NCBI RefSeq assembly: GCF_054482525.1
Contig: NZ_CM137006.1
Length of the DNA stretch: 64,000 bases
Direction: 5' to 3' (one strand)
Part shown: piece by piece, positions 1 to 64,000 of the stretch
How positions within the stretch are numbered: the stretch's first letter is position 1
Layout: every line of letters begins with the position of its first letter
Notes under the pieces: model-generated
What the model was told of the DNA's origin: nothing
The model's input: only the letters and a program-made list of their open reading frames with translations
Database searches by the model: none
Program-made: the position numbers and the translations under genes

Positions 1-1
1 C

Positions 2-1336
2 CAGCATATGGCCGCGCTGGCGCTGGAACAGGAAAAAAGCCGTCAGCATATTGAACAACTCATCCAATTTGATCCGATGACCGGTCTGCCAAATCGCAAT
101 AACCTGCACAATTACCTCGATGACCTGGTCGACAAAGCCGTCTCTCCGGTGGTGTATCTCATCGGTGTTGACCATATTCAGGATGTGATTGATAGCCTTG
201 GCTATGCGTGGGCCGATCAGGCATTGCTGGAAGTGGTCAATCGCTTTCGTGAAAAACTCAAACCGGATCAATATCTCTGTCGTATCGAAGGTACGCAGTT
301 TGTCCTCGTGAGCCTGGAAAACGACGTCAGTAACATTACCCAAATCGCCGATGAGCTACGGAATGTGGTCAGCAAGCCGATAATGATTGACGATAAACCA
401 TTCCCGCTCACCTTGAGCATTGGCATCAGCTACGACGTGGGTAAAAACCGCGATTACCTGCTCTCCACTGCTCACAATGCAATGGATTTTATTCGCAAAA
501 ATGGCGGTAACGGCTGGCAGTTCTTCAGCCCGGCGATGAACGAAATGGTAAAAGAGCGTTTGGTTTTAGGCGCGGCGCTGAAAGAAGCAATTAGCAATAA
601 CCAACTGAAACTGGTTTACCAGCCACAAATCTTCGCAGAAACGGGTGAACTGTACGGCATCGAAGCCCTTGCTCGCTGGCACGATCCCCTGCATGGTCAT
701 GTGCCCCCTTCACGGTTTATTCCTCTCGCAGAAGAGATCGGTGAAATCGAAAATATTGGACGCTGGGTCATCGCGGAAGCTTGTCGTCAGTTAGCAGAAT
801 GGCGTAGCCAGAATATTCATATCCCGGCGTTATCCGTTAACTTGTCGGCGCTGCACTTTCGCAGTAATCAACTGCCTAATCAGGTGTCTGATGCAATGCA
901 CGCCTGGGGTATTGACGGCCACCAGCTGACGGTGGAAATCACGGAAAGCATGATGATGGAACACGATACCGAAATCTTTAAGCGCATTCAGATCCTGCGC
1001 GATATGGGCGTGGGTTTATCGGTAGATGATTTTGGTACGGGCTTTTCCGGATTATCCCGCTTAGTCAGTCTTCCGGTAACGGAAATCAAAATTGACAAAA
1101 GTTTTGTCGATCGTTGTCTGACCGAAAAACGCATCCTTGCCTTACTTGAAGCCATTACCAGCATTGGGCAAAGCCTCAATTTAACCGTCGTGGCGGAAGG
1201 CGTCGAAACCAAAGAGCAATTTGAGATGCTACGCAAGATCCATTGTCGCGTTATTCAGGGATATTTCTTTTCCCGCCCCCTGCCCGCCGAAGAAATTCCA
1301 GGCTGGATGAGCAGTGTGTTACCGCTGAAAATCTGA
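2..1336 (+). CDS. dosP: c-di-GMP phosphodiesterase, C-terminal part (degenerate GGDEF + EAL domains); 5' end lies outside the window
   Basis: ORF 8..1336 has no upstream stop in frame; translation shows EAL-type motifs (YGIEALARW, DDFGTG) and matches remembered DosP/PdeO C-terminus; followed by ddpX as in K-12. Confidence 0.85.
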   Translation, partial: QHMAALALEQEKSRQHIEQLIQFDPMTGLPNRNNLHNYLDDLVDKAVSPVVYLIGVDHIQDVIDSLGYAWADQALLEVVNRFREKLKPDQYLCRIEGTQFVLVSLENDVSNITQIADELRNVVSKPIMIDDKPFPLTLSIGISYDVGKNRDYLLSTAHNAMDFIRKNGGNGWQFFSPAMNEMVKERLVLGAALKEAISNNQLKLVYQPQIFAETGELYGIEALARWHDPLHGHVPPSRFIPLAEEIGEIENIGRWVIAEACRQLAEWRSQNIHIPALSVNLSALHFRSNQLPNQVSDAMHAWGIDGHQLTVEITESMMMEHDTEIFKRIQILRDMGVGLSVDDFGTGFSGLSRLVSLPVTEIKIDKSFVDRCLTEKRILALLEAITSIGQSLNLTVVAEGVETKEQFEMLRKIHCRVIQGYFFSRPLPAEEIPGWMSSVLPLKI

Positions 1337-1349
1337 CAAATTCCTCTCG

Positions 1350-1369
1350 CCCGCACTCGCGGGTTTTCA
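1350..1369 (+). terminator. possible weak intrinsic terminator after dosP
   Basis: short GC stem GCCCGC-ACTC-GCGGG followed by TTTTCATTT just after the dosP stop. Confidence 0.3.
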
Positions 1370-1593
1370 TTTAACGTGACACTGTCACTTAAATACTGTG
1401 ATTTCAGCTACGATTTCGGGAGATTCCTTCCTTAACTTCCACTCTTGCACCAAAACTGCACTACGCTGCACAAATGTTGATCAAAAGTTAAAAAATATAA
1501 CTTTAAGCCAGCATTCTGGCGCTTATCCCGGTATGGCATGAGATCTGCATAAGCGGAAAGCGCAGCAATTTTTGTCTTATACAGGAACCGTTT

Positions 1594-2175
1594 ATGTCGG
1601 ATACCACCGAACTGGTTGATTTAGCCGTGATCTTCCCTGATCTGGAGATCGAATTGAAATACGCCTGCGCTGATAACATCACAGGTAAAGCTATTTATCA
1701 GCAAGCGCGTTGTCTGTTACACAAGGATGCGATTACTGCGCTGGCGAAAAGTATCAGTATCGCCCAGCTGTCAGGCTTACAACTGGTTATTTACGATGCG
1801 TATCGCCCACAACAAGCACAGGCGATGTTGTGGCAAACCTGCCCAGACCCGCAATATGTTGTTGATGTGACGGTCGGTTCTAATCACAGCCGTGGCACGG
1901 CGATCGACCTGACGCTTCGTGATGAGCACGGGAACATCCTGGATATGGGTGCAGAGTTCGATGAAATGCACGAACGTTCCCATGCTTATCACCCTTCCGT
2001 CCCGCCCGCTGCTCAGCGCAATCGGCTGTTGCTGAATGCGATTATGACTGGCGGTGGCTTTGTCGGTATCCCGAGCGAATGGTGGCACTTCGAATTACCC
2101 CAGGCAGCGAGTTACCCACTACTCGCTGATCAATTCACCTGTTTTATATCCCCTGGCACACAGCACGCCAGTTAA
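1594..2175 (+). CDS. ddpX: D-Ala-D-Ala dipeptidase
   Basis: 193 aa ORF with ATG start; VanX-like translation; position upstream of ddpABCDF. Confidence 0.9.
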   Translation: MSDTTELVDLAVIFPDLEIELKYACADNITGKAIYQQARCLLHKDAITALAKSISIAQLSGLQLVIYDAYRPQQAQAMLWQTCPDPQYVVDVTVGSNHSRGTAIDLTLRDEHGNILDMGAEFDEMHERSHAYHPSVPPAAQRNRLLLNAIMTGGGFVGIPSEWWHFELPQAASYPLLADQFTCFISPGTQHAS

Positions 2176-2188
2176 TCAGGAAACTGTC

Positions 2189-3739
2189 ATGAAGAGATCG
2201 ATTTCGTTTCGTCCTACATTGCTCGCCATCGTCCTTGCCACAACAATGCCGGTTGCGCACGCCGCCGTACCGAAAGATATGCTGGTGATCGGTAAAGCTG
2301 CCGATCCACAAACCCTCGACCCGGCGGTGACAATTGATAATAACGACTGGACGGTGACCTACCCGTCTTATCAGCGACTGGTTCAGTACAAAACGGACGG
2401 TGATAAAGGCTCAACCGACGTTGAAGGCGATCTGGCAAGTAGCTGGAAAGCGTCTGACGATCAAAAAGAGTGGACGTTCACCCTGAAGAACAATGCTAAA
2501 TTTGCCGATGGCGCACCTGTCACTGCCGAAGCAGTAAAACTCTCTTTTGAGCGGTTACTAAAAATCGGCCAGGGGCCAGCAGAAGCATTTCCCAAAGATT
2601 TAAAGATTGATGCTCCCGACGAACATACGGTGAAGTTTACCCTTAGCCAGCCATTCGCACCGTTCCTCTATACGCTGGCGAATGACGGTGCATCCATTAT
2701 CAATCCGGCGGTCTTAAAGGAGCATGCGGCGGATGATGCCCGTGGTTTCCTCGCGCAAAATACCGCTGGCTCCGGACCGTTTATGCTGAAAAGCTGGCAA
2801 AAAGGTCAGCAATTAGTTCTGGTGCCAAATCCGCATTACCCCGGCAATAAACCGAACTTCAAACGGGTATCGGTAAAAATTATCGGTGAAAGTGCCTCCC
2901 GTCGCCTGCAGCTCTCCCGTGGCGACATTGACATTGCCGATGCGCTGCCGGTGGATCAACTCAACGCACTGAAGCAGGAAAACAAAGTCAACGTGGCAGA
3001 GTATCCGTCACTGCGCGTCACCTATCTGTATCTGAATAACAGCAAAGCGCCACTTAATCAGGCGGATCTGCGTCGGGCCATTTCCTGGTCTACCGATTAT
3101 CAGGGAATGGTTAACGGCATTCTGAGTGGTAACGGAAAACAAATGCGCGGCCCGATTCCGGAAGGCATGTGGGGATACGATGCGACGGCAATGCAATACA
3201 ACCATGACGAAACGAAAGCCAAAGCCGAATGGGATAAAGTGACGAGCAAACCCACCAGCCTGACGTTTCTCTACTCCGATAACGACCCGAACTGGGAACC
3301 GATCGCTCTGGCGACACAATCCAGTCTCAACAAGCTGGGCATCAATGTGAAGCTGGAAAAACTGGCGAACGCCACCATGCGCGACAGAGTGGGTAAAGGT
3401 GATTACGACATTGCGATTGGCAACTGGAGTCCGGATTTTGCCGACCCGTATATGTTTATGAATTACTGGTTTGAGTCAGACAAAAAAGGTCTGCCGGGTA
3501 ACCGCTCGTTCTATGAAAACAGTGAGGTCGATAAGTTACTGCGCAATGCGCTAGCGACCACCGACCAGACGCAGCGTACCCGGGACTACCAGCAGGCACA
3601 GAAAATCGTCATTGATGACGCTGCTTATGTGTACCTGTTCCAGAAAAACTACCAACTGGCGATGAACAAAGAGGTGAAAGGCTTTGTGTTCAATCCCATG
3701 CTGGAACAGGTCTTCAATATCAATACCATGAGTAAATAA
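2189..3739 (+). CDS. ddpA: periplasmic dipeptide-binding protein of ABC transporter
   Basis: ORF 2054..3739; chosen start is the ATG giving MKRSISFRPTLLAIVLATTMPVAHA (signal peptide) with AGGAAA RBS; family 5 solute-binding fold. Confidence 0.9.
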   Translation: MKRSISFRPTLLAIVLATTMPVAHAAVPKDMLVIGKAADPQTLDPAVTIDNNDWTVTYPSYQRLVQYKTDGDKGSTDVEGDLASSWKASDDQKEWTFTLKNNAKFADGAPVTAEAVKLSFERLLKIGQGPAEAFPKDLKIDAPDEHTVKFTLSQPFAPFLYTLANDGASIINPAVLKEHAADDARGFLAQNTAGSGPFMLKSWQKGQQLVLVPNPHYPGNKPNFKRVSVKIIGESASRRLQLSRGDIDIADALPVDQLNALKQENKVNVAEYPSLRVTYLYLNNSKAPLNQADLRRAISWSTDYQGMVNGILSGNGKQMRGPIPEGMWGYDATAMQYNHDETKAKAEWDKVTSKPTSLTFLYSDNDPNWEPIALATQSSLNKLGINVKLEKLANATMRDRVGKGDYDIAIGNWSPDFADPYMFMNYWFESDKKGLPGNRSFYENSEVDKLLRNALATTDQTQRTRDYQQAQKIVIDDAAYVYLFQKNYQLAMNKEVKGFVFNPMLEQVFNINTMSK

Positions 3740-3740
3740 C

Positions 3741-4763
3741 GTGACCTTCTGGAGTATTTTACGCCAACGCTGCTGGGGGCTGGTGCTCGTGGTGGCGGGC
3801 GTCTGTGTGATTACGTTTATTATCTCGCACCTGATCCCCGGCGATCCGGCGCGGTTACTGGCGGGTGACCGCGCCAGCGATGCTATCGTGGATAATATTC
3901 GCCAGCAACTGGGACTGGACCAGCCACTGTACGTACAGTTTTACCGCTACGTCAGCGACCTGTTTCAGGGTGACCTGGGAACATCCATTCGTACCGGGCG
4001 TCCGGTGCTGGAAGAGTTGCGCATATTTTTCCCGGCGACGCTGGAACTGGCTTTTTGTGCCCTGCTGCTGGCACTCCTGATTGGCATCCCGCTGGGCATA
4101 CTCTCTGCAGTCTGGCGAAATCGCTGGCTGGATCATCTGGTGCGAATAATGGCCATTACCGGAATCTCCACACCTGCGTTCTGGCTTGGGCTGGGTGTCA
4201 TTGTGCTGTTTTATGGTCATCTGCAAATTCTTCCCGGCGGCGGAAGGCTTGATGACTGGCTGGATCCACCAACGCACGTTACCGGCTTTTATCTGCTCGA
4301 TGCGCTGCTTGAAGGTAACGGTGAAGTCTTCTTCAATGCGCTGCAACATCTCATCTTACCGACATTAACGCTGGCGTTCGTTCACCTGGGGATTGTCGCT
4401 CGCCAGATCCGCTCAGCTATGCTGGAACAATTGAGTGAAGATTACATTCGTACCGCCCGGGCCAGCGGCTTGCCCGGCTGGTATATCGTTTTATGTTATG
4501 CGCTACCCAATGCGTTGATCCCCTCGATTACCGTATTGGGACTGGCGCTGGGCGATTTGTTGTATGGCGCAGTGCTCACCGAAACCGTTTTTGCCTGGCC
4601 CGGAATGGGTGCATGGGTAGTAACATCAATACAGGCGCTCGACTTCCCGGCAGTGATGGGCTTTGCCGTCGTGGTTTCGTTTGCTTATGTGCTGGTCAAC
4701 CTGGTGGTGGATTTGCTCTATTTGTGGATTGATCCGCGTATCGGACGTGGAGGTGGTGAATGA
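3741..4763 (+). CDS. ddpB: ABC transporter permease
   Basis: 340 aa hydrophobic ORF, GTG start 2 nt after ddpA stop; DppB-like. Confidence 0.9.
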   Translation: MTFWSILRQRCWGLVLVVAGVCVITFIISHLIPGDPARLLAGDRASDAIVDNIRQQLGLDQPLYVQFYRYVSDLFQGDLGTSIRTGRPVLEELRIFFPATLELAFCALLLALLIGIPLGILSAVWRNRWLDHLVRIMAITGISTPAFWLGLGVIVLFYGHLQILPGGGRLDDWLDPPTHVTGFYLLDALLEGNGEVFFNALQHLILPTLTLAFVHLGIVARQIRSAMLEQLSEDYIRTARASGLPGWYIVLCYALPNALIPSITVLGLALGDLLYGAVLTETVFAWPGMGAWVVTSIQALDFPAVMGFAVVVSFAYVLVNLVVDLLYLWIDPRIGRGGGE

Positions 4764-5656
4764 TGCTAAGCGAGGAAACGTCCGCCGTACGCCCAGCAAA
4801 ACAAACGCGATTTAACCGTGCAAAACTGGTATGGATGCTGAAAGGCAGTCCGCTCACCGTGACCGGCGCAGTCATCATTGTATTAATGCTACTGATGATG
4901 ATTTTTTCACCGTGGCTGGCGACGCATGATCCCAACGCCATTGATTTAACCGCCCGCCTTTTGCCGCCTTCTGCGGCGCACTGGTTTGGCACCGATGAAG
5001 TGGGACGCGATCTGTTTAGCCGCGTACTGGTCGGCAGTCAGCAATCAATTCTCGCCGGATTAGTGGTGGTCGCCATTGCGGGTATGATGGGTTCGCTACT
5101 CGGGTGTCTATCCGGTGTGCTTGGCGGACGCGCAGACGCCATCATCATGCGCATCATGGACATTATGCTGTCGATTCCTTCGCTGGTGCTGACAATGGCG
5201 CTGGCTGCCGCACTTGGACCGAGTTTGTTTAACGCCATGCTGGCGATTGCTATTGTGCGAATTCCCTTTTATGTGCGCCTGGCGCGGGGGCAAACATTAG
5301 TTGTTCGCCAGTACACTTACGTTCAGGCGGCGAAAACCTTTGGTGCGTCGCGTTGGCATCTGATCAATTGGCATATTTTACGTAACTCCCTGCCGCCGCT
5401 GATTGTGCAGGCATCGCTGGATATCGGTAGCGCGATTTTAATGGCCGCCACGTTGGGATTTATTGGCCTGGGTGCTCAACAACCGAGTGCTGAATGGGGG
5501 GCGATGGTGGCGAATGGTCGCAACTATGTGCTCGATCAATGGTGGTATTGCGCATTTCCGGGGGCAGCGATTTTGCTTACCGCCGTCGGGTTCAATCTCT
5601 TTGGTGATGGTATTCGCGATCTGCTTGACCCGAAAGCAGGAGGAAAGCAGTCATGA
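4760..5656 (+). CDS. ddpC: ABC transporter permease
   Basis: 298 aa ORF overlapping ddpB stop by 4 nt; DppC-like membrane protein. Confidence 0.9.
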   Translation: MMLSEETSAVRPAKQTRFNRAKLVWMLKGSPLTVTGAVIIVLMLLMMIFSPWLATHDPNAIDLTARLLPPSAAHWFGTDEVGRDLFSRVLVGSQQSILAGLVVVAIAGMMGSLLGCLSGVLGGRADAIIMRIMDIMLSIPSLVLTMALAAALGPSLFNAMLAIAIVRIPFYVRLARGQTLVVRQYTYVQAAKTFGASRWHLINWHILRNSLPPLIVQASLDIGSAILMAATLGFIGLGAQQPSAEWGAMVANGRNYVLDQWWYCAFPGAAILLTAVGFNLFGDGIRDLLDPKAGGKQS

Positions 5657-6639
5657 CCCAACCCGTTCTGGACATTCAACAGCTGCATTTGAGTTTCCCC
5701 GGTTTTAACGGCGACGTTCACGCGCTCAACAATGTGTCCTTGCAGATTAACCGCGGTGAAATTGTCGGTCTGGTGGGAGAATCCGGCTCGGGTAAATCAG
5801 TCACTGCAATGTTGATTATGCGTCTGTTACCGACGGGCAGTTATTGCGTACATCGGGGACATATTTCACTGCTGGGAGAAGATGTTCTTAACGCGCAGGA
5901 AAAACAGCTTCGTCAGTGGCGCGGCGCACGAGTGGCGATGATCTTTCAGGAACCGATGACCGCCCTCAATCCGACACGTCGAATAGGTCTTCAGATGATG
6001 GACGTGATCCGCCATCATCAACCAATAAGTCGTCGGGAAGCCAGAGCTAAAGCGATTGCCCTGCTGGAAGAGATGCAAATCCCGGATGCCGTGGAAGTTA
6101 TGTCGCGCTATCCGTTTGAGCTTTCAGGTGGTATGCGCCAGCGGGTAATGATTGCGCTGGCATTCTCCTGCGAGCCGCAATTGATTATTGCCGACGAACC
6201 GACTACGGCGCTGGACGTCACGGTACAGTTGCAGGTACTGCGTCTGCTTAAACATAAAGCCCGCGCCAGTGGAACTGCGGTACTGTTCATCAGCCATGAT
6301 ATGGCCGTGGTGTCGCAACTGTGCGATAGCGTTTACGTGATGTATGCCGGAAGCGTGATTGAGAGCGGCGTGACGGCAGACGTTATCCATCATCCCCGGC
6401 ATCCGTATACCATTGGTTTGCTGCAATGCGCACCGGAACATGGAATACCGCGCCAGCCATTACCCGCCATTCCAGGGACGGTACCAAACCTCACCCATTT
6501 GCCTGACGGCTGCGCTTTTCGCGATCGTTGCTATGCGGCAGGTGCACAGTGTGAAAACGTCCCGGCGCTGACAGCGTGTGGTGACAACAACCACAGCTGC
6601 GCCTGTTGGTATCCTCAGCAGGAGGTCATTAGTGTCTGA
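5653..6639 (+). CDS. ddpD: ABC transporter ATP-binding protein
   Basis: Walker A GESGSGKS and LSGGMRQR signature in translation; 4 nt overlap with ddpC. Confidence 0.9.
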   Translation: MTQPVLDIQQLHLSFPGFNGDVHALNNVSLQINRGEIVGLVGESGSGKSVTAMLIMRLLPTGSYCVHRGHISLLGEDVLNAQEKQLRQWRGARVAMIFQEPMTALNPTRRIGLQMMDVIRHHQPISRREARAKAIALLEEMQIPDAVEVMSRYPFELSGGMRQRVMIALAFSCEPQLIIADEPTTALDVTVQLQVLRLLKHKARASGTAVLFISHDMAVVSQLCDSVYVMYAGSVIESGVTADVIHHPRHPYTIGLLQCAPEHGIPRQPLPAIPGTVPNLTHLPDGCAFRDRCYAAGAQCENVPALTACGDNNHSCACWYPQQEVISV

Positions 6640-7558
6640 CACGTTATTAACGTTACGCGACGTCCATATCAATTTCCCGGCCCGAAAAAACTGGCTTGGT
6701 AAAACTACGGAACATGTTCATGCCATCAATGGTATTGATTTACAGATCCGTCGTGGTGAAACCTTAGGGATCGTCGGTGAGTCAGGCTGCGGCAAAAGCA
6801 CCCTCGCACAGCTTTTAATGGGTATGCTGCAACCGAGCCACGGGCAGTACATCCGTTCAGGATCACAACGCATTATGCAGATGGTGTTTCAGGACCCGCT
6901 CTCTTCGCTTAATCCACGCTTACCGGTGTGGCGCATCATCACGGAACCGCTCTGGATTGCTAAGCGTAGTAGTGAACAACAGCGGCGAGCGTTGGCAGAG
7001 GAGCTGGCTGTGCAGGTGGGTATTCGTCCGGAGTATCTCGACCGCTTGCCTCATGCGTTTTCCGGCGGGCAGCGGCAACGTATCGCCATTGCCAGAGCAC
7101 TCTCTTCGCAGCCTGACGTGATTGTGCTTGATGAACCAACCTCGGCGCTGGATATCTCCGTGCAGGCGCAGATCCTCAATTTACTGGTAACGCTACAGGA
7201 AAATCGCGAGCTGACTTATGTGTTGATTTCACACAATGTCTCGGTGATACGTCATATGAGCGATCGGGTGGCGGTAATGTATCTCGGACAGATTGTGGAA
7301 CTAGGAGACGCGCAACAGGTGCTGACAGCTCCGGCACATCCATACACCCGATTATTGCTGGATTCCCTCCCCGCCATTGATAAACCGCTGGAGGAAGAAT
7401 GGGCATTACGTAAAACGGATCTACCAGGAAACCGCACGTTGCCACAAGGCTGTTTTTTCCGTGAACGTTGCCCTCTGGCAACCGACGGATGTGAAGTCCG
7501 GCAATCATTAACAATAAGGGAGGACGGACGTGAGATCCGGTGCTGGCGGGCGCTGTAG
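6632..7558 (+). CDS. ddpF: ABC transporter ATP-binding protein
   Basis: ORF 6578..7558; GTG at 6632 gives VSDTLLTLRD N-terminus after GGAGG RBS; Walker A GESGCGKST, signature FSGGQRQR. Confidence 0.85.
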   Translation: MSDTLLTLRDVHINFPARKNWLGKTTEHVHAINGIDLQIRRGETLGIVGESGCGKSTLAQLLMGMLQPSHGQYIRSGSQRIMQMVFQDPLSSLNPRLPVWRIITEPLWIAKRSSEQQRRALAEELAVQVGIRPEYLDRLPHAFSGGQRQRIAIARALSSQPDVIVLDEPTSALDISVQAQILNLLVTLQENRELTYVLISHNVSVIRHMSDRVAVMYLGQIVELGDAQQVLTAPAHPYTRLLLDSLPAIDKPLEEEWALRKTDLPGNRTLPQGCFFRERCPLATDGCEVRQSLTIREDGREIRCWRAL

Positions 7559-7572
7559 GACGCGGCATCCGG

Positions 7573-8484
7573 CTATTGCATGTCTGCGGAAACGTTATGC
7601 GTCATAGTTTTTTTTAACGTTTCCATCAACGCCTGCGCCGCAGTAGAAAGCTTATGGTGTGACGAACGCAGTACGCCTACTCGTCGCTCAATCACTGGAT
7701 TATCCAGTTCCAGACACACTGCGCCCAGTTCGCTCATCTGCCTGCGGCACAGCGCAGGCACAGCGCTTCCTCCCAAACCGTTTGCCACCAGCCGCCCAAC
7801 CGTAACCAGTTGATGGCTTTCCAGCGCCACTTCCAGTTGCGTTCCACTTTGTGCCAACTGCTCCTCCAGCATCAACCTGACGGCTGACGGTCGCTGGAGG
7901 GTGATAAAATCGAGCGTCAGCAAATCCCGCCAACTCACGCGTTGCCGATTTGCCAGTCGTGAATCGGCTGGAACAATAGCGACAAACCGATCCACGCCCA
8001 GTGGGGTAAAATGCACATGGCCGCAATAGTCAGGTTCAAAGGCAATACCCATCTCCACACGCCCTTCGCTCACCATTTCGATCACCTGCTCATTCACCAC
8101 ATCGTGCACGGTGACATTAATCCCTGAATAACAATCGCGGAAGGTTTTCAGCACCGGAGGCAGAACGTTGGCTGCAAATGACGGCATCGCTGCCACCGAG
8201 ACTTTGCCCCGCCTGAGCGTGAATCGCTGACGCATGGCCTCCTCAGTGTTATCCCAGTCAGCCAGCAAAGGCCGTGCCATCGACAATAGCGTTTCCCCCT
8301 CCTGGGTTAATGTCACTTTTCGCGTAGTACGCAGCAGTAAAGCGCCCCCTAAGGCATCTTCCAGTCCTTTAATGGCAAGACTTAGCGCAGGCTGCGACAT
8401 ATTCAGCCGTTCACTGGCATGGGCAAAGTTCAGAGTGTGAGCTACCGCTAAAAACGCGCGTAACTGTTTGATGCTCATTTTCAT
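7573..8484 (-). CDS. LysR-family transcriptional regulator
   Basis: 303 aa; N-terminal HTH (LRAFLAVAHTLNFAHASERLNMSQPALSLAIKGLE) typical of LTTRs; divergent from the downstream catabolic operon. Confidence 0.85.
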   Translation of the reverse strand: MKMSIKQLRAFLAVAHTLNFAHASERLNMSQPALSLAIKGLEDALGGALLLRTTRKVTLTQEGETLLSMARPLLADWDNTEEAMRQRFTLRRGKVSVAAMPSFAANVLPPVLKTFRDCYSGINVTVHDVVNEQVIEMVSEGRVEMGIAFEPDYCGHVHFTPLGVDRFVAIVPADSRLANRQRVSWRDLLTLDFITLQRPSAVRLMLEEQLAQSGTQLEVALESHQLVTVGRLVANGLGGSAVPALCRRQMSELGAVCLELDNPVIERRVGVLRSSHHKLSTAAQALMETLKKTMTHNVSADMQ

Positions 8485-8625
8485 CTGGCACTCCGTTAAC
8501 CTACTGAATACATTTAATTAACATTATATTGATAAATAATACAAATGAATGAGTCACAAATTTAAAATTAACAAATCATTTTTTGCCCTTAATGATGTTG
8601 AAAAGGACAACTGGAGGGCAACTGT
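8485..8625. promoter_or_regulatory. divergent promoter/operator region between LysR regulator and CoA-transferase operon
   Basis: 141 bp AT-rich intergenic region with TTAATTAA palindrome and A/T runs; classic LTTR divergent arrangement. Confidence 0.4.
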
Positions 8626-9333
8626 ATGGCTGGGTTGGATAAACGGGTCGCTACGTATCACGAGGCGCTTGAAGGACTTACCAATGAGATGACGATTCTG
8701 GCAGGAGGTTTTGGCCTGTGCGGCATCCCGGAGAATCTGATTGCTGAAGTTCGCCACCGTGGAGTAACCGGATTAACGGTGGTTTCCAATAACTGTGGCG
8801 TAGATGGTTTTGGACTGGGTGTACTACTGGAAAGCCGACAGATCCGTAAAGTCGTCGCTTCTTATGTTGGCGAGAATGCTTTGTTTGAAAAACAGGTGCT
8901 TAACGGCGAACTGGAGGCGATTCTCACACCACAAGGAACCCTGGCAGAACAACTGCGCGCAGGCGGCGCGGGTATCCCGGCGTTCTTTACTGCCACCGGT
9001 TACGGTACTCCCGTTGCCGAAGGGAAAGAAGTCCGCGAATTCAACGGTCGCCCGTACATCATGGAACAGGCTATCACCGGTGATTTTGCCCTGGTCAAAG
9101 GCTGGAAAGCCGACTGGTACGGCAACGTGATTTATCGTCATACCGCGCAAAACTTCAACCCACTGATGGCGGCTGCCGGAAAAATCACCGTGGTGGAAGT
9201 GGAAGAAATAGTGCCACCTGGTGAACTTGATCCTGCCGCTATCCATACCCCGGGGATTTTTGTTAATCGCGTCATTCAGGGGCAATTTGAAAAACGCATT
9301 GAACAACGCACCCTTAGCCGCAAAGGAGCCTGA
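8626..9333 (+). CDS. 3-oxoacid CoA-transferase subunit A (AtoD/ScoA-like)
   Basis: 235 aa; translation has the family N-terminus ([20 protein letters not shown]) and glycine-rich core. Confidence 0.8.
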
Positions 9334-9335
9334 CC

Positions 9336-9992
9336 ATGTTAACCCGTGAACAAATGGCGATGCGAGTCGCCCGCGAATTGCGCGATGGCTATTACGTCAA
9401 TCTCGGCATTGGTATCCCGACCCTGGTGGCAAACTACATTCCTGACGGGATGGATGTGATGTTGCAGTCAGAAAACGGTTTGCTGGGAATGGGCGCATTT
9501 CCTACGGAAGACGAACTGGACGCCGACATGATTAATGCCGGTAAACAAACCGTTACCGCGCGGAAAGGCGCGGCAATTTTCGATTCGGCGCAATCATTCG
9601 CCATGATCCGTGGCGGTCATGTGGATCTGACTGTACTTGGCGCATTTGAAGTGGATGTGAATGGCAACATTGCCTCATGGATGATCCCCGGCAAGATGGT
9701 TAAAGGCATGGGCGGTGCCATGGATCTGGTTGCCGGTGCCGAGAATATTATTGTGGTAATGACCCACGCCTCCAAATCCGGCGAATCCAAACTGCTTCCT
9801 GACTGTACCCTTCCGTTGACCGGCGCCGGATGCATCAAACGCGTCTTAACCGACCTTGCTCTGCTGGAAATTGCTGACGGAGCTTTCATTCTGCGCGAGC
9901 GCGCGCCGGGAATCAGCGTTGCGGAAATCATCGCCAAAACCGCCGGTAAGTTGTTTGTGCCGGAACATGTCCCGGAAATGCAATTCAACTGA
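9336..9992 (+). CDS. 3-oxoacid CoA-transferase subunit B (AtoA/ScoB-like)
   Basis: 218 aa; starts 3 nt after subunit A stop; family B translation (GMGGAMDLVAGA). Confidence 0.8.
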   Translation: MLTREQMAMRVARELRDGYYVNLGIGIPTLVANYIPDGMDVMLQSENGLLGMGAFPTEDELDADMINAGKQTVTARKGAAIFDSAQSFAMIRGGHVDLTVLGAFEVDVNGNIASWMIPGKMVKGMGGAMDLVAGAENIIVVMTHASKSGESKLLPDCTLPLTGAGCIKRVLTDLALLEIADGAFILRERAPGISVAEIIAKTAGKLFVPEHVPEMQFN

Positions 9993-10001
9993 GGAATCAC
10001 C

Positions 10002-11207
10002 ATGCAGGACGTTGTTATTGTTGCCGCTACGCGCACACCGATTGGCTGTTTTCATGGCGCTCTCGCCCCACTTTCTGCGGTTGATCTCGGCGCTGCCACC
10101 ATCCGTTCATTGCTGGAGAAAACAGCACTTGCAGCAGAACAGATCGACGAAGTGATTTTTGGTCAGGTCCTGACTGCCGGAAGCGGACAAAATCCGGCAC
10201 GGCAATCGGCGCTCAAAGCCGGGTTAAGCCACGATACACCCGCCGTTACCATCAACCTGGTATGTGGTTCCGGTCTGAAAGCAGTACACCAGGCCGTACA
10301 GGCGATCCGTTGCGGTGATGCACAGATAATTATCGCAGGTGGCCAGGAAAGCATGAGTAACGCGCCCTATTTTATTGATGGCGCACGGGCAGGTTTACGC
10401 CTCGGGCATACCAGCATGAAAGACAGCGTGGTGCATGACGGACTATGGGACGCTTTCAATGATTACCACATGGGCATTACTGCAGAAAACCTGGCGCAAA
10501 AATATGCCATCAGTCGCGAGCGACAGGACACATTCGCGCTACGTTCTCAGCAAAAAGCCGCTGCCGCAATGGAAGCCGGGCGCTTTGCAGACGAAATTAC
10601 TCCGGTCAGCGTACCACAAGGTAAAAAACCACCACGCAGGGTAAATACCGACGAACAACCACGTTCCGGGACGCAACTGGAAAAACTAGCACAACTGAAA
10701 CCGGCCTTTCTTCCGGGGGCGGGAAGCGTCACCGCAGGAAATGCTTCTTCCATCAATGATGGTGCCGCCGCAGTCATGTTAATGCGCGCCAGCAAAGCTG
10801 CCGAACTTGGCCTCCCAGTGCTGGCTCGGGTGGCTGGTTATGCCGTTTCTGGCGTCGATCCTGCCTTTATGGGCATTGGTCCGGTCGCCGCTACCCGCGA
10901 ATGTCTTAAGCGTTGCGGATGGACGCTGGAAGATATTGATCTTATTGAAGCCAACGAGGCTTTCGCAGCGCAGGCGCTGGCCGTTGGCGACGAACTGAAC
11001 TGGGATTGCGACAAAGTGAATGTTAACGGCGGCGCAATCGCACTTGGGCATCCTATTGGCGCTTCCGGTTGCCGCATTCTGGTCACTCTCATTTATGAAA
11101 TGGCGCGACGTAATGCGCAAAAAGGGCTGGCGACGCTGTGCGTCGGTGGCGGTCAGGGCGTGGCGCTGACACTGGAAAGAACCACAGGAGAACACCATGC
11201 AAACTGA
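10002..11207 (+). CDS. acetyl-CoA C-acetyltransferase (thiolase II)
   Basis: 401 aa; thiolase translation with active-site regions ([21 protein letters not shown]). Confidence 0.85.
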
Positions 11208-12120
11208 ACAATTTGCGGTACTGGGCGCCGGATTGATGGGCGTGGGGATTGCCACTCATTTCGCCCGCTTTGGTCATGATATCTGGCTGTACGATACCGA
11301 GCAGAGCCGGATTGCAGAAATCCACGTAGTTGCAGGCGGAATTCTTGATGAGCTGATTAGCTGCGAACAGTTTACTGCCCCGGAAAAAGAGAATGTGCTT
11401 AAACGTCTGCACGGCACGACTTCTCTTGCAGACATCGCCGACTCGCAACTACTGATTGAGGCGATCCCGGAGCGACTTGAACTAAAACACGCATTATATA
11501 CCGAGCTTGAAACGCTTATTTCTCCTGAGGCCATTGTCGCCAGCAATACCAGCGGTCTGCCGCCCGATGATCTGGCCGCGAAGATGCGCTACCCGCAACG
11601 ACTGCTGATCGCCCATTTCTGGCATCCGCCGCACTTCATTCCACTTGTGGAGATTATCCCCGGCAGCGTTACCGAGCCAAAGCATTTGCACTGGCTGCAG
11701 CACTTGCTTGTGTCACTGCAACTGGAAGCAGTGTTGCTGGATCGCGCTGCGCCAGGATTTGTCGGCAACCGTCTGCAATTTGCACTGTTGCGTGAAGCCC
11801 TGCATATCGTAAAAAGCGGCATCGCCAGTGCAGAAGTGGTGGATCAGGTGATGCGCGCCTCGCTTGGGCGACGTTATGCCATGGTCGGCCCGCTGGAGGC
11901 CGCCGACATGACCGGACTTTCGACGGTGCAGGATATTTGTCGCCATCTGCTCCCTGAACTAGCGACTGGCAGCGACATGATGTCATTAGTTGCCGAAAAA
12001 GTGGAACGTGGAGACATCGGCGTACGTAGCGGTCAGGGATTTTACTGCTGGGATGAATCGCGGAAGCAGTACATCCAGCAGCGTCGGGAACATCAACTTC
12101 GCTTCGCCCTTAAACCATAA
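11197..12120 (+). CDS. 3-hydroxyacyl-CoA dehydrogenase family protein (NAD-binding)
   Basis: 307 aa; N-terminal Rossmann motif [12 protein letters not shown]; overlaps thiolase stop by 11 nt. Confidence 0.7.
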
Positions 12121-12165
12121 CTTCTCTCGCTGTACCCACTATAACAACGATATTGAGGAGTCCCG

Positions 12166-13557
12166 ATGAGTGTATTAATCGCCCTTGCCGCGCTTGGGCT
12201 GCTAATGCTGGCAGCCTATCGCGGATACAGCGTTATCCTTTTTGCCCCCATCGCAGCATTAGGCGCTGTTCTTGTCACCGATCCGGGGGCCGTTGGCCCA
12301 GCATTTACCGGCCTGTTCATGGAAAAAATGGTCGGCTTCGTGAAATTGTACTTCCCGGTGTTTCTGCTCGGGGCCGTGTTCGGAAAACTGATTGAACTTT
12401 CAGGATTTTCTCGTTCGATTGTCGCTGCTGCAATCAACATTCTCGGCCGGCGGCATGCGATTCCGGTGATTGTGCTGGTATGTGCATTACTCACCTATGG
12501 CGGAGTGTCGCTGTTTGTGGTGGCATTTGCCGTTTATCCGTTCGCGGCTGAACTGTTCCGCCAGAGTAACATCCCAAAACGACTTATACCGGCAACGGTG
12601 GCCCTGGGGGCATTCTCTTTTACTATGGACGCTCTGCCCGGCACGCCACAAATTCAGAACATTATTCCTACCAGTTTCTTTGGCACCAACGCCTGGGCCG
12701 CGCCGTGGCTGGGGCTTATTGGTTCACTGTTTATCATTGCCGTCGGGCTTATCTATCTGGAGCGGCAGCGTCGTAAAGCGCAGGCAAAAAATGAAGGTTA
12801 CGGCACAGAGTTACTTAATGAACCTGAAACACCAGATAACATCAATTTACCGAACCCACTCATTGCGATTTCACCATTGATTCTGGTGGGGCTGTTGAAC
12901 TTGTTGTTTACCTGGTGGATCCCTGTTTGGTACGGTGCGAGCCACCAACTGGAGTTGCCGGGACTTGCCGCCCCGATTACCACAGATGTCGCCAAAATCA
13001 CCGCAATCTGGGCCGTCGAAGCTGCGCTCATTGCCGGAATTTTGCTGGTAGTGATTTTTGGATATCGCAATATTCATGGAAGACTGGCAGAAGGAAGCCG
13101 TACAGCGGTAGGCGGCGCAATTCTGGCTGCGATGAACACCGCCTCAGAATATGGCTTCGGTGCGGTTATCGCCGCCCTACCCGGTTTTCTGGTGCTCTCA
13201 AAGGCGCTGGCCGCCATTCCTGATCCATTACTCAACGAAGCCATCAGCATCACCACACTTGCCGGAATTACCGGTTCAGCGTCCGGCGGGATGAGTATTG
13301 CTCTTGCGGCGATGTCCGACACTTTTATTGCCGCTGCGCACGCTGCCAATATTCCACTGGAAGTTTTTCACCGCGTGGCATCTATGGCCAGTGGCGGCAT
13401 GGATACATTGCCCCATAACGGCGCTGTGATCACCCTGCTGGCAATTACTGGGCTGAGTCACCGTCAGGCTTACGGCGGCATCTTCGCAATTACGATCATT
13501 AAAAGTCTGGCCGTGCTGTTTATCATCGGCGTGTACTACACCACCGGCATTGTCTAA
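12166..13557 (+). CDS. multi-pass permease, probably GntP-family hydroxy-acid (3-hydroxybutyrate) transporter
   Basis: 463 aa, highly hydrophobic with central charged loop; family assignment by resemblance only. Confidence 0.55.
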   Translation: MSVLIALAALGLLMLAAYRGYSVILFAPIAALGAVLVTDPGAVGPAFTGLFMEKMVGFVKLYFPVFLLGAVFGKLIELSGFSRSIVAAAINILGRRHAIPVIVLVCALLTYGGVSLFVVAFAVYPFAAELFRQSNIPKRLIPATVALGAFSFTMDALPGTPQIQNIIPTSFFGTNAWAAPWLGLIGSLFIIAVGLIYLERQRRKAQAKNEGYGTELLNEPETPDNINLPNPLIAISPLILVGLLNLLFTWWIPVWYGASHQLELPGLAAPITTDVAKITAIWAVEAALIAGILLVVIFGYRNIHGRLAEGSRTAVGGAILAAMNTASEYGFGAVIAALPGFLVLSKALAAIPDPLLNEAISITTLAGITGSASGGMSIALAAMSDTFIAAAHAANIPLEVFHRVASMASGGMDTLPHNGAVITLLAITGLSHRQAYGGIFAITIIKSLAVLFIIGVYYTTGIV

Positions 13558-13568
13558 GGAAAATCATC

Positions 13569-14339
13569 ATGAATTTACAAGGTAAAACTGCGCTGGTGAC
13601 GGGGTCCACCAGCGGTATCGGACTCGGTATTGCTCAGACACTGGCAAACGCTGGCGCGCAAGTGATCCTCAACGGCTTCGGTGATGTTGACGCGGCAATC
13701 AATGCGGTTTCTCGTATGGGTAAAACGCCTGGCTATCATGAGGCAGACCTCAGCGATGAATCGCAAATTATCAACATGATGGCCTACGCACGGCGGGAAT
13801 TTGGCGGTGTGGACATTCTGGTGAATAACGCCGGGATCCAGTATGTCTCCCCGGTTGAATCTTTCCCTGTAGAAAAATGGAACGCCATTATCGCTATCAA
13901 TCTCTCTTCTGTCTTTCACACCACGCGTCTGGCACTGCCAGAAATGCGCACTCGTAACTGGGGTCGGATCATTAACATTGCCTCTGTGCATGGGCTGGTA
14001 GCGTCGAAAGACAAATCAGCTTATGTTGCGGCAAAACATGGCGTGGTGGGACTCACAAAGACCATTGCTCTGGAAACTGCGCAGACGGGTATTACCTGCA
14101 ACGCGCTCTGCCCTGGCTGGGTGCTGACGCCGCTGGTACAACAGCAGATTGATAAGCGCATTGCGCAAGGCGAAGATGCGGAAAGCGCGCGTGACGCCTT
14201 ACTGGCAGAAAAACAGCCTTCTCGTGAATTTGTGACTCCGCAACAACTGGGTGAACTGGCGCTGTTTCTCTGTTCGGATGCGGCAGCACAAGTGCGTGGG
14301 GTGGCGTGGAATATGGATGGCGGTTGGGTAGCGCAGTAA
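13569..14339 (+). CDS. bdhA: D-3-hydroxybutyrate dehydrogenase (SDR family)
   Basis: 256 aa; TGSTSGIGLGIA cofactor motif, NNAGIQ, YVAAKHG catalytic motif; close to remembered BdhA sequences. Confidence 0.8.
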   Translation: MNLQGKTALVTGSTSGIGLGIAQTLANAGAQVILNGFGDVDAAINAVSRMGKTPGYHEADLSDESQIINMMAYARREFGGVDILVNNAGIQYVSPVESFPVEKWNAIIAINLSSVFHTTRLALPEMRTRNWGRIINIASVHGLVASKDKSAYVAAKHGVVGLTKTIALETAQTGITCNALCPGWVLTPLVQQQIDKRIAQGEDAESARDALLAEKQPSREFVTPQQLGELALFLCSDAAAQVRGVAWNMDGGWVAQ

Positions 14340-14346
14340 GTGTTCG

Positions 14347-14368
14347 CCGGATGACACGTCATCCGGCA
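14347..14368. terminator. bidirectional hairpin between convergent bdhA and osmC
   Basis: perfect inverted repeat GCCGGATGAC-AC-GTCATCCGGC in the 34 bp gap. Confidence 0.5.
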
Positions 14369-14373
14369 ATGCT

Positions 14374-14805
14374 TTACGATTTCAACTGGTAATCAAGCGT
14401 AATTTCAGCTTTCAGTACCTGAGAAACCGGGCATCCTGCTTTTGCTTTCTGGATGATGCCGTCAAAGGTGGAGGTATCAATACCCGGCACCGCAACTTCG
14501 CTCTTCAGTGCGATTTTAGTAATCGCAAAACCGGCATCCACTTTATCCAGCGACACATCGGCGGTGGTATCAATCGATGTTGGCGTGAATCCCGCTTCCC
14601 CCAGCATTAATGAAAGCGCCATTGAGAAACATGCGGCATGCGCTGCGCCAATCAGTTCTTCAGGGTTGGTTCCTTTTTCGCCTTCAAAACGCGTGTTAAA
14701 TCCATACGGCTGTTGGTTCAGCACGCCACTCTCGGTGGATACTGTTCCCTTCCCGCGTTTGATATCGCCTTCCCAGTGTGCCTGACCTTTCTTATGGATT
14801 GTCAT
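14374..14805 (-). CDS. osmC: osmotically inducible peroxiredoxin
   Basis: 143 aa; translation matches remembered OsmC (MTIHKKGQAHWEGDIKRGKG...). Confidence 0.9.
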   Translation of the reverse strand: MTIHKKGQAHWEGDIKRGKGTVSTESGVLNQQPYGFNTRFEGEKGTNPEELIGAAHAACFSMALSLMLGEAGFTPTSIDTTADVSLDKVDAGFAITKIALKSEVAVPGIDTSTFDGIIQKAKAGCPVSQVLKAEITLDYQLKS

Positions 14806-15149
14806 TGTTGCTCTCCTGTGGGCTTAAAAAGGAAATTATAGACTACGTGAGAAACAGCACGAGGATAAGCAGGATATTCCGAATAAAATCCGGCGAAAAC
14901 ATTATCTCTGTACTTAAATTAAATTCCCACAATAGATAACAGGAAATATATGACTCAAAAGATATTGTATCAATATTAATCGATTCACACCAATAACAAT
15001 CCCTATGAATATCATAGTGTTAAAATATAAAAATTATCAACCAGGACTAATCTTAACAACGAAGCGGCAAATATTTGCCATGCTGAATGTGCTTTATAAA
15101 TCTGCGATCCGTAGCAGACACCATAAATACACAGACACGGAGAATCACT

Positions 15150-15365
15150 ATGTTTACTTATTATCAGGCAGAAAATTCAACAGCAGAACCCGCTCTGGTT
15201 AATGCCATTGAGCAAGGCCTTCGGGCAGAGCACGGTGTTGTCACTGAAGATGACATTCTCATGGAGCTGACCAAATGGGTGGAAGCTTCTGATAACGACA
15301 TCCTCAGTGATATCTACCAGCAAACGATCAATTATGTGGTCAGTGGCCAGCACCCTACGCTTTAA
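15150..15365 (+). CDS. bdm: biofilm-dependent modulation protein
   Basis: internal ATG of ORF 15087..15365 gives 71 aa MFTYYQAENSTAEP...; divergent from osmC. Confidence 0.85.
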   Translation: MFTYYQAENSTAEPALVNAIEQGLRAEHGVVTEDDILMELTKWVEASDNDILSDIYQQTINYVVSGQHPTL

Positions 15366-15466
15366 GGTGCTATGCTTGATCGGCAACCTAATTTAGGGGT
15401 TTAGCACGTGTTTCTTCGCTACGGCGATGTTGTCCTTAAAACTAGCAACAGGATTGAGGAGTTAAA

Positions 15467-15604
15467 ATGAAATCGAACCGTCAGGCACGTCATATTCTTG
15501 GACTGGACCATAAAATTTCTAACCAGCGCAAAATAGTTACCGAAGGTGACAAATCCAGCGTGGTAAATAACCCAACCGGCAGAAAACGCCCCTCTGAAAA
15601 GTAA
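15467..15604 (+). CDS. sra: stationary-phase ribosome-associated protein (45 aa)
   Basis: hand-translated small [48 protein letters not shown] with GAGGAG RBS; below ORF-track size cutoff. Confidence 0.8.
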
Positions 15605-15633
15605 TTCATAACCATCAGTCCTCAATGACGATT

Positions 15634-15670
15634 AAACACCATTGCCTGCGCAATGGTGTTTTTGTTTTTA
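15634..15670 (+). terminator. intrinsic terminator of bdm-sra
   Basis: stem AAACACCATTG / CAATGGTGTTT followed by T-run. Confidence 0.6.
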
Positions 15671-15760
15671 TCTGCTTTATACTTGGGGCCGACGCCCTGG
15701 CGGTAAAGCAAAGACGATAAAAGCGTGCCAGGGATGGATATTCAAAAAAGAGTGAGTGAC

Positions 15761-17458
15761 ATGGAACCAAAAACAAAAAAACAGCGTTCGCTTTATATTC
15801 CTTACGCTGGCCCTGTACTGCTGGAATTTCCGTTGTTGAATAAAGGCAGTGCCTTCAGCATGGAAGAACGCCGTAACTTCAACCTGCTGGGGTTACTGCC
15901 GGAAGTGGTCGAAACCATCGAAGAACAAGCGGAACGAGCATGGATCCAGTATCAGGGATTCAAAACCGAAATCGACAAACACATCTACCTGCGTAACATC
16001 CAGGACACTAACGAAACCCTCTTCTACCGTCTGGTAAACAATCATCTTGATGAGATGATGCCTGTTATTTATACCCCAACCGTCGGCGCAGCCTGTGAGC
16101 GTTTTTCTGAGATCTACCGCCGTTCACGCGGCGTGTTTATCTCTTACCAGAACCGCCACAATATGGACGATATTCTGCAAAACGTGCCGAACCATAATAT
16201 TAAAGTGATTGTGGTGACTGACGGTGAACGTATTCTGGGGCTTGGTGACCAGGGCATCGGCGGGATGGGCATTCCGATCGGTAAACTGTCGCTCTATACC
16301 GCTTGTGGCGGCATCAGCCCGGCGTATACCCTTCCGGTGGTGCTGGATGTCGGAACGAACAACCAACAGCTGCTTAACGATCCGCTGTATATGGGCTGGC
16401 GTAATCCGCGTATCACTGACGACGAATACTATGAATTCGTTGATGAATTTATCCAGGCTGTGAAACAACGCTGGCCGGACGTGCTGTTGCAGTTTGAAGA
16501 CTTCGCACAAAAAAATGCGATGCCGTTACTTAACCGCTATCGCAATGAAATTTGTTCTTTTAACGATGACATTCAGGGCACCGCGGCGGTAACGGTCGGC
16601 ACACTGATCGCAGCCAGCCGCGCGGCGGGTGGTCAACTGAGCGAGAAAAAAATCGTCTTCCTTGGCGCAGGTTCAGCGGGATGCGGCATTGCGGAAATGA
16701 TCATCGCCCAGACCCAGCGCGAAGGATTAAGCGAGGAAGCGGCGCGGCAGAAAGTCTTTATGGTCGATCGCTTTGGCCTGCTGACGGACAAGATGCCGAA
16801 CCTGCTGCCTTTCCAGACCAAACTGGTGCAGAAGCGCGAAAACCTCAGTGACTGGGATACCGACAGCGATGTGCTGTCACTGCTGGATGTGGTGCGTAAT
16901 GTAAAACCAGATATTCTGATTGGCGTCTCAGGACAGACCGGGCTGTTTACGGAAGAGATCATCCGTGAGATGCATAAACACTGTCCGCGTCCGATCGTGA
17001 TGCCGCTGTCTAACCCGACGTCACGCGTGGAAGCCACACCGCAGGACATTATCGCCTGGACTGAAGGTAACGCGCTGGTCGCCACTGGCAGTCCGTTTAA
17101 TCCAGTGGTATGGAAAGATAAAATCTACCCTATCGCCCAGTGCAACAACGCCTTCATTTTCCCGGGCATCGGGCTGGGCGTTATTGCTTCCGGCGCGTCA
17201 CGTATCACCGATGAGATGCTGATGTCGGCAAGTGAAACGCTTGCTCAGTATTCGCCGCTGGTCCTGAACGGCGAAGGCCTGGTACTACCGGAACTGAAAG
17301 ATATTCAGAAAGTCTCCCGCGCAATTGCGTTTGCGGTTGGCAAAATGGCGCAGCAGCAAGGCGTGGCGGTGAAAACGTCTGCCGAAGCTTTGCAACAAGC
17401 CATTGATGATAATTTCTGGCACGCCGAATACCGCGACTACCGCCGTACCTCCATCTAA
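15761..17458 (+). CDS. maeA: NAD-dependent malic enzyme
   Basis: ORF 15725..17458; ATG at 15761 gives 565 aa [23 protein letters not shown]... Confidence 0.9.
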
Positions 17459-17591
17459 GCCTGCGCCCGGTGGTGAAAGCTGCCGGGCAATTTTCCTCTC
17501 CCTTTTTCAGATCTCATCCATACTGGGTAGTGGCGAATAAATCTCATTTGCCTCACCTGCTATGCAGAACATCATCCGAAAAGGAGGAACT

Positions 17592-18602
17592 ATGAAGGCT
17601 GCAGTTGTTACGAAGGATCATCATGTTGACGTTACGGATAAAACACTGCGCTCACTGAAACATGGCGAAGCCCTGCTGAAAATGGAGTGTTGTGGTGTAT
17701 GTCATACCGATCTTCATGTTAAGAATGGCGATTTTGGTGACAAAACCGGCGTAATTCTGGGCCATGAAGGCATCGGTGTGGTGGCAGAAGTTGGCCCAGG
17801 TGTCACCTCATTAAAACCAGGCGATCGTGCCAGCGTGGCGTGGTTTTACGAAGGATGCGGTCATTGCGAATACTGTAACAGTGGTAACGAAACGCTCTGC
17901 CGTTCAGTTAAAAATGCCGGATACAGCGTTGATGGCGGGATGGCGGAAGAGTGCATCGTGGTGGCGGATTACGCGGTAAAAGTGCCAGATGGCCTGGACT
18001 CGGCGGCGGCCAGCAGCATTACCTGTGCAGGGGTCACCACCTACAAAGCCGTTAAGCTGTCAAAAATTCATCCAGGGCAGTGGATTGCTATCTACGGTCT
18101 TGGCGGTCTGGGTAACCTCGCCCTGCAATACGCGAAGAATGTCTTTAACGCGAAAGTGATCGCCATTGATGTCAATGATGAGCAGTTAAAACTGGCAACC
18201 GAAATGGGCGCTGATTTAGCGATTAACTCACGCACTGAAGACGCCGCCAAAATTGTGCAGGAAAAAACCGGTGGCGCTCACGCCGCGGTGGTGACAGCGG
18301 TAGCTAAAGCTGCGTTTAACTCGGCGGTTGATGCTGTACGAGCAGGCGGTCGTGTTGTGGCTGTCGGTCTGCCGCCGGAGTCTATGAGCCTGGACATCCC
18401 ACGCCTTGTGCTGGATGGTATTGAAGTGGTCGGTTCGCTGGTCGGCACGCGCCAGGATCTCACCGAAGCCTTCCAGTTTGCGGCCGAAGGCAAAGTGGTA
18501 CCGAAGGTCGCCCTGCGTCCGTTAGCGGACATCAACACCATCTTTACTGAGATGGAAGAAGGCAAAATCCGTGGCCGTATGGTGATTGATTTCCGCCGCT
18601 AA
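17592..18602 (+). CDS. adhP: alcohol dehydrogenase, propanol-preferring (zinc MDR family)
   Basis: ATG after AAGGAGG RBS gives 336 aa [11 protein letters not shown]...; zinc ligand motif GHEGIG. Confidence 0.9.
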
Positions 18603-18691
18603 GAGGCCTTTGCTGCGACTGCCATGTTCGGGTCGCAGCATCGCACACTCTCCAACATGAAATGGCTAAATGGATTATTGTTGCGTAGGAA

Positions 18692-18713
18692 GGAACAATA
18701 ATGATAGTGTTCC
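18692..18713. promoter_or_regulatory. palindromic putative operator upstream of yddM
   Basis: GGAACA-N10-TGTTCC perfect dyad about 35 bp upstream of the yddM start. Confidence 0.3.
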
Positions 18714-18747
18714 TGGTGAAGGAACGCTACTGAGAGTAAAGACACTA

Positions 18748-19032
18748 ATGAAAATGGCCAATCATCCCCGCCCGGGGGACATTATTCAGGAATCACTGGA
18801 CGAACTTAATGTCAGCCTGCGCGAGTTTGCCAGAGCAATGGAAATAGCTCCCTCAACGGCAAGCCGATTGCTGACCGGAAAAGCAGCTTTGACACCAGAA
18901 ATGGCGATTAAACTTTCCGTGGTGATCGGCAGTTCGCCGCAAATGTGGCTGAATCTGCAAAACGCCTGGAGTCTGGCAGAGGCAGAAAAAACGGTGGATG
19001 TGTCGCGATTACGCCATCTGGTTACGCAATAA
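18748..19032 (+). CDS. yddM: HTH (XRE/HigA-like) DNA-binding protein
   Basis: internal ATG of ORF 18670..19032 gives 94 aa [45 protein letters not shown]... Confidence 0.75.
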
Positions 19033-19062
19033 AAAAAATGGCGCTTCTTAAAGCGCCATTTT
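19033..19062. terminator. bidirectional intrinsic terminator between convergent yddM and fdnI
   Basis: AAAAAAAATGGCGCTTCTTAAAGCGCCATTTT: perfect stem flanked by A-run and T-run. Confidence 0.65.
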
Positions 19063-19083
19063 CAGCTTAAAGTTCAAAAGAGA

Positions 19084-19737
19084 TTATATCCCTTCTTCAC
19101 TCTCTTTTTTCGCTTCTGCCTTCTCGATTTCACGATACCAGCGCGGATGGTGTTTCTTCGCCCAGCGACGGCTCACCTTCCCTTCGATCATCCCTTTAAT
19201 CGATCCTTTCACCCAGAATGCCATATACATATGGATCAGGATGGCGTGGATCAGGATGATACCCGCAGCCGCGTGAATCAGCAGGCTGTAGCGAACAACC
19301 TGCATCGGGAAGTACTGCGCAAAGTACGGACGCCAGATAATCACCCCGGTCACCAACAGCACGAAAATCATGCTCATGATCGACCAGAACATCATCTTTT
19401 GCCCGGCGTTGTACTTACCGACATCCGCCACTTTGTGCTCATTGCCTTTTAATACTTCGACAATGTTCAACAGCCACGGAATATCTTTCTTATCCGGGAT
19501 GTTGTGATGCACAAAACGCACAAACATAAACATCAGCGCGACGAAAATCGCAATGCCGAAGAACGGGTGCAAAATGCGCCCCATCTGCGGCGTACCGAAG
19601 GTTTGCGTCAGCCATTGCAGCGTCGGGAAGAAGAACGAAATCCCGGACAGCGCCACCAGGAAGAAGCAAATCACCACGGTCCAGTGACAGGCGCGATCAA
19701 TAAATTTGGTGCGCACAATCATTTTCGACTTACTCAT
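19084..19737 (-). CDS. fdnI: formate dehydrogenase-N gamma subunit (cytochrome b556)
   Basis: 217 aa from [19 protein letters not shown]...; four TM helices with His ligands. Confidence 0.9.
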
Positions 19738-20614
19738 GATGATCCTCCTCGTCATCGTCCACTTCCTTATTCGGGCCAATACCGATGTAGTGGAAAATCA
19801 ACCCGGCAAAAGTGGCAATAAAGCCAGCCGCTGCCAGCGGTTTCAACGCGCCTTTCCACAGGCTTACCGAGGTATCGATCTTCGGATCTTTCGGCAGACC
19901 GTGATACAGCTCCGGCTGATCGGCGTGATGCAGCACGTACATAACGTGCGTACCACCGACCCCTTCCGGGTTGTAGACGCCAGCATGTTCGTAACCACGC
20001 GCTTTCAGTTTCGCCACGCGCTGTTCCGCCAGCTCCAGCATCTCCTTCTTGGTGCCGAAGTGGATAGCCCCGGTCGGACAGGTTTTCACACAAGCCGGTT
20101 CCTGGCCGACGCTGACGCGATCGACGCAGAGCGTGCATTTATATACCCGGTTATCCTCTTTGTTGAGGCGCGGAATATTAAACGGACACCCGGCAATGCA
20201 GTAACCACAGCCGATGCAGTTTTCCGACTGGAAATCGACAATCCCGTTAGCGTACTGAATGATTGCACCAGCAGACGGGCACGCCTTCAGGCAGCCCGGA
20301 TCTTCACAGTGCATACAGCCGTCTTTACGGATCAGCCACTCCAGCTTGCCGTTCTGTTCGGTTTCGCTAAAGCGCATCACCGTCCAGGACTTGGCGCTCA
20401 GATCGGCGGGGTTATCGTAAACCCCGACGCAGTGCCCCACTTCATCACGGATGTCGTTCCACTCTGAACACGCCACCTGACAGGCTTTACAGCCGATACA
20501 GGTGGAAACGTCGATAAGTTTCGCGACTTCTGCTTTGTAATCACGCACCTGCGAAGGCGGCGTGATGGAGTTAGTTGCGGACCTTTTGATAATGTCCTGC
20601 GTTTCCATAGCCAT
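19730..20614 (-). CDS. fdnH: formate dehydrogenase-N beta subunit (4x[4Fe-4S])
   Basis: 294 aa; multiple CxxCxxCxxxCP ferredoxin motifs. Confidence 0.9.
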
Positions 20615-20626
20615 CTGTTCGCCCCC

Positions 20627-30686: not shown

Positions 30687-33600
30687 ATGAGTAAACTTTT
30701 GGATCGCTTTCGCTACTTCAAACAAAAGGGCGATACCTTTGCCGATGGTTACGGACAGGTGATGCATAGCAACCGCGACTGGGAGGACAGCTATCGCCAG
30801 CGTTGGCAGTTCGACAAAATCGTGCGTTCCACCCACGGTGTTAACTGTACAGGCTCCTGTAGCTGGAAAATCTACGTTAAAAATGGTCTGGTGACCTGGG
30901 AAATCCAACAGACCGACTACCCGCGCACTCGCCCTGACCTGCCCAATCATGAACCTCGCGGCTGCCCGCGCGGCGCAAGTTACTCCTGGTATCTCTACAG
31001 CGCTAACCGCCTGAAATACCCTCTCATTCGTAAACGACTGATTGAACTGTGGCGCGAAGCCCTCAAGCAACACAGCGATCCGGTACTGGCGTGGGCATCG
31101 ATTATGAACGATCCGCAAAAGTGCCTGAGCTACAAACAAGTACGTGGACGCGGCGGCTTTATCCGCTCCAACTGGCAGGAGCTAAACCAGTTGATTGCCG
31201 CCGCTAACGTCTGGACCATCAAAACCTACGGCCCGGATCGCGTTGCCGGTTTCTCGCCGATCCCGGCGATGTCGATGGTTTCTTACGCCGCCGGAACACG
31301 TTATCTTTCACTATTAGGTGGCACCTGTTTAAGCTTCTACGACTGGTATTGCGACCTGCCGCCCGCCTCGCCGATGACCTGGGGCGAGCAAACCGACGTA
31401 CCGGAATCTGCCGACTGGTATAACTCCAGCTACATCATCGCCTGGGGGTCTAACGTACCGCAGACACGTACGCCGGACGCCCACTTCTTTACCGAAGTAC
31501 GCTACAAAGGCACTAAAACCATCGCCATTACCCCTGACTACTCTGAAGTGGCCAAATTGTGCGACCAGTGGCTGGCACCAAAACAAGGCACTGATAGCGC
31601 CCTGGCGATGGCAATGGGCCATGTGATTTTAAAAGAGTTTCATCTCGATAATCCCAGCGATTATTTTATCAACTACTGCCGCCGCTACAGCGACATGCCG
31701 ATGCTGGTAATGCTGGAACCTCGCGACGACGGCAGCTACGTTCCCGGGCGCATGGTCCGCGCATCTGACCTGGTGGATGGACTGGGCGAAAGCAACAATC
31801 CGCAGTGGAAAACCGTGGCGGTTAATACCGCAGGTGAACTGGTGGTGCCGAACGGTTCGATTGGTTTTCGCTGGGGAGAAAAAGGCAAATGGAATCTGGA
31901 ATCTATTGCCGCCGGTACGGAAACCGAATTGTCATTAACCCTGCTTGGTCAACATGACGCCGTTGCAGGCGTGGCCTTCCCCTACTTTGGCGGCATTGAA
32001 AATCCGCATTTTCGTAGCGTAAAACATGATCCTGTCTTGGTGCGTCAATTACCCGTTAAAAACCTGACATTAGCCGATGGCAGCACCTGTCCGGTGGTTA
32101 GCGTTTATGATTTGGTACTGGCGAATTACGGCCTCGATCGCGGGCTGGAAGATGAAAACAGCGCGAAAGATTACGCTGAAATCAAACCGTACACCCCAGC
32201 CTGGGGTGAGCAAATTACCGGTGTGCCGCGCCAGTATATTGAAACCATCGCTCGTGAATTTGCCGATACTGCCCATAAAACGCATGGGCGCTCGATGATT
32301 ATCCTCGGCGCAGGTGTTAACCACTGGTACCACATGGACATGAACTACCGGGGAATGATCAATATGCTGATCTTCTGCGGTTGTGTCGGGCAAAGCGGTG
32401 GCGGATGGGCACACTATGTCGGTCAGGAAAAACTGCGCCCGCAAACTGGCTGGTTGCCGCTGGCCTTTGCGCTCGATTGGAACCGACCACCGCGCCAGAT
32501 GAACAGCACCTCGTTTTTCTACAATCATTCCAGCCAATGGCGCTATGAAAAAGTCTCTGCTCAGGAGTTACTTTCACCGCTCGCCGATGCCAGTAAGTAC
32601 AGCGGTCATCTGATTGATTTCAACGTTCGTGCCGAACGTATGGGCTGGCTACCTTCTGCGCCGCAGCTGGGGCGTAACCCGCTCGGGATTAAAGCTGAAG
32701 CCGACAAGGCCGGATTATCCCCCACAGAATTTACCGCCCAGGCGCTGAAATCGGGCGATTTACGCATGGCCTGCGAACAACCAGATAGCGGCAGCAATCA
32801 TCCGCGTAATTTGTTTGTCTGGCGTTCTAACCTGCTTGGCTCCTCCGGCAAAGGCCACGAGTATATGCAGAAGTATCTGCTGGGAACCGAAAGTGGGATT
32901 CAGGGTCAGGAACTCGGTGCCAGCGACGGGATCAAACCAGAAGAAGTCGAGTGGCAAACTGCGGCGATTGAAGGCAAGCTCGACCTGCTGGTGACGCTCG
33001 ACTTCCGTATGTCCAGTACCTGCCTGTTCTCCGATATCGTTCTGCCCACCGCCACCTGGTACGAAAAAGACGATATGAACACCTCGGATATGCATCCGTT
33101 TATTCATCCGCTTTCTGCGGCGGTCGATCCGGCGTGGGAATCACGCAGCGACTGGGAAATCTACAAAGGTATTGCCAAAGCCTTTTCGCAAGTGTGCGTG
33201 GGCCATCTTGGCAAAGAAACCGACGTGGTATTACAACCACTGCTGCATGACTCTCCGGCAGAACTCTCACAGCCGTGTGAAGTGCTCGACTGGCGCAAAG
33301 GCGAATGCGATCTGATTCCAGGTAAAACTGCGCCCAATATTGTGGCGGTGGAACGCGACTACCCTGCTACCTATGAACGCTTTACCTCGCTCGGGCCATT
33401 GATGGACAAACTTGGCAACGGCGGTAAAGGGATTTCGTGGAATACCCAGGATGAAATCGATTTCCTCGGCAAACTCAACTACACCAAGCGTGAAGGCCCG
33501 GCACAGGGGCGTCCGCTGATTGACACCGCCATTGACGCATCAGAAGTGATTCTGGCGCTGGCACCGGAAACCAACGGTCATGTTGCAGTCAAAGCGTGGC

Positions 33601-34427
33601 AGGCACTGGGCGAGATCACCGGACGCGAACATACCCATCTGGCGCTGCACAAAGAGGACGAGAAGATTCGCTTTCGCGATATTCAGGCGCAGCCACGTAA
33701 AATTATCTCCAGCCCCACATGGTCCGGTCTGGAAAGCGATCACGTTTCCTATAACGCGGGATACACCAACGTTCATGAGTTAATTCCGTGGCGCACGCTG
33801 TCGGGACGCCAGCAGCTTTATCAGGATCATCCGTGGATGCGTGCTTTTGGTGAAAGCCTGGTGGCTTATCGCCCGCCTATCGACACCCGTAGCGTCAGTG
33901 AAATGCGCCAGATACCGCCAAACGGCTTCCCGGAAAAAGCACTTAACTTCCTGACGCCGCACCAGAAATGGGGCATTCACTCAACCTACAGTGAAAACCT
34001 GCTAATGCTGACGCTCTCTCGCGGTGGACCGATTGTCTGGATTAGCGAAACCGATGCCCGTGAACTGACCATTGTCGATAACGACTGGGTGGAAGTGTTT
34101 AACGCCAACGGCGCGCTGACTGCCCGCGCGGTGGTCAGCCAACGTGTACCGCCGGGTATGACCATGATGTATCACGCTCAGGAACGCATTATGAATATTC
34201 CTGGTTCGGAAGTAACTGGCATGCGCGGCGGCATTCATAACTCGGTCACCCGCGTTTGTCCGAAACCAACGCATATGATTGGCGGTTACGCGCAGCTGGC
34301 CTGGGGCTTTAACTACTACGGCACCGTCGGCTCGAACCGCGATGAATTCATCATGATCCGCAAGATGAAGAACGTTAACTGGCTGGATGATGAAGGTCGC
34401 GATCAGGTACAGGAGGCGAAAAAATGA
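30687..34427 (+). CDS. narZ: respiratory nitrate reductase Z alpha subunit
   Basis: ORF 30564..34427; ATG at 30687 after GGAGCAGGAG gives 1246 aa MSKLLDRFRYFKQKGD...; molybdopterin oxidoreductase. Confidence 0.9.
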   Translation: MSKLLDRFRYFKQKGDTFADGYGQVMHSNRDWEDSYRQRWQFDKIVRSTHGVNCTGSCSWKIYVKNGLVTWEIQQTDYPRTRPDLPNHEPRGCPRGASYSWYLYSANRLKYPLIRKRLIELWREALKQHSDPVLAWASIMNDPQKCLSYKQVRGRGGFIRSNWQELNQLIAAANVWTIKTYGPDRVAGFSPIPAMSMVSYAAGTRYLSLLGGTCLSFYDWYCDLPPASPMTWGEQTDVPESADWYNSSYIIAWGSNVPQTRTPDAHFFTEVRYKGTKTIAITPDYSEVAKLCDQWLAPKQGTDSALAMAMGHVILKEFHLDNPSDYFINYCRRYSDMPMLVMLEPRDDGSYVPGRMVRASDLVDGLGESNNPQWKTVAVNTAGELVVPNGSIGFRWGEKGKWNLESIAAGTETELSLTLLGQHDAVAGVAFPYFGGIENPHFRSVKHDPVLVRQLPVKNLTLADGSTCPVVSVYDLVLANYGLDRGLEDENSAKDYAEIKPYTPAWGEQITGVPRQYIETIAREFADTAHKTHGRSMIILGAGVNHWYHMDMNYRGMINMLIFCGCVGQSGGGWAHYVGQEKLRPQTGWLPLAFALDWNRPPRQMNSTSFFYNHSSQWRYEKVSAQELLSPLADASKYSGHLIDFNVRAERMGWLPSAPQLGRNPLGIKAEADKAGLSPTEFTAQALKSGDLRMACEQPDSGSNHPRNLFVWRSNLLGSSGKGHEYMQKYLLGTESGIQGQELGASDGIKPEEVEWQTAAIEGKLDLLVTLDFRMSSTCLFSDIVLPTATWYEKDDMNTSDMHPFIHPLSAAVDPAWESRSDWEIYKGIAKAFSQVCVGHLGKETDVVLQPLLHDSPAELSQPCEVLDWRKGECDLIPGKTAPNIVAVERDYPATYERFTSLGPLMDKLGNGGKGISWNTQDEIDFLGKLNYTKREGPAQGRPLIDTAIDASEVILALAPETNGHVAVKAWQALGEITGREHTHLALHKEDEKIRFRDIQAQPRKIISSPTWSGLESDHVSYNAGYTNVHELIPWRTLSGRQQLYQDHPWMRAFGESLVAYRPPIDTRSVSEMRQIPPNGFPEKALNFLTPHQKWGIHSTYSENLLMLTLSRGGPIVWISETDARELTIVDNDWVEVFNANGALTARAVVSQRVPPGMTMMYHAQERIMNIPGSEVTGMRGGIHNSVTRVCPKPTHMIGGYAQLAWGFNYYGTVGSNRDEFIMIRKMKNVNWLDDEGRDQVQEAKK

Positions 34428-35968
34428 AAATACGTTCGCAAGTCGGCATGGTGCTTAACCTCGATAAATGTATCGGCTGCCATACCTGTTCGGTGACCTG
34501 TAAAAACGTCTGGACCGGACGCGAAGGCATGGAGTACGCATGGTTTAACAACGTCGAAACCAAACCGGGCATTGGTTATCCGAAAAACTGGGAAGATCAG
34601 GAAGAGTGGCAAGGCGGCTGGGTGCGTGATGTGAATGGCAAGATCCGCCCGCGTCTGGGCAGCAAGATGGGCGTAATAACCAAAATCTTCGCCAACCCGG
34701 TGGTGCCGCAGATTGATGATTACTACGAACCTTTCACCTTCGACTACGAACATTTGCATAGCGCACCGGAAGGCAAACATATCCCTACTGCTCGCCCGCG
34801 TTCACTGATTGACGGCAAACGGATGGACAAAGTGATCTGGGGGCCAAACTGGGAAGAATTGTTGGGCGGCGAATTCGAAAAACGCGCCCGTGACCGCAAC
34901 TTCGAGGCCATGCAAAAGGAGATGTACGGGCAGTTTGAAAACACCTTCATGATGTACCTGCCGCGCCTGTGCGAACACTGCCTCAATCCCAGTTGCGTGG
35001 CAACCTGCCCAAGCGGCGCTATCTACAAACGCGAAGAAGACGGCATTGTGCTGATCGATCAGGATAAATGCCGTGGCTGGCGTTTGTGCATTAGCGGTTG
35101 TCCGTACAAAAAAATCTACTTCAACTGGAAAAGCGGCAAGTCAGAAAAATGTATCTTCTGTTACCCACGAATTGAGTCAGGCCAACCCACCGTGTGCTCA
35201 GAAACCTGCGTGGGTCGCATCCGGTATCTGGGCGTGCTGCTTTACGACGCCGACCGCATCGAGGAAGCGGCGAGCACCGAGCGCGAAGTTGACCTCTATG
35301 AACGCCAGTGCGAAGTGTTCCTCGATCCGCTCGATCCCTCAGTGATCGAAGAAGCCCTGAAACAAGGTATTCCACAAAACGTGATTGAAGCTGCTCAGCG
35401 TTCGCCAGTCTACAAAATGGCGATGGACTGGAAACTGGCGTTACCGCTGCACCCTGAATACCGCACCCTGCCGATGGTCTGGTACGTTCCTCCGCTGTCA
35501 CCGATTCAGTCTTACGCTGATGCGGGCGGCTTGCCGAAAAGCGAAGGCGTGCTGCCCGCCATCGAAAGCCTGCGTATTCCGGTGCAATATCTCGCCAATA
35601 TGTTGAGTGCCGGCGATACCGGTCCGGTACTGCGGGCGCTGAAACGGATGATGGCGATGCGCCACTATATGCGTTCACAAACCGTGGAAGGCGTTACCGA
35701 TACCCGCGCCATTGACGAAGTAGGCCTGAGCGTCGCCCAGGTCGAAGAGATGTATCGCTACTTCGCCATTGCCAACTATGAAGACCGTTTTGTCATTCCA
35801 ACCAGTCATCGGGAAATGGCGGGCGATGCCTTCGCAGAACGCAATGGCTGCGGTTTTACCTTTGGCGACGGTTGCCACGGCTCGGACAGCAAATTCAACC
35901 TGTTCAACAGTAGCCGTATCGATGCCATCAACATCACCGAAGTGCGCGACAAAGCGGAGGGCGAATAA
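34424..35968 (+). CDS. narY: nitrate reductase Z beta subunit (Fe-S)
   Basis: 514 aa; Cys clusters CIGCHTCSVTC, CEHCLNPSCVATCPSGA; 4 nt overlap with narZ. Confidence 0.9.
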   Translation: MKIRSQVGMVLNLDKCIGCHTCSVTCKNVWTGREGMEYAWFNNVETKPGIGYPKNWEDQEEWQGGWVRDVNGKIRPRLGSKMGVITKIFANPVVPQIDDYYEPFTFDYEHLHSAPEGKHIPTARPRSLIDGKRMDKVIWGPNWEELLGGEFEKRARDRNFEAMQKEMYGQFENTFMMYLPRLCEHCLNPSCVATCPSGAIYKREEDGIVLIDQDKCRGWRLCISGCPYKKIYFNWKSGKSEKCIFCYPRIESGQPTVCSETCVGRIRYLGVLLYDADRIEEAASTEREVDLYERQCEVFLDPLDPSVIEEALKQGIPQNVIEAAQRSPVYKMAMDWKLALPLHPEYRTLPMVWYVPPLSPIQSYADAGGLPKSEGVLPAIESLRIPVQYLANMLSAGDTGPVLRALKRMMAMRHYMRSQTVEGVTDTRAIDEVGLSVAQVEEMYRYFAIANYEDRFVIPTSHREMAGDAFAERNGCGFTFGDGCHGSDSKFNLFNSSRIDAINITEVRDKAEGE

Positions 35969-36663
35969 TGCAGATCCTCAAAGTGATCGGCCTGTTGATG
36001 GAGTATCCGGACGAGCTGTTATGGGAATGTAAGGAGGATGCGCTGGCGTTGATCCGCCGCGACGCACCGATGCTTACGGATTTTACCCGCAACCTGCTTA
36101 ACGCGCCGCTGCTGGATAAACAGGCCGAATGGTGCGAAGTGTTTGACCGTGGACGTACCACATCGCTGCTGCTGTTCGAACATGTTCATGCCGAGTCCCG
36201 TGATCGCGGCCAGGCAATGGTGGACCTGCTGGCGGAGTATGAAAAGGTCGGCCTGCAGTTGGATTGTCGAGAACTGCCCGATTATCTACCGCTGTATCTG
36301 GAGTACTTAAGCGTACTGCCGGACGATCAGGCGAAAGAAGGCTTGCTCAACGTTGCGCCGATCCTCGCCCTGCTTGGCGGACGCTTAAAACAACGCGAGG
36401 CATCGTGGTACGCGTTATTTGACACCCTGTTGCAACTGGCAGGAAGTACACTTTCAAGTGACAGTGTCACAAAACAGGTGAACAGTGAGGAGCGCGATGA
36501 CACCCGCCAGGCACTGGATGCGGTGTGGGAAGAGGAACAGGTGAAGTTTATTGAAGATAACGCCACGGCGTGTGACAGCTCGCCGCTTAATCAATATCAG
36601 CGACGCTTTAGCCAGGATGTCGCGCCGCAGTATGTCGACATCAGTGCGGGAGGTGGGAAATGA
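35968..36663 (+). CDS. narW: nitrate reductase Z assembly chaperone
   Basis: 231 aa NarJ-like; start overlaps narY stop. Confidence 0.85.
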
Positions 36664-37340
36664 TTCAGTATCTGAACGTCTTTTTTTATGATATCTACCC
36701 GTACATTTGTGCGACAGTGTTTTTCCTCGGCAGCTGGCTGCGCTACGACTACGGGCAGTATACCTGGCGCGCCTCCTCGAGTCAGATGCTCGATAAACGC
36801 GGGATGGTGATATGGTCGAATCTGTTCCATATCGGCATTTTGGGGATTTTCTTCGGGCACCTGTTCGGCATGTTAACGCCGCACTGGATGTACGCGTGGT
36901 TTCTGCCGGTGGCGGTAAAACAGCAGATGGCGATGGTGCTCGGTGGTATTTGCGGTGTATTGACGTTGATTGGCGGCGCAGGACTGCTGTGGCGCAGGCT
37001 GACTAATCAGCGTGTGCGTGCAACTTCCACTACGCCGGATATTATCATCATGAGCATTTTGCTGATCCAGTGTCTGCTGGGGCTAAGTACCATACCGTTT
37101 TCAGCACAGTATCCTGATGGTAGCGAAATGATGAAGCTGGTGGGTTGGGCGCAAAGCATTGTCACTTTCCGTGGTGGATCGTCAGAAATGCTTAACGGCG
37201 TAGCGTTCGTTTTCCGCCTGCATCTGGTATTGGGAATGACCATCTTCCTGCTCTTCCCGTTCACCCGACTGGTGCATGTGTGGAGCGCGCCGTTTGAGTA
37301 CTTTACTCGTCGGTATCAGATTGTGCGTTCGCGGCGATAA
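36660..37340 (+). CDS. narV: nitrate reductase Z gamma subunit (cytochrome b)
   Basis: 226 aa membrane protein; 4 nt overlap with narW. Confidence 0.9.
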
Positions 37341-37419
37341 TTTTCACCCTGGCCGGATAGCCCTTCGCTCTCCGGCCACTTGCAGGCTATGATAGTTCTC
37401 CAGCCACAGGAGAACGTTA

Positions 37420-38313
37420 ATGAAACCGCAGGTGTACCACGTCGATGCTTTTACCTCACAACCGTTTCGCGGCAATTCTGCCGGTGTTGTTTTCCCCGCC
37501 GATAATCTCAGTGAAGCGCAAATGCAGCTTATCGCCCGCGAATTAGGTCATTCCGAAACTGCTTTTCTGCTGCACAGCGACGACAGCGATGTACGCATCC
37601 GCTACTTTACGCCAACGGTTGAAGTGCCGATTTGCGGTCACGCGACAGTAGCTGCGCACTATGTCCGTGCGAAGGTGCTAGGTTTAGGAAATTGCACGAT
37701 CTGGCAAACGTCACTGGCAGGAAAACATCGCGTGACTATCGAAAATCACAATGATGATTATCGTATTTCACTGGAACAAGGTCCGCCGGGCTTTGAGCCA
37801 CCGCTGGAAGGTGAAGCTCGCACGGCAATTATCAACGCGCTTCATCTCACTGAAGACGATATTCTGCCAGGCTTGCCAATTCAGGTGGCAACCACAGGAC
37901 ACTCAAAAGTGATGATCCCACTGAAACCAGAAGTGGATATCGACGCCCTTTCGCCTGATCTTGCTGCGCTGACCGCTATCAGCAAACAGATTGGCTGCAA
38001 TGGTTTCTTCCCGTTCCAGATCCGCCCAGGCAAAAACGAAACCGATGGTCGTATGTTCTCGCCTGCCATTGGTATTGTGGAAGATCCGGTGACTGGCAAT
38101 GCCAATGGCCCGATGGGTGCATGGTTGGTACATCACAACGTATTGCCCCACGATGGCAACGTGTTGCGTGTTAAAGGCCATCAGGGGCGCGCATTGGGGC
38201 GTGACGGCGTGATTGAAGTGACGGTGATAATTCGCAATAACCAACCGGAGAAAGTCACCATTTCTGGCACAGCGGTGATTTTGTTTCATGCCGAATGGGC
38301 AATTGAATTCTGA
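37420..38313 (+). CDS. yddE: PhzF-family isomerase-like protein
   Basis: 297 aa; MKPQVYHVDAFTSQPFRGNSAGVVF typical PhzF N-terminus. Confidence 0.85.
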   Translation: MKPQVYHVDAFTSQPFRGNSAGVVFPADNLSEAQMQLIARELGHSETAFLLHSDDSDVRIRYFTPTVEVPICGHATVAAHYVRAKVLGLGNCTIWQTSLAGKHRVTIENHNDDYRISLEQGPPGFEPPLEGEARTAIINALHLTEDDILPGLPIQVATTGHSKVMIPLKPEVDIDALSPDLAALTAISKQIGCNGFFPFQIRPGKNETDGRMFSPAIGIVEDPVTGNANGPMGAWLVHHNVLPHDGNVLRVKGHQGRALGRDGVIEVTVIIRNNQPEKVTISGTAVILFHAEWAIEF

Positions 38314-38320
38314 AACCGTT

Positions 38321-38386
38321 GCCTGATGCGCTTCGCTTATCAGGTCTATGTATGCCGGATAAGGCGTTTACGCCGCATCCGGCAAC
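38321..38386. repeat. REP/BIME extragenic palindromes between convergent yddE and nhoA
   Basis: GCCTGATGCGCTTCGCTTATCAGGTCTA and TGCCGGATAAGGCGTTTACGCCGCATCCGGCA. Confidence 0.5.
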
Positions 38387-38396
38387 CTGACATAAA

Positions 38397-39242
38397 TTAT
38401 TTTCCCGCCTCCGGGTGCGTATCAAACGCCGCCATCACCATCGCTAACTCATCCACAGTAAAGCCATGTTTCGCATCATCTACGCCCAGACCAAACTGTT
38501 CCTGCATCACGGTATATAACGACGCCACATCTGGTAGATTTCGCTGCTCCACCGCGTGCCCATTTTCATAATGGGTAAAATGAAAATTGGTCAGCGTTAG
38601 CTTGCCACCGTCCGGCAAATGGCGGTACATCAGCAAATGATGGCGAAAATGCGACTGCGGCCAGTGCGCAGACCAGAAATTGCCCATTACATAATCGCTT
38701 TGTTGCTGCTCGCAGAGATCAAAACGGTACATCGACTGCCAGTGCTGATGATGATTAAACTGCAACACCCAATCATCACCCTCCTGTAACAACCGATACT
38801 CTCCGTGTGGCGTGATCTGCACGAGATCGGGAACTAAACGAATCGGCGCGGTTAGCGTCTGTCCACCGAAACCGACATCAGCAATCCATTTTTCCCCTTC
38901 CAGTTCCACCAACAACAAACGATGGGTGCGCGGCGGTAATGCTGGCGGATTTGATAACACTACGCGCCCTAACAAGCTGCGAACGTTAAACCCCAGCTCG
39001 CGTAACACCCGCTCAAACACGCCATTCTGCTCAAAACAGTAACCGCCACGACGGGCTGTCACCAGTTTCTCTTCCAGCGATTGATCATCAAGCTGTATTT
39101 CCCTTGGCAGCAAAACGTCGAGGTTTTCAAATGGAATGGTGCAATTGTGTTTCAGGTGCAATGCACGCAGCGTATCAACATTGACCGCAGCAGCTCCCGA
39201 CCAGTTAATACGGGCAAAATAATGATTCAGAATGGGCGTCAT
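38397..39242 (-). CDS. nhoA: arylamine N-acetyltransferase / N-hydroxyarylamine O-acetyltransferase
   Basis: 281 aa; NAT family with catalytic Cys region (RGGYCFEQN). Confidence 0.9.
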   Translation of the reverse strand: MTPILNHYFARINWSGAAAVNVDTLRALHLKHNCTIPFENLDVLLPREIQLDDQSLEEKLVTARRGGYCFEQNGVFERVLRELGFNVRSLLGRVVLSNPPALPPRTHRLLLVELEGEKWIADVGFGGQTLTAPIRLVPDLVQITPHGEYRLLQEGDDWVLQFNHHQHWQSMYRFDLCEQQQSDYVMGNFWSAHWPQSHFRHHLLMYRHLPDGGKLTLTNFHFTHYENGHAVEQRNLPDVASLYTVMQEQFGLGVDDAKHGFTVDELAMVMAAFDTHPEAGK

Positions 39243-39416
39243 CAGGCGTTTCCCTTAGTGGTTTTCTCAACTTATAACCTGGAATAGACGCCGCACCGGC
39301 TATTTTGTGCGATCGCGGACATGCATCACGTTCGCAAATCGCCAATCCCGTTAATTTCGTTACTTATAGCGTTACGAGCTACGCTTTTAAAACACCCTTC
39401 TTAGCGAGGCGATACC

Positions 39417-39986
39417 GTGAGCCGATTTATCCCCGTCGAATTACACCATGCCAGCCGTCTGTTAAATCATGGCCCAACTGTCTTGATCACCAGTTTCGAT
39501 GAGCAATCCCAGCGGCGTAACATTATGGCAGCAGCCTGGTCAATGCCGGTGGAGTTTGAACCGCCACGCGTGGCGATTGTGGTAGATAAATCGACATGGA
39601 CCAGGGGGTTGATTGAACGTAATGGTAAGTTTGGCATCGTTATCCCGGGTGTTGCAGCAACTAACTGGACGTGGGCGGTGGGAAGTGTGTCGGGGCGTGA
39701 TGAAGATAAGTTTAATTGCTATGGTATTCCGGTTGTGAAAGGTCCGGTACTTGGTTTGCCTCTGGTCGAGGAAAAATGTCTGGCGTGGATGGAGTGCCGC
39801 TTGCTACCTGCGACTTCCGCGCAAGAAAAATACGACACGCTGTTTGGCGAGGTGGTATCAGCAGCGGCAGACGCACGGGTATTTGTCGAAGGCCGCTGGC
39901 AGTTTGATGATGATAAACTCAATACACTACATCACTTAGGTGCTGGCACGTTTGTTACCAGCGGCAAGCGAGTCACCGCGGGCTAA
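39417..39986 (+). CDS. yddH: flavin reductase-like domain protein
   Basis: 189 aa ORF downstream of nhoA. Confidence 0.8.
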   Translation: MSRFIPVELHHASRLLNHGPTVLITSFDEQSQRRNIMAAAWSMPVEFEPPRVAIVVDKSTWTRGLIERNGKFGIVIPGVAATNWTWAVGSVSGRDEDKFNCYGIPVVKGPVLGLPLVEEKCLAWMECRLLPATSAQEKYDTLFGEVVSAAADARVFVEGRWQFDDDKLNTLHHLGAGTFVTSGKRVTAG

Positions 39987-40054
39987 AGAATCATATGCAG
40001 CAACCAAGTTGCTTAAGCAATGTTTCAATATGAGTTAAAAGCATACTTTATTTA

Positions 40055-40252
40055 CGATTGTATATTTTTAGTGAAGATTAATTTATCCTCACCAATATCA
40101 TAGTAATTGCGTATTATAGCTTCATTGATAAAGCCCTGTTTTGTATAAAATGCGCGGGTGGCACTAAAATCGACATAGCTGGAGGTCTCTACTAAAAGTA
40201 GTCTTGCGTGATTGGGACAGGTCAAGAAAAAGCAGTTTTGCAGTTTTTTATT
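40055..40252 (-). pseudogene. 3' remnant of a GNAT-family acetyltransferase (no start codon, about 65 codons)
   Basis: hand translation of minus strand: ...LLLVETSSYVDFSATRAFYTKQGFINEAIIRNYYDIGEDKLIFTKNIQS* resembles a GNAT C-terminal motif; bounded upstream by an in-frame stop. Confidence 0.4.
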
Positions 40253-40637
40253 TCAGGGCACAGTTGCGAAAATTGAATACCGTATGGACTAATGTGAGAA
40301 AATTCCGAGGTATGACTGTTTTGATATAGTGGACAATCAAGCGTCTCGAATTAACAATGAATTTCAGGTGCCAAGCCTTACAATTTGTAGCATGACGGAT
40401 ATAGGACAACATTAGGAAATCGGACAGAAAATTCATTATAATAAAATGACAACTTATCTCTTTCTCTCACGTTCTGTGAAATTTCACAAAAGTATAAACT
40501 GAGCCAATATGCCTTTATATATAAAAAATACTCATGTTTATTATTATCGGAAAAAGCCAAGATTTTGTCAAGGCCATCAAAAATATCTTTATCATGATCT
40601 ATATGTACTCTTGATGATTTCACAATACAGGGAAAGA

Positions 40638-41774
40638 TTACGAAAGCCCGCTCCCCGCAAGGACTGACGCGAGATAGTTTCTGTCCATGGCTGCTTTTCG
40701 CATCTTACGTCTTAACCCTGCCTTGAATACCTTATCATTCGTCAAAATATTAATAGCGATGTGCCGTATCCCTGAAAATAATTCTGCGGCGTTTCCTCTT
40801 CTTATTTTGCAGTCGTCTTCATTCATTACCACGTCCAGACGCCAGTGCAGCTTATTCTCTACGTGCCAGTGATTTCGGATCGCTGTGGCGAACTTTTCTG
40901 CGGTTAAATCAGCAGAACTGATATAATATCTGACCGTCATTTCTGGCTCTTTCTTTTGTTCTGCTATTATTGACCGAAAAGAGACTGCCACGCATAATTT
41001 CTTCAGTCCTTTCCATTCAAACGTGAAATCAATAAGTTCATCAGGGACATCGCAAACAATATGAAGACGGATTTCTTCTCTGCCGTGACTCTTTTCACTT
41101 ATTTCGTAACTGTCATGCTCTGGATTATTTAATTCTTTCAGCGGAAATTTTCCCTCAAAGGCTTTATTTAGTCGTCCCTGATTTCCTTTTACAGCGAATA
41201 AATAATCACCGCCCTGTTTTTGTATCTTCTCTGCAATATCTTTCTGGCAACCCATCGCATCAGTTGTGATGATTTTTCCTTTAATATCCAGCATCTTAAG
41301 AAGTTCAGGGATAGCTGTAATTTCATTGGATTTCTCATCCGTCCTGATCTGTCCGATGACCAGACTGTGCATTGTTGAGAACGCACTAATGACATGAATC
41401 GCTCCCTTGCGGCGACTCTTGTCATAAGAGTGCCGGAGTGTTTTTCCATCAATTGAGATGACGTCTTTATCATCTGAAGAATGACAATCACGCATCCAGT
41501 TAATAAAGCACTCGTGAAATTTTGCAGGACTGATACAGGATACAACTCTGGCGATGGTATCGTGAACAGGAATACCATTTTCAAAATCACCATATTGTTT
41601 TAAAAAATCGAGATGTGTTTCCCCAAAATCCTCTATACCTTCCCAACCTTCTGCACCCGAAATAACGGCACAAATAGTCAACAGTAGAATATCCGATAAT
41701 TTATGTTCCACTTTCCAGGCTTGTCTGTAATCGGGGATAATAGAAATATGTTCCATCATTTTTTTAAGTTCCAT
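40638..41774 (-). mobile_element. ISAs1-family (H-repeat-associated) transposase gene; element ends not resolved
   Basis: 378 aa translation matches remembered H-repeat/YdcC-like transposases ([37 protein letters not shown]...); lies directly downstream of an Rhs element. Confidence 0.8.
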
Positions 41775-42119
41775 TTTGTTCTCCTTAATTATGTAAGGAG
41801 TATTTGATCATGTATAAGCAATAAAAACAGCTTTAGGTAATGAGGAATATCTCAATTTTTAAACATAAAATGCGAATTATTTAGTACAGAAAGTGAACTT
41901 CTGATGATCTTTCCCTGCCCATTGGGTTCATTAAGATCAAGAATAATGGGAATATGCTCAAGAAGACTTTGAATGTTCACCAGACGTCCTTTTCTAATAT
42001 ATTTAATTATTTGGCGATTGAATTTTAATCAAATCAACAAGGTAAAACCAAGATTAAAGTTGTGATGATAATCACAACTTTAATGATCTTCCCCTGATTC
42101 CTCCAGTCCTTTTATTTGG

Positions 42120-64000: not shown

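Follow-up and report, generated by a model that had tools for sequence, protein, structure and literature searches.

The ddp and narZ operons of Escherichia coli are built from genes whose start codons lie on, or directly beside, the stop codon of the preceding gene, which raises the question of whether translation of the neighbouring genes is coupled and whether the overlaps can decide between alternative start sites, in particular between the GTG start of ddpF and a longer upstream open reading frame. Both operons are contained in the window, a stretch of 64,000 nucleotides from contig NZ_CM137006.1 (assembly GCF_054482525.1), which belongs to the E. coli chromosome and displays 23 mismatches over 64 kb relative to strain 19KM1776. 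The ddpXABCDF genes specify a D,D-dipeptide ABC importer of the Dpp/Opp type, and narUZYWV specifies nitrate reductase Z and its chaperone. With considerable confidence, the junctions can be regarded as standard ones of two operons, each devoted to a multi-subunit complex, in which the starts are as annotated and coupling by termination-reinitiation is likely.

The overlaps reported in the first-pass annotation were all recovered when the junctions were read directly and their coordinates were scripted, including the 4-nt overlaps of ddpB/ddpC and ddpC/ddpD, the 8-nt overlap of ddpD/ddpF with its GTG start (GTGTCTGA, 6632-6639), and those of narZ/narY, narY/narW and narW/narV (34424-36663), which measure 4, 1 and 4 nt, respectively. 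All six are same-strand junctions in the range of stop/start overlap or near-contact (-8 to about +10), as is ddpA/ddpB with a gap of +1. The overlaps exceed chance, since all six flagged junctions overlap as compared with 4 of the 30 other co-directional pairs in the window (Fisher p = 1e-4), and a start-like triplet at -4 or -1 was found at five of the six flagged junctions versus 4 of 41 gene ends outside overlapping pairs (p = 5e-4), these p-values being only indicative because the samples are small and the junctions of one operon are not independent. The features of both operons are compiled in Table 1.

Table 1. Coordinates of the genes, junctions, Shine-Dalgarno (SD) sites and rejected extensions in the ddp and narZ operons (positions in the window).
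Feature	Position	Strand	Remarks
ddpA stop/ddpB start junction, TAAcGTG	3737-3743	+	1-base gap; ddpB GTG without SD (dG -2.2 kcal/mol)
ddpB, ABC transporter permease, 340 aa, GTG start	3741-4763	+	stop TGA 4761-4763
ddpC SD (GGAGG), within ddpB 3' end	4749-4753	+	-10.6 kcal/mol
ddpB/ddpC overlap ATGA	4760-4763	+	ddpC ATG 4760-4762; second ATG 4763-4765 would give 1 nt (TGATG)
ddpC, ABC transporter permease, 298 aa as annotated	4760-5656	+	stop TGA 5654-5656
ddpD SD (AGGAGGA), within ddpC 3' end	5638-5644	+	-10.3 kcal/mol
ddpC/ddpD overlap ATGA	5653-5656	+	ddpD ATG 5653-5655; -4 or -1 in 10/10 enterobacterial orthologues
ddpD, ABC transporter ATPase, 328 aa	5653-6639	+	stop TGA 6637-6639
ddpF upstream extension, 18 codons, rejected	6578-6631	+	ddpD coding sequence in another frame
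ddpF SD (AGGAGG), inside ddpD	6620-6625	+	6-nt spacing to GTG, -11.0 kcal/mol
ddpD/ddpF overlap GTGTCTGA, 8 nt	6632-6639	+	ATGnCTGA in 13 orthologous loci
ddpF, ABC transporter ATPase, 308 aa, GTG 6632-6634	6632-7558	+	annotation and K-12 N-terminal peptide
narZ upstream extension, 41 codons, rejected	30564-30686	+	narU 3' end and narU-narZ spacer
narZ SD region (GGAGCAGGAG)	30670-30679	+	-6.9 kcal/mol
narZ, nitrate reductase Z alpha subunit, 1246 aa	30687-34427	+	stop TGA 34425-34427
narZ/narY overlap ATGA	34424-34427	+	narY ATG 34424-34426; SD AGGAGG 34411-34416, -10.3 kcal/mol
narY, beta subunit, 514 aa; PGAP label narH	34424-35968	+	stop TAA 35966-35968
narY/narW junction TAATG, one shared base (35968)	35966-35970	+	narW ATG 35968-35970; SD GGAGGG 35956-35961, -10.0 kcal/mol
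narW, NarJ-type assembly chaperone, 231 aa	35968-36663	+	stop TGA 36661-36663
narW/narV overlap ATGA	36660-36663	+	narV ATG 36660-36662; SD GGGAGGTGGG 36648-36657, -11.6 kcal/mol
narV, gamma subunit, 226 aa; PGAP label narI	36660-37340	+	annotation and coordinates

The first-pass annotation had taken the overlaps as support for the chosen start sites. The start sites stand, on evidence that is independent of the overlaps, while the overlap argument itself is partly circular, because the overlap follows from the start that was chosen. The independent evidence is provided in part by the SD sites, which for each overlapping downstream gene lie within the 3' part of the preceding gene and reach -10.0 to -11.6 kcal/mol at the overlapping starts. 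Competing in-frame starts in the vicinity of the annotated ones have values from +1.2 to -5.4, and the only alternative start with a strong SD (-12.1) is a TTG located 27 codons inside narW. The annotated starts are correct for ddpF, as revealed by SD strength, orthologues and a published peptide, and for narZ, as revealed by homology to the NarG N-terminus; the reference starts of ddpB, ddpC, ddpD, ddpF, narZ, narY, narW and narV were judged sound.

The preference for GTG 6632 of ddpF over the longer reading frame proved well founded. A GTG codon that is decoded as methionine must be an initiation codon. N-terminal proteomics of DdpF, which had been proposed as a check, is already published for K-12, where N-terminomics recovered residues 1-9, MSDTLLTLR, beginning with the annotated GTG (PMC13245402, Tables S1 and S2); this peptide agrees with the N-terminus MSDTLL... 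read from the GTG in the window, and since it begins with methionine at the GTG codon, 6632 initiates ddpF. The support for this N-terminus is one peptide from one study, and the same table lists support from elongation Ribo-seq (REPARATION) but none from Ribo-RET (PMC13245402).

The rejected longer form of DdpF would start at the upstream GTG 6578 or 6581, comprise 325-326 residues and overlap ddpD by about 60 nt, and it has in its favour that the frame is open from 6572 and carries these two in-frame GTGs, the first of which would yield 326 aa versus the 308 aa annotated. Neither GTG, however, possesses an SD (-1.7 kcal/mol), and among the 13 orthologues the 22 codons upstream in the ddpF frame are interrupted by a stop in nine and lack any in-frame start in five. 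The extension is not conserved as protein either, as conservation upstream of ddpF follows the ddpD frame (ACWYPQ.E..V*) rather than the ddpF frame, and E. coli DppF aligns to the long frame only from its residue 18, one residue before codon 6632. Taken together with the methionine of the peptide at codon 6632, SD strength and the orthologues rule out the longer frame from 6578, and initiation at either upstream GTG is extremely improbable. The 8-nt overlap is kept in all 13 orthologous loci, which comprise an Escherichia lineage, four Citrobacter, two Enterobacter, Tatumella, Pluralibacter, Mixta and three MAGs, and the ddpF start codon is ATG in every one of them (13/13). All 39 E. coli genomes sampled have G as the first base of this codon, and the change from ATG to GTG appears to be fixed in E. 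coli.

The start of ddpC is less clear-cut, because the tandem ATGATG at this position means that the ddpB/ddpC overlap could be 1 rather than 4 nt. All 11 sequences compared keep the second ATG, nine have ATG and two GTG as the first codon, and the first base of that first codon coincides with the wobble position of the final Glu or Gln codon of ddpB. Moreover, the SD lies 6 nt from 4760 and 9 nt from 4763, a spacing suitable for either candidate. It is thus a serious possibility, although one we lean against, that ddpC begins at 4763 with a 1-nt overlap (TGATG) and that the first NTG is a by-product of the last ddpB codon and TGA. On the other side, the first ATG was chosen by PGAP and the K-12 annotation alike, and the first codon is a valid start codon in every sequence; dual use of both starts is also possible, as TRAINSPOTTER reports many +1 pairs in other genes.

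The start chosen for narZ (30687) is likewise supported, since residue 42 of the long reading frame aligns with residue 1 of NarG (PDB 1q16), the N-terminus of the alpha subunit being conserved between NarG and NarZ from residue 1. The longer frame (ATG 30564, 1287 aa versus 1246 aa) was rejected because it starts inside narU, lacks an SD and shows NarG homology only from 30687. The narZ start itself overlaps no gene and is situated 94 nt after narU. A gapless search of the narU-narZ spacer with CGTCTTATCAGGCCTAC, which we take to be the REP consensus, detected no REP element at up to two mismatches; the resemblance of the spacer needs a 1-nt deletion, so a REP element is not claimed. A literature search yielded no N-terminal data for NarZ, NarY or Ddp proteins other than DdpF, and ddpB, ddpD, narZ, narY and narH are absent from the entries listed in the TRAINSPOTTER tables, these genes probably not being expressed under the conditions used there.

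At each junction, the downstream start has its SD within the final codons of the gene before it. In the mechanism that we favour, a ribosome terminating on or beside that start would already be placed there and could re-initiate with the aid of the SD. Such termination-reinitiation would tie the outputs of the subunits together. The junctions share with the overlapping pairs known to be coupled in this way (PMC6728339, PMC10666635, review PMC12548453) the common strand, the distances of -4, -1 and -8, the SD in the upstream 3' end and the heteromeric subunits; no structural difference from them was found except that the -8 class of ddpD/ddpF is less common. Huber et al. (2023, PMC10666635) report that E. 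coli pairs spaced at -8 to +10 nt code for subunits of heteromeric complexes 4.5 times more often than pairs separated by over 20 nt, and that reinitiation is less efficient at -8 overlaps than at shorter overlaps. Literature searches found no coupling experiment for the ddp or narZ genes and nothing relevant on ddpF translation; for these genes we infer both the coupling itself and its route, be it reinitiation or mRNA unfolding.

Judged by the orthologous sequences compared, the tight junctions are conserved in relatives. Nine of 10 enterobacterial loci keep ddpB/ddpC at -4, ddpB/ddpC and ddpC/ddpD stand at -4 or -1 in 9-10 of 10, and ddpD/ddpF stands at -8 in the 13 loci described above. 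The paralogous narGHJI operon of K-12 contains the same four genes in the same order with overlaps at all three junctions (-4, -4 and -1 for alpha/beta, beta/chaperone and chaperone/gamma, in this order throughout), whereas narZYWV has -4, -1 and -4, meaning that the overlap types are swapped, with 4 nt in narH/narJ versus 1 in narY/narW and 1 nt in narJ/narI versus 4 in narW/narV. The corresponding values are -4, -4 and +24 in Burkholderia, -4, +17 and +7 in Ralstonia, and +12, +9 and +3 in Thermus; four of these five nar operons, narZYWV among them, have -4 at alpha/beta. DdpF and DdpD are homologues of DppF/OppF and DppD/OppD (E-values 1e-71 to 1e-51) in the DppBCDF and OppBCDF structures (PDB 8z1v, 8z21), which are paralogues of Ddp and different transporters.

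Conservation of this kind bears on the view that the overlaps are compact packing without functional coupling, in which free 30S subunits would start each gene at its own strong SD. At least five of the six overlapping starts carry an SD of -10 to -11.6 kcal/mol, enough for independent initiation, and the distances drift among relatives, as seen for the nar chaperone/gamma junction (-4 to +24) and for Thermus. Among native pairs that have been assayed, bioB/bioF was uncoupled despite a 4-nt ATGA overlap and menD/menH was only about 60% coupled (Huber et al. 2019, PMC6728339). The same study, however, reported coupling for 13 of 14 native overlapping pairs tested, including four of five from E. 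coli, and the ddpB/ddpC, ddpC/ddpD and ddpD/ddpF overlaps are maintained across genera. In addition, ddpB, which lacks an SD and starts 1 nt past the ddpA stop, is hard to explain by independent initiation. Packing without coupling is thus considered unlikely. Coupling might alternatively proceed through mRNA unfolding, with a hairpin sequestering the downstream SD or start until the upstream ribosome opens it, and a predicted 8-bp hairpin at about 6602-6622 does pair part of the ddpF SD region. When start-hiding structure was sought by folding seven 100-nt junction windows, none was significantly structured, as 0 of 7 folded significantly better than shuffled sequence (Z -1.24 to +2.21), and this route is held to be more improbable still. 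Termination-reinitiation is retained as the preferred reading.

The ddpA/ddpB junction differs from the others. Among the compared orthologues it was seen only in Escherichia, where the ddpB GTG aligns with the ATG of the orthologues, in which a spacer of 23-87 nt and an SD precede the gene. A hairpin is visible in the ddpA-ddpB spacer of Citrobacter, Tatumella and Pluralibacter, and the junction in the window is unusually unstructured according to predicted mRNA folding. A tentative and somewhat doubtful proposal is that Escherichia lost the spacer and that ddpB is translated only by ribosomes finishing ddpA, which, with the ATG to GTG change of ddpF, could reduce in a lineage-specific manner the amounts of permease and ATPase made per binding protein, by means of coupling alone.

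The overlaps themselves are already known. Overlapping co-directional pairs make up about 15% of all gene pairs in most prokaryotic groups, and the limits picked in the first-pass annotation are exactly those in the PGAP annotation of 19KM1776 and, for the ddp and nar genes, in that of K-12 MG1655. The ddp region is present in 4292 of 5426 E. coli genomes. The narZYWV genes are near-identical to K-12 b1465-b1468, and ddpXABCDF is near-identical to b1483-b1488, with the same gene order, lengths, distances (+13, +1, -4, -4, -8) and GTG starts of ddpB and ddpF, at a sequence divergence of about 1-2%. The junctions have little significance beyond annotation quality and represent more examples of a very common prokaryotic gene arrangement, which might serve as test cases in coupling assays, the most useful being ddpA/ddpB, which lacks an SD, and ddpD/ddpF, whose 8-nt overlap is of a less common kind. 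The ddp neighbourhoods of the window and of K-12 differ on the 3' side of ddpF, where a 6.8-kb accessory cluster is found in this strain and osmC follows directly in K-12.

The first-pass annotation had described six stop/start overlaps in the ddp and narZ operons, all of which were recovered when each junction was read directly in the sequence and its coordinates were then confirmed by script. The starts chosen there are identical, with the same overlaps, in the PGAP annotation of E. coli 19KM1776 and in K-12 MG1655. The window differs from 19KM1776 (NZ_CP151009.1, 666954-730953) at 23 positions, with 0 indels over 64 kb, so that the annotation of the latter carries across base for base, and it includes dosP, ddpXABCDF, an accessory cluster, osmC, bdm, sra, maeA, adhP, fdnGHI, yddG, narU and narZYWV, among others. 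A 5-kb segment taken from around the ddp junctions found matches in 4292 of 5426 complete E. coli genomes. The overlaps and starts, being annotated in RefSeq and K-12, are already known and belong to a textbook class.

Junctions and other features of the window (window coordinates)
Feature	Position	Spacing or length	Sequence
ddpA/ddpB	3737-3743	1-nt gap	TAAcGTG
ddpB/ddpC	4760-4763	4 nt overlap	ATGA
ddpC/ddpD	5653-5656	4 nt overlap	ATGA
ddpD/ddpF	6632-6639	8 nt overlap	GTGTCTGA
narZ/narY	34424-34427	4 nt overlap	ATGA
narY/narW	shared base 35968	1 nt overlap	TAATG
narW/narV	36660-36663	4 nt overlap	ATGA
thiolase/3-hydroxyacyl-CoA dehydrogenase	11197-11207	11 nt overlap	
fdnH/fdnI	19730-19737	8 nt overlap	
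mnaT/ydcZ	58337-58340	4 nt overlap	
ydcV/ydcU	61896-61906	11 nt overlap	
ydcU/ydcT		abutting, 0 nt	
ddpF-osmC cluster	7573-14339	~6.8 kb	
porin and leucine-rich-repeat genes between yddG and narU	25046-28891		
narU-narZ spacer	30593-30686	94 nt	inverted repeat GCCTGA...TCAGGC
cluster of differences in the Rhs core-protein gene	44645-45038	~400 nt	

Overlaps occur in 10 of the 36 co-directional neighbour pairs of the window. All six flagged junctions overlap versus 4 of 30 other co-directional pairs (Fisher p = 1e-4), and a start-like triplet lies on the stop codon, at -4 or -1 (negative distances denoting overlap, positive ones a gap, in nt), in 5/6 flagged junctions versus 4/41 gene ends outside overlapping pairs, statistics that are only indicative owing to the small samples and the non-independence of the junctions. 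The upstream genes of overlapping pairs end in TGA in seven of ten cases and TAA dominates at other gene ends, an excess that is expected because the ATGA overlap forces a TGA stop.

An overlap cannot itself prove a start codon, as it follows from the start chosen. For ddpF, the GTG at 6632 had been preferred to a longer ORF, which does exist, from GTG 6578. Shine-Dalgarno (SD) pairing to the 16S 3' end amounts to -10.0 to -11.6 kcal/mol at all six overlapping starts, and the rival ddpF starts GTG 6578 and GTG 6581 score -1.7 kcal/mol. One scan of representative genomes for DdpF yielded 34 probable orthologous loci, 13 of which (a divergent Escherichia lineage, four Citrobacter, two Enterobacter, Tatumella, Pluralibacter, Mixta and three MAGs) possess a start codon at the position equivalent to 6632 with the ddpD stop 5 nt further on, namely the same 8-nt overlap. 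This codon is ATG in 13/13, a ddpF-frame stop is found within 22 upstream codons in nine, and an upstream in-frame start is absent in five. In the stretch upstream of ddpF, the ddpD frame is the one conserved as protein (ACWYPQ.E..V*), while in distant relatives (Pseudomonas, Mesorhizobium) the ddpD/ddpF overlap is mostly 4 nt instead. The GTG appears to be fixed in E. coli; K-12 ddpF also begins with it, and 39 of 39 fully covered records align from its first base, the sample having been drawn at even intervals from the 4285 E. coli matches in rank order.

It is generally acknowledged that a GTG codon is read as methionine at initiation only. The TRAINSPOTTER N-terminomics of K-12 (NAR 2026, PMC13245402) reported the peptide MSDTLLTLR (residues 1-9) for b1483/ddpF, located at the annotated GTG (1558036-1558038), and its table lists elongation Ribo-seq (REPARATION) support and no Ribo-RET entry for ddpF. 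The initial methionine thus marks the GTG as a start, and the first 18 DdpF residues are the same in the window and K-12. The N-terminal proteomics once proposed as a check on DdpF is therefore available as a published peptide that fits the annotated GTG. The start at 6632 is upheld over the longer ORF, and starts at 6578/6581 are ruled out by the weak SD, the upstream-frame stops in orthologues and the peptide at 6632. Table S2 of the same study contains a second DdpF N-terminus, MLRDVHINFPAR (residues 7-18), assigned to initiation at an ACG six codons past the GTG (PMC13245402); the window carries the same ACG as K-12 at codon 7 (6650-6652).

The longer narZ ORF cited as a rival exists as well, from ATG 30564, and rival narZ starts have SD scores of -2.5 to -4.0 kcal/mol. 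The long ORF was translated and searched against solved structures, whereupon its residue 42 (ATG 30687) aligned with NarG residue 1 in 1q16 (E = 4e-62), and its 41 extra codons consist of the narU end and the intergenic spacer. The start at 30564 is rejected on the weak SD, the position of NarG residue 1 and the narU/spacer origin of the extension. Accordingly, 30687 stands on the NarG alignment, and the overlap argument put forward for it is inapplicable, since the narZ start overlaps no gene. The annotated starts are hence supported by independent, partly experimental evidence. The narU-narZ spacer, 81 nt in K-12, harbors a short inverted repeat that is REP-like in look, and a gapless consensus search for a REP element found no match in it.

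The ddp and narZ junctions follow the layout of a well-studied class, co-directional overlapping gene pairs; of 14 native pairs assayed, 13 showed strict or predominant coupling, four of the five E. coli pairs among them (Huber et al. 2019, PMC6728339). Reinitiation drops steeply with distance, the authors rate -8 overlaps below shorter ones in efficiency, and subunits of heteromeric complexes are 4.5-fold enriched among E. coli pairs spaced -8 to +10 nt (Huber et al. 2023, PMC10666635). Both operons in the window specify complexes of this kind, ddp the DdpBCDF transporter and narZYWV the NarZYV enzyme together with the NarW chaperone. Candidate mechanisms of coupling named in a 2025 review (PMC12548453) are the unfolding of mRNA and scanning by 30S subunits or 70S ribosomes.

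The ddp and narZ genes are probably translationally coupled, and the class match and the complex-encoding operons make SD-assisted termination-reinitiation the most likely mechanism, whereby reinitiation at each junction would be helped by the embedded SD. Strong SDs at the overlapping starts make independent initiation at each of them a possible alternative. Coupling via unfolding of mRNA structure is not specifically supported, because none of the 100-nt windows folded at seven junctions was better than shuffled controls (z -1.24 to +2.21), although a modest hairpin touches the SD at ddpD/F alone.

Junction distances in relatives indicate that tight spacing is general. The ddpB/C distance is -4 in nine of ten enterobacterial loci and 0 in one, and all ten have ddpC/D at -4 or -1. 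For the alpha/beta, beta/chaperone and chaperone/gamma junctions, the distances are -4, -1 and -4 in narZYWV; -4, -4 and -1 in K-12 narGHJI; -4, -4 and +24 in Burkholderia; -4, +17 and +7 in Ralstonia; and +12, +9 and +3 in Thermus. Variation is least at the alpha/beta ATGA overlap, and the other junctions drift in their exact form.

The ddpC start is a tandem ATGATG (4760-4765), whose second ATG is invariant in 11/11 sequences and whose first codon is ATG in nine and GTG in two, its first base being the wobble position of the last ddpB codon. This pattern suggests that ddpB and ddpC may really share a single nucleotide (TGATG) and not four, or that both starts may be in use. Strict dependence on reinitiation is most likely at ddpA/ddpB, where the GTG start lacks an SD (-2.2 kcal/mol). 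The loci of Citrobacter, Enterobacter, Tatumella, Pluralibacter and Mixta have 23-87 nt between the two genes, including an SD, and their ddpB begins with an ATG at the very position of the E. coli GTG, so that the compact form looks derived in Escherichia; a spacer hairpin is visible in Citrobacter, Tatumella and Pluralibacter.

Elsewhere in the window, 18 of the 23 differences from 19KM1776 are bunched in the Rhs core-protein gene, which could reflect local recombination or differences among rhs copies. The ddpF-osmC cluster encodes a LysR regulator, CoA transferase subunits A and B, a thiolase, a 3-hydroxyacyl-CoA dehydrogenase, a GntP permease and a 3-hydroxybutyrate dehydrogenase, and it is regarded as an accessory insertion since osmC directly follows ddpF in K-12, 55 nt apart. 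Between yddG and narU, an intact OmpC-like porin gene and leucine-rich-repeat protein genes occupy the position of yddL, yddK and the yddJ pseudogene in K-12.

Follow-up and report, generated by a model that had tools for sequence, protein, structure and literature searches.

A LysR-controlled operon probably dedicated to 3-hydroxybutyrate and acetoacetate catabolism in the ddpF-osmC slot of Escherichia coli

Results

Organization of the cluster

The Escherichia coli DNA analyzed here carries, between ddpF and osmC, what is likely a LysR-controlled six-gene operon for the uptake and catabolism of 3-hydroxybutyrate and acetoacetate, placed in an ancestral slot and spread by homologous exchange. 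The whole stretch analyzed (the window) has 64,000 nucleotides and belongs to contig NZ_CM137006.1. A literature search found no paper on this E. coli operon.

A check of the open reading frames located seven genes between positions 7573 and 14339 of the window, flanked by ddpF, which ends at 7558, and by osmC (14374-14805, minus strand). The lysR gene (7573-8484, minus strand) encodes a LysR-type regulator of 303 aa and is divergent from the other six, with a control region of 141 bp (8485-8625) in between. The plus strand encodes, in this order, subunits A (8626-9333, 235 aa, ScoA/SCOT type) and B (9336-9992, 218 aa) of a 3-oxoacid CoA-transferase, an acetyl-CoA C-acetyltransferase (acetoacetyl-CoA thiolase; 10002-11207, 401 aa), an NAD dehydrogenase of the 3HCDH family (11197-12120, 307 aa), a secondary permease, putatively a 3-hydroxybutyrate importer (12166-13557, 463 aa), and BdhA, a D-3-hydroxybutyrate dehydrogenase of the BdhA-type SDR class (13569-14339, 256 aa). 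The RefSeq annotation of strain 19KM1776, which is 100% identical, lists the same seven genes, in agreement with the six co-directional genes and divergent LysR described in the first-pass annotation. The successive spacers on the plus strand are 2, 9, -11, 45 and 11 nt, so that the thiolase and dehydrogenase genes overlap by 11 nt; the tight spacing and the overlap, both claimed before, were thus confirmed from the coordinates. Shine-Dalgarno-like sequences (GGAG, GAGG or AGGA) precede every start codon. Together with a single conserved promoter-like site and a strong 3' hairpin, these features support the prediction that the six plus-strand genes make up one operon-like unit.

The control region contains three conserved TTAAC boxes (8496-8500, 8518-8522 and 8568-8572), and a consensus scan detected a sigma-70-like promoter, TTAACA-17-AATGAT, at 8568-8596 on the plus strand. 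The boxes and both hexamers are kept across Escherichia, Citrobacter, Klebsiella, Raoultella, Serratia, Enterobacter and Pluralibacter, and in the comparison with Citrobacter the control region is 85-90% identical, whereas the coding genes are 74-82% identical. The LysR protein, which presumably binds the TTAAC boxes, gave full-length alignments with more than 25 NCBIfam models of the LysR family (best E 1e-48), every match being under the equivalog cut-off; its orthologues from Pantoea (70% identical) and Providencia (77%) both show PF00126 and PF03466. Most E. coli have a 296-aa allele of the regulator; here, the loss of 1 nt near 7607 has changed its final 3 residues and lengthened it by 7.

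At the other end of the cluster, the 34-nt spacer of the convergent bdhA and osmC genes holds a GC-rich palindrome (14347-14367), GCCGGATGAC-a-GTCATCCGGC, as a candidate bidirectional terminator, with folding energies of -21.8 kcal/mol (z = -3.8) on the plus strand and -19.9 kcal/mol (z = -3.1) on the minus strand. Its right arm is also found in the ddpF-osmC spacer of K-12. In Citrobacter, similar palindromes are present at both cassette borders.

Identity of the pathway proteins

The strongest support for the function of the cassette, as predicted from its proteins, is the likeness of BdhA to CF3HBD (PDB 5YSS), with an identity of about 86% (E 1e-146). CF3HBD comes from a Citrobacter-like metagenomic fosmid, has a crystal structure and a measured 3-hydroxybutyrate dehydrogenation activity, and was studied as an isolated enzyme for promiscuous lactam-cyclase activity (PMC6265244). 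BdhA also passed two curated 3-hydroxybutyrate-dehydrogenase cut-offs (PRK12429, 371 vs 258; TIGR01963, 343.5 vs 307).

CoA-transferase A passed TIGR02429 (244.8 bits, cut-off 128.5) but failed the AtoD equivalog (198.9 vs 315), and its closest structures are subunits A of succinyl-CoA:3-ketoacid CoA-transferases (3rrl and 3cdk, E about 1e-92), with the E. coli AtoD structure well behind (1e-50). Subunit B passed TIGR02428 (327 bits, cut-off 243.55), and the thiolase passed TIGR01930 (501 bits, cut-off 240.55) and scored 677 with PRK05656, whose cut-off is 688. Searches of Pfam, NCBIfam and PDB sequences gave no match for the permease. Public sources name it "GntP family permease" and, in one case, "D-beta-hydroxybutyrate permease", and in Pseudomonas and Pantoea, proteins that share 81-83% identity with it are encoded directly beside a bdhA-like SDR gene; since no curated transporter family was matched, its substrate was read from the gene neighborhood only. 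The route from 3-hydroxybutyrate through acetoacetate and acetoacetyl-CoA to acetyl-CoA, proposed in the first-pass annotation, fits every one of these homology tests.

Comparison with known systems

Cassettes with all seven genes in unchanged order were found in Citrobacter, Klebsiella, Raoultella, Serratia, Enterobacter, Pluralibacter and Providencia. In Pseudomonas the gene set is the same but rearranged, with the same enzymology (a dehydrogenase yielding acetoacetate, a 3-oxoacid CoA-transferase and a thiolase) and a sigma-54 activator in place of LysR. Identities at one Pseudomonas locus (L047) are 81% for the permease, 75% for BdhA, 62% and 64% for the CoA-transferase subunits, 69% for the thiolase and 59% for the 307-aa dehydrogenase. 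P. putida has the genes at two separate loci, PP_3073 (D-3-hydroxybutyrate dehydrogenase), PP_3074 (permease) and PP_3075 (sigma-54 regulator) on one side and atoAB (PP_3122-3) on the other, and fitness data tie the dehydrogenase, the adjacent permease and the CoA-transferase to 3-hydroxybutyrate use (bioRxiv 10.1101/2020.07.04.188060).

The atoSC/atoDAEB system of E. coli K-12 likewise combines a CoA-transferase, a thiolase and a transporter for acetoacetate use, but AtoDA is an acetate CoA-transferase, control is by a two-component system, the transporter belongs to another family and there is no 3-hydroxybutyrate dehydrogenase. In layout, the cassette resembles dhcR-dhcAB-atoB-PA2002 of P. 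aeruginosa, where a LysR gene is also divergent from CoA-transferase A, B and thiolase genes (PMC6235884) and DhcR was reported to induce dhcAB upon a beta-keto acid (PMC3602303). That operon, compared here by its published description, differs in its assignment to carnitine catabolism and in its AtoE-like transporter gene.

The 307-aa dehydrogenase

The 307-aa protein matched both Pfam 3HCDH_N and 3HCDH, but all NCBIfam equivalogs stayed under their cut-offs, with FHMPC_DH (220/500) and PRK06129 (199/347) on top; its top PDB sequence match was 4om8. Its subfamily shows no variation at S119, H140, E152 and N191 or in a GRR motif (residues 224-226). No gap is needed to align the loop around 221-233 with L-gulonate 3-dehydrogenase or FHMPC dehydrogenase, while the CoA-dependent Hbd enzymes have a loop shorter by 3 residues; the longer form is common to 115 of the 115 nearest family representatives, 110 of which have Arg226. 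Both L-gulonate 3-dehydrogenase/lambda-crystallin (CRYL1; 3ado, 3f3s) and FHMPC dehydrogenase (4om8) share with it the 3HCDH fold, the catalytic residues and the loop length, the Arg being kept in the former and replaced by Lys in the latter. In rabbit L-gulonate dehydrogenase, the Arg matching Arg226 reportedly binds the carboxylate. The substrates of both enzymes are free acids, not CoA esters, and CRYL1 yields a free beta-keto acid (PMC12337341). However, the 307-aa enzyme is only 26-38% identical to them, failed both curated models, and their physiological substrates differ.

When the AlphaFold model (pLDDT 85) was searched with Foldseek, the order was different: CoA-dependent (S)-3-hydroxybutyryl-CoA dehydrogenases lead (TM 0.82-0.85), and FHMPC dehydrogenase and L-gulonate dehydrogenase appear at ranks 14 and 17. 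Regarding gene context, the 59%-identical Pseudomonas orthologue lies inside the 3-hydroxybutyrate cluster, the gene is missing from an otherwise complete Pantoea cassette, and at locus L041 a homologue with 49% identity is paired with the permease gene alone, as a two-gene unit. The enzyme thus appears to be an optional add-on, and our preferred reading as a dehydrogenase of free L-(S)-3-hydroxybutyrate is plausible, being the least certain part of the assignment.

Distribution of the cassette

In K-12 MG1655, ddpF and osmC are separated by just a 55-bp spacer, an empty site that bears out the earlier statement that osmC directly follows ddpF in this strain. The cassette was matched in 231 of 5426 complete E. 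coli genomes (about 4%), always on the chromosome, and 230 of these carry at least 80% of it; its description as accessory cargo in E. coli holds, as about 96% of complete genomes lack it. The same cassette fills the same slot in about 20 species of Citrobacter and in a divergent lineage of Escherichia, and in the comparisons with Citrobacter and with locus L006 cassette and flanks have diverged to a like extent, which supports that the slot is ancestral. Within E. coli, by contrast, cassette copies are 99.0-99.9% identical and the flanks only 94-98.6%, with sharp identity steps at 7500 and 14500 against other E. coli and Escherichia sp. E1V33. A low-diversity haplotype on more diverged flanks argues for lateral spread by homologous exchange; these sequence comparisons point to a single haplotype moved between E. 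coli backgrounds in this way and not by a mobile element, and also to exchange to or from an Escherichia cryptic lineage.

Discussion

In the proposed pathway, the permease would import 3-hydroxybutyrate, and BdhA would use NAD+ to oxidize its D-(R)-isomer, giving acetoacetate. Subunits A and B, as a SCOT-type CoA-transferase, would transfer CoA from succinyl-CoA onto acetoacetate, and the thiolase would split acetoacetyl-CoA into two acetyl-CoA. The 307-aa enzyme would convert the free L-(S)-isomer to acetoacetate, in such a way that both enantiomers would meet at one intermediate, and the divergent LysR protein, acting on the TTAAC boxes, would turn the operon on upon sensing a pathway metabolite.

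The main alternative, possible although less probable, keeps the same pathway but takes the 307-aa enzyme as a classical (S)-3-hydroxybutyryl-CoA dehydrogenase, so that L-3-hydroxybutyrate would need CoA activation, for which the CoA-transferase or another enzyme would serve, before its oxidation to acetoacetyl-CoA. The intact catalytic Ser, His, Glu and Asn of the family, the top structural neighbors and the overlap with the thiolase gene agree with it, and S. meliloti uses L-3-hydroxybutyrate by a CoA-ester route with acetoacetyl-CoA synthetase. Against it, all Hbd/HAD models scored far under cut-off (PRK05808, 181 vs 408), the longer loop carries an invariant Arg-Arg where those enzymes have N-H-P-M, SCOT-type transferases (EC 2.8.3.5) are described for 3-oxoacids and not for hydroxy acids, and the L041 homologue and permease, on a short (3.3-kb) contig, stand without a CoA-activating enzyme. 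The gene overlap is a pairing typical for CoA-ester pathways and counts against the free-acid reading. That the enzyme instead adds other short beta-hydroxy acids (3-hydroxyvalerate, L-threonate-like acids or 3-hydroxyisobutyrate) is unlikely: it fits no curated family, and relatives such as L-gulonate 3-dehydrogenase (EC 1.1.1.45) take several L-3-hydroxy acids, but its recurrent partners are 3-hydroxybutyrate genes only, and further enzymes to process other products downstream are absent from the cassette. Much more improbable is a cassette for carnitine/dehydrocarnitine catabolism with a carnitine dehydrogenase, despite the dhc-like layout and the membership of L-carnitine dehydrogenases in the same family, because the carnitine-dehydrogenase models scored 142 vs 592 and 112 vs 414, lower even than the Hbd models, and none of the roughly 35 loci examined had a beta-keto-acid cleavage enzyme, a betaine/carnitine transporter or glycine-betaine genes within the cassette, whereas all cassettes examined had a bona fide 3-hydroxybutyrate dehydrogenase. 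Of the two roles earlier suggested for the extra dehydrogenase, handling of both stereoisomers gains from the Pseudomonas cluster, the substrate loop and the Arg, and the carnitine-like one finds no support.

Regarding its origin, a recent arrival from outside the Escherichia/Citrobacter lineage, as a foreign island brought by a mobile element, is largely refuted and has very little probability left. The rarity of the cassette in E. coli and its sharp borders could be read in that sense, but the annotation shows no integrase, IS element or tRNA gene within or directly beside it, a search for direct and inverted repeats at its borders gave nothing above chance level, its GC content equals that of the flanks, and the slot is filled in Citrobacter and the divergent Escherichia with flank-like divergence. 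The term "inserted", used in the first-pass annotation, is therefore apt for the empty K-12 site and the lateral spread within E. coli, but not for the slot itself, which is ancestral; no marks of a mobile element were found.

The pathway is ordinary and already well known, and the locus is an ordinary accessory operon, its dehydrogenase being the sole part without a settled role. As judged from its genes, the cassette probably enables its carriers to import 3-hydroxybutyrate, a ketone body, and to break it down to acetyl-CoA.

Organization of the Cassette

Between ddpF, which ends at 7558, and osmC (14374-14805), the stretch carries a lysR gene (7573-8484, minus strand) divergent from six plus-strand genes, which code for CoA-transferase A (8626-9333), CoA-transferase B (9336-9992), a thiolase (10002-11207), a 3HCDH-family dehydrogenase of 307 aa (11197-12120), a permease of 463 aa (12166-13557) and an SDR of 256 aa (13569-14339), and which are convergent with osmC. 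The gene list and coordinates of the first-pass annotation were confirmed for all seven genes by the ORF list and by the RefSeq annotation of E. coli 19KM1776, which is 100% identical to the window and carries the same seven genes. Along the plus strand, successive genes are set 2, 9, -11, 45 and 11 nt apart, so the 11-nt overlap already described between the thiolase and dehydrogenase genes is real, and a Shine-Dalgarno-like sequence precedes every start codon.

The 141-bp spacer between the divergent genes carries a predicted promoter of sigma-70-like type (TTAACA-17-AATGAT, 8568-8596) and three TTAAC boxes that are conserved from Escherichia through Serratia and Pluralibacter, and its identity between E. 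coli and Citrobacter (85-90%) is higher than that of the coding genes (74-82%). At the other end, a strong palindrome at 14347-14367 (-21.8 kcal/mol, z = -3.8) occupies the spacer ahead of osmC, and no comparable fold was found in the 45-nt gap upstream of the permease gene. From the conserved spacer with its promoter and boxes, and from this palindrome, a reasonable reading is that the six genes would be transcribed as a single unit under LysR control. The Rfam search detected no RNA element in the cassette; the sole match in the window was a SECIS_3 selenocysteine insertion element at 23034-23092 (minus strand, 84 bits), an ordinary finding at the position where fdnG is expected from the gene order of related loci.

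The regulator aligns full-length to many LysR models, with E values down to 1e-48, and its orthologues carry PF00126 and PF03466, which together with the position of the gene across the conserved spacer identifies it as a LysR-type regulator; it reached the cut-off of no NCBIfam equivalog. Relative to the copies of other E. coli and of Escherichia, the lysR gene of the window shows, within 7600-7615, a 1-nt deletion (a G adjoining 7607, next to a T8 run), which alters the final 3 residues and adds 7, giving 303 aa versus 296, in such a way that just the extreme C-terminus is affected.

A Predicted Route for 3-Hydroxybutyrate Catabolism

Taken together, the cassette genes give a predicted textbook route for 3-hydroxybutyrate catabolism, in which 3-hydroxybutyrate would be oxidized to acetoacetate, activated to acetoacetyl-CoA and cleaved into two acetyl-CoA. 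For the first step, the SDR matched full-length two curated D-3-hydroxybutyrate dehydrogenase models, PRK12429 (371 vs a cut-off of 258) and TIGR01963 (343.5 vs 307 bits), and is around 86% identical (E 1.4e-146) to CF3HBD (PDB 5YSS), an enzyme from a Citrobacter-like metagenomic fosmid for which 3-hydroxybutyrate dehydrogenation has been measured (PMC6265244). The E. coli SDR is thus predicted to be a D-3-hydroxybutyrate dehydrogenase.

The two CoA-transferase genes lie side by side with 2 nt between them, and their products score above the cut-offs of the 3-oxoacid CoA-transferase subunits (TIGR02429, pcaI/scoA, 244.8 vs 128.5 bits for A; TIGR02428, pcaJ/scoB, 327 vs 243.55 bits for B). Their nearest solved structures are succinyl-CoA:3-ketoacid CoA-transferases, a better match than AtoD, and an identity as the acetate CoA-transferase AtoD was rejected, as the NF007394 equivalog was missed (198.9 vs 315 bits). 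The thiolase belongs to the acetyl-CoA C-acetyltransferase (thiolase II) model TIGR01930 (501.1 vs 240.55 bits) and falls just short of the narrower PRK05656 (677 vs 688 bits).

In P. putida, this route is backed by fitness data (bioRxiv 10.1101/2020.07.04.188060). The cassette resembles the bdhA/permease and atoAB/dhcAB-atoB genes of Pseudomonas, fused into a single LysR-controlled operon, and is distinct from the AtoDAEB system of E. coli. Literature searches with the RefSeq protein accessions, the product names, and 3-hydroxybutyrate combined with GntP or scoA returned no publication on this operon in E. coli. The enzymology is textbook, and the substrate of the 307-aa enzyme is the sole real biochemical question.

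The Permease

The permease matched nothing in Pfam, NCBIfam or PDB sequences apart from a chance hit to Pfam DUF3169 (E 0.026). The Pfam GntP_permease profile was not matched, and the "GntP family" name comes from source annotation only; one source names a homologue "D-beta-hydroxybutyrate permease". The protein is 89-96% identical within Enterobacteriaceae and 81-83% identical to Pseudomonas and Pantoea proteins, far above the neighbouring genes, and in both of these genera a bdhA-like gene directly adjoins the permease gene. An AlphaFold model built from a shallow alignment had a pLDDT of 41. The permease seems to represent a transporter family that is widespread but has no curated model. 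A metagenome contig encodes a 597-aa predicted protein (P0124) that combines 98% identity to the permease with SDR domains; it probably reflects read-through from the permease into bdhA, or else an artefact of assembly or a frameshift.

The Additional Dehydrogenase and Its Substrate

The 307-aa enzyme belongs to the 3HCDH superfamily (Pfam 3HCDH_N, E 3.8e-46; 3HCDH, E 1.4e-18), and its catalytic residues S119, H140, E152 and N191 are invariant across the subfamily, yet it scored below the cut-off of every curated NCBIfam model. Its top-scoring models were FHMPC dehydrogenase (NF042925, 220.5 vs 500 bits) and the L-gulonate 3-dehydrogenase-like PRK06129 (199 vs 347 bits), and its top PDB sequence match was FHMPC dehydrogenase (4om8), the resemblance to these families being confined to a local loop and Arg signature. 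The closest cluster representatives beyond Enterobacterales are at most 49% identical, and none of the more distant relatives that were classified exceeded a curated NCBIfam cut-off, so that they supplied no certified reference sequence.

The first-pass annotation had entertained a carnitine-like substrate. This idea was not supported, given that the L-carnitine dehydrogenase models stayed far below their cut-offs (PRK07066, 112 vs 414 bits; PRK07531, 142 vs 592 bits) and that cleavage-enzyme or betaine genes were found in none of the loci examined; the genes of the Citrobacter CJ25 carnitine paper are different from those of the cassette.

Two readings of the substrate were weighed, a CoA ester, as in the (S)-3-hydroxybutyryl-CoA dehydrogenases (Hbd), and free L-3-hydroxybutyrate. 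The Hbd models were all missed (PRK05808, 181 vs 408; PRK07530, 151 vs 420; PRK07819, 161 vs 319 bits), and the short Hbd loop LGxxHPMGP is absent, the loop of the 307-aa enzyme being 3 residues longer and showing GRRY at the site of N-H-P-M. Its substrate-binding segment aligns gap-free with L-gulonate 3-dehydrogenase (3ado, 3f3s) and with FHMPC dehydrogenase, whereas alignment with Hbd enzymes requires a 3-residue deletion and places N-H-P-M opposite R-R-Y-A. Arg226 aligns with Arg231 of the rabbit L-gulonate dehydrogenase; among the 115 nearest representatives the loop length is common to all and the Arg to 110. Enzymes of EC 1.1.1.45 also take other L-3-hydroxy acids, and a 3HCDH-family (S)-3-hydroxybutyrate dehydrogenase reportedly occurs in Desulfotomaculum; literature searches for a bacterial enzyme of this kind found no bacterial paper in the library searched. 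The product of L-gulonate 3-dehydrogenase is a free beta-keto acid (PMC12337341). By contrast, a Foldseek search with a confident model of the enzyme (pLDDT 85) ranked the CoA-dependent Hbd enzymes first, which counts against the free-acid reading; the fold comparison does not separate the free-acid and CoA-ester classes and places Hbd higher if anything.

The gene context also proved informative. In Pseudomonas (locus L047, 5415-12826) a 59%-identical 307-aa orthologue is clustered with the permease, bdhA, CoA-transferase and thiolase genes, all six structural genes being present in a changed order with a PAS/sigma-54 activator in control. In Pantoea (locus L048, 4333-10177) a LysR gene, both CoA-transferase genes, the thiolase, the permease and bdhA are found without a 3HCDH-family gene. 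Elsewhere, a 49%-identical dehydrogenase homologue overlaps a 67%-identical permease by 4 nt as a two-gene unit, and the neighbourhoods of three homologues of 41-46% identity (P0249, P0251, P0253) were uninformative. Weighing this context and the loop and Arg226 alignment against the Foldseek ranking, we therefore favour a putative free-acid L-3-hydroxybutyrate dehydrogenase, with a confidence that comes close to even without reaching it, and consider action on a CoA ester rather unlikely. It is possible, and we propose it tentatively, that the protein founds a so far uncharacterised subfamily of L-(S)-3-hydroxybutyrate dehydrogenases that act on the free acid, kin of L-gulonate 3-dehydrogenase and not of Hbd, repeatedly recruited into the D-3-hydroxybutyrate clusters of Enterobacterales and Pseudomonas.

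Distribution and History of the Locus

In K-12 MG1655, ddpF and osmC are separated by a 55-bp spacer. The cassette was matched in 231 of 5426 complete E. coli genomes, chromosomal in every case, and among its carriers are Shiga-toxin strains of type O145:H28 as well as PCN033, a pathogen of pigs; in the cassette-less genomes listed the empty site is near-uniform in length, both flanks together spanning 1241-1258 bp. No close copy was found in PLSDB, where the sole matches, around 73% identical, were four Klebsiella pneumoniae records, two of them (5.4 Mb and 1.0 Mb) oversized for ordinary plasmids. The empty K-12 junction and the number of carriers bear out the accessory status proposed earlier for E. 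coli. In one E. coli genome (BEC1-S17-ESBL-07, locus 8595-9380), a deletion has left a truncated cassette: it begins in the permease interior, removes bdhA, osmC, bdm, sra and maeA, and stops a short distance upstream of adhP.

When one genome was scanned for each species, the dehydrogenase turned up in 33 loci. Around 20 Citrobacter species carry the complete cassette between ddpF and osmC, as in the window, and in Klebsiella, Raoultella, Serratia, Enterobacter, Pluralibacter and Providencia the seven genes keep their order with different neighbours. The Klebsiella cassette adjoins budR-budABC; in one K. pneumoniae locus (5847-15516) its immediate neighbours are the acetoin genes budA and alsS and another regulator gene of the LysR family. 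With 4763 sequences in the permease cluster that bears the name of K. pneumoniae, the cassette is presumably common in this species.

At the nucleotide level, the cassette is 74-82% identical to that of Citrobacter and its flanks are 73-85% identical; for a divergent Escherichia (locus L006) the values are 91-94% and 89-93%, respectively. This equal divergence of cassette and flanks indicates that the ddpF-osmC slot is ancestral and vertically inherited. The comparison of the junction suggested by the first-pass annotation thus gave a divided answer, as the empty K-12 site fits an accessory locus and the occupied Citrobacter sites argue against a foreign insertion: the strain-specific cargo is accessory in E. 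coli, but its slot is shared with Citrobacter.

Within the species the pattern is different. Against other cassette-bearing E. coli, 500-bp windows gave 94-98.6% identity in the flanks and mostly 99-100% in the cassette, with sharp steps at around 7500 and 14500; pairwise comparison of four strains gave 96.9-98.5% and 99.0-99.9%, and Escherichia sp. E1V33 gave 88-95% and 97-100%. All E. coli copies are around 92% identical to the version of the divergent Escherichia (L006) and therefore form one haplogroup. The thiolase gene is only around 97% identical to other E. coli copies in its 5' part (10001-10500), versus 99-100% for the remaining cassette, which makes this part a small mosaic patch in a haplotype that is otherwise uniform.

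A mobile-element genomic island was rejected, as no integrase, IS element or tRNA gene lies in or beside the cassette, its flanking repeats are at chance level, and its GC content (0.47-0.57 vs 0.52-0.55 in the flanks) shows no anomaly. Both borders (7559-7573 and 14347-14367), which are convergent-gene spacers, contain palindromic motifs that are GC-rich and REP-like (CATCCGGC and GCCGGATG), and similar palindromes occur in the corresponding Citrobacter spacers and in the K-12 empty site. The 8-nt CATCCGGC at both borders was accordingly discarded as a mobile-element mark, being instead part of REP-like palindromes also found in Citrobacter convergent-gene spacers. Our conclusion from these comparisons is that the cassette is absent from most E. 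coli and that one haplotype appears to circulate by homologous exchange.

The case would then cleanly illustrate how a locus of ancestral origin, lost by most of a species, is re-spread through homologous recombination; Klebsiella and Citrobacter, unlike E. coli, carry the operon widely. If the predicted route is correct, around 1 in 25 sequenced E. coli would possess a dedicated and regulated operon, missing from K-12, for feeding on the ketone bodies 3-hydroxybutyrate and acetoacetate, a modest niche trait that may be of use, for example, in the gut in ketosis or in PHB-rich settings. If the additional dehydrogenase does represent a free-acid L-(S) subfamily, the cassette would be complete for both 3-hydroxybutyrate enantiomers, which would matter to gut bacteria meeting racemic or host-derived ketone bodies.

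Follow-up and report, generated by a model that had tools for sequence, protein, structure and literature searches.

Upstream of a CoA-transferase operon in this stretch of DNA lies a short, A+T-rich spacer that is shared with a divergently oriented gene for a LysR-type regulator, and the question that it raises is whether the spacer is the switch of the operon and, if so, which of its bases matter. The window, which here means the whole stretch of 64,000 nucleotides that was analysed, belongs to an Escherichia coli chromosome, and its positions 7400-9400 are 100% identical to those of strains 19KM1776 and PCN033. Our main reading, to which we assign a probability of about three in four, is that a DhcR-type LysR regulator and a six-gene operon share the spacer as their control region; the binding of the regulator, the transcription starts, the autoregulation and the inducer are what we infer from comparison with related loci.

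The accessory module and its regulator

The spacer is part of a seven-gene, 6.8-kb accessory module inserted between ddpF, the open reading frame of which ends at 7558, and osmC (14374-14805, minus strand). Of 5426 complete E. coli genomes, 231 carry this module, and 219 of these have a control region at least 99% identical to that of the window. A second copy of the module in strain 23CRST013, 88.5% identical, is located in a different island. The G+C content of the module is approximately 0.53-0.55, as in its flanks, with the exception of the spacer, for which the A/T-richness claimed from the letters alone was borne out (70.2% A+T versus 49% across the window). A literature search found no paper on the E. 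coli island.

The claimed length of 141 bp between the LysR gene and the first CoA-transferase gene (8485-8625) was confirmed by the open reading frames on either side, at 7573-8484 on the minus strand and at 8626-9333 on the plus strand. The regulator gene, identified from its open reading frame and Pfam domains, encodes 303 amino acids counted from the first ATG. The start conserved in all homologues is Met3, and the spacer measures 147 bp if the regulator starts there.

The CoA-transferase operon consists of six plus-strand genes (8626-14339). They encode subunit A (dhcA/scoA-type; 8626-9333; TIGR02429, 245 bits) and subunit B (9336-9992; TIGR02428, 327 bits) of a 3-oxoacid CoA-transferase, an acetyl-CoA C-acetyltransferase (thiolase; 10002-11207; TIGR01930, 501 bits), a 3-hydroxyacyl-CoA dehydrogenase family protein (11197-12120; Pfam 3HCDH_N and 3HCDH), a permease (12166-13557; GntP family according to the RefSeq annotation) and a 3-hydroxybutyrate dehydrogenase (13569-14339; NF009093, 371 bits, and TIGR01963, 343 bits), each score in bits being above the cut-off of its model. 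No NCBIfam equivalog was found at cut-off for the 3-hydroxyacyl-CoA dehydrogenase family protein, and the permease had no NCBIfam match and no significant Pfam match. The intergenic gaps range from -11 to 45 nt, the negative value being an overlap of the start of the 3-hydroxyacyl-CoA dehydrogenase family gene with the stop of the thiolase gene by 11 nt, and a terminator scan of the island gave no signal above chance. Thus, it is plausible that the six genes form one transcription unit. An Rfam scan of positions 7000-15500 at E <= 1 gave no match, hence no riboswitch or known leader.

Two Pfam domains were found in the regulator, HTH_1 at the N-terminus (PF00126, 72.9 bits, cut-off 26.6) and LysR_substrate at the C-terminus (PF03466, 142.2 bits, cut-off 28). 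There is no NCBIfam equivalog for DhcR or for this regulator, the best model being PsrA, far below its cut-off. Solved structures were considered as a guide to DNA recognition, and the nearest, OxyR (E ~1e-20), was of no help. Residues 30-42 (SQPALSL-I--LE) are invariant in 14 aligned homologues and occupy what we take to be the position of the LTTR recognition helix; a shared operator is therefore expected.

Many of the regulator homologues carry the source label "carnitine catabolism transcriptional activator", and the regulator is 67% identical, over 288 amino acids without gaps, to DhcR (PA1998) of Pseudomonas aeruginosa. The P. aeruginosa member was found through protein cluster names and locus neighbours. 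At its locus (L083), dhcR is followed by dhcA, dhcB, atoB, atoE and, further on, bdhA, with ppiC1 on the other side, and the neighbours (ppiC1, an AMP-binding enzyme, dhcA, dhcB, atoB, a SCFA transporter and bdhA) match PA1996-PA2003 of PAO1, as named in PMC6235884 and in the supplement of PMC8041468, which identifies the gene as PA1998. DhcR is described in PMC3602303 and PMC6235884 as the inducer of dhcAB, and according to PMC3602303, which cites Wargo and Hogan 2009, this induction responds to 3-dehydrocarnitine, in the course of carnitine breakdown.

Conserved elements of the spacer

Starting from the alignment of the 14 regulator homologues, we collected 80 related loci from a data set with one genome per species: one from E. 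coli, seven from Citrobacter, Enterobacter, Serratia, Pluralibacter and Pantoea, about 45 from Pseudomonas and about 15 from Halomonas/Billgrantia. The regulator gene is divergent from the gene for CoA-transferase A in 77 of the 80 loci, usually with the genes for subunit B and thiolase next, and the remaining three loci are cut or fragmented. The orthologous spacers are mostly 98-183 bp in length. Those of Enterobacterales (17 spacers) could be aligned without gaps from 8485 to approximately 8614, and all 77 were placed in register on the hexamer TTAACA (8568 = offset 0). Dyads were ranked by an unbiased scan for conserved dyad symmetry, the score being the number of complementary pairs out of five, and the chance baseline for single words was a set of 2000 dinucleotide-preserving shuffles of the spacer.

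The conserved blocks of the spacer span three bacterial orders (those of Enterobacterales, Pseudomonas and Halomonas), and this conservation excludes chance A+T-rich sequence without function. Conservation across species is the strongest signal in the spacer. The proposal that this is a divergent LysR/operon control region acting as the switch of the island is well supported by the comparison, namely by the divergent arrangement in 77 of 80 loci, the LysR domains, the conserved blocks and the kinship with DhcR. The sequence-only reading was partly supported overall, being right in general and wrong on which bases matter.

The element that it had singled out, the palindrome TTAATTAA, is indeed present in the spacer (8514-8521). 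However, an 8-nt palindrome of some kind is present in 57% of the shuffles and the exact word TTAATTAA in 3%, and perfect dyads with 6-nt arms are as frequent as expected from the shuffles (1 observed, 0.94 expected). In the Enterobacterales alignment, the left half of TTAATTAA is variable in Citrobacter, Enterobacter, Serratia and Pluralibacter, and TTAAC(A) at 8518-8523 is kept, so that only the right part of the palindrome is conserved, as TTAAC (8518-8522). The module copy of strain 23CRST013 has TTAATTCA in its place, and Pseudomonas has no counterpart of the region, the start codon of the regulator being at that position. The shuffles and the conservation rule out TTAATTAA as a significant palindrome, and it is not the conserved unit. 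Repetition within the spacer does exceed chance: there are three copies of TTAAC (8496, 8518 and 8568, spaced by 22 and 50 bp; p = 0.004 from the shuffles), and AATTAACA occurs twice, 50 bp apart, as in 0 of 2000 shuffles.

A near-invariant core block, box D (AAAATTAACAAAT, 8564-8576), has the consensus AAA(A/C)TTAACAAAT and is the candidate activation site. At every position of TTAACAAAT, 74-77 of the 77 spacers agree, and the 12-mer AA(A/C)TTAACAAAT is found exactly once per locus of 5-9 kb in 72 of 81 loci, always inside this spacer. Box D contains the predicted -35 hexamer of the operon, TTAACA (8568-8573), and exactly 17 nt downstream is the hexamer AATGAT (8591-8596), a weak match to the -10 consensus. 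The sigma-70 promoter TTAACA-17 nt-AATGAT (8568-8596, plus strand), predicted from a promoter scan and from conservation, is the only promoter-like match in the spacer at the threshold of the scan, and the only candidate with both hexamers conserved at fixed spacing in all taxa. In the -10-like hexamer, the two key positions, A2 and T6, are unchanged in 75 of 77 spacers each, and the flanks are unconserved in the G+C-rich Pseudomonas and Halomonas; elsewhere it reads GAAGAT or GAAGCT (Pseudomonas) or (A/G)ACACT (mainly Halomonas). A weak -10 fits an activator-dependent promoter. This promoter predicts a start of the operon near 8603 and a leader of approximately 23 nt, in which the Shine-Dalgarno sequence of the first gene, GGAGGG (8613-8618, plus strand), can be read 7 nt before the ATG at 8626.

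The -10-like hexamer is also an arm of a dyad across the promoter spacer and the -10, ATCATT-N10-AATGAT (8575-8596, centre 8585.5), which scores 4.12/5 in Enterobacterales and is not conserved in Pseudomonas. It is possibly a promoter-proximal LysR subsite, or else a pair of -10-like hexamers belonging to two divergent promoters. No CRP site was found in the spacer within three mismatches, and a sigma-54 promoter was rejected, the best match in the spacer having three mismatches. A competing plus-strand promoter candidate, TACAAA-17-TAAAAT (8540-8568), was noted, as was a minus-strand candidate carrying AATGAT.

We give very little credence to an account in which the operon would be transcribed from TACAAA-17-TAAAAT, starting near 8575, and would be partly controlled by a leader hairpin, formed by 8583-8589 and 8615-8621, in which the ribosome-binding site is hidden. 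TAAAAT agrees with the -10 consensus at five of six positions, and the Shine-Dalgarno sequence GGAGGG is overlapped by a perfect inverted repeat of 7 bp, TTGCCCT/AGGGCAA, which is a stem in the MFE fold. However, the fold is no better than those of shuffled sequences (z = -1.2, with 23 of 200 shuffles folding as well), for which reason the hairpin (8583-8621) was rejected; its left arm is unconserved outside close relatives, and no Rfam family matches it. The -35 hexamer TACAAA is poor and unconserved, and a start near 8575 would leave the conserved hexamer at +23 to +28 unexplained.

Upstream of the preferred promoter, TTAACA-17-AATGAT, the comparison points to a dyad with the consensus ATTnAT-N11-ATnAAT, the arms of which are at -40 to -35 and -23 to -18 relative to TTAACA. 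In the window, it reads ATTGAT-N11-ATGAAT (8528-8550, centre 8539; T8533 and A8545 form its T-N11-A) and is the candidate recognition site (RBS). Among the 77 spacers, the right arm is conserved as A75 T67 n A76 A69 T70 and the left arm as A71 T70 T64 n A60 T69, although the left arm overlaps the start codon of the regulator in many Pseudomonas, which explains 2 of its 6 conserved positions. The dyad ranked at the top in Pseudomonas/Halomonas (3.35/5 versus a background of 1.32 +/- 0.52) and was recovered in Enterobacterales too (3.59/5 versus 1.50 +/- 0.74); its pattern has one match in the 64-kb window, versus 0.14 expected. It is perfect in E. coli locus L002 (ATTAAT-N11-ATTAAT) and imperfect in the window, where ATTGAT and ATGAAT are complementary at 4/6 positions. 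The P. aeruginosa spacer reads ATTTAT-N11-ATCAAT-N17-TTAACAAAT-N14-GAAGCT, with the same spacings as in the window.

Relative to the predicted start at approximately 8603, the centre of this dyad would be at about -64, and box D lies over the predicted -35. The canonical LysR layout has a recognition site near -65 and an activation site at -35 (PMC8407307), and the two elements would match it. Canonical LysR divergent promoters (CbnR/cbnA, BenM/benA, IlvY/ilvC) are like the spacer in having a divergent regulator and a T-N11-A dyad, here some 64 bp before the predicted start; a second, candidate site over the predicted -35, a weak -10 and a putative regulator promoter that overlaps the operator would be further points of likeness (PMC8407307). 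The centres of the two arms are separated by 17 bp, more than the 11 bp that is usual for a LysR dimer site. With its arms outside the T-N11-A, the 23-bp site is nearer to the AlsR site, TAAT-N11-ATTA, than to ATAC-N7-GTAT. The expectation of an LTTR box of the form T-N11-A holds to the extent that one is contained in a conserved dyad at the appropriate distance from the predicted start; the bare pattern is near chance in the spacer (22 observed versus 15.7 +/- 2.8 in the shuffles) and nearly uninformative in A+T-rich DNA.

The literature search brought up no footprints, mapped starts, binding assays or reporter results for the spacer or for any orthologue of it. No published DhcR-family operator motif was found either: the supplementary files searched of the HT-SELEX atlas that cloned DhcR give no PWM for it, and the ChIP-seq compendium does not mention DhcR.

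Additional dyads and the probable promoter of the regulator

A+T-rich, self-complementary hexamers yield many overlapping dyads in the spacer, so the assignment of sites is not unique, and several dyads are specific to Enterobacterales. Box A (GTTAAC, 8495-8500), whose TTAAC is conserved within Enterobacterales (17 spacers) but not beyond them, lies just upstream of the Shine-Dalgarno sequence of the regulator and pairs with 8517-8521 as the dyad TTAAC-N16-(A/G)TTAA (centre 8508.5), which scores 4.18/5 in Enterobacterales versus a background of 1.50 +/- 0.74. A second dyad, ATTAAC-N5-ATTGAT (8517-8533, centre 8525), conserved in Enterobacterales as ATTAA-N7-TT(G/A)AT, would be centred at about -78 and is a candidate for an extra or alternative LysR site. 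It is missing in Pseudomonas, where the position is coding sequence. These TTAAC dyads (8495-8533), located in the longer leader of the Enterobacterales regulator gene, are probably additional sites for the DhcR-type regulator.

It has also to be considered that the dyad at 8517-8533, in the form ATTAAC-N5-ATT(G/A)AT, is itself the recognition site, in which case the spacer would still be LysR-controlled, the right half of TTAATTAA would belong to the operator, and the N11 dyad would be a by-product of repeated ATTAAT-like hexamers. The dyad scores 3.94/5 among the 17 Enterobacterales spacers and has half-sites at the canonical spacing of 11 bp; in most Enterobacterales species it is a perfect ATTAA-N7-TTAAT with a T-N11-A within the arms, and the repeats of TTAAC at 8496, 8518 and 8568, 22 and 50 bp apart, favour a site at this position. 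Nevertheless, we consider this assignment rather unlikely, given that the site is missing from Pseudomonas, including P. aeruginosa, where DhcR works, and that the invariant SQPALSL-I--LE argues for one shared operator. Its centre is further upstream than usual, and the second E. coli copy has TTCACA instead of TTAACA within this region.

Box D, which the preferred reading treats as activation site and operon -35, may have a further role. On the minus strand it reads TGTTAATTT, an extended -10-like sequence directed toward the regulator gene, and within the minus-strand core TGTTAA(T/G)TT, the TG, the first T, the A and the last T fall on invariant positions. In Pseudomonas, the ATG of the regulator is only about 40 bp to the left of TTAACA, over the left arm of the N11 dyad, and the promoter of the regulator must therefore overlap the core. 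On this comparison, the promoter of the regulator gene most likely has TGTTAATTT as its core. CATTCA-17-TATAAT (8551-8523, minus strand) was rejected as the main regulator promoter: its -10 is perfect here, but it is unconserved even in the second E. coli. In Pseudomonas carbonaria (L022), an insertion of 2.7 kb parts the regulator gene from the operon, and each side has its own copy of the dyad and the core block, as a result of duplication; retention of both copies is expected if both promoters depend on the dyad and the core block.

The double reading of box D is also the starting point of an account without a LysR operator, in which the conserved blocks would be the core parts of two overlapping divergent promoters, namely hexamers and A-tract or UP-like elements, or else sites for IHF, Fis or H-NS on A+T-rich acquired DNA, with the LysR protein binding elsewhere or weakly. 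One strand of box D can supply a -35 and the opposite strand an extended -10, with A-tracts at the flanks of the box; there are IHF-core-like matches at 8522-8534 and 8569-8581, with one mismatch each; and the A+T content of 70% fits nucleoid proteins. However, promoter hexamers alone are rarely invariant over 13 nt across three orders, promoters alone do not account for a conserved dyad whose register is fixed some 30 bp ahead of the -35, and a weak -10 is typical of activator-dependent promoters. In addition, the P. aeruginosa orthologue of this promoter is reported in PMC3602303 to be induced in dependence on DhcR. We regard this account as quite improbable.

If the main reading is correct, a tetramer of the regulator would anchor on ATTGAT-N11-ATGAAT (8528-8550, at about -64) and would also touch the AAAATTAACAAAT block (8564-8576) that overlaps the -35 of the weak promoter. 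With the inducer bound, the regulator would recruit RNA polymerase to this promoter with its poor -10, and the operon would be activated. Occupancy of the operator would also lower the synthesis of the regulator, by autorepression via the overlapping promoter, and the extra dyads of Enterobacterales would be accessory sites in the longer leader of the regulator gene.

Inducer, function and related systems

The DhcR/dhcAB-atoB-atoE system of P. aeruginosa also has a divergent regulator and a two-subunit CoA-transferase followed by thiolase, and its spacer has the same layout of dyad, 17 nt, TTAACAAAT and a weak -10 located 17 nt after TTAACA. In contrast, the E. coli operon adds a hydroxyacyl-CoA dehydrogenase family gene, a different permease and 3-hydroxybutyrate dehydrogenase under one promoter. 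In P. aeruginosa, bdhA lies past atoE on the other strand and does not belong to the dhcA operon; a sigma-54 activator presumably controls it. Compared with the spacer of P. aeruginosa, that of E. coli is approximately 10 bp longer (141 versus 131 bp), and the start codon of its regulator is approximately 44 bp further from the core, which leaves room for the extra TTAAC dyads. An A-rich leader of the Crc type is present in Pseudomonas and absent from the E. coli spacer.

The E. coli module also differs from the DhcR system in having no linked carnitine genes, and among the operon proteins no NCBIfam model for a carnitine dehydrogenase or cleavage enzyme matched at cut-off. Because the operon encodes a permease and a 3-hydroxybutyrate dehydrogenase and no carnitine-specific family at cut-off, acetoacetate is the likeliest signal; the inducer is most likely this compound or a closely related 3-oxo or 3-hydroxy acid. 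Carnitine breakdown is currently considered to yield acetoacetate by way of a cleavage enzyme (10.1101/2021.12.09.472016), and P. putida requires atoAB for growth on substrates whose breakdown runs via 3-hydroxybutyrate or acetoacetate (10.1101/2020.07.04.188060). The P. putida atoAB genes encode the same two-subunit 3-oxoacid CoA-transferase as dhcAB, and orthology of the two pairs is presumed. Judging from its predicted enzymes, the operon most likely serves to burn the ketone bodies acetoacetate and 3-hydroxybutyrate and is switched on by the DhcR-type regulator. The comparison suggests that DhcR-type regulators sense ketoacids of the acetoacetate type and not a carnitine-specific signal.

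The spacer would then be a DhcR-type LysR switch of canonical layout, of which two parts may be new, the operator and the E. coli-specific fusion to a full 3-hydroxybutyrate/acetoacetate operon. It is possible, though we would not count on it, that phylogenetic footprinting here defines for the first time the operator of the DhcR family, as ATTnAT-N11-ATnAAT plus AAA(A/C)TTAACAAAT, in which the -35, the activation site and the regulator promoter would coincide across Enterobacterales, Pseudomonas and Halomonas, and which a minority of E. coli would have coupled to a complete operon for uptake and oxidation of ketone bodies. If so, the locus would provide a compact, portable sensor of acetoacetate or 3-hydroxybutyrate, and possibly a trait of host adaptation. 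To our knowledge, E. coli K-12 has no route to use 3-hydroxybutyrate. The island would give such a route to about 4% of sequenced E. coli, which could be relevant where a host or tissue has abundant ketone bodies, and the 141-bp fragment together with the regulator could serve as a small biosensor cassette. The understanding of LysR-type switches is unchanged by these findings, and their practical value is modest: they supply testable operator and promoter coordinates for an uncharacterised accessory operon of E. coli and tie it to the experimentally studied DhcR system.

The AtoSC-AtoDAEB system of E. coli K-12 does the same job, with a two-subunit CoA-transferase and a thiolase that convert acetoacetate via acetoacetyl-CoA to two acetyl-CoA. 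AtoSC is a two-component system with a sigma-54 activator. The K-12 system differs from the module in having no 3-hydroxybutyrate dehydrogenase, and the spacer differs in turn in having no sigma-54 promoter (best match with 3 mismatches). A sub-threshold NCBIfam match to acetate CoA-transferase subunit alpha is present in the operon.

Distribution and apparent mobility of the module

The DhcR-type LysR regulator gene and the six-gene operon together constitute an accessory insertion of 6.8 kb between ddpF and osmC (window 7559-14373). Of 5426 complete E. coli genomes, only 231 carry this insertion, whose G+C content resembles that of the flanking DNA. The regulator gene (stop at 7573) is convergent with ddpF (stop at 7558), their stops being 14 bp apart, and no terminator-like hairpin was found in this 14-bp intergenic gap. 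Immediately beyond osmC, the G+C content drops to 0.40-0.43 (14600-15600); this stretch is the counterpart of the bdm and sra region in the matching RefSeq genome (L001), and the dip has no connection with the island.

The module, i.e. regulator, control region and operon, is also present as a second, diverged copy in one E. coli strain, 23CRST013 (L082 8168-14300), with a control region of 88.5% identity and without the gene of the hydroxyacyl-CoA dehydrogenase family. The diverged copy occupies a different island, where its neighbours are an integrase, IS fragments and a PapB-type regulator, so the module appears to be mobile as a single unit.

Regulator start codon and control region

The N-terminus of the regulator ORF reads MKM (8476-8484). 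Met3 (the ATG at 8476-8478) is the sole start conserved across all homologues, and the upstream ATG is retained in Enterobacterales, with GGAG 6 nt ahead of it; the spacer to the divergent operon is therefore 141 or 147 bp, according to which start applies. In P. carbonaria (L022 1258-4000), the regulator gene and the CoA-transferase operon are parted by a 2.7-kb insertion encoding a protein of about 800 amino acids, and the control region is duplicated; a vestige of the regulator's start codon survives in the copy on the operon side. In the dhcA leaders of Pseudomonas (loci L023-L081; 5870-5930 of the P. aeruginosa dhcR-dhcA locus, L083), the ribosome-binding site is adjoined by A-rich motifs, for instance AACAACTACAAAAGG or AATAAAAGAGG, which fits the Crc-dependent post-transcriptional repression reported for dhcAB-atoB (PMC6235884). 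The CoA-transferase leader of E. coli, unlike these, has no such motifs.

Permease and hydroxyacyl-CoA dehydrogenase-family genes

The 463-aa product of 12166-13557, a GntP-family permease according to its RefSeq annotation, had no match in NCBIfam and no significant match in Pfam (DUF3169 was sub-threshold only), whereas the transporter of the P. aeruginosa dhcA operon is of the SCFA_trans (AtoE) type. The last 11 nt of the thiolase gene (11197-11207) are also the first 11 nt of the hydroxyacyl-CoA dehydrogenase-family gene, an overlap which suggests that the two are translationally coupled. The dehydrogenase-family protein matched no NCBIfam equivalog, and among its best sub-threshold NCBIfam matches are those to a dehydrogenase of the pyridoxine pathway and to L-carnitine dehydrogenase. 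Its substrate could be (S)-3-hydroxybutyrate or the CoA ester thereof.

Follow-up and report, generated by a model that had tools for sequence, protein, structure and literature searches.

yddM of Escherichia coli as a probable autoregulated orphan HigA antitoxin gene retained after loss of a HigB-type toxin

The yddM gene in the 64-kb stretch of DNA analyzed here (hereafter the window) is probably an autoregulated orphan antitoxin gene left behind by the loss of a HigB toxin, its product acting as dimers that repress transcription through two adjacent operators, designated O1 and O2. In this model, yddM originated as the antitoxin gene of a chromosomal HigB–HigA type II operon, which would have been arranged with the toxin gene first and situated between adhP and fdnI. 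The whole toxin gene would then have been lost in the lineage from which most E. coli descend, the window strain included, leaving the ancestral sigma-70 promoter and two 19-bp operators joined nearly directly to yddM. YddM dimers occupying O1, over the -35 element, and O2, over the -10 element and the start site, would repress transcription of their own gene. The model is carried by what is observed of gene content, polarity of change, operator conservation and purifying selection at the locus.

The orphan status, HigA family membership and structure of YddM were already known, and the finding is ordinary in this respect. Bustamante and Vidal described the ParE-2/HigA-2 pair (TA20) of strain NRG857c and reported that K-12 and HS keep the antitoxin alone (PMC7232551); TA20 of NRG857c was confirmed in this study to be the adhP–fdnI yddM locus. 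The re-pairing of half-sites into O1 and O2 proposed below for the yddM promoter appears not to have been described previously, and no earlier description was found of its one-to-one match with the hig promoter (Phig) of Rts1 or of the recurrent decay of the toxin in other genera. These are modest refinements, which leave the current understanding of toxin–antitoxin biology unaltered. The locus offers a clean, datable case of chromosomal toxin–antitoxin decay, in which the toxin goes first and the antitoxin and operators persist under selection, the retained YddM then being free to serve in anti-addiction immunity or as a plain repressor. It also accounts for the annotation of a lone "HigA family addiction module antitoxin" in K-12-like genomes, and the O1/O2 model narrows the predicted YddM binding to 48 bp.

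Genomic context and family assignment

The 1 kb of sequence queried around yddM (window 18300-19300) is 100% identical to the chromosome of E. coli PCN033, whose annotation over the region lists adhP, yddM ("HigA family addiction module antitoxin") and fdnI. yddM lies on the plus strand at 18748-19032, with its ATG at 18748 and its stop at 19032, and encodes a 94-aa HigA-family helix-turn-helix (HTH) antitoxin whose toxin partner is absent. The upstream neighbor adhP (alcohol dehydrogenase; 17592-18602, plus strand), identified by tblastn and annotation, has its stop codon ending at 18602, leaving a 145-bp gap to the yddM ATG. On the downstream side, fdnI (formate dehydrogenase-N gamma subunit; 19084-19737, minus strand) is convergent with yddM. 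An earlier description of the window made from its letters alone (the sequence-only reading) had placed the end of adhP 145 bp upstream and a convergent fdnI downstream, both of which are exact in the sequence.

The same reading had described the product as a 94-aa XRE/HigA-type HTH protein, and profile searches and structural comparison bear this out. YddM matches Pfam HTH_3 (E-value 8e-10; 39 bits against a cutoff of 23) and, among the NCBIfam models, TIGR02607 antidote_HigA (4.6e-27; 93.7 bits against a cutoff of 47.7), and it is identical at 93 of 94 positions to PDB entries 2ICP/2ICT, deposited as "antitoxin higa". According to the published description, 2ICP is HigA of E. coli CFT073, the strain whose yddM orthologue has been crystallized as HigA. 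Residues 7-87 of YddM also align gap-free with Rts1 HigA (4MCX). A longer gene product was considered and rejected: the yddM frame contains no stop codon between an upstream ATG at 18670 and the start, giving a 120-aa in-frame extension that runs through O1 and O2, whereas toxin-bearing orthologues start at the ATG overlapping the toxin stop. The 120-aa product is almost certainly untranslated, yet automated ORF callers could choose it.

Hairpins flank the gene on both sides. A GC-rich hairpin 3' of adhP (18611-18640, plus strand), identified by repeat search and alignment, has 9-nt arms (TGCTGCGAC/GTCGCAGCA) and is not followed by a T-run; its perfect 9-bp stem is kept in both solo and toxin-bearing alleles. 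This hairpin may serve as a 3' stabilizer of the adhP mRNA or as a terminator, and would in that position prevent transcription of adhP from running on into the yddM promoter. A terminator scan located a further hairpin in the spacer between the convergent genes yddM and fdnI (19034-19063, assigned to neither strand), with an A-run on one side and a T-run on the other. An Rfam scan of 18300-19300 returned sub-threshold matches only, all of them to this yddM–fdnI terminator hairpin.

Absence of a toxin gene beside yddM

The claim of the sequence-only reading that yddM has no adjacent toxin-sized ORF was examined at several levels. Among the ORFs of the 145-bp gap none is of toxin size, the longest being unrelated to a toxin, and a permissive tblastn search of the gap with the cognate toxin (word size 2, E-values up to 1000) returned only noise of 2-13 aa in place of a toxin remnant. 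A small toxin ORF in the upstream gap, which that reading had named as evidence against itself, was thus sought by both ORF listing and tblastn and was not found. Across the entire 64-kb window, tblastn identified no HigB homologue; a weak match of the toxin query at 37699-37767 was rejected, as the 297-aa ORF that contains it has no relation to toxins. Sensitive blastn searches of complete E. coli genomes with the toxin gene recovered chromosomal copies at this locus only, at most one in each, and at the DNA level no toxin gene was found in solo-type chromosomes. Because the toxin is absent from the window and present at the orthologous locus elsewhere, yddM is a member of the HigA family by descent, standing here outside any functioning toxin–antitoxin pair.

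Toxin-bearing alleles and the origin of the solo allele

In E. coli Nissle 1917 and NRG857c, the gene order is adhP–toxin–yddM–fdnI, with an intact 92-aa toxin ORF whose stop overlaps the yddM start by one base; the Nissle protein is WP_000605675.1. This toxin matches the Pfam HigB-like_toxin family (3.8e-17) and aligns with Rts1 HigB, an endoribonuclease, from one end to the other (1e-31, approximately 57% identity), a C-terminal YEDYH being present in both. The toxin region occurs in 1329 of the 5426 complete E. coli genomes, invariably at the adhP–fdnI locus. ST131-type genomes have the toxin annotated as frameshifted, and a form shorter by 1 nt was encountered in about one third of the evenly spaced sample rows. 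The HigB–HigA pair of B2 E. coli (CFT073, Nissle 1917 and NRG857c, where it is named ParE-2/HigA-2 or TA20) shares with the window the orthologous adhP–fdnI locus, an antitoxin identical at 93-94 of 94 residues and the same O1/O2 half-sites; it differs in the presence of the 279-bp toxin gene and in the sequence lying 5' of O1 and between O2 and yddM.

Outgroups were scanned using one genome per species. E. albertii and an Escherichia cryptic-clade genome have the order adhP–toxin–yddM–fdnI, and at least 13 Citrobacter genomes carry the toxin–yddM pair beside fdnI, two of them also beside adhP. The pair was further found in Cedecea, Buttiauxella, Pluralibacter, Enterobacter, Chimaeribacter and Erwinia. 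The distribution of the pair, which extends from B2-type E. coli through E. albertii and Citrobacter to Enterobacterales further removed, indicates that the toxin–antitoxin operon is ancestral and that the solo allele of the window is derived.

Pairwise alignment to Nissle 1917 defined a junction segment at 18727-18747 (plus strand; CTACTGAGAGTAAAGACACTA), which is the site of the approximately 279-bp higB-type toxin gene in other strains and clearly matches the toxin-bearing allele only at its 3' CACT(A/G)ATG. Homology between the solo and Nissle alleles continues through O2 and resumes at this CACT(A/G)ATG just 5' of yddM; the left deletion breakpoint lies approximately at the 3' end of O2, and the right one somewhere in the ~20 nt preceding the yddM ATG. 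Solo and toxin-bearing alleles are unalignable 5' of O1 and over the 15-20 nt that separate O2 from yddM, and pairwise alignment gave the 15-nt CTACTGAGAGTAAAGA no confident assignment to either end of the toxin gene. Since the flanks of the two allele types differ more than one clean deletion predicts, the loss event would have been more complex, or old. K-12-like, O157 and PCN033 genomes have the same junction sequence, which, being common to all of them, is consistent with a single old toxin-loss event.

One E. coli O157:H7 strain, TR01 (locus 595-790), presents a mosaic arrangement, with B2-type sequence after the adhP hairpin followed by a solo-type O1; the 3'-terminal 47 nt of the toxin gene are joined inside the O1–O2 spacer, and O2 and the -10 element are missing. 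This mosaic, represented by one record, may have arisen by deletion or recombination in a separate event, or may be an artefact of assembly.

Damaged toxin genes beside intact yddM homologues were also observed outside E. coli. The toxin has an internal deletion in Citrobacter sp. FP75 (locus ~2310-2500) and a frameshift in C. portucalensis A60 (locus 2234-2498), toxins are degenerate in two Xenorhabdus sequences, and only the last ~14 toxin codons (…DGDAEILNLEDYH*) are left in Chimaeribacter californicus (locus ~2440-2500). From these sequences, decay of the toxin with the antitoxin kept looks independent and recurrent across genera.

Proposed operators and promoter upstream of yddM

The sequence-only reading had proposed a perfect GGAACA-N10-TGTTCC dyad, about 35 bp upstream of yddM, as the operator. 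This repeat is present at 18692-18713 (plus strand): GGAACA at 18692-18697 is followed after 10 nt by TGTTCC at 18708-18713, forming a perfect 6-nt inverted repeat that ends 34 nt before the ATG and whose spacer holds most of a -10-like GATAGT (18703-18708). Considered alone, the dyad is not significant, because a perfect 6-nt inverted repeat with a spacer of 0-20 nt occurs in 36% of dinucleotide-preserving shuffles of the 145-bp gap. It gains significance from being kept across about 27 orthologous promoters and from the larger pattern of four half-sites to which it belongs, which in its full form occurs once in the 64-kb window. When 29 orthologous promoters from different alleles and species were scored for the four half-sites, allowing at most 1 mismatch per half-site, the pattern TGTT(G/C)C-N7-GGAACA-N10-TGTTCC-N7-GGAAC(A/G) was conserved in 27. 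The two N7 spacers vary in sequence but never in length, and 10 nt separate the inner half-sites except in both C. amalonaticus genomes, where there are 9; the first half-site of Chimaeribacter matches TGTTCC perfectly. A search of the 64-kb window for TGTTCC-N7-GGAACA, with up to 1 mismatch allowed, found this palindrome at the yddM promoter only. The promoter–operator block is homologous between solo and toxin-bearing alleles, and all four half-sites and the -10 element are kept in the solo allele. A MAFFT multiple alignment that set the solo dyad against toxin coding sequence was rejected as an artefact of the long gap, as pairwise alignment with cheap gap extension places the dyad on the promoter of the toxin-bearing allele.

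Two operators are proposed from this pattern. O1 is a 19-bp palindrome, TGTTGC-N7-GGAACA (18679-18697, plus strand), whose left arm overlaps a -35-like TTGCGT (18681-18686), and O2 is a 19-bp palindrome, TGTTCC-N7-GGAACG (18708-18726, plus strand), which begins on the last -10 base and covers the expected transcription start. The N10 dyad, consisting of the right arm of O1 and the left arm of O2, most likely represents the inner half-sites of two adjacent 19-bp operators rather than one operator. This pairing is preferred because the N7 spacing is invariant while the N10 spacing varies between 9 and 10 nt, and because only N7 fits the geometry of the Rts1 HigA–operator complex; the arms of the N10 dyad are 16 bp apart from center to center, a misfit to the homologous dimer geometry. 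The earlier proposal therefore holds as to the existence of the repeat and probably gives way as to how its arms are paired.

The putative promoter reads TTGCGT-16 nt-GATAGT, the last T of the -10 element being the first base of O2. A -10-like hexamer is kept in the central spacer across species, as GATAGT in the window and as TATACT or TATGAT in distant species. A consensus scan of 18560-19120 reported no sigma-70 promoter at its thresholds, because the scan needs 4/6 matches in the -35 element and TTGCGT matches only 3/6. The TTGCGT-16-GATAGT promoter is accordingly a proposal based on conservation and on the Rts1 parallel described below. In a published SELEX study with RNA polymerase holoenzyme, a promoter peak is listed for yddM in the adhP–yddM region.

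Comparison with characterized HigA systems

The Rts1 system (Proteus vulgaris; PDB 4MCX and 6CHV; PMC12266136) resembles the yddM family in having the toxin gene first and in its proteins, HigA being 40% identical to YddM and HigB approximately 57% identical to the 92-aa toxin. It differs in being plasmid-borne with the toxin present, and the C-terminus of YddM is 10 aa shorter. An Rts1-type hig promoter was taken for comparison from an IncT plasmid encoding an identical HigB (locus 440-488). As proposed for yddM, Phig contains two 19-bp palindromes, with O1 holding the -35 element (TTGCAC) in its left arm and O2 sharing its first base with the last of the -10 element (TATAGT). The Rts1 operators have the sequence TATT(G/A)CAC-N3-(G/A)TGTAATA, with half-sites TATTACAC-N3-GTGTAATA as against TGTTCC-N7-GGAACA for yddM, and the consensus TnTTnC-N7-GnAAnA is common to both. 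Spacing is closely comparable, with operator starts 30 bp apart in Rts1 and 29 bp in yddM, and with ~12 nt from O2 to the toxin ATG in Rts1 and 11 nt in Nissle.

The parallel extends to the residues that contact DNA. In the Rts1 complex, as reported in a preprint, the sole residue in base-specific contact with the DNA is Arg40 of HigA, which touches the G of TGTA in both strands; the contacted G falls at positions 6' and 14 of the 19-mer, which are the conserved C6/G14 in the yddM operators. YddM keeps the DNA-contact residues of Rts1 HigA, namely S23, T37, S39, R40 and K45. Rts1 HigA, the closest characterized relative, represses approximately 211-fold by itself, and the toxin does not increase repression; since this HigA represses without its toxin, a toxin-less HigA would be expected to be a competent autorepressor. 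On the strength of this analogy and of the conserved sequence, we infer that YddM binds O1 and O2 and represses its own transcription, a reading to which the published SELEX peak and the DNA binding seen for YddM by ChIP-exo in K-12 (see below) lend indirect support.

Other members of the family differ more in their operators or loci. P. aeruginosa HigA (PaHigA) and P. putida GraA are, like YddM as modeled here, HigA-family repressors acting on palindromes in their own promoters, though of remoter homology, with E-values of ~1e-8 to 1e-11; their palindrome is TTAAC GTTAA, and two dimers bind cooperatively on opposite DNA faces. PaHigA regulates further genes, for example mvfR, and by analogy is a precedent for an antitoxin as a wider regulator. 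YbaQ of E. coli K-12 (PDB 2EBY) is likewise an XRE/HigA-like protein (E-value 7.5e-9 to YddM), whose DNA binding has been confirmed by ChIP-exo; it is a distant paralogue of 113 aa encoded at another locus. At the ybaQ locus, K-12 and HS are reported to have the antitoxin alone and pathogenic strains also a toxin or its pseudogene (PMC7232551, Figure 3A), a case parallel to yddM.

Selection on yddM and possible reasons for its retention

At least 80% of the yddM query region is covered in 5361 of 20,395 records, corresponding to 5360 of the 5426 genomes. Among the sampled records, all 39 that cover yddM have it annotated, the 40th row matching fdnI only. The gene is intact in all alleles examined, with a dN/dS of 0 to 0.1 against toxin-bearing alleles and of about 0.04-0.1 against Citrobacter. 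Solo genes, from the window and K-12-like genomes, differ from most toxin-bearing yddM genes of Escherichia by 5-13 synonymous and 0-1 non-synonymous substitutions; selection within the solo lineage was assessed from three solo alleles. The solo YddM of K-12 and the paired antitoxin of Nissle are the same RefSeq protein (WP_000781370.1), from which the window copy differs by R90H. yddM is thus under strong purifying selection.

These results bear directly on whether yddM might be a neutral remnant, a functionless and decaying leftover accompanied by a relic or chance repeat. Toxin–antitoxin loci commonly decay, as illustrated here by the frameshifted toxin of ST131-type genomes and the independent damage in several Citrobacter and Xenorhabdus, and chance would place a single 6-nt inverted repeat in roughly one third of such gaps. 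However, essentially every E. coli sampled has an intact, annotated yddM, the differences between alleles are nearly all synonymous, the solo protein of K-12 is the same as the paired antitoxin of Nissle, and the solo allele conserves the four half-sites and the -10 element. A neutral remnant is therefore very improbable, being largely refuted by operator conservation and dN/dS. Little probability likewise attaches to the view that yddM is not truly an orphan, with a cognate HigB-type toxin encoded elsewhere in PCN033 and YddM acting on it in trans. In its favor, the window covers 64 kb of the PCN033 genome, and E. coli carries other RelE/HigB-family toxins; on the other side, tblastn of the window came back empty, and the blastn survey of complete E. 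coli genomes placed the toxin at this locus only, with none in solo-type chromosomes. An autoregulated orphan antitoxin hence remains the preferred reading, and the sequence-only reading, which had reached a similar view, is upheld on the orphan status of yddM and on its retention with a predicted autoregulatory site, and revised as to the dyad, which most likely consists of the inner arms of two N7 palindromes.

Two further proposals concern why this orphan antitoxin gene has been kept. Under the anti-addiction proposal, which is compatible with the autoregulated orphan model, the solo antitoxin persists to neutralize HigB encoded by plasmids or mobile elements, averting post-segregational killing. 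Judged from its sequence, solo YddM could neutralize the cognate HigB: the protein is identical to the paired antitoxin in K-12 and 1 aa different in the window, so the toxin-binding surface is expected to be intact. HigB homologues occur frequently on enterobacterial plasmids, being found at the protein level in 514 plasmid records, 98 of them from Escherichia, and at the DNA level there are 25 plasmid matches in E. coli assemblies; the strong purifying selection on yddM also speaks for such a role. Against it, YddM is only 40% identical to Rts1 HigA and the toxins ~57% identical, and cross-neutralization is usually limited between toxin–antitoxin pairs so diverged. On balance, we consider this role conceivable and rather doubtful. 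A co-opted role, in which YddM was recruited after toxin loss to regulate other genes and selection acts on that function, can be advanced only tentatively. In K-12, ChIP-exo confirmed YddM as a DNA-binding protein and yielded a palindromic motif (Gao 2018; PMC6237786), and the published K-12 data suggest further YddM binding sites on the chromosome. When yddM was knocked down by CRISPRi, expression of motility genes fell, as did that of tsr, an earlier reported binding target; genetic interactions with stress regulators have been published, and a yddM deletion was hypersusceptible to epetraborole, although this phenotype was uncomplemented. Conversely, the operator palindrome, at up to 1 mismatch, is confined in the 64-kb window to the yddM promoter, the protein is undiverged from its paired form with no adaptive change visible, and the published effects come from high-throughput screens. 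As reasons for retention, immunity and co-opted regulation are non-exclusive, and it is possible, as a speculative extension, that the "toxin-free" state of solo yddM is itself selected, with a HigA under tight autorepression conferring immunity to HigB modules that enter the cell and regulating tsr and motility to a minor extent. If this were true, toxin loss with the antitoxin kept would be recurrent and convergent in Enterobacterales, including E. coli, Citrobacter, Xenorhabdus and Chimaeribacter.

Variation in the intergenic regions around yddM

The spacer between yddM and fdnI (window 19033-19083) varies in length among strains, measuring 51 bp in the window and in ST131 and ~230-410 bp in K-12-like, O157 and Nissle genomes. 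The extra DNA starts with REP-like sequence (…GCCTGATGCGCTACG…) and constitutes a variable REP/BIME insertion 3' of yddM. In E. coli E06 (NZ_CM143910.1, 2595129-2596839), an IS200C-family transposase is annotated inside the adhP–yddM–fdnI region, which is ~710 bp longer.

Follow-up and report, generated by a model that had tools for sequence, protein, structure and literature searches.

Gene remnants beside an intact ISEc1/H-repeat element at the yddH-proximal edge of an Escherichia coli vgrG-rhs island

The window, which is the whole 64,000-nucleotide stretch of DNA that was analyzed, contains a variable interval between yddH and an Rhs gene (Table 1). As seen by blastn, homology to K-12 ends exactly at the stop codon of yddH, at position 39986; yddH is a conserved core gene and forms one boundary of the variable interval. 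The 641 bp from yddH to the insertion sequence (39987-40627) have a G+C content of 33.2%, versus 52.5% for yddH itself, and PGAP does not place any feature within 39987-40637 in the identical genomes. Farther on, beyond the insertion sequence and a relic of a second one, lies a 114-aa gene with weak Pfam matches only, directly downstream of Rhs. We also searched 39800-42600 with Rfam and did not find an RNA gene: the single match was a sub-threshold chance match to a Bacteroides sRNA (21.6 bits, versus a gathering score of 80.4). A scan for promoters and terminators gave the counts that are expected from shuffled sequence. One promoter-like site, at 40571-40543, scores 11/12.

Table 1. Features between yddH and the Rhs gene, with positions in the window
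Feature	Positions	Strand	Basis or remark
yddH, flavin reductase family	39417..39986	+	Pfam Flavin_Reduct; PGAP in identical genomes
GNAT N-acetyltransferase 3' remnant, last 51 codons and stop	40052..40210 (end approximate)	-	Synteny to strain 2012C-4502
Deletion junction, ~466-469 bp lost	40207..40211	.	blastn and MAFFT
Former intergenic DNA, from the GNAT upstream region to the 3' end of the immunity-like gene	40211..40377	.	Collinear with 2012C-4502 (L004), Ecol_316 (L005), and CP053258 (L014)
Spurious 62-aa ORF	40248..40436	-	Overlaps the 40378..40627 remnant in another frame
3' remnant (last 81 codons and stop) of a 211-aa orphan gene	40378..40627	-	WP_001032567.1 elsewhere
Complete ISAs1-family insertion sequence, ISEc1 / H-repeat (ydcC) type, 1,290 bp	40628..41917	-	
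Transposase gene, full length, 378 aa	40638..41774	-	
Relic of a second, yncI-type ISAs1-family element, 179 bp	41918..42096	-	
114-aa gene, presumed cognate immunity gene (context)	42120..42464	-	PGAP hypothetical protein WP_001279013.1
Rhs core protein with C-terminal Tox-WTIP toxin domain (context)	42491..46645	-	Downstream of VgrG

First, the insertion sequence is complete. A first-pass annotation of this DNA had described an intact H-repeat/ISAs1-type transposase, and the family models agree: the protein matches transpos_ISAs1 of NCBIfam (NF033564) at 412.8 bits (cut-off, 70), across model positions 1-314 of 314, and it scores above the cut-offs of both DDE_Tnp_1_assoc and DDE_Tnp_1 in Pfam. 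It is also 96% identical to YdcC of K-12. That annotation treated 39987-41774 as one unit, and the objects that it named are at or near the positions it gave, except that the element does not end at 41774 but reaches 41917. Across its full extent (40628-41917), the element aligns end to end with the 1,291-bp ydcC element of K-12, at 95.7% DNA identity. Its terminal inverted repeats are CAGGGAAAGAT at 40628-40638 and the reverse complement at 41907-41917. The size (~1.2-1.3 kb), the single ORF, and the inverted repeats that start with CAGGG are those of an ISAs1-family element; ISArsp11, another member of the family, has the same CAGGG ends (PMC6305408). PGAP names a close relative, at two of the loci we compared (L016 and L022), "ISAs1-like element ISEc1 family transposase."

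A simple insertion by a member of this family leaves a target-site duplication of ~10 bp, as reported for ISArsp11 (PMC6305408). There is no such duplication at the element in the window, whose flanks (TTTCACAATA and CCCATTGGGT) do not repeat, and there is none at the ydcC element of K-12 either. A missing duplication is to be expected if the DNA on either side of the element was deleted once it had inserted, and the family assignment stands regardless.

At its left end, the intact element cuts into the yncI-type relic. What is left of the relic is a terminal repeat (CAGGGGAAGATC, whose last position is 42096), the leader, and codons 1-21 (with the ATG at 41980), and it is 73% identical over 148 bp to positions 6471-6616 of the K-12 locus (L003), which span the start of the yncI pseudogene. 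A 42-aa ORF at 41852-41980 opens with MNIQSLLEHIPII and resembles the N-terminus of a transposase. In 2012C-4502, the relic is shorter by a further 35 bp, and the left end of the insertion sequence adjoins a yncI-type relic of differing length in the window, in 2012C-4502, and in K-12.

Second, we examined the AT-rich DNA between the insertion sequence and yddH. Pfam did not match any of the three short ORFs in this segment, so homology was taken from synteny. The ORF nearest to yddH is a 66-aa fragment that has no Pfam match by itself. However, the GNAT remnant within it aligns at 94% DNA identity, and at the same position, to an annotated GNAT gene of 2012C-4502, and it is 78% identical over 51 amino acids to an intact 155-aa GNAT from Salmonella (P0022; E = 2e-28). 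If the syntenic version is read through to 155 aa, it passes the Pfam cut-offs for Acetyltransf_7 (38.8 bits; cut-off, 27), Acetyltransf_1 (31.1 bits; cut-off, 20.7), and Acetyltransf_10. By these alignments, the GNAT match is real homology and not a chance resemblance.

The remnant is missing its start codon, its promoter, and its acetyl-CoA motif. A deletion of ~466-469 bp took codons 1 to ~104 and the upstream region, including the promoter, and the acetyl-CoA-binding Q/RxxGxG/A stretch (QRQGVG in 2012C-4502) is within the deleted codons. The same deletion is found in Ecol_316, but not in 2012C-4502, UTI89 (L006), or CP053258; we saw no convincing microhomology at the junction. The fragment had been proposed as a start-less GNAT remnant at 40055-40252. 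It is one, but those limits overshoot by ~40 bp, as 40211-40252 is open frame past the deletion junction. When it is set against GNATs of ~155 aa (which are RimI-like, with weak NCBIfam similarity), its C-terminal 51 residues align and the N-terminal ~104 are gone. We rejected an identification as rimI: the RimI score is 39 bits, and the equivalog cut-off is 86. Intact homologs of 154-157 aa are common in other Enterobacterales, and those found elsewhere lie in integrase islands or in variable contexts. The E. coli copies that we inspected are each damaged differently, by a nonsense mutation (codon 127), by a truncation (71 aa or 108 aa), or by the deletion described above. As judged from these comparisons, the copy in the window is a pseudogene remnant and not a functional member of the family.

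In K-12, the corresponding position is occupied by pptA. The first-pass annotation had placed pptA there and had noticed no ORF of its size here, and both observations hold, as pptA was found in K-12 and K-12 PptA has no tblastn match in the whole window at E <= 1. Among 5,426 genomes, 4,653 have pptA-type DNA and 660 have the GNAT type, as in the window, which is a minority allele of the locus: roughly 12% of the complete E. coli genomes have the GNAT type. We also considered whether the GNAT gene might belong, like yddH beside it, to the conserved core, and rejected this because of its 33% G+C, this low count, and the integrase islands or variable contexts of its intact homologs. Between yddH and the insertion sequence, the pptA-type flank and the GNAT-type flank are alternatives that share no homology, and pptA is variable island cargo rather than part of the core genome.

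Upstream of the GNAT deletion is former intergenic DNA, within which PGAP does not place a feature in any genome inspected. The 62-aa ORF that begins there has no PGAP annotation in the genomes inspected. In the orthologous DNA of 2012C-4502 and CP053258, its frame is broken by stops and 4-6 gap positions, and in CP053258 the ATG is lost as well. It is, by this comparison, a chance ORF.

The third ORF has a different history. Its remnant is 95-98% identical to the C-terminus of a 211-aa protein; the gene is cut exactly at the terminus of the insertion sequence, at codon ~130, and 38% of it survives. An intact homolog of a short ORF had been named in advance as something that would speak against decay. 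Such a homolog exists, yet it favors a remnant, because only the last 81 codons of the 211-aa homolog remain in the window.

The 211-aa family does not have a Pfam or NCBIfam match at E <= 1, including the Imm families, and a profile search did not find a sequence match in the PDB. The AlphaFold model of the 211-aa protein is of moderate quality (pLDDT 67), and Foldseek against the PDB returned nothing below E = 1. Relatives of the gene lie 9-17 bp downstream of an EndoU_bacteria domain, on the same strand, at five unrelated loci; the gap is 17 bp in L007-L009, L012, and L013, 14 bp in L017, and 9 bp in L020. These settings include a T6SS PAAR-like effector cluster, an orphan C-terminal tip, an Rhs-fragment array, and a pyocin-S-type array in which the next pair is ColicinD and Colicin_immun. 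Because the relatives come directly after EndoU RNase toxin domains, the gene neighborhood indicates that the 211-aa gene is most likely an orphaned gene for immunity to an EndoU-type RNase effector. We call it an orphan because there is no toxin next to it in the window or at the other E. coli and E. albertii loci. Also, tblastn with the EndoU, PAAR-like, and DUF2169 proteins of Pseudocitrobacter did not identify an EndoU remnant in the window, L003-L006, L010, or L014. Of the two short ORFs that had been suggested to be orphan immunity remnants, 40378-40623 keeps this reading, as its relatives follow EndoU domains, and 40248-40436, which is not conserved, loses it.

Might the surviving 81-aa ORF (40378-40623) still be a working gene, translated by read-through from the transposase gene into a C-terminal helical domain that partly protects against EndoU toxins? 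It is on the strand of the transposase and starts 15 bp past the transposase stop codon, it covers the most confidently predicted stretch of the model (residues 130-200; pLDDT 79-92), and its frame is open both in the window and in the ~5% diverged haplotype of 2012C-4502. However, 130 of the 211 residues are missing; the start codon would be a GTG without a Shine-Dalgarno-like sequence upstream; PGAP does not call the ORF in identical genomes; and it is wholly deleted in R32_14_1F and AST240. Between the two truncated copies, pN/pS is 0.82, from only 5-18 differences, which does not distinguish selection from neutrality. We consider a working gene to be very unlikely and treat the ORF as a remnant.

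To see how the remnants may have arisen, consider the right end of the insertion sequence in other strains. The same terminus (CAGGG[A/C]AAGATTACG...) adjoins five different sequences. In Ecol_316, it lies upstream of a 186-aa gene; both the window and 2012C-4502 have it inside the 211-aa gene; R32_14_1F has it within the GNAT remnant, at what is position 40171 of the window; in K-12, it is 89 bp upstream of pptA; and in EC08, it falls inside pptA, of which 59 bp are left. A strain that has neither the insertion sequence nor Rhs shows an unbroken order of yncG, genes of 90, 110, 140, 186, and 220 aa, GNAT, and yddH. For the 186-aa neighbor in Ecol_316, we found no homology to the E. albertii locus or to the other loci.

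Several junctions at the exact end of the element, together with the absence of a target-site duplication, point to nested deletions anchored at the insertion sequence. The ancestral order would have been Rhs/T6SS cargo, ISEc1, the 186-aa gene, the 211-aa gene, GNAT, and yddH. The insertion sequence would have stayed put while nested deletions removed the DNA beside both of its ends, probably by intramolecular transposition, a route that would give an exact terminus and no target-site duplication. The deletion that removed the 5' two-thirds of GNAT and its upstream region is a separate event, and none of the remnants would be expressed as a working protein.

Alternatively, ISEc1 might have inserted independently, at a different target in each lineage. 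Members of the ISAs1 family are genuine insertion sequences that encode DDE transposases, and each genome carries several copies or fragments (a median of five matching places). But independent insertion does not explain why there is no target-site duplication beside the element, or why the rest of the interrupted gene is never found beyond its opposite end, where Rhs-side material or a yncI-type relic lies in every case. Furthermore, the orientation and the locus of the element are identical in every strain inspected. This explanation seems extremely improbable.

Another possibility is that the flanks were lost independently of the insertion sequence, by illegitimate or homologous recombination in an AT-rich, recombination-prone Rhs island, including allele replacement between pptA-type and GNAT-type cassettes, and that the element was passive. 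The GNAT deletion has no insertion sequence at its junction; AST240 has a deletion, from window position 40294 into Rhs, with which IS1 rather than ISEc1 is associated; and in BL21, the 3' end of ISEc1 is itself gone, along with 39 bp. The non-homologous pptA-type and GNAT-type flanks between yddH and the insertion sequence would also fit. In addition, according to the literature, transposition of H-repeats has not been observed (PMC3032704), so we infer deletion mediated by the insertion sequence from the geometry of the junctions alone. On the other hand, five different junctions keep the terminus to the base, which is unexpected if deletion endpoints are random. In a variant of this explanation, homologous recombination between copies of the element, or illegitimate recombination that ended by chance at its end, may have produced the junctions. 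We think that a passive element is unlikely, and we prefer nested deletions anchored at the insertion sequence; the junctions at its exact end suggest, as circumstantial evidence, that activity of the H-repeat element has helped to shape the locus.

Overall, 39987-40627 does not contain a live gene and is pseudogene debris rather than a set of hidden genes. We conclude, with a probability of roughly 85%, that the vgrG-rhs island ends, on its yddH side, in non-functional wreckage that adjoins one intact mobile element. An eroded edge of the Rhs island had been suspected from the window alone, and the several independent deletion junctions in other strains support it. This is ordinary genome decay at the edge of an E. 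coli Rhs toxin island and not a new system; it documents the decay of the distal edge of an Rhs/T6SS island, and for the window itself the stakes are low. A single point is modestly new, namely an EndoU-linked immunity family that lacks a family annotation: a small enterobacterial family, whose database labels are "aminopeptidase" or "hypothetical," can be reinterpreted as a probable family of immunity proteins against EndoU toxins. A bolder, joint proposal is that the 211-aa protein represents an undescribed, all-helical family of EndoU-RNase immunity proteins and that ISEc1/H-repeat, long deemed inactive, actively trims orphan immunity arrays at Rhs loci by adjacent deletions. We give this slightly less than even odds. 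If it is true, then EndoU effectors are carried by T6SS PAAR-like, Rhs, and pyocin-S-type vehicles.

The closest comparison is the ydcC element at the rhsE locus of K-12 (b1455-b1461), which has the same locus and the same orientation relative to yddH and Rhs as the element in the window. Both have CAGGG... terminal repeats and both adjoin a yncI-type second H-repeat, of which ~1.2 kb is kept in K-12 and 179 bp in the window. The two differ between the insertion sequence and yddH, where K-12 has pptA and the window has the GNAT and immunity remnants, and in that rhsE is a pseudogene in K-12 whereas the Rhs of the window is full and carries a Tox-WTIP tip. IS1, IS10, and IS903 are known to cause adjacent deletions by intramolecular transposition. 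The deletions proposed here would resemble those in being nested, in sharing one exact terminus of the insertion sequence, and in lacking a target-site duplication; they differ in that, for the ISAs1 family, adjacent deletion is read from comparative junctions only. Among polymorphic toxin systems, the listed immunity partners of EndoU are SUKH, Imm-SuFu, and Imm28 (Zhang et al. 2012, PMC3482391), and the 211-aa family matches none of the Pfam Imm families. It does share the features of the orphan immunity genes of such systems, which are likewise small, AT-rich, without a toxin, and at the distal end of an Rhs/VgrG island, and CP053258 has a row of similar small genes, as in orphan immunity arrays.

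The window is a segment of an E. coli chromosome, and the gene order around the interval is taken from the ORF list and the annotation of 100%-identical genomes. The locus corresponds to the rhsE locus of K-12 in reversed orientation (K-12 gene order: rhsE', ydcD, yncI', ydcC, pptA, yddH, nhoA), and this setting is well described as Rhs "region 5" (b1455-b1461; PMC3032704). As the first-pass annotation had noticed, the DNA next to the transposase is AT rich: 39987-40627 is 33.2% G+C, whereas yddH has 52.5% and the window as a whole 50.7%. Its report that pptA is missing also holds, as we found no trace of pptA anywhere in the window. In the comparison that it proposed, K-12 has pptA between yddH and ydcC, and the window has GNAT and immunity remnants instead. 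A search of complete E. coli genomes (n = 5,426) with 651 bp of the interval matched 660, including three informative relatives. Since pptA-type DNA is present in 4,653 of the 5,426, the GNAT-type flank is a minority allele, and the exact configuration of the window occurs in about 33-39 genomes.

Features of the locus, with positions in the window
Feature	Position	Strand	Source
narZ-narH-narW-narI, yddE, nhoA, then yddH	yddH 39417-39986	+	ORF list, annotation of identical genomes
Gap without PGAP annotation	between yddH and transposase		identical genomes
Deletion junction in GNAT pseudogene	40207-40211		
62-aa ORF, a chance ORF	40248-40436		ORF list
Candidate immunity-gene remnant	40378-40623	-	ORF list
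Sigma-70-like site	40543-40571	-	
ISAs1-family element	40628-41917		
ISAs1-family transposase	40638-41774	-	
yncI-type ISAs1 relic	41918-42096		
Palindrome (14-bp stem)	42053-42084		
Hypothetical gene, 114 aa	42120-42464	-	
Rhs core protein, then VgrG	Rhs 42491-46645	-	

All three ORFs that the first-pass annotation listed in the gap are present. The first, described as a start-less GNAT C-terminal remnant, aligns to an annotated GNAT gene at this position in strain 2012C-4502. Because the window matches that gene on both sides of a gap of ~466-469 bp, the window carries a deletion; the coordinates of the remnant were corrected, and the last 51 codons survive. If its nonsense codon is read through, the 2012C-4502 protein has 155 aa and scores above the Pfam GNAT cut-offs. 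An intact 155-aa homolog from Salmonella is 78% identical to the remnant, and the Enterobacterales contain dozens of intact homologs (154-157 aa). Each of the E. coli copies that we inspected is damaged differently: by a nonsense codon (2012C-4502), by truncation to 71 aa (UTI89) or 108 aa (CP053258), or by the deletion, which Ecol_316 has in common with the window. The remnant has no start codon, promoter, or acetyl-CoA motif, and it is a GNAT pseudogene. In Salmonella enterica (loci L023 and L024, 2739-5468), the intact homolog is part of an island that carries an integrase, where it comes after four small genes (170, 166, 149, and 138 aa), none with a Pfam match. There too, the GNAT gene may move together with small cargo genes.

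The other two ORFs had been proposed as possible orphan immunity remnants. Ecol_316 has an additional 1,404 bp between window position 40627 and the end of the IS, encoding proteins of 211 aa and 186 aa, and the third ORF listed (40378-40623) is the final 81 codons of the 211-aa gene. At the E. coli locus, the 211-aa gene always has the 186-aa gene (WP_000748591.1; 5388-5948 in the Ecol_316 locus, 5082-5642 in that of CP053258) upstream. The window lacks this 186-aa gene, for which we detected no family match and no relative in the other loci that we retrieved. As for the 62-aa ORF, stops and indels interrupt the orthologous DNA of 2012C-4502 and CP053258, and it is a chance ORF.

The 211-aa protein has no matches in Pfam, NCBIfam, or PDB sequences. 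Its structure model is all-helical and of moderate quality (pLDDT 67), and a fold search with this model found no match. The family is tiny (17 representatives among 1.84 billion proteins), mainly from Escherichia, Shigella, and Pseudocitrobacter. In five independent loci, an EndoU toxin domain lies directly 5' of a family member. In Pseudocitrobacter faecalis, the homolog begins 17 bp after an EndoU_bacteria domain (57 bits), at the end of a DUF2169/Tox-PAAR-like T6SS effector cluster. In a Shigella flexneri contig, it begins 17 bp after a 5'-truncated EndoU tip, and a metagenomic contig (L013) has the same arrangement. In GCA_040560315.1 (L017), a Pyocin_S+EndoU module precedes the homolog, and ColicinD and Colicin_immun form the pair that comes next in the array. 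In the fifth locus (L020), the homolog begins 9 bp after an EndoU ORF, with Rhs fragments downstream. This is where a cognate immunity gene lies relative to its toxin. Neither the copies at the yddH locus of E. coli nor those in Escherichia albertii have a toxin remnant beside them, and they are therefore orphans. Gene context thus supports the immunity proposal for one of the two ORFs: 40378-40623 is probably a truncated orphan immunity-like gene. One strain without the IS and without Rhs has an unbroken row of small AT-rich genes between yncG and yddH (90, 110, 140, 186, and 220 aa, then GNAT), which looks like an orphan cargo array. The one modest novelty here is the lack of any family annotation for this EndoU-linked family.

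Several related loci have features of their own. Six EndoU-linked members (P0004, P0005, P0010, P0013, P0015, and P0017) are labeled "aminopeptidase" in NCBI and UniRef with no detectable peptidase domain, which is probably a propagated misannotation. In three independent P. faecalis assemblies (L007 at 3235-4400, L008, and L009), two overlapping ORFs in different frames make up the EndoU effector, one of 272 aa and one, with the EndoU domain, of 135 aa. All three assemblies have the identical split, which could reflect a frameshifted gene, a programmed shift, or a pair of genes. In E. albertii (L010 and L011, 7111-10113), five small genes without Pfam matches, including a 207-aa family member, lie between cusS and an nfrB-like gene, where K-12 cusS adjoins nfrB, and may be a second orphan-immunity islet. 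The array in L017 (3342-8015) comprises four or more short modules with a Pyocin_S domain. Each has a toxin tip of its own (EndoU, Colicin_D, and two unknown) and a small gene after it, and the whole is reminiscent of an array of orphan toxin/immunity cassettes.

Across strains, the right terminus of the IS is kept to the base, yet it abuts five different sequences: DNA upstream of the 186-aa gene (Ecol_316), codon ~130 of the 211-aa gene (the window and 2012C-4502), window position 40171, inside the GNAT remnant (R32_14_1F), a point 89 bp upstream of pptA (K-12), or the last 59 bp of pptA (EC08). The left terminus likewise meets differing DNA: a ~1.2-kb yncI-type H-repeat in K-12, only the first 179 bp of such an element in the window, 35 bp less in 2012C-4502, and the ansP region in EC08. 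The yncI-type relic, which sits between the 114-aa gene and the intact IS, retains its own CAGGGGAAGATC end and first 21 codons; it contains a palindrome that scored as a minus-strand hit in a terminator scan.

These junctions are nested and exact-ended, no target duplication accompanies them, and what lies past the opposite IS end is never the remainder of an interrupted gene. This argues against independent insertions of the IS at different sites, and it is why we favor IS-anchored adjacent deletions, which would have trimmed, in nested fashion, the DNA beside a resident IS. Such a combination is the classical signature of adjacent deletions, as for IS1, IS10, and IS903. No transposition of an H-repeat has yet been observed (PMC3032704), so this mechanistic step is one that we infer. 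Loss independent of this IS also occurs at the locus: there is no IS at the GNAT deletion junction, in AST240 a deletion that extends into Rhs accompanies an IS1 at window position 40294, and BL21 lacks the 3' end of ISEc1 itself. In BL21-AI (L021, 5465-6358), where the ydcC-type IS is missing its 3' end, yddE is also annotated as a pseudogene (internal stop), which is further independent decay. Deletion-type junctions in several strains thus support the earlier description of the interval as an eroded edge of the Rhs island; overall, its observation was confirmed and its interpretation supported, with some coordinates corrected and one ORF dismissed.

Most likely, the interval has no function beyond the IS. 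The immunity remnant, which is short of 130 residues, could start only at a GTG and has no recognizable ribosome-binding site. The transposase gene, on the same strand, stops 15 bp before the remnant, so transcription might read through into it. Rfam identified no RNA gene, and promoter-like and terminator-like sites occur at chance frequency. One near-consensus site inside the immunity remnant (TTGACA, 17 nt, GATAAT; 11/12 matches) faces the GNAT remnant and, antisense, the convergent yddH; such counts are expected by chance in AT-rich DNA. Beyond the IS, the C-terminal end of the Rhs protein is a Tox-WTIP toxin domain (PF15654, 50.8 bits), and the AT-rich 114-aa gene after it, with only a weak match to DUF6981, is presumably its immunity partner.

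The interval holds no new kind of system. The transposase, which had been called an intact H-repeat/ISAs1-type protein, indeed has 378 aa with DDE_Tnp_1_assoc and DDE_Tnp_1 domains and covers the full NCBIfam model transpos_ISAs1 (413 bits; cut-off 70). The element extends beyond this ORF and is bounded by inverted repeats CAGGGAAAGAT. Another ISAs1-family member, ISArsp11, also has CAGGG ends, with a 10-bp target duplication (PMC6305408). Our element and K-12 ydcC/ISEc1 are close alleles: the transposase is 96% identical to YdcC with no gaps, the DNA matches the K-12 element (1,291 bp) over the full length with 95.7% identity, and the two are alike in having no flanking target duplication.

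Follow-up and report, generated by a model that had tools for sequence, protein, structure and literature searches.

The spacer that separates an Rhs toxin–immunity pair from the transposase gene ydcC (positions 41775–42119 of the 64,000-nucleotide stretch of Escherichia coli DNA analysed here, referred to as the window) is, as judged from its sequence, very probably a composite of two ISAs1-family left ends lying in the same orientation 3' of the toxin–immunity pair. One is the left end of an intact ISEc1-type element; the other belongs to a truncated ISEc26-like element, hereafter the stub. This stretch carries no RefSeq annotation. Its limits had been placed correctly in the initial annotation, with the transposase ATG at 41774 and the stop codon of the immunity gene at 42120–42122. 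Stacked ISAs1/H-repeat arrangements of this kind are long known and ordinary. New here are a divergent ISEc26-like lineage, which so far appears only as a stub, and the preservation of the left-end hairpin of this clade via compensatory changes.

The gene order on the minus strand of the window is vgrG, Rhs protein, small immunity ORF, spacer, and ydcC. The Rhs protein (42491–46645, minus strand) has a Tox-WTIP toxin domain at its C-terminus. The Pfam scan of the immunity ORF (42120–42464/42527, minus strand) gave no match. The 23 bp that follow the immunity stop codon and precede the stub IRL (42097–42119) are native DNA, and this flank is the same in 16/16 metagenome copies. The locus corresponds to the RhsE/T6SS locus of E. 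coli, adjoining narZYWV-yddE-nhoA-yddH, where the order in strain K-12 is rhsE-ydcD-yncI-ydcC-pptA. E. coli strain 1190 displays 100% identity to the window region over the segments compared. In the RefSeq annotation of that strain, the Rhs core gene and vgrG are called frameshifted pseudogenes; the Rhs gene of the window (42491–46660 and upstream) forms a 1384-aa ORF counted from the first ATG. The Rhs effector may be inactive.

Two copies of a TGATCTT(T/C)CCCTG motif about 180 bp apart had been reported for the spacer, and both are there. Copy 1 (TGATCTTTCCCTG) occupies 41905–41917 and copy 2 (TGATCTTCCCCTG) 42084–42096; their starts are 179 bp apart, and they are alike at 13/14 nucleotides once the preceding A is included, (A)TGATCTT.... 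With at most one mismatch, the motif has four matches in the window versus 0.13 expected. An inverted third copy at 40628–40640, overlooked by the initial annotation, identifies the motif as an IS terminal inverted repeat. The earlier suggestion of an insertion-sequence end was therefore sound in that each copy is the IRL of an ISAs1-family element. It did not recognise that two different elements are involved: the palindrome located beside copy 2 and copy 2 itself belong to the truncated ISEc26-like element, not to the adjoining ydcC element.

Alignment with the ends of ISAs1 elements, proposed earlier as a check, places copy 2 on the ISEc1 terminus with 13/14 matches from base 1 of the IS. 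The local alignment of the outer spacer with the whole ISEc1 reached a score of 27 versus 22.3 ± 2.5 for shuffled sequences, which is unremarkable; the match carries weight because it hits the exact terminus, not because of its alignment score. Copy 2 also fits the ISAs1 IRL consensus CAGGG(C/A)AA(G/A)NNCA, seen in ~45 ISAs1 elements from many phyla. The form CAGGG(C/A)AA..CA precedes ISAs1 transposase genes in Halomonas, Vibrio, Shewanella, cyanobacteria, Chloroflexi, and others.

The ISEc1-type element, a member of the H-repeat group, is intact, carries ydcC, and extends over 1290 bp (40628–41917, minus strand), as delimited by its inverted repeats and by copy-number boundaries. Its IRL, CAGGGAAAGATCAT (41904–41917, minus strand), is motif copy 1 and was placed by repeat and strain alignments. 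The IRR, CAGGGAAAGATTA (40628–40640, listed on the plus strand), was found as a minus-strand motif match with one mismatch and overlaps the transposase stop codon. The terminal inverted repeats spanning these 1290 bp are of the form CAGGGAAAGAT(C/T)A, and an inverted repeat pairs 40609–40638 with 41907–41936. The transposase YdcC (40638–41774, minus strand; 378 aa), listed in RefSeq as ydcC and as a transposase of the ISAs1 family, contains the Pfam domains DDE_Tnp_1_assoc (PF13808; 1.7e-33) and DDE_Tnp_1 (PF01609; 1.1e-29). The 5' untranslated region (41775–41903, minus strand) includes a promoter-like site at 41816–41788 and the ribosome-binding site AAGGAG. The segment 40628–41917 thus displays the hallmarks of ISAs1 elements, namely both DDE_Tnp_1 domains, a length of ~1.2–1.5 kb, CAGGG inverted repeats of ~14–22 bp, and repetition in the genome.

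The two parts of the spacer differ strongly in their distribution. Of 5426 complete E. coli genomes, 5328 contain spacer positions 1–143 (41775–41917), with a median of five places and with matches ending at ~41917; the outer 202 bp (41918–42119) are single-copy and present in only 375 E. coli genomes. Five strains agree up to ...TCTTTCCCTG and differ from the next base onwards, and matches of the right-hand flank end at 40627. The inverted repeats, copy numbers, and divergence points together define 40628–41917 as an intact ISEc1-type element, the classical H-repeat, with copy 1 as its IRL. No target-site duplication (8–10 bp) flanks 40628–41917, where ...TTCACAATA stands against CCCATTGGG.... 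Since the right flank is a truncated gene, this is read as the result of later rearrangement and not as non-membership.

The second left end is a 5' stub of ~163 nt (41934–42096, minus strand), revealed by full-length alignment to related left ends. Read on the minus strand from 42096, it has the structure CAGGGGAAGATCAT-TAAAGTTGTGAT-TATC-ATCACAACTTTAAT-CTTGGTTTTACC...AAAAGGACGTCTG-GTG-AACATTCAAAGTCTTCTTGAGCATATT...; the yncI element of K-12 starts with CAGGGCAAGATCAT-GAAAATTGTGAT-GTAA-ATCACGATTTTCAT-CTTTGCTTTAACG...AAAAGGACGCCAG-GTG-AGTATTCAAAGTTTGCTTGATTATATT. The stub IRL, CAGGGGAAGATCAT (42083–42096, minus strand), is motif copy 2 and was identified by its 13/14 agreement with the ISEc1 IRL and by the family-wide consensus. 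It is followed by the subterminal hairpin of the ISEc26 clade, which is the palindrome (42053–42084, minus strand; element nt 13–44) and has a counterpart at the same position in relatives, and by a T-rich tail 3' of the hairpin, CTTGGTTTTACCT (42040–42052, minus strand), which was flagged together with the hairpin by a terminator-like scan. The ribosome-binding site AAGGA (41991–41987) precedes a GTG start and the first ~15 transposase codons, VNIQSLLEHIPIILDL (41934–41980, minus strand), which align with MDIQSFLDHISIIPDL in the metagenome locus L154 and with VSIQSLLDYISVIPDI in ISEc26.

The homology is collinear over ~163 nt and includes the IRL, the hairpin, a TGATYAAAAT box, the ribosome-binding site, the start codon, and ~15 codons. 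The identity values are 79.8% (L154), 66.7% (ISEc26 of O157), 66.9% (L119), and 68.9% (the remnant in strain PS10-3). Features of the ISEc26 clade present in the stub are an outer IRL of the form CAGGGnAAGATCAT and the 14-bp hairpin at nt 13–44, then leader, ribosome-binding site, and start codon. Homology to L154, ISEc26, and L119 ends at ~41934 with ...GATCT, and the ISEc1 IRL is reached after a 16-bp filler (41918–41933). A full transposase gene and an IRR are absent from the stub, in which homology ends after ~15 codons, so that it is a remnant and not an element. Taken together, the boundary and homology evidence identifies the two motif copies as left ends belonging to two different ISAs1 elements in a head-to-tail stack. 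A 42-aa chimeric ORF (41852–41980, minus strand) uses the ribosome-binding site and GTG of the stub and continues past the junction into the leader of ISEc1; it probably has no significance.

In RefSeq, the relative of the stub in K-12 and O157 is named "ISAs1-like element ISEc26 family transposase". An intact ISEc26 from O157:H7 F6667 encodes a 390-aa transposase and has the IRL CAGGGCAAGATCATGAAA and the IRR CAGGGCAAGAGCATGAAT; its 14-bp hairpin, at nt 13–44, is perfect. The pattern scan of metagenomes yielded 70 loci with seven sequence variants, 16 of these loci being the same E. coli locus. L154, a single metagenome locus, represents a third lineage with an intact transposase N-terminus; it is the nearest relative of the stub (80% identity) and is itself 3'-truncated. 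No intact element of the window type was found in the metagenome search, which returned only the same-locus remnant (16 contigs) and L154.

In the arrangement proposed here, ISEc1 would have arrived in or beside an older ISEc26-like element. Later rearrangement at the ISEc1 ends, through adjacent deletion or recombination between ISEc1 copies as candidate routes, would have trimmed the older element and erased any target-site duplication. As it stands, the older element ends after ~163 nt and is cut off, past the 16-bp filler, by the ISEc1 IRL. The right flank of ISEc1 is the 3' part (ORF 40378–40623, minus strand) of a gene for a 211-aa hypothetical protein, which is intact in strain AGR6137. 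In place of pptA, the gene that lies 3' of ydcC in K-12 and further strains, the window has the truncated hypothetical gene (39987–40627).

The DNA that meets the ISEc1 IRL varies by strain: this window has a 163-nt stub and 16 nt of filler; EC6030, UK_Dog, and the majority of the 375 genomes have a 147-nt stub followed by 88 nt of other DNA; TUM13936 retains just 15 nt of the IRL, with ~265 nt of other DNA after them; K-12 has 1210 nt of ISEc26; and O55:H7 CB9615 has three consecutive IRL copies. Depending on the strain, the older IRL is cut after 13, 15, 147, 163, or 1210 nt, and after 34 nt in an unrelated metagenome-assembled genome (MAG). The missing target-site duplication, the truncated right flank, and the strain-variable left flank together mark the ISEc1 borders as rearrangement joints, which fit adjacent deletions or recombination between ISEc1 copies. 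An Rhs cassette recombination joint, another of the earlier suggestions, can be retained in the loose sense that the DNA outside the ISEc1 IRL varies by strain and ISEc1 lacks a target-site duplication; the repeats themselves are IS ends and do not constitute a dedicated recombination site.

Several of these and related loci have features of their own. In CB9615 (L159:1500–1730), the order is CAGGGAAAGATCA, CAGGGAAAGATCATC, an unannotated GC-rich stretch of ~190 bp containing two hairpins, and TAGGGAAAGATCATC... of ydcC; the GC-rich segment of ~190–260 bp is present in 2564 E. coli genomes. TUM13936 (L003:2741–3015) has the immunity gene of the window with its 23-nt flank, the first 15 nt of the stub IRL, and then the GC-rich segment of CB9615. 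With only 15 nt of the IRL left, the break falls within the IRL. Strain PS10-3 (L004:2816–3228) has, at the same site of the chromosome, an M23 peptidase and a 167-aa ORF as T6SS cargo; these are followed by a decayed homologue of the window stub, 69% identical and without the hairpin, and by a truncated ISAs1 transposase. Comparison of its cargo with that of the window indicates that unrelated effector cassettes share a downstream IS scar. In the MAG Proteobacteria bacterium OH_SBlB_131 (L032:880–960), ISEc1-like left ends are stacked with their IRLs 34 nt apart (CAGGGAAAGATCATCAGAAGTACACTTTTTGTAC / CAGGGAAAGATCACG...). The small protein YncO annotated in K-12 (b4745; L006:6320–6505) is encoded antisense; from an ATG within the 3' arm of the ISEc26 hairpin, its reading frame runs outward across the IRL and enters the end of ydcD. 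The window stub has no YncO homologue because ATT occupies the position of the YncO start.

The palindrome at 42053–42084 consists of the arms ATTAAAGTTGTGAT and ATCACAACTTTAAT, which are 14 bp long and 100% complementary, and of a 4-nt loop, GATA. A perfect palindrome had been reported for exactly this position, although its size of 11 bp was too small; in the string given, the arms count 11 and 10 nt and the loop 5 nt, a small miscount. A recount for imperfect repeats, also called for earlier, confirmed that the arms are fully complementary. The repeats are real and not due to chance. Arms of at least 14 bp did not occur in 30 dinucleotide-preserving shuffles, and arms of at least 11 bp occurred on average 0.3 times per shuffle. 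This is the longest perfect inverted repeat of the whole 64-kb window, and the full 32-mer occurs once in the window versus 0.00 expected. Further perfect inverted repeats, with arms of 11–13 bp and loops of 4–9 nt, are located at 15634–15661, 19035–19062, 27584–27609, and 59592–59626. These four also exceed the shuffle expectation and are probably terminators.

The hairpin occupies the same position in ISEc26, K-12 yncI, L119, and L154, with lineages being 67–80% identical. Among six distinct ISEc26-clade left ends representing 3–4 lineages, 97.6% of the cells in the 14 hairpin pairs are paired, and four cells are G·U wobbles on the sense strand. Three pairs have changed on both sides: 15–42 (G-C/U-A), 19–38 (A-U/G-C), and 21–36 (U-A/C-G). 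Pairing falls to 30–49% if the partner columns are slid. The covariation score was reached by 11 of 500 column shuffles; with six sequences from 3–4 lineages the sample is small, so that this covariation is supportive, not conclusive. The RNA fold z-scores were –7.3 (window), –5.6 (ISEc26), and –4.2 (L154), versus +0.9 in the decayed PS10-3 remnant, in which the hairpin is lost.

Two broader structures were considered and rejected. A subterminal hairpin as a trait of the entire ISAs1 family is frequent but not general: over 37 non-redundant ISAs1 left ends, the mean z-score was –0.68 and 27% of the values were below –1.64. The hairpin is, therefore, specific to the ISEc26 clade. A longer stem, with the IRL paired to the CYTGGYTTTAC leader, appears in the minimum-free-energy folds of the window and L154, but is only 70.8% paired across the clade and lacks covariation.

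A terminator, the third of the earlier suggestions, is plausible as a function of the hairpin, which by origin is an internal part of the IS. On the minus strand, the sense strand of rhs, the immunity gene, and both transposases, the hairpin is picked out as terminator-like by the consensus scan. The match comprises 14 pairs, three of them G-C, and the tail CTTGGTTTTA; the ISEc26 homologue was not flagged in the same scan. In all three lineages, the inner 8-bp stem has an A-rich run on its 5' side and 4–5 T in the next 8 nt. The stem is AT-rich (3/14 G-C pairs), and the T-run starts 3–5 nt past the full stem. This succession of A-rich run, stem, and T-rich run is the layout of a weak two-way intrinsic terminator. 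We tentatively propose that the hairpin acts as such a terminator or as an insulator, a function modelled on its layout for which the odds are somewhat below even. It would insulate the transposase gene from transcripts that come in through the left end of the IS. In the stub, it would end the rhs-immunity transcript 36–80 nt past the immunity stop codon and shield ydcC. The single hit of the Rfam scan of 41400–42700, to a miRNA within the transposase gene, is a chance match (E = 0.08; 22.8 bits versus a gathering score of 73).

A different role for the palindrome, that of a symmetric binding site for a protein such as the N-terminal domain of the transposase or a host factor, which would control the transposase promoter or left-end activity without an RNA or terminator hairpin, is the main alternative, although rather unlikely. 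The perfect dyad and the paired changes on both half-sites suit a protein site equally well. Moreover, the dyad overlaps the inner part of the 18-bp inverted repeat of ISEc26 and occurs at the left end only, where the IRL carries a GATC site. However, the four sense-strand G·U/G·T wobbles would be A·C mismatches on the other strand, and the fold of the sense strand is more stable than that of the antisense strand (–25.3 versus –18.1 kcal/mol). On a small sample, the wobbles and the stability of the sense fold favour a single-strand structure. Also, the scan for sigma-70-like promoters was negative for the stub and for the left end of ISEc26, leaving the palindrome with no promoter-like site in its surroundings.

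The remaining alternatives concern the origin of the repeats. A native intrinsic terminator of the rhs-immunity operon, unrelated to any IS and lying near the motif by coincidence, would account for the scan match on the operon strand and for a hairpin that starts 36 nt past the immunity stop codon. Yet the hairpin is found at nt 13–44 of ISEc26-type elements at unrelated loci (such as the O157 copy by yafV, and L119 and L154, which have other flanks), in every case directly after the IRL and followed by the transposase leader, and TUM13936 keeps the immunity gene and the 23-nt flank while other DNA replaces the hairpin. This very unlikely explanation is already contradicted as to the origin of the palindrome. 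It is still less probable that the motif copies resulted from ISEc1 transposition, either as a target-site duplication or with copy 2 as an alternative outer end of a 1469-bp mobile unit (40628–42096). The 13/14 fit of copy 2 to the ISEc1 IRL implies that the ISEc1 transposase might recognise it, but a target-site duplication flanks both ends of an element and here both motif copies are on one side. Furthermore, inside copy 2 the sequence shows homology to leaders of the ISEc26 type rather than to target DNA, and 41918–42119 is single-copy and always at this locus in 375/375 carrier genomes, giving no sign of movement. The single-copy state of these outer 202 bp in every carrier genome led us to reject mobilisation by an alternative end as well as by a MITE. 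A miniature foldback (MITE-like) element, made from ISAs1 ends and comprising the IRL-like copy and the palindrome, is extremely improbable. On its left side, the palindrome has CAAGGTAAAACCAAG, which bears a faint likeness to an inverted IRL, but this stretch is the conserved CYTGGYTTTAMC leader that is also present in intact ISEc26-type elements; the outer helix pairs to the IRL at just 70.8% with no covariation, and no extra copies were found in the window search or in E. coli genomes.

Several known elements come close to the two left ends. ISEc26, a pseudogene (yncI) in K-12 and intact in O157:H7, shares with the stub the IRL start CAGGG.AAGATCAT, the 14-bp hairpin with a 4-nt loop at nt 13–44, the T-rich tail, the TGATYAAAAT box, AAGGACG, the start codon at nt ~115–117, and the N-terminus xxIQSLLxxI. 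In K-12 it lies, like the stub, just 3' of the immunity gene of an Rhs tip and just 5' of ISEc1/ydcC. The stub differs from ISEc26 in its sequence (66.7% identity over 163 nt), in the lack of a transposase and a right end, and in three swapped stem pairs; it also accompanies an Rhs toxin/immunity cassette different from that in K-12. The tandem H-repeats of the K-12 RhsE locus (ydcD-yncI-ydcC) have the same orientation and the same order of immunity gene, older ISAs1 element, ISEc1, and yddH-nhoA side. There, the older element (yncI, 3'-truncated) keeps 1210 bp instead of 163 nt, and pptA is present, whereas it is missing in the window.

The element at 40628–41917 resembles the 1.29-kb ISEc1/H-rpt elements (the ydcC, yhhI, ybfD, and ybfL class) in its length of 1290 bp, CAGGGAAAGAT inverted repeats, 378-aa DDE transposase, and multicopy occurrence in nearly all E. 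coli. It differs in lacking a target-site duplication here and in being bordered by truncated sequences on either side. H-rpt was reportedly described by Zhao and colleagues in 1993 and Hill and colleagues in 1994 as a 1291-bp, IS-like, Rhs-associated sequence that is often defective or tandem. According to PMC3032704, H-rpt is included in ISfinder even though no transposition of it has been observed.

Both IRLs (41904–41917 and 42083–42096) contain a GATC (Dam) site. In many ISAs1 elements (loci L016–L057), the transposase start is also closely preceded by a conserved box that contains GATC (TGATCAAAT, GATCGATTTGACGATC). By analogy with IS10/IS50, these sites hint at methylation-linked control. 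Read-through structures at the left ends of IS10 and IS50 shield the transposase gene from outside transcription. The stub hairpin resembles these devices as a stable structure between the outer end and the transposase start, which is predicted to be carried only by transcripts entering from outside. It differs from them in that it is known in ISAs1 from sequence alone and in one clade only.

H-repeat/ISAs1 elements are usually treated as inert passengers of Rhs loci. A more active part, in which they reshape Rhs loci by targeting resident left ends or by nested deletions from the IRL, and in which the leftover hairpin has been taken over as the terminator of the toxin–immunity genes, is conceivable but unlikely, with perhaps one chance in a few. 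If true, such reshaping would account for the series of stacked IRLs at this locus. For annotation, the previously unlabelled stretch can now be designated a truncated ISEc26-like ISAs1 left end abutting ISEc1, a result of little import beyond annotation itself. Within the Rhs locus, the stub marks the end of the mobile cassette of Rhs tip and immunity gene and helps to trace the exchange of Rhs/T6SS effector cassettes between E. coli strains. The hairpin conserved at ISEc26-clade left ends offers a small testable lead on the control or insulation of the transposase in these poorly studied elements.
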